Shown here: positions 1 through 11,134 of the stretch, in pieces
Position numbering within the stretch: position 1 is the stretch's first letter
Layout of the letters: each line of letters starts with the position of its first letter
Notes under the pieces: model-generated
The model's input: the letters and a program-made list of their open reading frames with translations, nothing else
Database searches by the model: none
Told to the model about the DNA's origin: nothing
Position numbers and translations under genes: made by a program
Source: a virus
Taxonomy: Duplodnaviria > Heunggongvirae > Uroviricota > Caudoviricetes
Direction: 5' to 3' (one strand)
IMG/VR virus record: IMGVR_UViG_2695420687_000012
Length of the DNA: 11,134 nucleotides

Positions 1-858
1 GTAGACGCTCAGGCGACGAAAAATTGAAGCTTCCTGCNGNNGNNCGCCATACTCCAGCGATTCCGTGTTTTTGATAAGCGGGCGTACTGCTGGATGCGTT
101 TTAAAGCGAGCCAGCAGCTCGCTTGCCGGAACACGACTTTGCGTAAGGGAGGAGAGCGGGCAAACAATCCCTAACGAAAGCGTTTGTTGATTAGTATAAA
201 GAAATGCGCCGCCGGGTAAGTCATCACAGATTCCGCCGCTGAACAGCAACGCTGCGCCTTCGTTATTCTCCAGATGAAAACGTTCTTCAATAGAGGATGT
301 TTCCAGCGCCAGCACTTCTTTGATCCCCAACGCCATCGCTTCGCCAGCAGGGCGAGTCACTAACCCGTGTCGTTCAGCCAGGATGCTATTAGCACCTTCC
401 GCCAGCACCACATAACGGGCGCGGAGAATATCGTCACCACAAATGACACCACAGATTCTGCCGTTTTCTTCATACAGCGTATCCAGTGTCGCGCCAGGGA
501 TACACTCGACACCTTCTTTTTCGGCTTCGGCAACCAGCCACGGATCGAAACGGGCGCGCAAGACGCTCCAGGATTCACCGCCAGGCTGTAAGCTGGAAAA
601 CGTTGTTGCGCCATCGGGTGTTAACAGGGAAAGGCTTTCGTGAGTGATACGTCGCTCAAGAGGTGCAGTCAGGTGATATTGGGGGAGGAGTTCCGCGAGC
701 GCATGGGTATATAAACGCCCGCCGGAAAGGTTTTTGCTGCCGGGGATTTCAGCACGTTCCAGTAACAGAACGGATAAACCCGCTCGCGCGCAGCGCAACG
801 CGCAGGCGGTGCCCGCAATTCCGGCACCGATAATAATAATGTCGCAGTCATCTTCCAT
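1..858 (-). CDS. ygcN: FAD-dependent oxidoreductase of the FixC / ETF-quinone oxidoreductase family (YgcN-like); 3' end runs off the window start
   Basis: Minus-strand translation from the ATG at 858-856 reads MEDDCDIIIIGAGIAGTACALRCARAGLSVLLLERAEIPGSKNLSGGRLYTH..., with an N-terminal GxGxxG dinucleotide-binding motif, and stays open to position 1. Absent from the ORF track because no stop lies in the window; the track ORFs 360..614 and 669..896 are other frames. Sits directly downstream of queD as in E. coli (recalled gene order). N's at 39-46 fall inside it. Confidence 0.65.
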   Translation of the reverse strand, partial: MEDDCDIIIIGAGIAGTACALRCARAGLSVLLLERAEIPGSKNLSGGRLYTHALAELLPQYHLTAPLERRITHESLSLLTPDGATTFSSLQPGGESWSVLRARFDPWLVAEAEKEGVECIPGATLDTLYEENGRICGVICGDDILRARYVVLAEGANSILAERHGLVTRPAGEAMALGIKEVLALETSSIEERFHLENNEGAALLFSGGICDDLPGGAFLYTNQQTLSLGIVCPLSSLTQSRVPASELLARFKTHPAVRPLIKNTESLEYGXXXQEASIFRRLSVY

Positions 859-935
859 GTCATGCCCCAGAGATCCAGAGCGCAACACCCTAACATAGCG
901 TTACTTAAGGGAAATTGACCGCCGACACACTCTTA

Positions 936-1301
936 TCATTCGCCGCGATAGATGCAGCCTGCGGTGCAGGTTTCTTTCACCATTACCGCGCTTAACAGCG
1001 GCACAACGGGTTTTACCTGATCCCAAATCCATTTTGCTAAAACTTCGCTGGTCGGGTTTTCCAGGCCAGGGATCTCATTGAGATAATGATGATCGAGGCG
1101 ATCGTAGGTCGGTTTAAACGCCGCTTTCAGTTCAGCGAAATCGATGATCCAGCCCGTATGCGGATCGACTTCCCCTGTAATTTCCAGGCGCACCATAAAA
1201 GAGTGCCCGTGCAGGCGACCACATTTATGCCCTTGCGGGACGTGTGGCAAGCGGTGAGCGGCTTCGAAGGTGAAATCTTTAAATAACGTGGTGGACATCA
1301 T
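936..1301 (-). CDS. queD: 6-carboxy-5,6,7,8-tetrahydropterin synthase QueD (queuosine biosynthesis)
   Basis: The track ORF 936..1385 contains [121 protein letters not shown], near-identical to recalled E. coli QueD (121 aa). The conserved start is the internal MM at 1301; the 28 extra upstream codons in the track are probably not translated. Confidence 0.9.
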
Positions 1302-1682
1302 AATTTCTCTACAGGACGACAAAACCGCCGTAGAGTACCGGAAAGCCTGTTTTTTCGCATTATCTAAAACGACTTTGTTGCGCAAAATGGCCTGTTTATC
1401 TTAATGGTTGGCGATATTCTTTTAATTATCATGCTGTTAATAAATCCATTTTGTTGTTAGCGACTATTGCTAAAACAGGTTAGTCGATTTGGTTATTAGT
1501 TATCGCTATCCCGTCTTTAATCCACACCGTTCGCCCCGTTAACCTTACCTTCTCTTCTGTTTTATGGGCGCTGACAGGGCCGATAAACAGCTTTGCTTAC
1601 TGGAACATAACGACGTATAAGTATAGCTGATATTTATTAAGTTAATATTAAGCAATGAAATTTAATCTATAGGATTATTGGC

Positions 1683-1709
1683 AAAAAAAACCCGGCAATA
1701 TATGCCGGG
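1683..1709 (-). terminator. Rho-independent terminator downstream of gnd
   Basis: cccggca(1691-1697) / tgccggg(1703-1709) stem with a 5-nt loop; the A-run at 1683-1690 is a U-run on the minus-strand transcript, 3' of the gnd stop. Confidence 0.7.
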
Positions 1710-1736
1710 CCTCAATTTATTGCTGATTAAATTAGA

Positions 1737-2096
1737 TTAATCCAGCCATTCAGTATGGAACACACCTTCTTTATCAATGCGCTTATAAGTATGCGCACCG
1801 AAATAGTCACGCTGAGCCTGGATCAGGTTCGCAGGCAGCACCGCGGCACGGTAGCTATCGTAATAAGCAACCGCCGCAGAGAAGGTTGGAACTGGGATAC
1901 CGTTTTGCACTGCATAAGCGACGACATCACGCAGTGCCTGCTGGTAGTCATCGGCGATTTTCTTGAAATACGGAGCTAACAGCAGGTTAGCGATTTTTGG
2001 ATTTTCGGCATAGGCATCGGTGATTTTCTGCAGGAACTGCGCACGGATGATGCAGCCAGCACGGAAAATCTTCGCGATTTCACCGTAGTTCAGATC
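1737..2096 (-). CDS. gnd: 6-phosphogluconate dehydrogenase, C-terminal 119 codons only (5' part absent)
   Basis: Minus-strand translation [119 protein letters not shown] followed by a stop matches the recalled Gnd C-terminus. Similarity is lost upstream of about 2097, and an in-frame stop lies at 2115-2117. Confidence 0.85.
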
Positions 2097-2265
2097 CCCG
2101 CTGGTCGAAAGCCGCTACCTGTATGATCCGCTGGGCCGCCGGACGGGAAAACGGGTGTGGCGGCGGGAGCGTGCATCTGCCGCGACCAGCTTAAATAATC
2201 CTGCGCCAACATTGGCAAGTCGAGTAACCACTCTCCGGGATAATCGACAATCTCCAGATATNGCN

Positions 2266-2915
2266 TCTGGGTGATCATCTGATTTGTGGTAAAAAGCTGA
2301 GATCCATTGACGGCATCGGTACTGTCTGCCGCTATTCGACCATTTGCCACGTTAGTGATTTTGCTGGCGGTATCGGTGCCATGCGCTGCGCTGAATGCGC
2401 CTGCGCTGGCATCCCAGAGCAGAGAATCATCCAGTGATGCGTCAATTGCACTCAGTGCGTCGCCGATGTTGCTGTAGTCGGTATTGGCGATACTGTAAGT
2501 TGGCGCATTGATGGTGCCGTCAGCATTCATCGTCGAGCCGCCGCCCAGCGCATCAACTACAGAATTGCTGACGCCATAGAGTTGGCTGCCGTTCACCGCA
2601 TCGGTACTGGTTGCGCTAAGTGCGCCTGCTGCGACGTTGGTGATCTTGCTGGTTACTCCAGCGCGGCTGGCGCTGTATGACTTGCTGGAGTCATCCCACA
2701 TCAGCGCATCACCCAGTGAAGTGCCCACAGAAGCGTTAATTGCAGTTAGCGCATCTCCCAGGTTGTCGTAGTCAGTGCCGCCAATGGTATAGGTCGGCGC
2801 ACTAAACATGCCGTCGGCCCCAACGGTTGAACCACCGCCTAAAGTGTCAGCAATTGCGCTGCTGAAATCATAGAGCTGTGAGCCGTTAATTGCATCGGTG
2901 CTGGCGGCGGTTAGA
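2266..2915 (-). CDS. Internal fragment of a trimeric autotransporter adhesin (YadA-like repeat region), bounded by N-runs on both sides
   Basis: Minus-strand frame is open across the fragment and shows two tandem repeats of about 105 aa, each with TDY.N.GDAL.AI.AS ... SKITNVA.G ... [10 protein letters not shown], as in YadA/Hia-type adhesin head-neck units. It is part of track ORF 2090..2809 but continues upstream to the N's at 2916-2924. Confidence 0.7.
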
Positions 2916-2926
2916 NCNNNGNNGGT

Positions 2927-3367
2927 ATGTCAATACATCTCGCTATTGCCGATGGCGGCAACCAGGGATATTTCGATTACACATCACAGCATAACGTCAT
3001 TATGTGGAGATGGCTGATCGCAACAGTATTCATGCTGGAAATGAGAGAGGAAAACGGCACTGTCAGCATCATTGATGATACTGGCAATCCTTCCGAAGTG
3101 GCTGTTTATTCCAACGGCATCGTCGCCATGCCGCTGTATCCAGTAGCAGAGCGCCTCGCTATGGCAAACAACATTGAGGGCGCGATGATAGAACGTTTTG
3201 GCATCGAGTCTGGCACAGAACGCGCCATCATTTTCTACAGAGCCATGATGGATGTGGAACAAGGAGCACTGACTCCATTTGGTCGTGAAACGCTTGCTGA
3301 ACTTCACAACAGCTTTATAGCTGAACTGAATGAAAACGGCATGCCAGCGGAACCAGTGACGCACTGA
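2927..3367 (+). CDS. Hypothetical protein, first gene of the element operon (5' end uncertain)
   Basis: Track ORF of 146 aa with a protein-like composition. The frame is open upstream into the N-run at 2916-2924, so the ATG at 2927 may not be the true start. Confidence 0.5.
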   Translation: MSIHLAIADGGNQGYFDYTSQHNVIMWRWLIATVFMLEMREENGTVSIIDDTGNPSEVAVYSNGIVAMPLYPVAERLAMANNIEGAMIERFGIESGTERAIIFYRAMMDVEQGALTPFGRETLAELHNSFIAELNENGMPAEPVTH

Positions 3368-3377
3368 GGATGGATCC

Positions 3378-3719
3378 ATGATTACTAAAAATTTCCGACT
3401 GAATGCGCTGGCAAATAAGTATGCGTCGGCACTGTATAACCACATTACCTCCACCAGCGGCTGGGACTATTTCATGGTTGATGCGGACGGCGAGGCCGTC
3501 CGTGTGGAAATCGTCAATGGAGTAAAAGGCGTTCGCAGCCTGATCGATAGCTACACACTGGCAGCCATGAAAGTGTTCTACCCGCAGTGGGAAACCGTGG
3601 GGATAGAGCTTCTTGATCGTTGCGTCACTAAGGACGGATTGACTGACGTCGGGCGTGAGATATGGCAAAGCATGGTTAATGACATGGGCGCAACTGTAGC
3701 GGGAGGTTCTCATGCGTGA
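3378..3719 (+). CDS. Hypothetical protein (113 aa)
   Basis: Track ORF; GAGGA Shine-Dalgarno at 3365-3369 about 9 nt before the ATG; begins 10 nt after the upstream stop and overlaps the next ORF by 8 nt. No motif I recognise. Confidence 0.6.
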   Translation: MITKNFRLNALANKYASALYNHITSTSGWDYFMVDADGEAVRVEIVNGVKGVRSLIDSYTLAAMKVFYPQWETVGIELLDRCVTKDGLTDVGREIWQSMVNDMGATVAGGSHA

Positions 3720-4083
3720 AAATGCAGAAATGGCGCTTAGCTCCGCAATCGGAGAGCAGGTGGCAAAGATTGCTGGCGCTGTGTGGATTCATAACCTTCA
3801 TTCTACTGGTGAAGAGAAAATGGCAATTCAGACGCCAGAGGGACGCACCATTACTACATCTCTGAAGGCGTCAGATGTTTGTGATCTGATTTGCGCATTC
3901 ATGTACCCAGCAATGAGGACTGTCCACGGCGATAAGTGGAAACTTGCGACAACCGCTGAATTTGATATGTGGCTAAACAATGATGGCATGCTGACTGATT
4001 ACGGAATAACCAAGTGGCAGATGCTGGTTAGCCATATCGCAAACGCTATAGACCACGTGGGGTACGGTGATGCGAAACATTGA
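3712..4083 (+). CDS. Hypothetical protein (123 aa)
   Basis: Track ORF; GGGAGG Shine-Dalgarno at about 3699-3704; its 3' end overlaps the primase start (4067/4070), suggesting translational coupling. Confidence 0.6.
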   Translation: MRENAEMALSSAIGEQVAKIAGAVWIHNLHSTGEEKMAIQTPEGRTITTSLKASDVCDLICAFMYPAMRTVHGDKWKLATTAEFDMWLNNDGMLTDYGITKWQMLVSHIANAIDHVGYGDAKH

Positions 4084-6826
4084 TCTTATCCGTCAGGTTA
4101 TCAGTGCGTCTGAAAACAACTGGCCTCATGTGCTGGGCTGCCTGAACATAAATGTCCCTGACTCTCCGCGCCGTCATGCTCCCTGCCCTGCATGTGGGGG
4201 CAAAGATCGATTCCGGTTCGATGACAACGGGCGCGGTAGCTTCATCTGTAATCAGTGCGGCGCTGGTGATGGACTGGATTTAATTAAACGCGTAAATAAC
4301 TGCGACACAACAGAGGCGGCGCTTCTTGCCGCTGATGTTCTGGGTATTGATTACCGGACAACGGAAACACCAGAAGCCACCAGCCAGAAACGGGAACAAC
4401 TGGAAACCGAGCGCCAGCGACGCGAACAGGAGCGCCTGAAAAGGGCAGAGAAGGACGAACAACAAAGACGGGATACGTTTTCCCGTCAGTTTGATGACAT
4501 GCGCAGAAAGGCTGTAAACGGCAAATCTGATTATCTGGTTGCGAAAGGGGTAGGTGATTTTACATTCCCCGTGTTGCCCGATGGATCTCTGTTGCTGGCG
4601 CTGGTGGATAAATCCGGCGCAGTAACAGCAGCACAGACTATTACCTCACATGGTGAAAAAAGACTCCTGACAGGTTCAGCAAAGCGAGGGGCATATCACG
4701 CCATAAACGCACCAGAAACAACACAGAGCATCTTAATCGCAGAAGGGCTGGCAACGGCATTATCTGCCCATTTAATTCGTCCAGAGGCGCTGACAGTGGC
4801 GGCGATTGATGCCGGGAACCTGTTATATGTCGCCCAGGTACTGCGGGATAAATTTCCTTCAGCACAAATCATCATTGCTGCGGATAACGACCACAGCGAA
4901 GGAAGACAAAACACGGGGAGAATAGCAGCAGAAAAAGCAGCTTTATCTGTTTCTGGATGGGTGGCATTACCCCCGACAGATCACAAAGCAGACTGGAATG
5001 ATTACCACCAAAAACACGGCATTAAATGCGCCACAGAAGCGTTCAATAAGTCAATGTACCAACCACAGGGTAATGGCGTGAAACAGGAGCCACAGACCAT
5101 TGAGGGAAGCGATTTTAAGGTTATGGATACCGACCCACTGAAACCAAGAATAGAAAGCCGCGAGGATGGTATTTATTGGGTATCTCCGAGAGCTGACAGC
5201 CAGAGTGGAGAAATCATCAATAACGAAAGCTGGTTATGTTCTCCGTTAAGCGTTATCGGTACTGGCAGAGACGATAAAGACCAGTATCTCATTCTTCGCT
5301 GGCTGTCGTTTGGTTCTGAAACGCCGACAACCGCTGCCATTCCACTGGCTGATATTGGTGAACGTGAAGGATGGCGCACACTTAAAGCTGGTGGGGTAAA
5401 TGTCACGACCAAAAGCAGCCTCAGAGCAATACTGGCAGACTGGCTACAACGCAGTGGCTCTCGTGAATTGTGGCGTGTTGCTCATGCCACTGGCTGGCAA
5501 TGCGGAGCGTACATCATGCCTGATGGGGAAATCATCGGAACACCTGAAAATCCTGTGCTGTTCAGCGGGAGAAGCTCAGCCGCAGCCGGATATACCGTCT
5601 CAGGGAGCGCGAAAAGCTGGCGTGATAACGTGGCGCGTCTGGCCTTTGGTAACTATTCAATGATGACCGGGATCGGCGCAGCACTGGCAGCGCCATTGAT
5701 TGGGCTGGTGGGCGCTGACGGGTTCGGCATTCATTTCTATGAGCAGTCGAGCGCAGGTAAGACCACCACGGCAAACGTGGCGAGCAGCTTATACGGCAAC
5801 CCTGATTTACTGCGGCTGACGTGGTACGGAACCGCGCTGGGGCTGGCAAATGAAGCTGCCGCCCACAATGACGGACTAATGCCGCTTGATGAAGTTGGTC
5901 AGGGCGCTGATCCTGTCAGTGTGTCACAGTCTGCCTATGCGTTATTTAACGGTGTAGGGAAACTGCAAGGCGCTAAAGATGGTGGAAACCGGGATCTAAA
6001 ACGCTGGCGTACAGTGGCAATCAGCACCGGAGAAATGGATTTAGAAACATTTATCGCTACTTCCGGGCGAAAAACCAAAGCCGGGCAACTGGTGCGACTG
6101 CTGAATATTCCGTTGAGTAAAGCAGTACGCTTTCACGATTACCAGAACGGAAAACAGCACGCAGACGCACTGAAAGACGCTTACCAGCATCACCACGGCG
6201 CAGCCGGGCGTGAGTGGATTAAATGGCTGGCAGACCACCAGCAACAGGCAATTAAAACTGTTCGTGACTGCGAAAGCAGATGGAGAAGTCTGATCCCATC
6301 CGATTATGGTGAGCAGGTTCACCGTGTAGCCGCGCGATTTGCCATTCTGGAGGCCGCATTGCTGTTAGGCGAGGTTGTAACAGGCTGGGATGCTCAGACA
6401 TGCCGTGATGCGATACAGCACAGCTATAACGCATGGTTGCGCGAGTTCGGCACAGGTAACAAAGAACATCAGCAGATTATTGAACAAACGGAGGCATTTC
6501 TTAATGCCTATGGGCTTAGCCGTTTTGCACCATTTCCATACAGCCCGGCAGATTTGCCCATCAAAGATTTAGCCGGATACCGTCAGCGTGGAGAACATGA
6601 CGAAAGCCCAATGATTTTCTACACATTCCCGGCCACATTTGAAAAGGAGATCGCATGTGGTTTCAACGCAAAACAGTTTGCTGAAGTGTTGAAAAAAGCC
6701 GGGATGCTAACCCCACCAAACAGCGGTCGTGGATACCAAAGAAAATCACCACGTATTCAGGGACGACAAATAAACGTTTATGTACTCAATTACCAGCCAG
6801 GAGATTACAACTCATCTGAAGAATGA
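4067..6826 (+). CDS. Replication primase/helicase-like protein: N-terminal zinc ribbon, P4-type TOPRIM primase, C-terminal P-loop NTPase (DUF927-like)
   Basis: 919-aa track ORF (GTG at 4067 or ATG at 4070). CPACGG...CNQCG zinc ribbon at about 4186-4261; a highly charged helix (ERQRREQERLKRAEKDEQQRRD); IAEGLATA at about 4739-4759, matching the EGYATA-type motif of P4 alpha primase; acidic AADNDHSEG at about 4876-4902; Walker A-like SSAGKTT at about 5747-5767; Walker B-like LMPLDEV at about 5875-5895. Confidence 0.85.
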   Translation: MMRNIDLIRQVISASENNWPHVLGCLNINVPDSPRRHAPCPACGGKDRFRFDDNGRGSFICNQCGAGDGLDLIKRVNNCDTTEAALLAADVLGIDYRTTETPEATSQKREQLETERQRREQERLKRAEKDEQQRRDTFSRQFDDMRRKAVNGKSDYLVAKGVGDFTFPVLPDGSLLLALVDKSGAVTAAQTITSHGEKRLLTGSAKRGAYHAINAPETTQSILIAEGLATALSAHLIRPEALTVAAIDAGNLLYVAQVLRDKFPSAQIIIAADNDHSEGRQNTGRIAAEKAALSVSGWVALPPTDHKADWNDYHQKHGIKCATEAFNKSMYQPQGNGVKQEPQTIEGSDFKVMDTDPLKPRIESREDGIYWVSPRADSQSGEIINNESWLCSPLSVIGTGRDDKDQYLILRWLSFGSETPTTAAIPLADIGEREGWRTLKAGGVNVTTKSSLRAILADWLQRSGSRELWRVAHATGWQCGAYIMPDGEIIGTPENPVLFSGRSSAAAGYTVSGSAKSWRDNVARLAFGNYSMMTGIGAALAAPLIGLVGADGFGIHFYEQSSAGKTTTANVASSLYGNPDLLRLTWYGTALGLANEAAAHNDGLMPLDEVGQGADPVSVSQSAYALFNGVGKLQGAKDGGNRDLKRWRTVAISTGEMDLETFIATSGRKTKAGQLVRLLNIPLSKAVRFHDYQNGKQHADALKDAYQHHHGAAGREWIKWLADHQQQAIKTVRDCESRWRSLIPSDYGEQVHRVAARFAILEAALLLGEVVTGWDAQTCRDAIQHSYNAWLREFGTGNKEHQQIIEQTEAFLNAYGLSRFAPFPYSPADLPIKDLAGYRQRGEHDESPMIFYTFPATFEKEIACGFNAKQFAEVLKKAGMLTPPNSGRGYQRKSPRIQGRQINVYVLNYQPGDYNSSEE

Positions 6827-6851
6827 GCTTCTTCATGTGCGTAGAAAAGGC

Positions 6852-6962
6852 GTTGGTTCAGTTGGTTCAGTTGGTTCAATTTGTAAAGAGTATTGTTTTA
6901 TAAGGATTTTATTCTTTTTATTGAACCAACACTGAACCAACAACACGGTATTTTGAACCAAC
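6852..6962. repeat. Iteron array, putative origin of replication: 3 tandem GTTGGTTCA, AT-rich spacer, 3 inverted TGAACCAAC
   Basis: Perfect 9-mers at 6852-6860, 6861-6869 and 6870-6878; an AT-rich stretch at 6879-6921; reverse-complement copies at 6922-6930, 6933-6941 and 6954-6962 (11 and 21 bp apart, roughly helical phasing). Lies immediately 3' of the primase gene. Confidence 0.65.
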
Positions 6963-7012
6963 ACAATGTGACTGAATTGATGCGCACAACACCTGGCTGG
7001 CATCAGAGAGTG

Positions 7013-7088
7013 TTTTACGAGACTTTCGTAAAATCCTGTGTACAAGGGCGTGACGTTTTTGAAAGTGAGCACTACGAAATTTTCGTAG
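7013..7088. promoter_or_regulatory. Two related palindromes sharing a TTTCGTA / TACGAAA half-site; possible operators
   Basis: TTTTACGA-gactt-TCGTAAAA at 7013-7033 and CTACGAAA-T-TTTCGTAG at 7072-7088, about 55 bp apart, between the iterons and the terminator. Confidence 0.3.
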
Positions 7089-7282
7089 TTCAGAAAACAG
7101 CCCCTGAGAAGTTGTTATGCCTGTTCAGCAAACCATCCGCATAGCTGATCGCGAATCAAATTACCAATGGAGCCAGAAGCAAGGGCAGAACTGAAAAGCG
7201 CCTGCCGTGAAGAGTAATGCGACACCATAAATATAGTTTTTAGAGTCCATAAAAAACCTGTCAAAACCTGACACACAGAACG

Positions 7283-7315
7283 ATGCCACCAGCTACTGAG
7301 CGGTGGCATTTTTTT
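7283..7315 (+). terminator. Rho-independent terminator
   Basis: atgccacc(7283-7290) / ggtggcat(7302-7309) stem, 11-nt loop, then a T-run at 7309-7315. Confidence 0.6.
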
Positions 7316-7348
7316 GTGCTATCTGTTTCATATTTTGCAATTACTATG

Positions 7349-7397
7349 ATGAATATTGCGATTTGTGAAACTATAATAACTGTTGTTTTATACAGTT
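7349..7397 (+). promoter_or_regulatory. Promoter of the small-gene cassette with an overlapping LexA-type (SOS) box
   Basis: Perfect -10 TATAAT at 7372-7377 with a weak -35 upstream. Directly after it, aaCTGTtgttttatACAGtt (7378-7397) has the CTGT-N8-ACAG geometry and AT-rich centre of the E. coli LexA consensus TACTGT(AT)4ACAGTA, covering the likely transcription start. Shine-Dalgarno AAGGGGG at 7400-7406. Confidence 0.5.
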
Positions 7398-7410
7398 ATA
7401 AGGGGGCGTT

Positions 7411-7572
7411 ATGGCTATTTCAGTAAAGCCGGTATTGATAAGTGAGAAGCAAATGGAAGCGATAAAGAAAATTCAGGAAGAGCAGCGTAAAAAATCAGGA
7501 ATTGGAGTAGCGCCAACTCTGCATGAAATTGCACGAGGGTTAATAGATAAGGCGCTGGCAGGCTGTATGTGA
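7411..7572 (+). CDS. Small hypothetical protein (53 aa), possibly a small DNA-binding regulator
   Basis: Below the track's 60-aa cutoff; hand translation gives MAISVKPVLISEKQMEAIKKIQEEQRKKSGIGVAPTLHEIARGLIDKALAGCM. Strong Shine-Dalgarno; first gene after the LexA-box promoter. The strand-plus-two-helix pattern is suggestive of a ribbon-helix-helix fold but unverified. Confidence 0.5.
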   Translation: MAISVKPVLISEKQMEAIKKIQEEQRKKSGIGVAPTLHEIARGLIDKALAGCM

Positions 7573-7588
7573 AAATGGATGGCATCGC

Positions 7589-8050
7589 ATGGAACTAAAA
7601 TTTATTGATAACCCTGTGCGATTACAGGCCTTTCTTAACGAGCCTGGCAATACCGAAAATATTGTTGAGCCGGGGCACACGTACTACATCAAGCCTGATG
7701 CGGTATATCTCGGTATCTACGAAGGATTGGTGCTGGCTGGCGTTCATGAAGTGCGTAACTTCTGGCATAGCATTGTTGAATGCCATGCGGTGTACGACCC
7801 CGGATTCCGTGGTGAATATGCACTACAAGGGCATCGATTATTCTGCAAATGGCTTCTCGAAAACTCACCATTCCTTAACAGCATCACCATGGTTCCTGAC
7901 ACAACGAAATACGGACGGGCAATTATCCGTTTGCTTGGCGCTACCCGTGTTGGTCACCTTGATGATGCTTATATCAGATGTGGTAAACCCGTCGGCGTAA
8001 CGCTTTATCAGTTAACTCGGCAACAATATAAGGAATTCAGCGAATGTTAA
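7589..8050 (+). CDS. Hypothetical protein (153 aa), no family recognised
   Basis: Track ORF MELKFIDNPVRLQAFLNEPGNTENIVEPGHTYYIKPDAVYLGIYEGLVLAGVHEVRNFWHSIVECHAVYDPGFRGEYALQGHRLFCKWLLENSPFLNSITMVPDTTKYGRAIIRLLGATRVGHLDDAYIRCGKPVGVTLYQLTRQQYKEFSEC; globular composition with several conserved-looking Cys/His. The overlapping track ORF 7605..8000 is a low-complexity alternative frame. Confidence 0.6.
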   Translation: MELKFIDNPVRLQAFLNEPGNTENIVEPGHTYYIKPDAVYLGIYEGLVLAGVHEVRNFWHSIVECHAVYDPGFRGEYALQGHRLFCKWLLENSPFLNSITMVPDTTKYGRAIIRLLGATRVGHLDDAYIRCGKPVGVTLYQLTRQQYKEFSEC

Positions 8051-8197
8051 TTACCCATATAGCTCATAAATATCTCAATCGTGCCGTATACGAAAAAGGC
8101 GGTGATGGTGGTGCCTCTAAAGCTCAGGCGAAGGCCCAGCAGCAGGCAATTGATTTGCAGCGCGAGCAGTGGAATACGGTGATGAATAATCTCAAGC
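8044..8197 (+). CDS. Hypothetical protein, 5' part only (cut at the N junction 8198-8199)
   Basis: The start overlaps the upstream stop (ATGTTAA). MLITHIAHKYLNRAVYEKGGDGGASKAQAKAQQQAIDLQREQWNTVMNNLK: a Gly-rich segment followed by an Ala/Gln-rich helix. The track ORF 8044..8325 continues across the N's in the wrong frame into fadM and REP sequence. Confidence 0.45.
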
Positions 8198-8199
8198 NN

Positions 8200-8263
8200 T
8201 ATGCAGAAAGCTTTAGCTCTGGAAGGGGAATTGCGCGAAAAGCTGGAACAGATGGTGAACTAA
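8200..8263 (+). CDS. fadM: Long-chain acyl-CoA thioesterase FadM, last about 20 codons only
   Basis: Frame MQKALALEGELREKLEQMVN followed by a stop (8261-8263) matches the recalled FadM C-terminus (...TQKALALEGELREKLEQMVK); convergent with queC as in E. coli. Confidence 0.6.
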
Positions 8264-8269
8264 AGGGAC

Positions 8270-8360
8270 TATGGCGCCGGATGCAGTGCTGTGGCGGCTT
8301 ATCCGGCTTACAAGCAAAATCGTAGGCCGAATAAGGTATTCGCGCCGTATCCGGCGACAC
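8270..8360. repeat. REP / BIME element (two inverted REP units)
   Basis: gcgccggatgcagtgctgtggcggcttatccggcttac and the inverted copy gtaggccgaataaggtattcgcgccgtatccggcgac, typical E. coli repetitive extragenic palindromes between convergent genes. Confidence 0.7.
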
Positions 8361-8369
8361 TCGAGATAA

Positions 8370-9065
8370 TTACTTCAATCCGGTCTTCTGTTTCATCGCC
8401 GCCATCACCGCCGGTTTATCGGCCAGATAATGATTCAACCCGTTGGCGCGTAAGTTACACGCTGCACAATGGCCGCAACCGTCGCCTTTTATGCCGTTGT
8501 AGCAGGTCAGGGTTTCGCTACGCACTAAATCCAGCTTGCCGTAATAATCCGCCAGCGCCCAGGTTTCTGCTTTATCAATCCACATCAGCGGCGTTTCAAA
8601 ACGAATATCTTTCGCCATACCCAGACTGACGGCGTGGTTCAACGCTTTCACGAATTCATCGCGGCAATCCGGGTAGCCGGAGAAATCTGTTTCGCAGACA
8701 CCGGTAATCACAGCTTCTGCCTTCACCTGATACGCATAAATTGCTGCCAGAGTCAGGAATAAAATATTGCGCCCCGGCACAAAGGTATTAGGAATTCCAT
8801 CGGCGTCGGGTTCATAATCGGGCACCGGAATACTGTCACGCGTCAGGCTGCTGACAGCCAGTTGGTTAAGCAGCGTCACATCCAGCACTTTATGCGCGCG
8901 CGCGCCCAGTTTCAGCGCCAGCTCGCGAGCGACGTCTATCTCTGCGCGATGGCGCTGACCGTAATCAAACGTCACGCAATGGACTTCATCGTATTGCTGT
9001 AATGCCTGCACCAGACATGTGGTGGAATCCTGGCCTCCACTGAACACAACGACAGCACGTTTCAT
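8370..9065 (-). CDS. queC: 7-cyano-7-deazaguanine synthase QueC
   Basis: 231-aa track [23 protein letters not shown]...[35 protein letters not shown], near-identical to recalled E. coli QueC, including the SGGxDS PP-loop and C-terminal Cys cluster. Confidence 0.9.
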
Positions 9066-9129
9066 AAATCATCCTGCTAAATCAATAAAAGCGTTATGGT
9101 AACGCTTGCGGGTAACCCCGACCAGCGCT

Positions 9130-9990
9130 TCATTGCGACGGCGCGGGAAGCCAGGCTTCGGTAAATTCAAACCAGCCACGTGGTGTCAGGCGGACACCGT
9201 TCACACCGGGCGGCGCGCTGATACGGTAATGATAGTTAAACAGCGGCGTCAGCGTGGCGTCGTCCATTAGCTGGTTAAACACCGTTTTCAGGGCGTTATG
9301 CCGGTTTTCCTCATCAGGCATAATTTGCACGGCATCCAGCGTCGATTGCAGATGCGTATATGCGCTGGCAGTGAAAACATGCGGCCACAGAGGATCACAA
9401 CGCAGCCATTGTTCAAGGGTATATTCTGGTGCCTCGCCAATCAGCCTGTCGCCCATCATCAAATCTGCCTGTGCCAGTGAAGCGGCATCGTCCCAGTTTT
9501 TCGCGTTATGAAAAATGATTTTTAGTTCACAACCTTCTGCCGCCAGTGTTGCTCGTAACTGTTCCGCCATGGCATGAAGTTCCACTGGCAGGTGATAAAC
9601 CAGTGTCAATGTTTCTGGGCGTTTGACTTCTACTGGCACTTCCCACTGTGGAATAGTCCAGCCTGGCAGCAATGCATGACTGGCGGTGATCAGATTTTCT
9701 CCGACTTCTAATGTTTGTAATAGACCGGATTGATGAATGATGGCGATCACTTTTCGCGCCTGCCAGAGAGTAAGTCTGGCGCTTTTACGTAATGTTAAAT
9801 AGCAAAACCCCAAACTAATACCGCTACTGACCGGGCTGACCATCGGTAAATCTTCAGGTTTGCCGATGGTGATTTGTACCGGATGCCGACAACTGGTACC
9901 CAAATCTTTTTCAAAAAGCGGAGGGGTTATCCAGTACTCAACCGCTTTTAGCAGCGGGTGACGTAAATGGTAATAATCATGGCTTTCCAG
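9130..9990 (-). CDS. ybaE: C-terminal about 286 codons of a YbaE / SgrR-C-like solute-binding-domain protein (5' part absent)
   Basis: C-terminal part of track ORF 9130..10509 (LESHDYYHLRHP...LTPRGWFEFTEAWLPAPSQ). The tail resembles the recalled SgrR C-terminus, and the gene sits upstream of queC as ybaE does in E. coli. Confidence 0.6.
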   Translation of the reverse strand: MESHDYYHLRHPLLKAVEYWITPPLFEKDLGTSCRHPVQITIGKPEDLPMVSPVSSGISLGFCYLTLRKSARLTLWQARKVIAIIHQSGLLQTLEVGENLITASHALLPGWTIPQWEVPVEVKRPETLTLVYHLPVELHAMAEQLRATLAAEGCELKIIFHNAKNWDDAASLAQADLMMGDRLIGEAPEYTLEQWLRCDPLWPHVFTASAYTHLQSTLDAVQIMPDEENRHNALKTVFNQLMDDATLTPLFNYHYRISAPPGVNGVRLTPRGWFEFTEAWLPAPSQ

Positions 9991-10002
9991 NCGGCNNNAN
10001 TN

Positions 10003-10548
<546 letters not shown>

Positions 10549-10846
10549 TTACATCTTGATAACTTAGATGAAAATATTATTCAACATAGAGTTTTTTATG
10601 GTGAGCTGGCTCACACCTCCCTGACGCTGCGGGAATATAGCGTCTTTAGTATCTCCTGCTAAACGCGCTTTTTATCCAGCAGAAAATTCCACTCTGGAGC
10701 GGATTATTGGCACTCCGATAATAAGAAATCGCAAAGAAAAAAATTCTCCGGCGACGCGGTTTTTAACCCGTGTTCTATGCTTGAAATGAGGTCCTCCACA
10801 CAGAGAGTACCGACAACAATGAGGTGCGCGTATGNCNNCGNTGNNN

Positions 10847-11134
10847 CTGGCTTCATAGGTTGGGCGGTTGCCGCTGGTGGTGGTGGCGCGACGGATTGCC
10901 ATAAATGACTGCGCTATGTCGGTGTGTCCGGCGTCAAACTCCAGACGACGGTGACTGATAATGTCGTAGGCCTTGAGTACCAGGGCGTTTTTAACGTTGG
11001 GGTTGTAGACAAACTCCCGGACGGCTGGAAAAAACGCTTTCACGTTCTCGTAAACCCCGTGGCCGACACCTGTCGAGTCGATGCCGATGTAGGTTACGTT
11101 GTACTGCTCGGTCAGNGTNNACCGAGAAAATGGC
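10847..11134 (-). CDS. Phage protein fragment with an RNase H-like IGID motif, possibly a terminase large-subunit nuclease domain; open to the window end
   Basis: Minus-strand frame ...TEQYNVTYIGIDSTGVGHGVYENVKAFFPAVREFVYNPNVKNALVLKAYDIISHRRLEFDAGHTDIAQSFMAIRRATTTSGNRPTYEA, cut at the N-run 10835-10846. The track ORF 10672..11043 is this frame read across the junction. Confidence 0.35.

Follow-up and report, generated by a model that had tools for sequence, protein, structure and literature searches.

We found that positions 1386-2924 of the DNA analysed here are very probably not a genetic locus but the left part of a chimeric contig, made up of at least 10 fragments that lie far apart in the genome and were put together in silico. 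The window, meaning the whole 11,134-nt stretch under analysis, is the entire contig CDRK01000191.1 of assembly GCA_000936005.1, to which it is byte-identical, ambiguous bases (N) included. We compared its pieces one by one with loci from other public assemblies and with 5,426 complete E. coli genomes. Local BLAST against the reference loci resolved the contig into a patchwork of at least 10 pieces in 11 kb (Table 1), with five pieces and five joins within the 1.5 kb of 1386-2924. The initial annotation had read this region as a mosaic of four unrelated pieces; the mosaic stands and all of the pieces named there were found, but the count has to be corrected. Its judgement that four such pieces do not make a plausible natural arrangement is supported by the closed genomes, by distances in E. 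coli K-12, by the continuity from queD to cysJ, and by joins that are not reproduced.

Gene-internal cuts were found at all pieces, affecting ygcN, gnd, RHS, ycjX, the adhesin, a 200-aa gene of the mobile element, a gp7-like gene, fadM, ybaE, dadA, ycgB, and a terminase. The piece assignments in 1386-2924 lie far beyond chance by their BLAST/HMM E-values, with the exception of the 24-residue RHS peptide.

Table 1. Pieces of contig CDRK01000191.1 and the joins between them, in window coordinates
Feature	Position	Strand	Remarks
End scrap, 37 nt	1-37		
N-laced join, left end of piece 1	38-44		
Piece 1: ygcN 3' part (to 858), queD (936-1301), queD-cysJ intergenic region (1302-1615)	45-1615	-	
Join: queD-cysJ intergenic region / gnd downstream region	1615/1616		no N; both native references projected onto the window
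Piece 2: last 120 codons of gnd (1737-2098) and 121 nt downstream	1616-2098	-	
Join: gnd/RHS	2098		no N
Piece 3: RHS repeat core fragment, 75 nt	2099-2173	+	
Join: RHS/ycjX	2173/2174		no N
Piece 4: internal ycjX fragment, 88 nt	2174-2261	-	
Join: ycjX/adhesin	2262-2265		N at 2262 and 2265 (tNgcNt)
Piece 5: internal trimeric autotransporter adhesin stalk fragment, 216 codons	2266-2915	-	
Join: adhesin/element	2916-2923		N at 2916, 2918-2920, and 2922-2923 (NcNNNgNN)
Piece 6: internal slice of an integrative satellite-like element	2924-8208	+	99.9% identical to E. coli TUM10008
Join: element/fadM 3' end	8198-8208		NN at 8198-8199; 6 nt in common (GCAGAA)
Piece 7: fadM 3' end, queC, ybaE 3' part	8203-9993	-	99.2-99.6% identical to E. 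albertii (L012-L016), 87% to E. coli
N-laced join: ybaE/dadA	9987-10002		
Piece 8: dadA 5' part, dadA-ycgB intergenic region, first codons of ycgB	9987-10842	-	90% identical to E. coli dadA/ycgB
N-laced join: ycgB/terminase fragment	10835-10846		
Piece 9: internal fragment of a phage terminase large subunit (nuclease domain)	10847-11115	-	assigned only by Pfam Terminase_6C, E 6e-21
N-laced stretch: terminase fragment / 14-nt scrap	11116-11120		
End scrap, 14 nt	11121-11134		

The queD flank and the gnd piece

Over 1574 nt, the first piece shares 99.1-99.6% identity with closed E. albertii chromosomes (L006-L011), compared with 93.3% for E. coli. Within it, 1386-1615 is the genuine queD-cysJ intergenic region, which ends 2 nt short of the cysJ ATG. 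Past this point, native genomes continue into cysJ, reading ...ACGACGCATGACGACACAG, and the window reads ...ACGACGTATAAGTATAG. The queD upstream region leads directly into cysJ in all six of the six closed E. albertii chromosomes compared, exactly where the window switches to gnd. A break in synteny had been suspected somewhere within 1386-1736, with no ambiguous bases marking it; this is borne out, and the break can now be fixed at 1615/1616.

The gnd piece matches the 6PGD C-terminal domain (Pfam PF00393, E 1e-51). The terminator that had been noted behind the gnd tail was confirmed by direct folding as a strong hairpin with a U-tract on the minus strand, at about 1681-1713 (dG -20.7 kcal/mol, z -3.6); a consensus terminator scan missed it, though it is visible by folding. 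The native neighbours of gnd are ugd and the O-antigen genes. In K-12, gnd (2,099,862-2,101,268) lies beside ugd, wzzB, and wbbL, and queD (from 2,892,214) lies beside cysJIH, 791 kb from gnd, so that the map given in the initial annotation, with queD by cysJ and gnd far off in the O-antigen region, proved accurate. The piece matches E. coli SM107 and 23CRST032 at 100% identity; with most E. coli the identity is about 93%, and an allele of at least 99% identity is present in only two of the 5,426 complete E. coli genomes. Such rarity in E. coli also fits an origin in E. albertii. As a separate observation, the rare allele suggests that E. albertii and a few E. coli have exchanged DNA in connection with the O-antigen region.

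RHS, ycjX, and adhesin fragments

The stretch at 2101-2261 had been described as a single unassigned fragment on the minus strand. The peptide quoted for it is real and belongs to YcjX, but the stretch is not one piece: it comprises most of a plus-strand RHS fragment, followed by a minus-strand ycjX fragment. The RHS fragment aligns over 76 nt with an E. coli RHS core-domain gene at 84% identity, and the assignment of its 24 codons comes entirely from the DNA match (E 2e-13 to 2e-17). The ycjX fragment is 88-92% identical to E. coli ycjX and matches Pfam DUF463/YcjX (PF04317, E 3e-13) at profile positions 109-137 of 443.

Rhs loci are known to carry orphan core and toxin fragments, and the window likewise contains a short RHS core fragment out of its usual context. 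In contrast to such loci, the window has no PxxxxDPxGL boundary, toxin tip, immunity gene, or nearby full-length rhs; it holds only 75 nt of core, placed between fragments of gnd and ycjX. Nothing outside 2099-2173 is RHS-like, and at 2174 the sequence switches to antisense ycjX.

The adhesin fragment gives three YadA_stalk matches (E 6e-29), corresponding to about two repeat units of 95-100 aa, and has internal direct repeats spaced 285-294 nt apart. Megablast found no match to it in E. coli, and a search in distant mode found E. coli EhaG/YadA-like genes at 68-72% identity. A relative in E. albertii was located by a protein-guided scan of species-representative genomes: the fragment is 90.8% identical to positions 1999-2640 of contig BBMY01000115 of E. 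albertii NBRC 107761, the closest relative among those genomes, and the match falls inside an ORF (618-4295) of at least 1225 aa. When 2266-2907 was compared with the E. albertii type strain, the half nearer 2266 was about 99% identical and the other half about 83%. This jump in divergence inside the stalk repeats fits the repeat shuffling or recombination expected in such adhesins.

The mobile element slice

The longest piece is an internal slice of a mobile element. It encodes three small ORFs, then a Zn-ribbon/Toprim/DUF927 primase (4070-6826; PF08273, PF13362, and PF06048), followed by iterons (6852-6964), a 53-aa ORF, DUF2824, and the start of a P22 gp7-like ejection protein. Both ends are truncated mid-gene, on the left in the 200-aa gene and on the right in the P22 gp7-like gene. 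In 10 of 10 long native contigs, the same interior is flanked by int-AlpA-AntA-DUF4222-Ash-... on the left and by gp7-gp20-gp16-PerC on the right, and native copies of the element adjoin yicC or proA. This integrative, satellite-like island is very widespread: its 918-aa primase is present without change in 5,418 collection blocks.

The slice matches the interior of the E. coli phage-satellite-like elements (int-AlpA-...-primase-..., beside yicC or proA) at 99.9% identity, including the primase and the iterons just downstream of it. It differs from them in the absence of the integrase, AlpA, and att sites that the native copies carry. Since the slice is cut within genes at both ends and has none of these three, it says nothing about insertion of the element at this place. 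Three contigs obtained independently from other samples (L022, L023, and the Logan contig L026) begin exactly at the equivalent of window position 2927, so the left edge of the piece is a recurrent assembly break.

The iteron array itself lies just downstream of the primase gene and consists of three direct copies of GTTGGTTCA(G/A)T with 9-nt spacing and, after a gap, three inverted copies (TGAACCAAC) facing the direct ones. This iteron-like array at 6852-6964 is likely the replication origin of the element.

A sister contig with different versions of the joins

The product of a truncated 146-aa ORF (2927-3367) matches exactly in CDRK01000191.1 and in a second deposited contig, CCBU01000087.1 of assembly GCA_000940615.1. 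This sister contig is 100% identical to window positions 1931-8208 (6.2 kb) except at three of the four joins that the two contigs share, and the order gnd-RHS-ycjX-adhesin-element is common to both. At the gnd/RHS join, the window reads ...CTTCGCGA-TTTCACCGTAGTTCAGATCC-CCGCTGG..., with 20 extra nucleotides that are genuine gnd, and the sister reads ...CTTCGCGA-CACGCGGATACAGCATGGTGAG-CCGCTGG..., with 22 extra nucleotides that are genuine RHS at the left end of that fragment. The RHS/ycjX join is identical in both. At the ycjX/adhesin join, the sister reads ATATANCTG--GGGTG and is 2 nt shorter than the window. At the adhesin/element join, the sister has GCCCCGGN where the window has ambiguous bases at 2916-2923, and native copies of the element read CCAGATGAA upstream of 2924; the sister's join is fully readable (GAGCCCCGGNGG), and its adhesin frame stays open up to the GGTATG of the element. 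Past 8208, the sister runs on natively through the gp7-like gene, whereas the window jumps to fadM.

An inherited DNA junction would be identical in both genomes. Here it exists in two versions, one with more of the first parent and the other with more of the second, which argues that the joins were made in software. Both parents must be represented in the reads by their longer sequences. Both assemblies are probably products of one faulty pipeline or of a single read set; searching the literature for their assembly and WGS accessions turned up no paper. Farther along, the sister has joins of its own, to truncated uxaA/uxaC and to metK, and ambiguous bases at its positions 10191-10368.

These two versions also bear on a possible origin at the bench, in which small DNA fragments were ligated to one another during library preparation and the resulting concatemers served the assembler as bridges. 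Two of the pieces are about read-sized (75 and 88 nt), the microhomology of 1-6 nt would suit such ligation, and a single library behind both assemblies would account for the shared order. However, one chimeric molecule should yield only one junction sequence, and the assemblies differ at three joins; chimeric library molecules are, moreover, low-copy and seldom win in the consensus. We therefore regard library concatemers as distinctly improbable.

Ambiguous bases and the sequence around the joins

All 31 ambiguous bases of the window fall into seven clusters, each no more than about 10 nt from a homology breakpoint. The two runs of N reported earlier, at 2262-2265 and 2916-2924, turn out not to be solid and consist of scattered N's. 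We asked whether N's stand at positions where the native continuations on either side disagree, in part with E. coli standing in for E. albertii, and saw only a trend (13 of 15 N's versus 6 of 10 letters; Fisher p = 0.18), although the 2916-2923 join fits the pattern well.

Microhomology at the joins is minimal, at 1-6 nt. No repeats border the joins beyond those internal to the adhesin, no tRNA and no transposase or integrase ORF were found in the window, and no insertion sequence (IS) lies at any join. The borders thus carry no mobile-element hallmarks of the kind seen in natural genomic islands, and no junction recurs in the independent closed genomes compared. We also considered two regularities in the pieces and rejected both. 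Piece ends seemed to follow gene boundaries, with one end at the cysJ ATG and the BLAST end of the dadA piece at the ycgB ATG, but the non-N letters carry ycgB on to about 10842. Nor are the pieces ordered along a reference chromosome, as their K-12 positions are non-monotonic across the contig.

None of the 5,426 complete E. coli genomes holds at least 80% of 1300-3000, or of the whole window, in one place, and a 45-mer across the gnd/RHS join found no match in species-representative genomes, IMG/VR, or JGI metagenomes. Aligning each segment separately to closed genomes had been proposed in the initial annotation; once done, it showed this arrangement to be absent and the natural adjacency to be different.

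These observations weigh on the idea of a real, rearranged junk locus in one E. albertii clone, where fragments of gnd, RHS, ycjX, and an adhesin would have been gathered by illegitimate recombination next to a decayed mobile element. That three of the joins (1615/1616, 2098, and 2173/2174) carry no N's is in keeping with such a locus, as is the recurrence of the piece order and of the RHS/ycjX join in two deposited assemblies. Yet two assemblies that agree elsewhere at 100% identity have different gnd/RHS and ycjX/adhesin joins, each assembly with extra genuine parental sequence, and no IS, integrase, att site, or tRNA marks any join. The arrangement is found in none of the 5,426 E. coli genomes, and the queD flank leads to cysJ in the six closed E. 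albertii chromosomes. In addition, no fewer than five other unrelated joins occur in the contig, and the sister diverges at 8208. A real locus is thus very improbable. The same low standing applies to a related version, in which the shared order gnd-RHS-ycjX-adhesin-element would be a chromosomal scar in one E. albertii clone, its short fragments of distant genes captured during repair beside a decaying mobile element and the differences between the joins being consensus noise; we consider this highly unlikely.

Source organism and native gene order

Judged by sequence identity, the source organism is Escherichia albertii, not E. coli. Identity of the core pieces reaches 99.1-99.6% with closed E. 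albertii genomes, against 87-93% with E. coli. Proteins identical to the QueD and QueC of the window are encoded by the closed chromosomes CP045690.1 (RM10705), CP126908 (2014EL-1348), CP099877, and CP099910, and these QueD/QueC-matching chromosomes are listed as Escherichia albertii (PMC10673567; PMC9861504). On the 4.6-Mb chromosome CP117580.1, exact QueD is encoded near 1.09 Mb and exact QueC near 3.33 Mb, roughly 2.25 Mb apart, compared with 7 kb in the window. Because the contig is a patchwork, the proximity of queD and queC in the window is spurious.

A mixed sample, for example of E. albertii and E. coli, whose shattered assembly graph led to short pieces being mis-scaffolded, is barely credible: identity to E. 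coli is indeed uneven along the contig (gnd 100% and the element 99.9% to some genomes, the core 87-93%), but against most E. coli gnd reaches only about 93%, matching the queD piece, and so fits E. albertii or an O-antigen-linked exchange, the element is a widespread mobile one (primase in 5,418 blocks), and no piece is demonstrably ordinary E. coli core. Contamination with E. coli as the main cause was likewise rejected, since the gnd allele is rare in that species.

A proposed origin of the false joins

What marks the joins as false is that their flanks are non-adjacent in closed genomes, that the join sequences differ between assemblies, with shifts of 2-22 nt, and that ambiguous bases are concentrated at the joins. 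In the in silico reading that we prefer, the fragments behave like short contigs, several of which end at repeat-prone sequence (RHS, the adhesin stalk repeats, and the multi-copy mobile element). An assembly, scaffolding, or contig-merging step may then have abutted these fragments without true overlap, and at these false joins, where reads would have given mixed or thin support, consensus calling would have left the scattered N's. The software step behind the joins and the reason for the piece order common to both assemblies are matters of inference.

Random misjoins in independent read sets would not normally be repeated. What speaks most against a purely random misassembly is that the two assemblies agree in piece order and in the RHS/ycjX join, and for this reason a small residual probability is kept for a chromosomal scar or for library concatemers.

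The contig otherwise resembles the false joins found in draft short-read bacterial assemblies, where flanks are distant in closed genomes, ORFs are cut in the middle, ambiguous bases are clustered, pieces end in repeat families, and the joins are not reproducible. It differs from them in an unusual density of joins, with at least 10 pieces in 11 kb, two of them of 75-88 nt, and in a piece order that is partly common to a second deposited assembly.

Consequences for database use

We attach no biological significance to the arrangement; its value lies in quality control and database hygiene. CDRK01000191.1 and CCBU01000087.1 contain many false joins, and the other contigs of both assemblies merit screening. 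Synteny, pangenome, and gene-neighbourhood analyses that draw on these assemblies would infer spurious adjacencies, such as that of queD and queC. Two fusion ORFs that span false joins were also observed on the minus strand of the window. One, at 2090-2809, encodes a 239-aa fusion of adhesin, YcjX, and antisense-RHS sequence, and the other, at 9130-10503, encodes a 457-459-aa fusion of the DadA N-terminus to the YbaE C-terminus. Both fusion products are artefactual, yet present in public protein collections.

Follow-up and report, generated by a model that had tools for sequence, protein, structure and literature searches.

Three paralogous small genes in front of the primase of an EcCIMP1-family phage satellite: possible Cnr-like partners of replication initiation

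Three small genes, here called ORF1, ORF2 and ORF3, lie packed directly in front of a primase-helicase gene in a window of 11,134 nucleotides of viral DNA (the window being the whole stretch that was analysed). All three are genuine genes under purifying selection (dN/dS 0.11-0.27). By sequence and profile comparison, one domain of about 100 amino acids, in diverged paralogous copies, makes up ORF2, ORF3 and the C-terminal half of ORF1, and this domain is probably homologous to the Cnr (DUF5375) family of satellite P4. We favour, at a probability of about 45%, the reading that the trio are Cnr-like accessory or regulator proteins of satellite replication initiation.

Parent element and gene layout

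The window is a mosaic, with N-sprinkled joints at 7 places. The piece that carries the trio (2924-8197) is part of a phage-inducible chromosomal island (PICI, a phage satellite) of the EcCIMP1 family. It showed 99.6-99.9% identity to an E. coli island of this family, complete copies of which are present in E. coli 042 and MP1. EcCIMP1 is a published PICI mobilised by the P22-like phage Kapi1, and its Kapi1-dependent excision, replication and transfer have been demonstrated experimentally (Pick, Stadel & Raivio 2025, PMC11773190). In that study the trio was left "hypothetical", without a function, and neither the paralogy nor the likeness to Cnr was noted (PMC11773190). The order of genes in the EcCIMP1 family is int, alpA, AntA/AntB, DUF4222, Ash, small ORFs, primase, DUF2824, P22-type ejection proteins and PerC; the piece 2924-8197 spans this order from ORF1 to a gp7-like gene, in the same sequence of genes. 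Comparison of the trio with the EcCIMP1 proteins of E. coli MP1 revealed 198/200, 112/113 and 121/123 identical residues for ORF1 (WP_001058743.1), ORF2 (WP_000628966.1) and ORF3 (WP_001208877.1), respectively, encoded in the same order. The whole trio was found in 252 of 5426 complete E. coli genomes. The features of the region are as follows.

2924-3367, plus strand: ORF1, 3' part only, 146 aa from the ATG at 2927 (open frame, comparison with the 042 protein)
2990-3337, plus strand: C-terminal domain of ORF1, residues about 76-191 (hhalign, AF2 models)
3366-3380, plus strand: ORF1 stop, Shine-Dalgarno sequence (GAGGA) and ORF2 start (sequence)
3378-3719, plus strand: ORF2, 113 aa, single-domain alpha/beta protein (PHROG, AF2)
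3702-3719, plus strand: GGAGG and ORF3 ATG within the last codons of ORF2 (sequence)
3712-4083, plus strand: ORF3, 123 aa, paralogue of ORF2 (BLASTP, joint alignment)
4057-4083, plus strand: primase ribosome-binding region and start (ATG 4070) within the last codons of ORF3 (sequence, RefSeq start)
4070-6826, plus strand: primase-helicase, Zn_Ribbon_Prim + Toprim_3 + DUF927 (Pfam, PHROG 1139)
6852-6964, unstranded: probable replication origin with iterons (repeat search, low-GC profile)

An earlier note on this DNA, made from the letters and a list of reading frames, had described three packed small ORFs, the last overlapping the primase start, as a translationally coupled block. The ORF list and the sequence agree with this layout, and the block does belong to the early operon of a satellite, coupled in translation to the primase. 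ORF1 and ORF2 are separated by 10 nt, with GAGGA (3366-3370) overlapping the ORF1 stop 7 nt before the ATG at 3378; ORF2 and ORF3 overlap by 8 nt, with GGAGG (3702-3706) 5 nt before the ATG at 3712; and ORF3 overlaps the primase by 14 nt (ATG 4070, the RefSeq start) or 17 nt (GTG 4067). The GGAGG and ATG of ORF3 fall within the final codons of ORF2, which makes the conserved GG-x-HA tail of the latter dual-coding. The tail GYGDAKH of ORF3, conserved in the joint ORF2/ORF3 alignment, is dual-coding with the ribosome-binding region and start of the primase. These ribosome-binding sites and start-stop overlaps are conserved. A promoter/terminator scan found no internal sigma-70 promoter on the plus strand of the piece 2924-8197, and an Rfam search of the window gave no match.

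The suspicion that ORF1 is truncated at its 5' end was correct. The assembly junction at 2916-2923 is real and cuts the gene: the frame is open back to 2924, and the 146 residues are identical (146/146) to the C-terminus of a 200-aa protein of E. coli 042 (WP_001058740). The ATG at 2927 is thus the internal Met55 and not the true start, and the part of ORF1 in the window corresponds to residues 54-200 of the full-length protein. Comparison with complete copies recovered the full 200-aa ORF1 and the upstream regulators; in these copies, int, AlpA, a hypothetical gene, AntA/AntB, DUF4222, Ash and then three tiny ORFs lie 5' of the trio. The promoter and regulators are missing along with the 5' part of ORF1, as had been supposed. 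Full-length ORF1 is acidic (pI 4.35, net charge -21) and consists of an N-terminal domain of about 75 aa added to the shared C-terminal domain.

One domain in three proteins

ORF1 matches PHROG 1515 and ORF2 matches PHROG 37628, both of unknown function, while no PHROG family was matched by ORF3. Homologues of the trio are spread across Enterobacterales, with 550 homologous clusters for ORF1, 129 (Enterobacterales) for ORF2 and only 15 known for ORF3. The dN/dS values were 0.11-0.27 for ORF1, 0.14-0.22 for ORF2 and 0.12 for ORF3 against its Kluyvera orthologue. Chance reading frames or decayed pseudogenes, for which only the truncation of ORF1 (an assembly artefact of the window) could be cited, are refuted by these values together with the cross-genus conservation, the confident AF2 model of ORF2 and the conserved overlaps.

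ORF2 and ORF3 found each other by BLASTP (E 2e-4 across 97 columns), and L55 and W71 are invariant in their joint alignment. The relationship with ORF1 was seen through a bridging family of 121-aa proteins, which aligned by hhalign with residues 76-191 of the ORF1 family (probability 94%, P 1.2e-7) and with the ORF2/3 family (probability 79%, P 1.6e-5); compared directly, the ORF1 and ORF2/3 families gave P 4e-4. Such profile comparisons were informative only once phage and metagenome relatives and the bridging family had been included, the first-pass profiles of low diversity being non-significant (E 0.03 for ORF1 against ORF2/3; E 0.04-0.08 for Cnr against ORF1). The secondary-structure elements of the AF2 models of ORF1 (moderate, pLDDT 73) and ORF2 (pLDDT 91.2, pTM 0.83) follow the same order, and the predicted architecture of the shared domain is helix/beta-hairpin/helix. 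A natural ORF1-ORF2 fusion protein, P0271, also exists.

Family searches and the link to Cnr

The earlier note had recognised none of the three sequences, and profile and structure searches gave no named family either. Searches with the three proteins in Pfam, NCBIfam, PADLOC and the PDB sequences returned nothing meaningful, the best PADLOC/NCBIfam matches being sub-threshold noise (E 0.017-0.11, 11-13 bits). With Foldseek, neither the ORF2 model (searched in PDB and BFVD) nor the ORF1 model (searched in PDB) found anything better than E 0.19 or TM 0.37, a negative result that is weak for ORF1 since its model is only moderate. When 1.84 billion representative proteins were searched exhaustively with the ORF2/3 profile HMM, only 63 clusters were recovered, so no large named family lies behind these two proteins.

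The trio had been likened to the small genes that precede alpha in P4, named as eta, epsilon and orf151 and including an anti-repressor. The primase is indeed homologous to alpha (33% identity over the N-terminal 345 aa, the Zn-ribbon/Toprim part; E 1e-40), which makes the analogy more than positional, but the counterparts named are dissimilar. P4 orf151, epsilon and the cI-region ORF (eta/kil region) showed no similarity to the trio families (hhalign P > 0.16), and neither did orf88 (P > 0.16); a relative of orf151 was rejected on this ground. Nothing points to an anti-repressor among the trio. An epsilon/Ash-type protein was rejected, as epsilon gave P 0.21-0.33 against both trio families and the Pfam Phage_ASH and Derepression models (PF10554, PF25738) did not match; the Ash and AntA/AntB homologues of the island lie upstream, outside the window.

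The sole P4 protein with detectable similarity to the trio domain is ORF106 (DUF5375), which we take to be the product of cnr. Cnr is reportedly a copy-number regulator that acts negatively through alpha, and alpha mutants of P4 that resist Cnr exist. The similarity is weak: DUF5375 against a profile of the ORF1 C-terminal domain and the 121-aa family gave P 3.6e-4 (probability 37%, 88 columns, Cnr residues 10-100), and against the ORF1 family P 0.009, while direct profile comparison of ORF2/3 with DUF5375 gave no signal. When 5501 real ORFs were searched as decoys with the HMM of the ORF1 C-terminal domain, almost every next-best match after the family members was a DUF5375 ORF, and no unrelated ORF ranked above these. 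In a shuffle control, 1 of 5000 shuffles reached the median real score. Precomputed Pfam matches to DUF5375 exist for some ORF1-family proteins, graded 'weak' or 'faint'; at the gathering score of PF17345 (DUF5375) none was obtained for full-length ORF1, ORF2, ORF3 or 27 ORF1-family members. A scan of viral contigs for P4 ORF106 brought in near-identical copies only and added no diversity. ORF106/DUF5375 lies 15-18 nt 5' of alpha in 38/38 P4-like loci, and a conserved cnr family has been placed between epsilon and alpha (PMC8628076). Taken together, these comparisons suggest that the trio domain is probably homologous to Cnr.

Position beside replication initiators

In almost every satellite relative examined, one to three copies of the domain superfamily lie directly 5' of the replication-initiator gene, mostly overlapping it. 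Direct adjacency was seen in the island copies (L001, L002, L160) and in relatives L005, L009, L151, L153, L154, L156, L158, L159 and L161, with an overlap in all of these except L159; in L155 one small gene separates the two. The adjoining initiators belong to four architectures, namely Toprim+DUF927, Toprim+D5_N/DUF5906/Pox_D5 (P4-type), DUF927 alone and HTH_36/DnaD_N. The trio is not a fixed block, and before the primase relatives carry ORF1 alone, as in E. coli 510016, ORF3 alone, as in Kluyvera, or ORF1 and ORF2. In one natural E. coli variant a primase 99.8% identical to that of the window is preceded by ORF1 only, hence ORF2 and ORF3 are not obligatory partners of the primase. The trio tracks the replication gene and not the variable Bro genes. 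In a few temperate phages, genes of the ORF1, ORF2 and 121-aa families lie in the early operon between cI and int, apart from the replication genes. Adjacency to an initiator could also stem from inherited operon order and not from function.

Proposed role

Downstream of the primase, three direct GTTGGTTCA iterons with 9-bp spacing (6852-6884) face three inverted copies (6921-6964) across a low-GC spacer, a probable replication origin. Gram-negative PICIs have their ori downstream of pri (Mageeney et al. 2023, PMC10111431). The trio belongs to the early rightward operon, at the border of the 'Bro' zone and the replication module. In the role that we favour, translational coupling would yield the small proteins in a fixed ratio with the primase-helicase. 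These small acidic proteins may modulate the primase-helicase, or a partner in the host replisome, at the nearby downstream iteron origin, with copy-number or timing control after helper induction as a possible effect. Any physical interaction of the trio, and the sign of its effect on replication, are inferred.

P4, PICI and 'Type C' satellites are common and occur in a large share of enterobacterial genomes. To our knowledge, the control by a satellite of its own replication is understood only in P4 (Cnr and alpha). If the trio is Cnr-like, P4 and islands of the EcCIMP1 type would share a conserved slot for replication control even though their helicase modules have been swapped, and a testable role could be given to several hundred genes now listed as 'hypothetical', for which the natural variants (ORF1 only, ORF3 only, ORF1 with ORF2, all three, ORF6N fusion) form a series for tests. 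The practical stake is modest, as the element and its genes are already in databases and the proposed function is ordinary.

Alternative explanations

The main alternative, rather unlikely in our estimate, is that the trio are 'Bro-zone' effectors whose target is the helper phage or the host, with the adjacency to the primase reflecting operon history. Such effectors might be partners of AntA/AntB and Ash in helper sensing or derepression, or might serve in helper interference or in superinfection immunity against Kapi1. In the relative P0287 the ORF2-like domain is the C-terminal partner fused to an ORF6N (Bro-network) DNA-binding domain. An ORF1 homologue, an ORF6N protein and an ORF2 homologue follow one another in the cI-to-int accessory operon of phages EKP1 and phi467, and in CharmingMan and a Klebsiella phage the ORF1 homologue is followed by ORF6N-type, anti-repressor or DNA-binding genes. 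The effector reading would also suit a dN above that of the primase (in two of the three pairs of elements compared, the trio evolves 2-3 times faster), the variable copy number, and a near-identical primase that does without ORF2 and ORF3. Superinfection immunity against Kapi1 depends on EcCIMP1, with no known defence system behind it (PMC11773190; PADLOC negative). However, direct adjacency to, and overlap with, initiators of four architectures is hard to attribute to inertia alone, and the family is nearly absent from phages (ORF2 in 2 of 50,697 phage records, ORF3 in none of them). Nor do the proteins resemble P4 epsilon, Ash or any other known anti-repressor, and dN/dS of 0.11-0.27 gives no sign of diversifying selection.

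Less plausible still is that the domain forms an undescribed 'initiator-proximal' superfamily (ORF2/3, the C-terminal domain of ORF1, the phage 121-aa family and Cnr/DUF5375) that acts elsewhere than on the initiator. As the partner initiators differ in architecture, the target of the superfamily may be a host replisome component that they share, or the replication of the helper. If this were true, satellites and some temperate phages would place one to three copies before whatever replication initiator they use, and the domain could be the factor behind the superinfection immunity of EcCIMP1 against its helper.

We doubt strongly that ORF1, with or without the other two, shields replicating or incoming satellite DNA as an acidic mimic of DNA or as an inhibitor of nucleases, be it against restriction or, like Gam/Abc, against RecBCD. 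The strong acidity of full-length ORF1 would fit, as would its phage homologues in the early-left operon. That operon is the usual place of anti-restriction and anti-RecBCD genes in phages. However, ORF1 (model pLDDT 73) matched neither ArdA, Ocr, Gam nor any PDB entry in sequence or fold, and the acidity of ORF2 and ORF3 is only mild.

A two-gene toxin-antitoxin or abortive-infection module formed by ORF2 and ORF3, suggested by two small overlapping genes with very weak matches to CcdB (E 0.11) and defence models (E 0.02-0.03), is very improbable, and a toxin-antitoxin pair was rejected: all the matches fall far under threshold, either gene occurs alone in relatives, and mutual paralogy fits poorly with a toxin and its antitoxin, which normally come from different families.

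Comparison with known systems

P4 Cnr resembles the trio in its small size (106 aa) and in the place of its gene within an enterobacterial satellite, in the early operon and directly 5' of the gene for a Zn-ribbon/Toprim primase-helicase. The trio differs in comprising three diverged copies, one with an extra N-terminal domain, and its primase has a DUF927 helicase part where alpha has D5_N/Pox_D5. The trio is generally faster-evolving than its primase; in P4 the relation is reversed, alpha being less conserved than Cnr. P4 epsilon (Ash, helper derepression), orf151 and eta share with the trio a location in the early operon between regulator and primase. With respect to the Bro-network proteins (ORF6N, Bro-N, AntA, Ash, pRha; PMC10111431), the trio stands at the distal edge of the 'Bro zone'; unlike these proteins, ORF1, ORF2 and ORF3 carry no Bro-type N-terminal DNA-binding domain among those in Pfam (ORF6N, Bro-N, KilA-N, AntA, ANT, Ash, pRha).

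Three coupled genes on a truncated satellite island

The earlier note had described a block of three small ORFs directly upstream of the primase gene; this was fully borne out, with the ORF coordinates, the overlaps and the truncation of ORF1 all seen. The window is a mosaic with short, N-sprinkled joints, and its pieces other than 2924-8197 are unlinked E. coli chromosomal genes.

Features of the window (coordinates, strand where assigned, description)
38-44, 2262-2265, 2916-2923, 8198-8199, 9991-10002, 10835-10846, 11116-11120: N-sprinkled joints in the window sequence
936-1385, -: QueD/PTPS (other mosaic piece)
1737-1910, -: end of gnd (other mosaic piece)
2266-2809, -: YadA-stalk adhesin (other mosaic piece)
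2927-3367, +: ORF1, partial, 146 aa (ORF listing)
3378-3719, +: ORF2, 113 aa (ORF listing)
3712-4083, +: ORF3, 123 aa (ORF listing)
4070-6826, +: primase
6852-6964: probable origin of replication, just 3' of the primase stop (repeat search)
7411-7572: conserved basic 53-aa ORF downstream of primase, WP_001018524.1 in both E. coli 042 and MP1
7589-8050: DUF2824 / PHROG 651 'head morphogenesis' protein, downstream of primase
8044-8197: start of P22 gp7-like ejection protein, downstream of primase, cut by junction
8370-9065, -: QueC (other mosaic piece)
10003-10509, -: DadA-like N-terminus (other mosaic piece)

The joint 2916-2923 cuts ORF1, the frame of which is open to base 2924. Its 146 residues coincide with the C-terminal end of an E. 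coli 042 protein that is 200 aa long, and the apparent start of ORF1 is therefore an internal Met55. The supposed 5' truncation was thereby confirmed, and the promoter and regulators, rightly held to be missing, are placed upstream of this joint. The stop codon of ORF1 (3365-3367) is overlapped by the GAGGA that precedes the ATG of ORF2 at 7 nt. The 3' end of ORF2 reads ...GGAGGTTCTCATGCGTGA, so that both the ATG of ORF3 and its Shine-Dalgarno sequence fall within the last five ORF2 codons (8-nt overlap). Similarly, the 3' end of ORF3 reads ...GGTGATGCGAAACATTGA, so that the primase starts within the last ORF3 codons, the overlap being 14 nt with ATG 4070 (the RefSeq start) or 17 nt with a possible GTG 4067. 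The C-terminal family tails GG-x-HA and GYGDAKH, seen in the joint ORF2/ORF3 alignment, are conserved because of these overlaps and are dual-coding.

Many E. coli carry chromosomal islands that share 99.6-99.9% identity with the piece 2924-8197; of 5426 complete E. coli genomes, 1019 have a partial match to the piece and 234 a match covering 80% of it or more. The full trio is present in 252 of the 5426, and about 300 further E. coli genomes carry only ORF1 or ORF1 and ORF2, at 84-87% nucleotide identity. The E. coli 042 island is flanked by yicC and dinD and encodes, in order, integrase, a hypothetical protein, an AlpA-type HTH protein, a hypothetical protein, AntA/AntB, DUF4222, Ash, three tiny ORFs, ORF1 (200 aa), ORF2, ORF3, the TOPRIM/DUF927 primase, the 53-aa ORF, DUF2824, a P22 gp7-like protein, ejection proteins, a reverse HTH gene and PerC. 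EcCIMP1 of E. coli MP1 has the same gene order, and its proteins are identical to ORF1, ORF2 and ORF3 at 198/200, 112/113 and 121/123 residues. EcCIMP1 is a phage-inducible chromosomal island, excised and transduced only with its P22-like helper phage Kapi1, with alpA as its master regulator and the ORF1-3 counterparts named hypothetical (Pick, Stadel & Raivio 2025, PMC11773190). The DUF2824/PHROG 651 and gp7-like genes downstream of the primase indicate that P22-type ejection-protein genes are carried by the satellite itself. At the probable origin, three direct GTTGGTTCA iterons (6852-6884, 9-bp spacing) face three inverted copies (TGAACCAAC, 6921-6964) across an AT-rich spacer, and GC is low (about 0.40) over the entire 6826-7410 intergenic region. 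An ori downstream of pri has been described in Gram-negative PICIs (PMC10111431).

One domain shared by the three proteins

None of the three proteins matched Pfam, NCBIfam or PADLOC models, or PDB sequences. ORF1 and ORF2 belong to PHROGs of unknown function (1515 and 37628, respectively) and ORF3 to no PHROG. Homologue clusters numbered 550, 129 and 15 for ORF1, ORF2 and ORF3, all unnamed and from Enterobacterales only, and when 1.84 billion representative proteins were searched exhaustively with the ORF2/3 profile, no more than 63 clusters emerged. ORF2 and ORF3 aligned end to end (BLASTP E 2e-4), with L55 and W71 invariant and A18, G92 and W96 near-invariant in the joint alignment, and ORF1 86-189 aligned to ORF2 17-108 (hhalign with diverse profiles, P 4e-4, prob 35%). 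Judged by profile comparison, paralogy of the C-terminal domain of ORF1 (ORF1-C), ORF2 and ORF3 is settled by a bridging ~121-aa family, with members in phage CharmingMan, a Klebsiella prophage, phi467 and one metagenomic island, which hhalign linked both to the ORF1 family (prob 94%, P 1.2e-7, ORF1 76-191) and to the ORF2/3 family (prob 79%, P 1.6e-5, ORF2 14-107). A natural ORF1-ORF2 fusion protein (P0271) was also found. The AlphaFold2 model of ORF2 was confident (pLDDT 91.2, pTM 0.83; helix 6-27, hairpin 31-44, helices 48-67 and 71-82, a mini-hairpin and helix 90-109) and that of ORF1 moderately so (pLDDT 73); secondary-structure elements followed the same order in both. Foldseek gave no match for the ORF2 model in PDB or BFVD, nor for the ORF1 model in PDB. 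From the evidence for paralogy, ORF1 is made up of the shared domain preceded by a beta-rich N-terminal domain of some 75 aa, and ORF2 and ORF3 consist of the shared domain alone.

A slot before the replication initiator

Wherever the downstream gene of a satellite relative could be read, the replication-initiator gene was preceded by a superfamily member, either immediately or with one small gene in between, and the two usually overlapped by 4-29 nt.

Superfamily genes in relatives (locus, coordinates where assigned, arrangement)
L005: ORF6N fusion before initiator gene
L008, 3021-3762: ORF2-family gene, 8-nt overlap with HTH_36/DnaD_N-like replication-initiator gene
L009: ORF2-like, alone
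L151: 122-aa bridging gene, ORF1-like, ORF2-like
L153: ORF2-like, then primase
L154: ORF2-like, then DUF927 protein without Toprim part
L155: ORF2-like, separated from primase by 73-aa gene
L156 (Kluyvera): ORF3 orthologue, alone
L158, 5217-7992: ORF1 and ORF2, then P4-family primase
L159, 4842-8213: ORF1 alone, then primase 99.8% identical to window primase
L160, 4789-7498: trio, then Toprim+DUF5906 protein, first 344 residues 86% identical to window primase
L161 (Salmonella): ORF1 and ORF2

Domain copies (1-3) and the helicase module vary among the satellite relatives, and the slot before the initiator remains filled. In the E. coli islands L158, L159 and L160, modules have been swapped around this one slot; the L160 initiator has the Zn-ribbon/Toprim N-terminus of the window primase, and its helicase is DUF5906, not DUF927. 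The arrangement in L008 widens the initiator association beyond primase-helicases. In L005, an int-AlpA-pRha-Ash island, the 314-aa fusion protein (P0287, 8001-8945) has an ORF6N (Bro-network) N-terminal half and an ORF2-like C-terminal half, and the fusion gene runs 29 nt into the DUF927 primase gene.

The exceptions to the initiator slot were a few temperate phages with homologues in the cI-to-int operon. This operon holds an ORF1 homologue, an ORF6N protein and an ORF2 homologue (60-63% identical to ORF2) in the P2-like temperate phages EKP1 (L148, 4989-6669) and phi467 (L157, 7009-8533), and ORF1 and 121-aa homologues only in the remaining phages. For ORF3, none of 50,697 phage records yielded a homologue. 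The recorded host of EKP1 is Elizabethkingia, yet the relatives of this phage are enterobacterial.

Proposed role

The paralogues are small, acidic and not DNA-binding-looking, they share a transcript with the replication initiator and are translationally coupled to it, and an iteron origin lies just downstream. The most economical reading, to which we assign a probability of about 45%, is that ORF1-3 are accessory factors or regulators in the initiation of replication, comparable to P4 Cnr. Because four architectures occur among the partner initiators, ORF1-3 may act not on a single initiator domain but on a shared feature or on a protein of the host replisome.

The main alternative, that ORF1-3 are Bro-zone effectors directed at helper or host, appears rather unlikely to us. 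It is favoured by the ORF6N fusion in L005, the homologues in temperate phages, the evolutionary rate of the small proteins, which exceeded that of the primase for two of three element pairs, the natural variant without ORF2 and ORF3 (L159), and the unexplained superinfection immunity of EcCIMP1. With a pI of 4.35 and a net charge of -21, full-length ORF1 is strongly acidic, and ORF2 and ORF3 are mildly so; we regard ORF1 as a DNA mimic as improbable, and a toxin-antitoxin pair as more improbable still. With dN/dS of 0.11-0.27 against copies 37-96% identical, ORF1, ORF2 and ORF3 are all under purifying selection, and we dismiss the idea that they are non-genes.

The element itself was already published, with its genes annotated hypothetical. 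New here are that the three proteins form one domain family, that this family marks the slot preceding the initiator across satellite types, and that it is probably related to P4 Cnr. The advance is modest and testable, not surprising.

Comparison with P4 and Cnr

The reading of ORF1-3 as Cnr-like factors draws in part on a comparison with P4. The window primase and P4 alpha have Zn_Ribbon_Prim and Toprim_3 domains in common, with 33% identity between residues 7-361 and alpha 5-339 (E 1e-40), and the P4 analogy of the earlier note thus holds in kind. The counterparts it named did not hold: P4 orf151 and epsilon, like the cI-region ORF and orf88, showed no similarity (hhalign P > 0.16). The P4 genes preceding alpha are epsilon, orf151 and ORF106; the last is the founding member of Pfam DUF5375, and we take it to be cnr. 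Cnr reportedly restrains P4 replication via alpha. ORF106 was located 15-18 nt 5' of alpha in 38 of 38 P4-like loci from different species, consistent with the published statement that 90% of P4-like elements have a cnr-including family between epsilon and alpha (PMC8628076), while orf151 was detectable in 8 and epsilon in 7 of the 38. Median identity across genera (P4-like loci L012-L147) was 89% for ORF106/DUF5375 as compared to 78% for the N-terminal 300 aa of alpha.

No protein passed the Pfam threshold of DUF5375, ORF2/3 gave no signal with it directly, and BFVD gave no structural match. In hhalign, DUF5375 matched the ORF1 family with P 0.009, the whole superfamily with P 0.0023 and the combined ORF1-C and 121-aa profile with P 3.6e-4 (prob 37%, 88 columns, Cnr residues 10-100), and the three pairwise alignment registers were mutually consistent. 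When 5501 real ORFs from all loci compared were searched with the ORF1-C HMM, the next matches after the family members were almost all DUF5375 ORFs (E 0.04-0.5), with no unrelated ORF ranked above them, and the median real Cnr score was reached by 1 of 5000 shuffled Cnr sequences. These profile matches suggest that the domain is probably homologous to Cnr.

What the first reader, a model, noticed from the sequence alone, without database searches (positions are those of the whole stretch)
6852..6962. Symmetric iteron array: three tandem GTTGGTTCA, AT-rich spacer, three inverted TGAACCAAC
Six perfect copies of a 9-mer in a head-to-head arrangement around a 43-bp AT-rich core, immediately 3' of a primase/helicase gene, is the classic layout of an initiator-bound replication origin (as for the P4 ori/crr iterons, or PICI origins). 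The 11- and 21-bp spacing of the inverted copies puts sites on one face of the helix. The 9-mer differs from the P4 iteron TGTTCACC that I recall, so this is a different specificity.
Basis: partly seen in the sequence, partly recalled or inferred. Interest (0 to 1): 0.55.

Follow-up and report, generated by a model that had tools for sequence, protein, structure and literature searches.

The report
Satellite-island replication origin with iterons
The six 9-base repeats around an AT-rich core are almost certainly the replication origin of a phage-satellite-like E. coli island, recognised by the tail of the primase-helicase encoded just upstream; this origin layout is already known from SaPI and PICI islands, so it is a tidy new example, not a new mechanism.

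Summary
Three tandem GTTGGTTCA lie at 6852-6878, a 43-bp core of 16% GC at 6879-6921, and three inverted copies at 6922, 6933 and 6954. The array starts 25 bp after the stop of a 919-aa Zn-ribbon/Toprim/DUF927 primase-helicase.

The core is the least stable duplex in the 5.3-kb island block. In 55 of 62 homologous loci across Enterobacterales, and in one Desulfohalobiaceae MAG, the same layout follows the gene. The repeat word differs among them in about nine classes. The word co-varies with a short C-terminal stretch of the primase-helicase (residues 892-897, RKSPRI). It does not co-vary with neighbouring genes.

The helicase part is homologous to SaPIbov1 Rep (PDB 8TCH), a self-loading initiator whose C-terminal domain binds iterons placed just 3' of its gene. 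Only the N-terminal primase domain resembles P4 alpha.

I conclude this is a SaPI/PICI-type origin. The layout is published for SaPIs and for Gram-negative PICIs, so this is a new member of a known kind. No replication or binding was measured.

Extras:
- The native E. coli island carries a second, mirrored iteron cluster 8.5 kb away.
- The window itself is a mosaic contig.

The parts
4067..6826 (+). Primase-helicase initiator gene (919 aa). Domains: Zn-ribbon primase 35-70, Toprim 222-319, DUF927 helicase 366-644, C-terminal DNA-binding region about 815-919.
   Evidence: Pfam hits. phrog_1139 'DNA primase' matches over the full length. Residues 403-814 match SaPIbov1 Rep 8tch_A at E 1e-11 and Cch 5dgk. 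Residues 8-362 are 33% identical to P4 alpha.
6740..6757 (+). Codons for residues 892-897 (RKSPRI), the inferred iteron-specificity segment in the C-terminal wing-like hairpin.
   Evidence: Five of the only 7 columns (of 919) that separate GAACCAAC-type from GAGACAAC-type proteins fall here. All 19 TAACCCGT-type discriminating columns lie in residues 811-919. 28 of 32 same-iteron proteins have no private change in 885-900.
6793..6801 (+). CCAGCCAGG, the left copy of an outer inverted repeat. It lies inside the last codons of the gene (Q910-P911).
   Evidence: 9/9 complementary to 6992-7000 (pair I11). CCAGCCAG is present at the gene's 3' end in 27 of 47 loci. Its function is inferred only.
6852..6878 (+). 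Left arm: three contiguous GTTGGTTCA iterons with a 9-bp period.
   Evidence: Copy number is polymorphic: 4 in E. coli 10_253 and 2 to 7 in other species.
6879..6921 (.). AT-rich core (16% GC), the inferred DNA-unwinding element.
   Evidence: Lowest-GC 43-mer and least stable 40-mer of the island block. A ttttataagg-ttttatt core recurs across several iteron classes.
6922..6962 (-). Right arm: three inverted iterons (TGAACCAAC on the + strand) starting at 6922, 6933 and 6954, spaced 11 and 21 bp.
   Evidence: The +0/+11/+32 geometry is kept in nearly all relatives, whatever the repeat word.
6992..7000 (+). CCTGGCTGG, the right copy of the outer inverted repeat. In the long arrays of relatives, further iterons follow this motif.
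   Evidence: CTGGCTGG-like motif is found 150-170 nt after the stop in about half of 47 loci, against about 0.06 expected per locus. Its function is inferred only.

Best explanation
This is the replication origin of a PICI-like integrative island of Escherichia, and it works like a SaPI/PICI origin.

Proposed mechanism:
1. The island's primase-helicase recognises the 9-bp iterons with its C-terminal domain. Residues around 892-897 set the specificity.
2. The two oppositely oriented iteron sets place two initiator oligomers, probably hexamers, head-to-head on either side of the 43-bp AT-rich core.
3. The core melts. The DUF927 helicase loads itself without host DnaA or DnaC and moves outward.
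4. The fused Zn-ribbon/Toprim primase makes the primers, and the host polymerase does the synthesis.

Shown here:
- the repeats and their non-random occurrence;
- the core as the least stable duplex of the island block;
- conservation of the layout next to the gene across genera;
- concerted replacement of the repeat word together with the initiator's C-terminal tail;
- homology of the helicase to SaPIbov1 Rep.

Inferred only: binding, melting, the oligomeric state, priming, and whether this array suffices without the second cluster found in the native island.
For: 1. Six exact copies where 0.085 are expected, and a core 3.8 sd less stable than the block mean.
2. 55 of 62 homologous loci carry at least 4 copies of a short word, in both orientations, starting 25-60 bp after the stop. 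The geometry is shared: a 9-bp tandem left arm, 51-53 bp between the inner copies in most loci, and a right arm at +0/+11/+32. This includes a Desulfohalobiaceae MAG whose protein is 30% identical.
3. The word differs among relatives: GAACCAAC, GAGACAAC, TAACCCGT, GAACCGAC, TACCCGAC, TAACCCAC, TGGGATAA, AACCGAC, CAGGGGCA. All copies change together.
4. The word co-varies with the initiator's C-terminus. The downstream 53-aa ORF and the upstream ORFs do not track it.
5. Residues 403-814 are homologous to SaPIbov1 Rep (8tch, E 1e-11) and Cch. The C-terminal model's best structural match is 8tch_A, followed by winged-helix proteins, but this is weak.
6. Published SaPI Reps bind 6-12 iterons immediately 3' of rep through a C-terminal winged helix. 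An AT-rich centre separates iterons of opposite orientation (PMC9371898, PMC7581432). Gram-negative PICI origins have two iteron sets flanking an AT-rich region 3' of pri-rep, and EcCICFT073 pri-rep-ori drives plasmid maintenance (PMC6092414). The EcCICFT073 origin, read here, shows the same layout with the word CTGTCTACC.
7. The array has no DnaA box within 2 mismatches, no IHF consensus, no sigma-70 promoter and no intrinsic terminator.
8. The native island has int, an AlpA-like HTH, DUF4222, ash and perC.
Against: - No experiment exists for this initiator family in enterobacteria. Binding and replication are inferred.
- The C-terminal model is of low confidence (pLDDT 61), so the winged-helix fold is not established.
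- A profile of the C-terminus finds nothing in the PDB by sequence.
- In P4 the iteron block immediately 3' of alpha is crr, a cis-acting helper, and not the origin proper. The native E. coli island has a second cluster 8.5 kb away. This array may therefore be one half of a bipartite system.
- Four of 62 relatives show no array after the gene.
- The window is a mosaic contig with only part of the island, so nothing can be said about activity in its source organism.
Confidence: 0.85

Rival explanations
1. A crr-like cis-acting replication enhancer rather than the start site. As in P4, the iteron block next to the primase gene would help the initiator act on a separate origin. Here that would be the second cluster upstream of perC.
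For: P4 annotation places crr (two 120-bp repeats carrying type-1 iterons, with a 9-bp tandem pair and inverted copies) directly 3' of alpha, and ori 4.5 kb away. The native island L001 has a second, mirrored 5-copy cluster 8.5 kb downstream.
Against: Several relatives (for example L012, L019, L022, L025, L027) have only the short 4-5-copy array, directly followed by perC, within the 3 kb of DNA held downstream of the gene. The array holds the least stable duplex of the block. SaPI and PICI origins with this layout are the initiation sites (PMC9371898, PMC6092414). The helicase part is not of the P4 type.
Confidence: 0.1
2. Operator sites. The iterons would mainly let the primase-helicase, or another island protein, regulate transcription of itself or of the downstream genes.
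For: In long arrays the last three tandem copies abut a conserved 'cttatata' element just upstream of perC. Iteron-binding initiators of plasmids commonly autoregulate (general knowledge).
Against: The window's array has no promoter-like site. It lies 3' of its gene. The AT-rich core and the two-arm layout are not needed for an operator. The small RHH-like protein and the upstream ORFs do not track the iteron word. Regulation could still be a secondary role.
Confidence: 0.07
3. A structural hairpin or cruciform, such as a transcription terminator for the primase gene or a single-strand origin.
For: The single strand folds to -25.8 kcal/mol, z = -5.7.
Against: That fold follows trivially from the inverted repeats. 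The arms differ in spacing (9/9 against 11/21), so the stem is bulged, and the loop is about 40 nt with no T-run. The terminator scan finds nothing in the array. Rfam gives only sub-threshold miRNA-hairpin noise. Long arrays add direct copies that cannot pair. Co-variation with a protein segment is not expected for a bare hairpin.
Confidence: 0.02
4. A packaging (pac/cos) site or a recombination site of the island.
For: Satellites carry helper pac/cos sites. The island encodes an integrase.
Against: The integrase gene and the att site at tRNA-Thr are 8-9 kb away. The word tracks the primase-helicase tail. No terminase gene is adjacent.
Confidence: 0.02

Closest known systems
SaPI replication origins with Rep self-loading helicases (SaPIbov1, SaPI1; Ubeda et al. 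2007 as cited in PMC7581432 and PMC9371898)
   Same: The origin sits immediately 3' of the initiator gene. There are 6-12 short iterons in two sets of opposite orientation around an AT-rich centre. The initiator is a helicase whose C-terminal domain reads the iterons. The helicase core here is homologous to SaPIbov1 Rep (8tch, E 1e-11), and both carry DUF927.
   Different: The iterons are 9 bp here, against 5-6 bp in SaPIs. The primase is a fused DnaG/T7/P4-type Zn-ribbon-Toprim domain, whereas SaPIbov1 has a separate AEP primase. The host is Gram-negative. An outer CCAGCCAGG/CCTGGCTGG inverted repeat is present.
Gram-negative PICI origins (EcCICFT073 pri-rep-ori, Fillol-Salom et al. 2018, PMC6092414)
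   Same: Same host genus and same island style (int, AlpA-like HTH, DUF4222, perC, unidirectional genes). The origin layout is the same: a tandem pair with a 9-bp period, an AT-rich spacer and inverted copies. For EcCICFT073 the function was shown by plasmid maintenance.
   Different: The initiator is not detectably related. EcCICFT073 has a 584-aa D5-type 'DNA primase family protein', with a best BLASTP E of 1.2 against this one. Its iteron is CTGTCTACC. None of the six listed E. coli PICIs inspected has a TOPRIM-DUF927 initiator. This island carries P22-like ejection genes instead of capsid or terS genes.
Satellite phage P4 ori/crr with alpha protein
   Same: The N-terminal primase domain is homologous (33% identity over residues 8-362). 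An iteron block lies directly 3' of the primase-helicase gene, with a 9-bp tandem pair plus inverted copies. Two iteron clusters are kilobases apart, if the native island is considered.
   Different: The helicase and origin-binding parts are not alignable. The iteron is TGTTCACC, against GTTGGTTCA here. P4 crr is a 120-bp duplication. No other P4 genes (sid, psu, delta, epsilon, cI RNA) are present.
SCCmec Cch/Cch2 helicases and their putative origin (PMC7581432)
   Same: Cch is a DUF927 helicase and matches weakly here (5dgk). Cch2 binds direct repeats just downstream of its gene through its C-terminal domain.
   Different: That site has only three 5-nt direct repeats. No two-arm layout around an AT core is described, and replication has not been shown in vivo.
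Iteron plasmids (pSC101, F, P1, R6K type; general knowledge)
   Same: Repeated initiator-binding sites lie next to an AT-rich unwinding region.
   Different: Plasmid iterons are about 17-22 bp direct repeats. They are bound by a winged-helix Rep that lacks helicase activity and depends on DnaA boxes, IHF and host DnaB/DnaC. The array here has no DnaA box within 2 mismatches and no IHF site.

Membership tests
SaPI/PICI-type origin | The origin lies immediately 3' of the initiator (rep or pri-rep) gene. | tested here: met
   The first iteron starts 25 bp after the stop codon. The position is the same in 55 of 62 relatives.
SaPI/PICI-type origin | Two sets of short iterons, with at least two on each side pointing in opposite directions, flank an AT-rich region. 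| tested here: met
   Three plus three copies surround a 43-bp core of 16% GC, which is the least stable segment of the block.
SaPI/PICI-type origin | The initiator is a Rep-type self-loading helicase. | tested here: met
   DUF927 domain at E 3.5e-47. Residues 403-814 match SaPIbov1 Rep 8tch_A at E 1e-11. Helicase activity itself was not tested.
SaPI/PICI-type origin | The C-terminal winged-helix domain of the initiator recognises the iterons specifically. | tested here: inconclusive
   Co-variation places specificity in residues 811-919, mainly 892-897. The fold model has pLDDT 61, and its top Foldseek hit is 8tch_A at E 0.014 and TM 0.41. There is no binding assay.
SaPI/PICI-type origin | An initiator-plus-ori fragment drives autonomous replication. 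| not testable with these tools
   This needs a plasmid-maintenance assay, as done for EcCICFT073 (PMC6092414).
Gram-negative PICI (the element) | int, alpA, pri-rep and ori arranged in one direction, with specific att sites. | tested here: met
   Native island L001 at tRNA-Thr carries int, an HTH regulator, antA/B, DUF4222, ash, the primase-helicase, the array and perC, all on one strand. The window holds only part of it.
Gram-negative PICI (the element) | Induction and packaging by a helper phage. | not testable with these tools
   No data. The P22-like gp14/gp7/gp20/gp16 genes in the island hint at a P22-like helper.
P4 ori/crr system | An alpha-type initiator (primase + SF3 helicase + C-terminal origin-binding domain). 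| tested here: not met
   Only residues 8-362 align with alpha. The helicase and C-terminus do not.
P4 ori/crr system | Type-1 iteron TGTTCACC. | tested here: not met
   P4 iterons were read at 4314-4405 and 9310-9413. The word here is GTTGGTTCA.
P4 ori/crr system | Two cis-acting iteron regions kilobases apart. | tested here: inconclusive
   The native island has clusters at L001 14153-14263 and 22683-22794. The window has one. Many relatives have a single short or long array.
Iteron-plasmid origin | 17-22-bp direct repeats with DnaA boxes and IHF sites. | tested here: not met
   The word is 9 bp and occurs in both orientations. There is no IHF consensus in the window and no DnaA box within 2 mismatches between 6737 and 7036.

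The most novel reading that the evidence does not exclude
The family may offer a natural, compact recognition code. A segment of about six residues in the initiator's C-terminal hairpin (RKSPRI against GRV-RE and others) would be enough to retarget the origin between 9-bp words that differ by two bases, giving sets of mutually orthogonal replicons.

In the native E. coli island, the two mirrored origins may also act together to over-replicate the captured P22-type ejection-protein module that lies between them. That would resemble the P4 ori/crr arrangement while using a SaPI-type helicase.

The conserved outer CCAGCCAGG/CCTGGCTGG repeat might mark the primase start sites.
Probability: 0.25. 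Interest if true: 0.5.

Novelty: new member of a known kind. Interest (0 to 1): 0.3.

Why it matters
- It assigns a function to a conserved intergenic array found in about 6% of complete E. coli genomes and in many Enterobacterales.
- It links an uncharacterised TOPRIM-DUF927 protein to the experimentally studied SaPI Rep initiators.
- It predicts which few residues set origin specificity, and so which islands can or cannot cross-replicate.
- It provides about nine natural initiator/iteron pairs that could be tested as orthogonal replicons.
- It does not change how satellite replication is understood.

Tried and rejected
- P4 membership: rejected. Only the primase domain is shared and the iteron differs.
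- Plasmid-type origin with DnaA/IHF sites: none in the array.
- RNA gene or terminator: Rfam gives only sub-threshold miRNA-hairpin noise. There is no terminator or sigma-70 promoter in the array.
- Hairpin fold: significant, but a trivial consequence of the inverted repeats.
- Other candidate binders: the conserved 53-aa RHH-like ORF (7411-7572) and the upstream ORFs do not track the iteron word.
- Direct homology to the tested EcCICFT073 Pri-Rep: none by BLASTP.
The second gave pLDDT 61 and only weak matches. A C-terminal profile finds nothing in the PDB by sequence.
- Literature search for the 9-mer itself: only unrelated hits. The supplement of PMC6092414 does not list this word or a thrW island.
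- Tracing the window's source through its QueC and QueD proteins: this showed the flanks are unrelated blocks, not the island's natural context.

Full report
**1. The observation**

Reading 6600-7250 shows GTTGGTTCA three times in tandem at 6852-6878, a 43-bp spacer, and the reverse complement TGAACCAAC starting at 6922, 6933 and 6954. An exact 9-mer is expected 0.085 times in this window on both strands. None of 200 shuffles reached the observed number of matches at <=1 mismatch.

The spacer has 16% GC, against 48.7% for the surrounding island block. It is the lowest-GC 43-mer of that block and its least stable 40-bp duplex (dG -40.5, against a mean of -55.0 with sd 3.8 kcal/mol).

The array begins 25 bp after the stop codon of ORF 4067-6826. 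The one correction is that only the right arm (11 and 21 bp) is helically phased. The left arm is a contiguous 9-bp tandem.

**2. Context**

The ORF encodes 919 aa with a primase Zn-ribbon (35-70), a Toprim domain (222-319) and DUF927 (366-644). It matches phrog_1139 'DNA primase' end to end.

Window 2924-8208 is 99.3-99.9% identical to a chromosomal island found in E. coli. The 451 bp around the array occur at >=80% coverage in 330 of 5426 complete genomes.

In strain AR_0137 the island sits next to tRNA-Thr. It reads: integrase, AlpA-like HTH, antA/B, DUF4222, ash, several small ORFs, the TOPRIM-DUF927 gene, a 585-bp unannotated gap holding the array, then a DUF2824 (gp14-like) gene and P22-like ejection-protein genes, and further on perC. 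All of these are on one strand. This is the gene order described for Gram-negative PICIs (PMC6092414, PMC10111431).

The window itself is not a natural context. It contains short N-containing junctions at 38-44, 2262-2265, 2916-2923, 8198-8199, 9991-10002, 10835-10846 and 11116-11120. Block 8203-9993 is a queC locus cut inside its neighbouring genes. The array lies more than 1.2 kb from any junction.

**3. Relatives**

A scan of one genome per species returned 77 loci encoding relatives of the protein. Of the 62 with enough downstream DNA, 55 carry at least 4 copies of an 8-mer, in both orientations, starting 25-60 bp after the stop. Three more have 3 copies.

The geometry is shared:
- 2-3 (up to 7) contiguous copies with a 9-bp period;
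- about 51-53 bp between the inner copies in most loci;
- three inverted copies at +0, +11 and +32.

Many loci then continue with a CCTGGCTGG-like motif and a further 5-6 copies, ending at a 'cttatata' element in front of perC.

The word is not conserved. The classes seen are GAACCAAC (this type), GAGACAAC, TAACCCGT, GAACCGAC, TACCCGAC, TAACCCAC, TGGGATAA, AACCGAC and, in a Desulfohalobiaceae MAG whose protein is 30% identical, CAGGGGCA. Every copy in an array carries the same word. Layout is therefore under selection, and the word is replaced in concert, as expected for sites read by a co-evolving protein.

Other variation:
- Within E. coli the left arm varies by whole units (4 copies in strain 10_253), while the right arm is unchanged.
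- Four loci show no array.
- A Klebsiella phage record carries a helicase-only homologue followed by the same GTTGGTTCA array.

**4. Which protein reads the repeats**

I aligned 47 full-length proteins and compared the 32 followed by GAACCAAC with the 5 followed by GAGACAAC. Only 7 of 919 positions have non-overlapping residue sets, and 5 of these are residues 892-897 (RKSP.I against GRV-.E). For the TAACCCGT type, all 19 discriminating positions lie in residues 811-919.

Within the GAACCAAC type, 28 of 32 proteins have no private substitution in 885-900, although they carry up to 130 elsewhere.

Negative controls behave as expected:
- The conserved 53-aa ORF downstream (7411-7572) is nearly identical in two loci with different words.
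- The upstream ORFs show no type-specific positions, or are absent from most loci.

The specificity determinant is therefore the C-terminal tail of the primase-helicase.

**5. What kind of initiator it is**

Residues 403-814 match the solved SaPIbov1 Rep (8tch_A, E 1e-11) and, weakly, the SCCmec helicase Cch (5dgk). P4 alpha aligns only with residues 8-362 (33% identity).

An AlphaFold model of the last 150 residues has low confidence (pLDDT 61). It shows two helices followed by a beta-hairpin that contains residues 892-897. Its best PDB match is again 8tch_A (E 0.014, TM 0.41), followed by winged-helix DNA-binding proteins. I treat the winged-helix assignment as consistent but not established.

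**6. Mechanism**

Published work on SaPIs shows the following (PMC9371898, PMC7581432):
- Rep is a self-loading helicase whose C-terminal winged helix binds 6-12 iterons placed immediately 3' of rep.
- The iterons flank an AT-rich centre in opposite orientation.
- Binding and melting need no ATP.
- Two hexamers probably load, one on each side.

[quoted passage not shown] I read the EcCICFT073 origin and found the same layout with the word CTGTCTACC.

By homology and layout I infer the same sequence of events here. C-terminal domains dock on the two arms, the 43-bp core melts, the DUF927 helicase loads and moves outward, and the fused Toprim primase primes. The absence of DnaA boxes and IHF sites in the array fits independence from the host initiator.

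Two points are my own inference:
- A 9-bp period rotates successive sites by about -51 degrees. This is close to the 60-degree step between neighbours in a hexameric ring.
- The outer inverted repeat CCAGCCAGG (6793-6801, inside the last codons) / CCTGGCTGG (6992-7000) is conserved in about half the loci. It could mark loading or priming sites.

**7. Comparison with known systems**

It works like a SaPI/PICI origin and meets the testable defining features. Replication itself cannot be tested here.

It is not a P4 origin. In P4 the block directly 3' of alpha is crr, with ori 4.5 kb away.

That comparison is still useful. The native E. coli island has a second cluster of five GTTGGTTCA copies in mirrored order 8.5 kb downstream, just in front of perC. 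The P22-like genes lie between the two clusters. The window does not reach it.

The initiator is unrelated at BLASTP level to that of EcCICFT073. None of the six E. coli PICIs from the 2018 list that I inspected has a TOPRIM-DUF927 gene. A later survey does count DUF927 proteins among PICI primases (PMC10111431).

**8. Rivals**

- crr-like helper role: possible (about 0.1). However, several relatives have only the short array before perC within the DNA held.
- Operator role: probably secondary at most. The array lies 3' of its gene and has no promoter.
- Hairpin, terminator or RNA readings: these fail on the arm asymmetry, the scans and the protein co-variation.
- Packaging or recombination sites: nothing supports them.

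**9. Verdict**

It is a new, uncharacterised member of a known kind of origin.

What this analysis adds:
- the cross-genus conservation of layout with word switching;
- the mapping of specificity to a few C-terminal residues;
- the second cluster in the native island.

None of this has been tested experimentally.

Noticed in passing
window 38-44, 2262-2265, 2916-2923, 8198-8199, 9991-10002, 10835-10846, 11116-11120: Short clusters of N mark junctions between unrelated blocks. The island segment is 2924-8197. Block 8203-9993 is a queC locus cut inside its neighbouring genes, and ORF 9130-10509 is a fusion across a junction. The window is a mosaic or chimeric contig, so its flanks say nothing about the island's integration site.
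   Followed up: partly
L001 22683-22794 (E. coli AR_0137, outside the window): A second cluster of five exact GTTGGTTCA copies lies 8.5 kb downstream of the first, immediately 5' of perC. It has three copies spaced 21 bp, an AT-rich spacer, and two tandem copies, in mirrored order. This explains why the query hits two places per genome. It recalls P4 ori/crr.
   Followed up: partly
window 7589-8197; L001 14890-20058: The island carries P22-like gp14 (DUF2824), gp7-, gp20- and gp16-like ejection-protein genes between the two iteron clusters. Among the 77 species-representative loci this module occurs only in the Escherichia version. It looks like a captured late-gene block and may point to a P22-like helper.
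   Followed up: partly
window 6793-6801 and 6992-7000: An outer inverted repeat, CCAGCCAGG / CCTGGCTGG, brackets the array. The left copy lies in the Q-P codons of the otherwise variable acidic C-terminus. One or the other is conserved in about half of the relatives, far above chance.
   Followed up: partly
window 7016-7030 and 7073-7087: Two near-identical 15-bp palindromes (TACGAGACTTTCGTA and TACGAAATTTTCGTA) lie 57 bp apart in the gap between the array and the next genes. They may be operators. They remain unexplained.
   Followed up: no
window 7411-7572 (+): A 53-aa ORF, annotated as a hypothetical protein in E. coli AR_0137, is conserved in at least 18 relatives and reads like a ribbon-helix-helix protein. 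It does not track the iteron word.
   Followed up: partly
L093 153-188; L061 (Erwinia MAG): The left-arm copy number is polymorphic in whole 9-bp units: 4 copies in E. coli 10_253, 7 in L061 and 2 in several species. The right-arm spacing stays fixed.
   Followed up: yes
L091 4216-4520 (Klebsiella phage P12620-1, PQ569648.1): A deposited 106-kb phage record encodes a helicase-only homologue (no primase domain, 69.5% identical over residues 339-908). It is followed by a long array of the same GTTGGTTCA word.
   Followed up: partly
L033 3001-6866 (Yersinia pekkanenii): The primase-helicase match spans about 1.1 kb more than in other loci. A protein from that genome is annotated as containing an HNH endonuclease domain and shares the C-terminus (P0080). 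This suggests an insertion such as an HNH element or intein.
   Followed up: no
L092 (E. coli ETEC6333): The perC-proximal iteron cluster survives in a degraded island that has lost the primase-helicase gene. Orphan arrays therefore exist.
   Followed up: no

Follow-up and report, generated by a model that had tools for sequence, protein, structure and literature searches.

A predicted LexA operator on a P22-type ejection-protein operon of an EcCIMP1-type phage satellite

In this study, we analysed a window of 11,134 nt (IMG/VR record IMGVR_UViG_2695420687_000012) and read positions 7349-8197 as the front part of an operon encoding P22-type DNA-ejection proteins, on the promoter of which a near-consensus LexA operator is predicted. 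On balance we consider it probable that a phage satellite here carries its own ejection operon, which would be repressed by LexA and induced by DNA damage together with the helper prophage. This operon may belong to a wider pattern in which a fixed promoter and a conserved small gene stand ahead of lineage-dependent genome-delivery genes.

Results

The window was found to be a mosaic of at least six segments joined at N-patches, as shown by alignment to related genomes. Its segment 2924-8208 was 99.4-99.9% identical to phage-inducible chromosomal islands (PICIs) of the EcCIMP1 type (99.7-99.9% to the relatives L001 and L002), and judged by these alignments it is part of such a PICI, a satellite of P22-like podophages. 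EcCIMP1 is the PICI of E. coli MP1 (Pick, Stadel & Raivio, ISME J 2025; PMC11773190); its excision and transduction occur only with the mitomycin-inducible P22-like helper Kapi1, the transduction is inefficient, and its authors were unable to give the genes described below a role (PMC11773190). In the full-length relatives (L001, L002 and L003, the last being the MP1 element itself) the integrase, the AlpA regulator, the primase and the origin are present and capsid, tail and lysis genes are absent; only the primase-to-gp7 part of the element is present in the window. Rfam and tRNA searches gave no match in the window.

The operon had been described as lying behind a replication gene, an origin and a terminator, and all three were seen. 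The gene at 4067-6826 (plus strand) encodes a satellite primase/replicase with zinc ribbon, Toprim and DUF927 domains (Pfam DUF927, 3.5e-47; Toprim_3, 6e-15; Zn_Ribbon_Prim, 3e-15). In L001-L003 it bears the name 'TOPRIM and DUF927 domain-containing protein'. Behind it, the repeat search revealed the iterons of a putative origin at 6852-6964, composed of three copies of GTTGGTTCA (6852-6884), an A/T-rich spacer and three inverted copies of TGAACCAAC (6921-6964); the same 'gaaccaac' repeats are found 3' of the primase gene in other genera (L036, L038 and L052). The hairpin at 7274-7318 (plus strand, -26.2 kcal/mol, z -5.88), with a T run at 7309-7315 within its 3' side, is a predicted intrinsic terminator. 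None of 200 shuffles folded as stably, and the scan also gives terminator-like matches. This terminator would insulate the operon from the replication genes.

The open reading frames of the operon are those reported in the preliminary description, i.e., 7411-7572 (53 aa), 7589-8050 (153 aa) and a third one starting at 8044, which overlaps the preceding stop by 7 nt (ATGTTAA). The 153-aa protein (7589-8050, plus strand), in which no motif had been recognised, turned out to be a P22 gp14-type protein (DUF2824), matching PF11039 with an E-value of 2.3e-61 and 206.7 bits (cut-off 25) over profile positions 1-148 of 151, and phrog_651, which bears the PHROG label 'head morphogenesis', with an E-value of 2e-66; it is 83% identical to Kapi1_055. 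The third frame is the 5' fragment of a P22 gp7-type DNA-ejection protein of about 54 codons (8044-8208, plus strand, with NN at 8198-8199), of which the 51-aa fragment scored 29.8 bits against PF25688 P22_gp7 (cut-off 28) and 5e-9 against phrog_598, and the full 225-aa orthologue in L002 scored 242 bits (8e-72) against PF25688. In the full-length relatives only, gp20 (PF16928, 2e-58; phrog_917) follows directly after gp7, and gp16 (phrog_770, 5e-162) is encoded as well; the window lacks both, owing to the assembly join. The order 53-aa gene, gp14, gp7, gp20 and gp16 is annotated in complete genomes. What had been taken for a three-gene cassette is thus, as read from these annotations, a translationally coupled five-gene operon, of which this window retains two complete genes and the first 54 codons of gp7.

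The interruption of gp7 is an assembly artefact. Homology to the element extends 9 nt beyond the NN, up to 8208, where the alignment to L001, L002 and L007 stops, and the join is placed at about 8209, past the NN. Positions 8209-8263 (plus strand) contain the join and then the 3' end of chromosomal fadM, outside the element; the region 8200-9100 matched fadM/queC with about 90% identity, and 8000-8400 was contiguous in 0 of 5426 complete E. coli genomes. A genuine genomic junction at the NN was ruled out on these two grounds, and the 93-aa ORF at 8044-8325 is a chimera across the join.

These assignments bear on the first view of the locus as accessory cargo of no known function, for which homology to virion or ejection families had been named as contrary evidence. 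Such homology is displayed by gp14 and gp7 here and, in the full-length copies, by gp20 and gp16; the assignments of these four genes have E-values from 1e-58 to 1e-162, and PADLOC gave no match for the 53-aa and 153-aa proteins. Defence, toxin or antirepressor genes were ruled out on these results, and an SOS-controlled accessory cassette of that kind is extremely improbable here, even though, in related elements, candidate defence genes situated between the origin and this promoter do have strong LexA boxes ahead of them (PDC-M53A in L029, PDC-M18A in L048 and a SocA/Panacea protein in L054). NCBIfam held no name for any of the operon proteins. Compared with phage genomes at the nucleotide level, the operon gave only patchy matches with 5-13% coverage. 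By this search it has not been copied recently from any sequenced phage.

The promoter elements were found as first described, with a perfect -10 hexamer TATAAT (7372-7377, plus strand) abutted by CTGT-N8-ACAG within a TAACTGT/ACAGTTA palindrome. The predicted LexA operator AACTGTTGTTTTATACAGTT occupies 7378-7397 within the palindrome 7377-7398, the 7-bp arms of which are TAACTGT (7377-7383) and ACAGTTA (7392-7398). Its core CTGTTGTTTTATACAG at 7380-7395 is a perfect CTGT-N8-ACAG (CTGT at 7380-7383, ACAG at 7392-7395) with A/T at seven of the eight spacer bases. The operator starts 1 nt past the -10 and spans the +1, a start site that is predicted at about 7384 for a promoter with no matching -35. 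This pattern occurs once only in the window, with 0.09 expected per shuffle and at least one occurrence in 17 of 200 shuffles. An RNA origin of the palindrome was rejected, as the minimum-energy fold of 7372-7415 was weak (-8.7 kcal/mol, z -2.0) and left the palindrome arms unused, and in the Escherichia type the right arm is distinct from the Shine-Dalgarno sequence, so the palindrome is not explained by ribosome binding.

The -10 by itself suggests promoter activity, and it is kept as TATAAT or TAAAAT at most loci with the small ORF. Because no recognisable -35 was found and the two-hexamer consensus promoter scan did not call the 7372-7377 site, an activator may be required and LexA may not be the main control. 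The pattern search also gave an inverted pair, TTTCATATTTTGCAA (7326-7340) and TTGCGATTTGTGAAA (7356-7370), which spans 7326-7370, about -58 to -14, and is a candidate site for an activator or a repressor; the TTTCA-N5-GCAA units at this promoter are conserved across genera.

The operator at 7378-7397 had a heterology index (HI) of 4.45, as compared to 1.3-9.8 for the known SOS boxes, on a matrix of 29 sites rebuilt from the published list, the absolute values of which are about 2 units off the published ones; five of the 29 sites were verified verbatim in MG1655 and a sixth, dinD, was 1 base off the L002 sequence. The preliminary description had taken an HI below about 15 as support for LexA binding. 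In 29.5 kb of K-12 DNA the real boxes alone scored 5.4 or less (1.3-5.4) and the next-best background was at least 13.4, and the dinD box flanking L002, a positive control, was picked up blind. Across 1.6 Mb of related loci, an HI of 5 or less was reached at about 1e-5 per position, giving 17 sites, nine of which fall at this very promoter, eight of these nine in Escherichia copies. The uvrB box (AACTGTTTTTTTATCCAGTA) has the same 20-mer architecture and differs at three positions, and its HI is in the same range, as is that of dinD; both belong to chromosomal repair genes, whereas the operator described here lies on a mobile element in front of virion proteins. The elements scanned carry one such box per copy, which argues against an island-encoded repressor with several operators. 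With a score inside the range of proven boxes and far from the background, the proposed SOS box has held up, and a near-consensus operator through which LexA would repress the operon is the best explanation of the palindrome.

The 11 Escherichia copies read all retain an intact 16-bp core, including ones with a 10% diverged small ORF and another primase type, which is weak evidence because these copies are closely related. Boxes with the correct spacing and differing spacers recur at this promoter in six genera other than Escherichia, among them Leclercia, Lonsdalea, Pantoea (two), Serratia (two) and Acerihabitans. About 18 related loci have no proper box, 12 of them carrying CTG-N9-CAG (HI 13-16), in which the half-sites are one base too close, and six being degenerate; Enterobacter L008 is an example of the N9 variant and Lonsdalea L017 of an N10 variant, and one of the box-less loci is Leclercia L043, whose small ORF marks it as a close relative. 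As far as these sequences indicate, LexA control is not universal across the family. The small ORF was present in about 9% of complete E. coli genomes (498/5426), and the promoter-and-box segment at 95% identity or more in 333 of the 5426.

It could be argued from the box-less promoters, about half of those related to this one, that the box is vestigial or weak and that the operon is turned on by AlpA or a helper activator at the TTTCA-N5-GCAA repeats, and the missing -35 and the coverage of -58 to -14 by conserved repeats agree with this. We regard it as quite unlikely, since a perfect core with extended arms lies exactly over the predicted +1 and has stayed intact in every Escherichia copy. 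Moreover, activation and LexA repression are compatible and the promoter could need both.

The first gene of the operon (7411-7572, plus strand), preceded by GGGGG at 7402-7406, encodes a conserved 53-aa protein, homologues of which (43-100% identity) occur at about 38 primase-related loci, always behind this promoter. Its AF2 model (pLDDT 77.6) has an extended N-terminus and helices at 12-29 and 37-52. The protein had been considered a possible regulator, which the sequence, profile and structure-model searches did not confirm: it matched nothing in Pfam, NCBIfam, PADLOC or the PDB, the fold and profile searches gave nothing significant, and no similarity in sequence or fold to the ribbon-helix-helix Arc, CopG and MetJ type was detected. 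The palindrome might nevertheless be the operator of another regulator, either this protein acting on its own gene or a helper or island repressor, with its likeness to an SOS box coincidental. The palindrome is immediately followed by this gene, which is conserved at every occurrence of the promoter, the modelled strand-helix-helix order would be typical of small DNA binders, and CTGTAT beside the -10 is retained even at loci without LexA spacing. This seems very unlikely to us.

Discussion

Our results point to a satellite operon of P22-type ejection genes that would be under the control of LexA. In the undamaged cell, LexA on the box would block initiation. Upon DNA damage, RecA would be activated and LexA would cleave itself, and the operon would be derepressed in the same cells and at the same time as the SOS-inducible P22-like helper prophage goes lytic, the helper additionally turning on the AlpA-dependent excision and replication of the island. 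The ejection proteins of the satellite would then enter those helper procapsids in which satellite DNA is packaged, and would form the trans-envelope conduit for this DNA in the next host.

The LexA-gated operon may also be real and its products act against phage, either by being wrongly built into helper virions and spoiling them (interference) or, from within the cell envelope, by blocking the entry of P22-like DNA (exclusion). Kapi1 lysogens are more immune to superinfection when they carry EcCIMP1 (PMC11773190). The gp14 and gp7 of EcCIMP1 are 83% and 57% identical to those of Kapi1 but its gp20 and gp16 only about 25%, and mixed assemblies could be defective. Most of the studied satellite morphogenesis operons, including operon I of the staphylococcal pathogenicity islands (SaPIs), interfere with the helper. 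On the other hand, Kapi1 titres after induction were not lowered by EcCIMP1 (PMC11773190), the immunity was measured in healthy lysogens, in which a LexA-repressed operon would be off, and other exclusion candidates adjoin the operon, i.e., a membrane protein with four transmembrane segments and, in EcCIMP1, a lipoprotein. An antiphage role is therefore unlikely in our judgement, and supply of ejection proteins to the satellite's own particles is the reading that we retain.

EcCIMP1 itself belongs to the same element family; its 53-aa protein is identical, its gp14 and gp7 are 99% identical, it shares the box and the order of primase, origin and operon, and its helper is the P22-like Kapi1. 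The window-type element differs from it in gp20 (48% identity over the N-terminal 188 residues) and in a 701-aa gp16 where EcCIMP1 has a 906-aa SLT-gp16 fusion. The EcCIMP1 paper labels these genes hypothetical or 'DNA transfer', does not mention LexA and reports no LexA box (PMC11773190), and in the literature searched we found no earlier description, whether under the box sequence, under LexA in Gram-negative PICIs or in later work on EcCIMP1.

The late genes 14-7-20-16 of P22 belong to these four families, and their order and overlapping frames are also those seen here. In P22-like phages such as Kapi1 this cluster has no separate SOS box and follows the tail-needle gene directly, embedded in the virion genes, whereas in the satellite it stands alone as an operon with a promoter of its own, a predicted SOS box and a 53-aa leader gene. 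The P4-like satellites are likewise integrative elements in which an iteron origin follows a large Toprim primase and which have an AlpA-type regulator, but they have the sid, delta and psu module for capsid size and late control, none of which is annotated in L001-L003, and their helper is a P2-like myophage instead of a podophage.

SOS-coupled cargo had been called unusual for a satellite, which was overstated, because operon I of the SaPIs, a packaging and capsid module, is LexA-controlled (PMC5052747, citing Ubeda 2007). There, too, a virion and packaging operon of a satellite follows the replication module and answers to the host SOS repressor, a control that is predicted in our case. SaPI operon I encodes terS, cpmAB and pti (ptiA/B/M) in a Gram-positive host whose LexA has a different motif, and gp14, gp7, gp20 and gp16 are non-homologous to these. 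By this analogy the operon would resemble SaPI operon I in its working, and it is not a member of that group.

In other genera, the same promoter and small ORF stand ahead of tape-measure or internal-virion proteins, and the genes behind the promoter depend on the lineage, being P22-type ejection, other podovirus internal-virion, tape-measure or baseplate hub genes. Most of the proteins in this position are virion proteins that leave the particle to build a DNA conduit and are known targets of superinfection exclusion. SieA acts on gp16 and gp20, and exclusion in TP-J34 and HK97 is escaped through tape-measure changes (PMC10461980). Our literature searches did not find the pattern of promoter, small ORF and delivery genes reported.

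We tentatively propose, as an idea that is rather unlikely to hold, that satellites of the EcCIMP1 type in Enterobacterales possess a swappable 'genome-delivery slot' behind the fixed promoter and 53-aa gene, often SOS-boxed, and that their own conduit proteins re-equip stolen virions, which would allow injection into cells that exclude the helper, helper lysogens included. The SOS gating would then time the supply of conduit proteins to helper induction. The low identity of gp20 and gp16 to those of the helper, as compared to gp14 and gp7, is consistent with such re-equipping.

Should the box be functional, DNA-damaging antibiotics would act directly to turn on a virion-protein operon in a common satellite, with no need for the helper signal by which AlpA is controlled, and Gram-negative PICIs would share the SOS link shown for the staphylococcal islands, which bears on antibiotic-driven gene transfer. 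The 'DNA transfer' genes of EcCIMP1 thereby gain a testable regulation and function. The question is also raised whether satellites customise the delivery machinery of the particles they steal and thereby bypass superinfection exclusion.

Products of the operon and identity of the element

The preliminary description took the genes at 7349-8197 as a cassette of unknown function, carried as accessory cargo. The 153-aa protein is a full-length homologue of DUF2824/P22 gp14 (PF11039, 2e-61; phrog_651 'head morphogenesis', 2e-66), and the 51-codon fragment of the third ORF scores above the Pfam threshold for the P22 ejection protein gp7, for which the intact 225-aa orthologue gives 8e-72. In complete genomes the operon extends, through overlapping stop and start codons, to gp20 (PF16928, 2e-58; phrog_917) and then gp16 (phrog_770, 5e-162). 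The assignment to gp14, gp7, gp20 and gp16 replaces the view of unknown cargo, and defence or toxin cargo at this locus is refuted by these ejection-protein families.

The third gene is cut at the N junction as described, but the truncation is an assembly artefact: the interval 8000-8400 is contiguous in 0 of 5426 complete genomes, the match to the element passes through the NN at 8198-8199 and ends at 8208, and the 93-aa ORF at 8044-8325 is a chimera. Short N-patches occur at seven places (38-44, 2262-2265, 2916-2923, 8198-8199, 9991-10002, 10835-10846 and 11116-11120), and the window is pieced together from segments that meet at such N-sprinkled junctions, of which only 2924-8208 comes from the mobile element. 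This part shares 99.7-99.9% identity with islands from complete E. coli genomes (L001, L002) and 99.4% with the island of Escherichia sp. MOD1-EC7003 (L007). The following 8209-9100 contains the fadM 3' end, REP-like DNA and queC, and this fadM-queC part reaches only about 90% identity to any E. coli genome, which makes a non-coli Escherichia the probable host. The gp14 sequence is common to the satellite and P22-like prophages, which may be the reason why the draft assembly breaks here.

Besides the primase gene and this operon, complete relatives of the element have genes for an integrase and an AlpA-type regulator, AntA/AntB and Ash-family genes and a PerC-family gene; their annotation lists no gene for capsid, tail or lysis. 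[quoted passage not shown] Excision and transduction of EcCIMP1 were seen only when the mitomycin-inducible, P22-like Kapi1 served as helper, the island's master regulator alpA answers to the helper and not to mitomycin alone, and its post-primase genes were likened to DUF2824 and 'DNA transfer' proteins with their role left open; LexA is not mentioned in that paper (PMC11773190). Protein identity between the satellite (L003) and the helper Kapi1 (L086) drops along the operon, from 83% for gp14 and 57% for gp7 to 26% for gp20 and about 24% for gp16, and the operon matches any sequenced phage over only 5-13% at the nucleotide level. Neither the box sequence nor a link of LexA to any Gram-negative PICI was found in the literature searched. 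The element and its genes are already published, and what appear to be unreported are the predicted LexA gating and a family-wide slot for delivery proteins.

The promoter and its predicted LexA operator

Upstream of the operon, a 919-aa Toprim/DUF927 primase gene ends at 6826, an iteron field at 6852-6964 consists of three GTTGGTTCA and three TGAACCAAC repeats that face each other, and a strong intrinsic terminator lies at 7274-7318 (-26.2 kcal/mol, z -5.9). A self-complementary 15-mer occurs twice, 57 bp apart, between the origin and the terminator (TACGAGACTTTCGTA, 7016-7030; TACGAAATTTTCGTA, 7073-7087).

The -10 hexamer TATAAT is read directly at 7372-7377, and the predicted LexA operator 20-mer AACTGTTGTTTTATACAGTT (7378-7397) starts one base after it. 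Its core CTGT-N8-ACAG (7380-7395) is flanked by 7-bp arms, TAACTGT and ACAGTTA, and occurs once in the 11-kb window, with 0.09 occurrences expected per shuffle. A G-rich ribosome-binding site (7402-7406) precedes the 53-codon leader ORF (7411-7572), which is followed by the 153-codon ORF (7589-8050) and a third ORF whose ATG at 8044 overlaps the stop of the second. The hexamer, core, palindrome arms and packed ORFs were all found as first described.

Heterology indices (HI, low values being closer to the SOS-box consensus) were calculated by the published formula with a matrix rebuilt from 29 E. coli SOS boxes. The candidate box scored 4.45 in the better orientation and 7.68 in the opposite one, known sites ranging from 1.3 to 9.8. 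The matrix was checked on 29.5 kb of MG1655 covering the recA, lexA-uvrA/ssb and umuDC regions, where five of its boxes are present verbatim; only these five had HI <=5.4, the next best site being >=13.4. The dinD box flanking the island in strain A30 was also recovered blind (HI 1.67). Across 1.6 Mb of related loci, 17 sites had HI <=5 (~1e-5 per position), nine of them at this promoter (eight in Escherichia copies), and such a site occurs once per element. Two secondary 20-mers, TGCTGGATTTGCATACAGAG inside the gp20 coding sequence (HI 8.5; L001:11422, conserved also in L002, L004 and L005) and TGCTGTTAATAAATCCATTT at window position 1432 in an unrelated segment (HI 8.6), are probably due to chance. 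By its sequence, the palindrome is well supported in silico as a good SOS box, placed over the predicted start site as is classical for repression, and LexA probably binds it.

The promoter lacks a recognisable -35 and was not called by a consensus promoter scan. Inverted TTTCA-N5-GCAA motifs (7326-7340 and 7356-7370) occupy about -58 to -14; they are conserved across genera, with the promoter-proximal unit in direct orientation outside Escherichia and Leclercia, and may be an activator or repressor site; the motif was not found upstream of alpA. The missing -35 together with these conserved repeats suggests that an activator is also needed, and a double requirement for the activator and for LexA removal is plausible. 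It might instead be proposed that the box is vestigial and that AlpA or an activator from the helper controls the promoter.

Conservation of the box

Among 5426 complete E. coli genomes, the small leader ORF is present in 498, and the 37-mer of promoter and box at >=95% identity in 333. The 16-bp core is unchanged in all 11 Escherichia loci read, which include small-ORF copies 10% diverged, one different primase type and three downstream gene sets, but this is only mild evidence because the copies are closely related. A primase-protein scan with one genome per species gave about 65 Enterobacterales loci, and small-ORF homologues were found in about 38 loci in all, always behind one promoter layout of TTTCA-N5-GCAA repeats, TATAAT and then CTGTAT. 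Correctly spaced CTG-N10-CAG boxes with varied spacers (HI 4.2-9.4 over the class) are present in Leclercia (L036), Lonsdalea (L017), Pantoea (L026, L056), Serratia (L061, L065) and Acerihabitans (L060/L049), and five loci (L025, L029, L034/L047, L048) have one imperfect half-site (HI 7-9). In twelve loci (L008, L010, L011, L018, L021, L024, L027, L030, L032, L045, L064 and L069) the half-sites are one base too close (CTG-N9-CAG; HI 13-16), in the form CTGTAT-N5-ATCAGGAGG (CTGTAT-N5-ATCAGGRG), where CTGTAT stays conserved and the right half also serves as Shine-Dalgarno sequence. The box is degenerate in six loci; one of these is L043, in which the small ORF has 82% identity to that of the window.

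Since the box classes vary among small-ORF loci, SOS gating at this promoter would be recurrent and dispensable, and possibly ancestral, and a one-base spacer indel seems to toggle it. In the Escherichia type the right arm and the ribosome-binding site do not overlap, so that LexA function is the simplest reason for the arm. Alternatively, the 53-aa protein or some other regulator could have its operator in the palindrome, but no DNA-binding family could be assigned to the 53-aa protein, and L043 keeps this protein without the palindrome.

Satellite delivery proteins under proposed SOS control

In the mechanism we propose, LexA would repress the ejection-protein operon of the satellite, and DNA damage would remove LexA in the same cells where an SOS-inducible helper prophage begins lytic growth. 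The satellite gp14, gp7, gp20 and gp16 would then be made during helper procapsid assembly and packaged with satellite DNA. We consider this whole scheme, a LexA-gated ejection operon timed to helper induction, slightly better than an even proposition. The closest functional precedent is packaging operon I of SaPIs, which is LexA-controlled (PMC5052747, citing Ubeda 2007), so a satellite morphogenesis module coupled to SOS is not without precedent. For Gram-negative islands and for ejection proteins, no description of such coupling was found in the literature searched.

A convergent gene right after gp16 in the complete island L002 (14020-14409, minus strand) encodes a protein of 129 aa that has about four hydrophobic segments, and lies where sieA is located in P22. 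EcCIMP1 instead has a 232-aa lipoprotein (LLAGC lipobox) after gp16 (L003:5632-6330, minus strand). Both are candidates for the superinfection immunity, which EcCIMP1 increases in lysogens while helper titre is not lowered (PMC11773190). The operon proteins themselves might be antiphage factors that spoil helper virions or cause exclusion, and not serve satellite delivery; against this stand the unchanged helper titre and the repression of the operon expected in healthy lysogens.

In other genera (L008-L069), interchangeable virion genes lie behind the same promoter and 53-aa leader gene: a tape-measure protein of 860-1245 aa in about 12 loci, mostly preceded by a 108-aa protein; a tape-measure-like protein of 584-635 aa in six, mostly with a transglycosylase or endolysin-related C-terminal domain; podovirus internal-virion proteins in five (phrog_418, 1044, 992, 3003); and a baseplate hub and a weak small-terminase match in one locus each. 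In another Escherichia variant, L004 (7335-8006) and L006 (7334-8005), and also in L034 and L047, the ejection genes behind the SOS-boxed promoter and small ORF are replaced by a 223-aa HEAGH (HExxH) protein, which has no significant family match, followed by a PerC-family gene. Related elements have very strong LexA boxes (HI 1.2-4.2) between the origin and the small-ORF promoter (L029:7025, L048:13772, L054:12494), in front of genes for a SocA/Panacea protein and for candidate defence functions (PADLOC PDC-M53A; PDC-M18A, E 2e-133). Some members of the satellite family do carry defence-like cargo behind an SOS box, though not at this locus.

Proteins that leave the virion to build a DNA conduit are encoded in about 31 of 39 loci. 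Conduit proteins are documented targets of superinfection exclusion, SieA acting on gp16 and gp20 and tape-measure changes escaping exclusion in TP-J34 and HK97 (PMC10461980). It may be speculated that satellites fit stolen particles with conduit proteins of their own, which would allow entry into helper-excluding cells.
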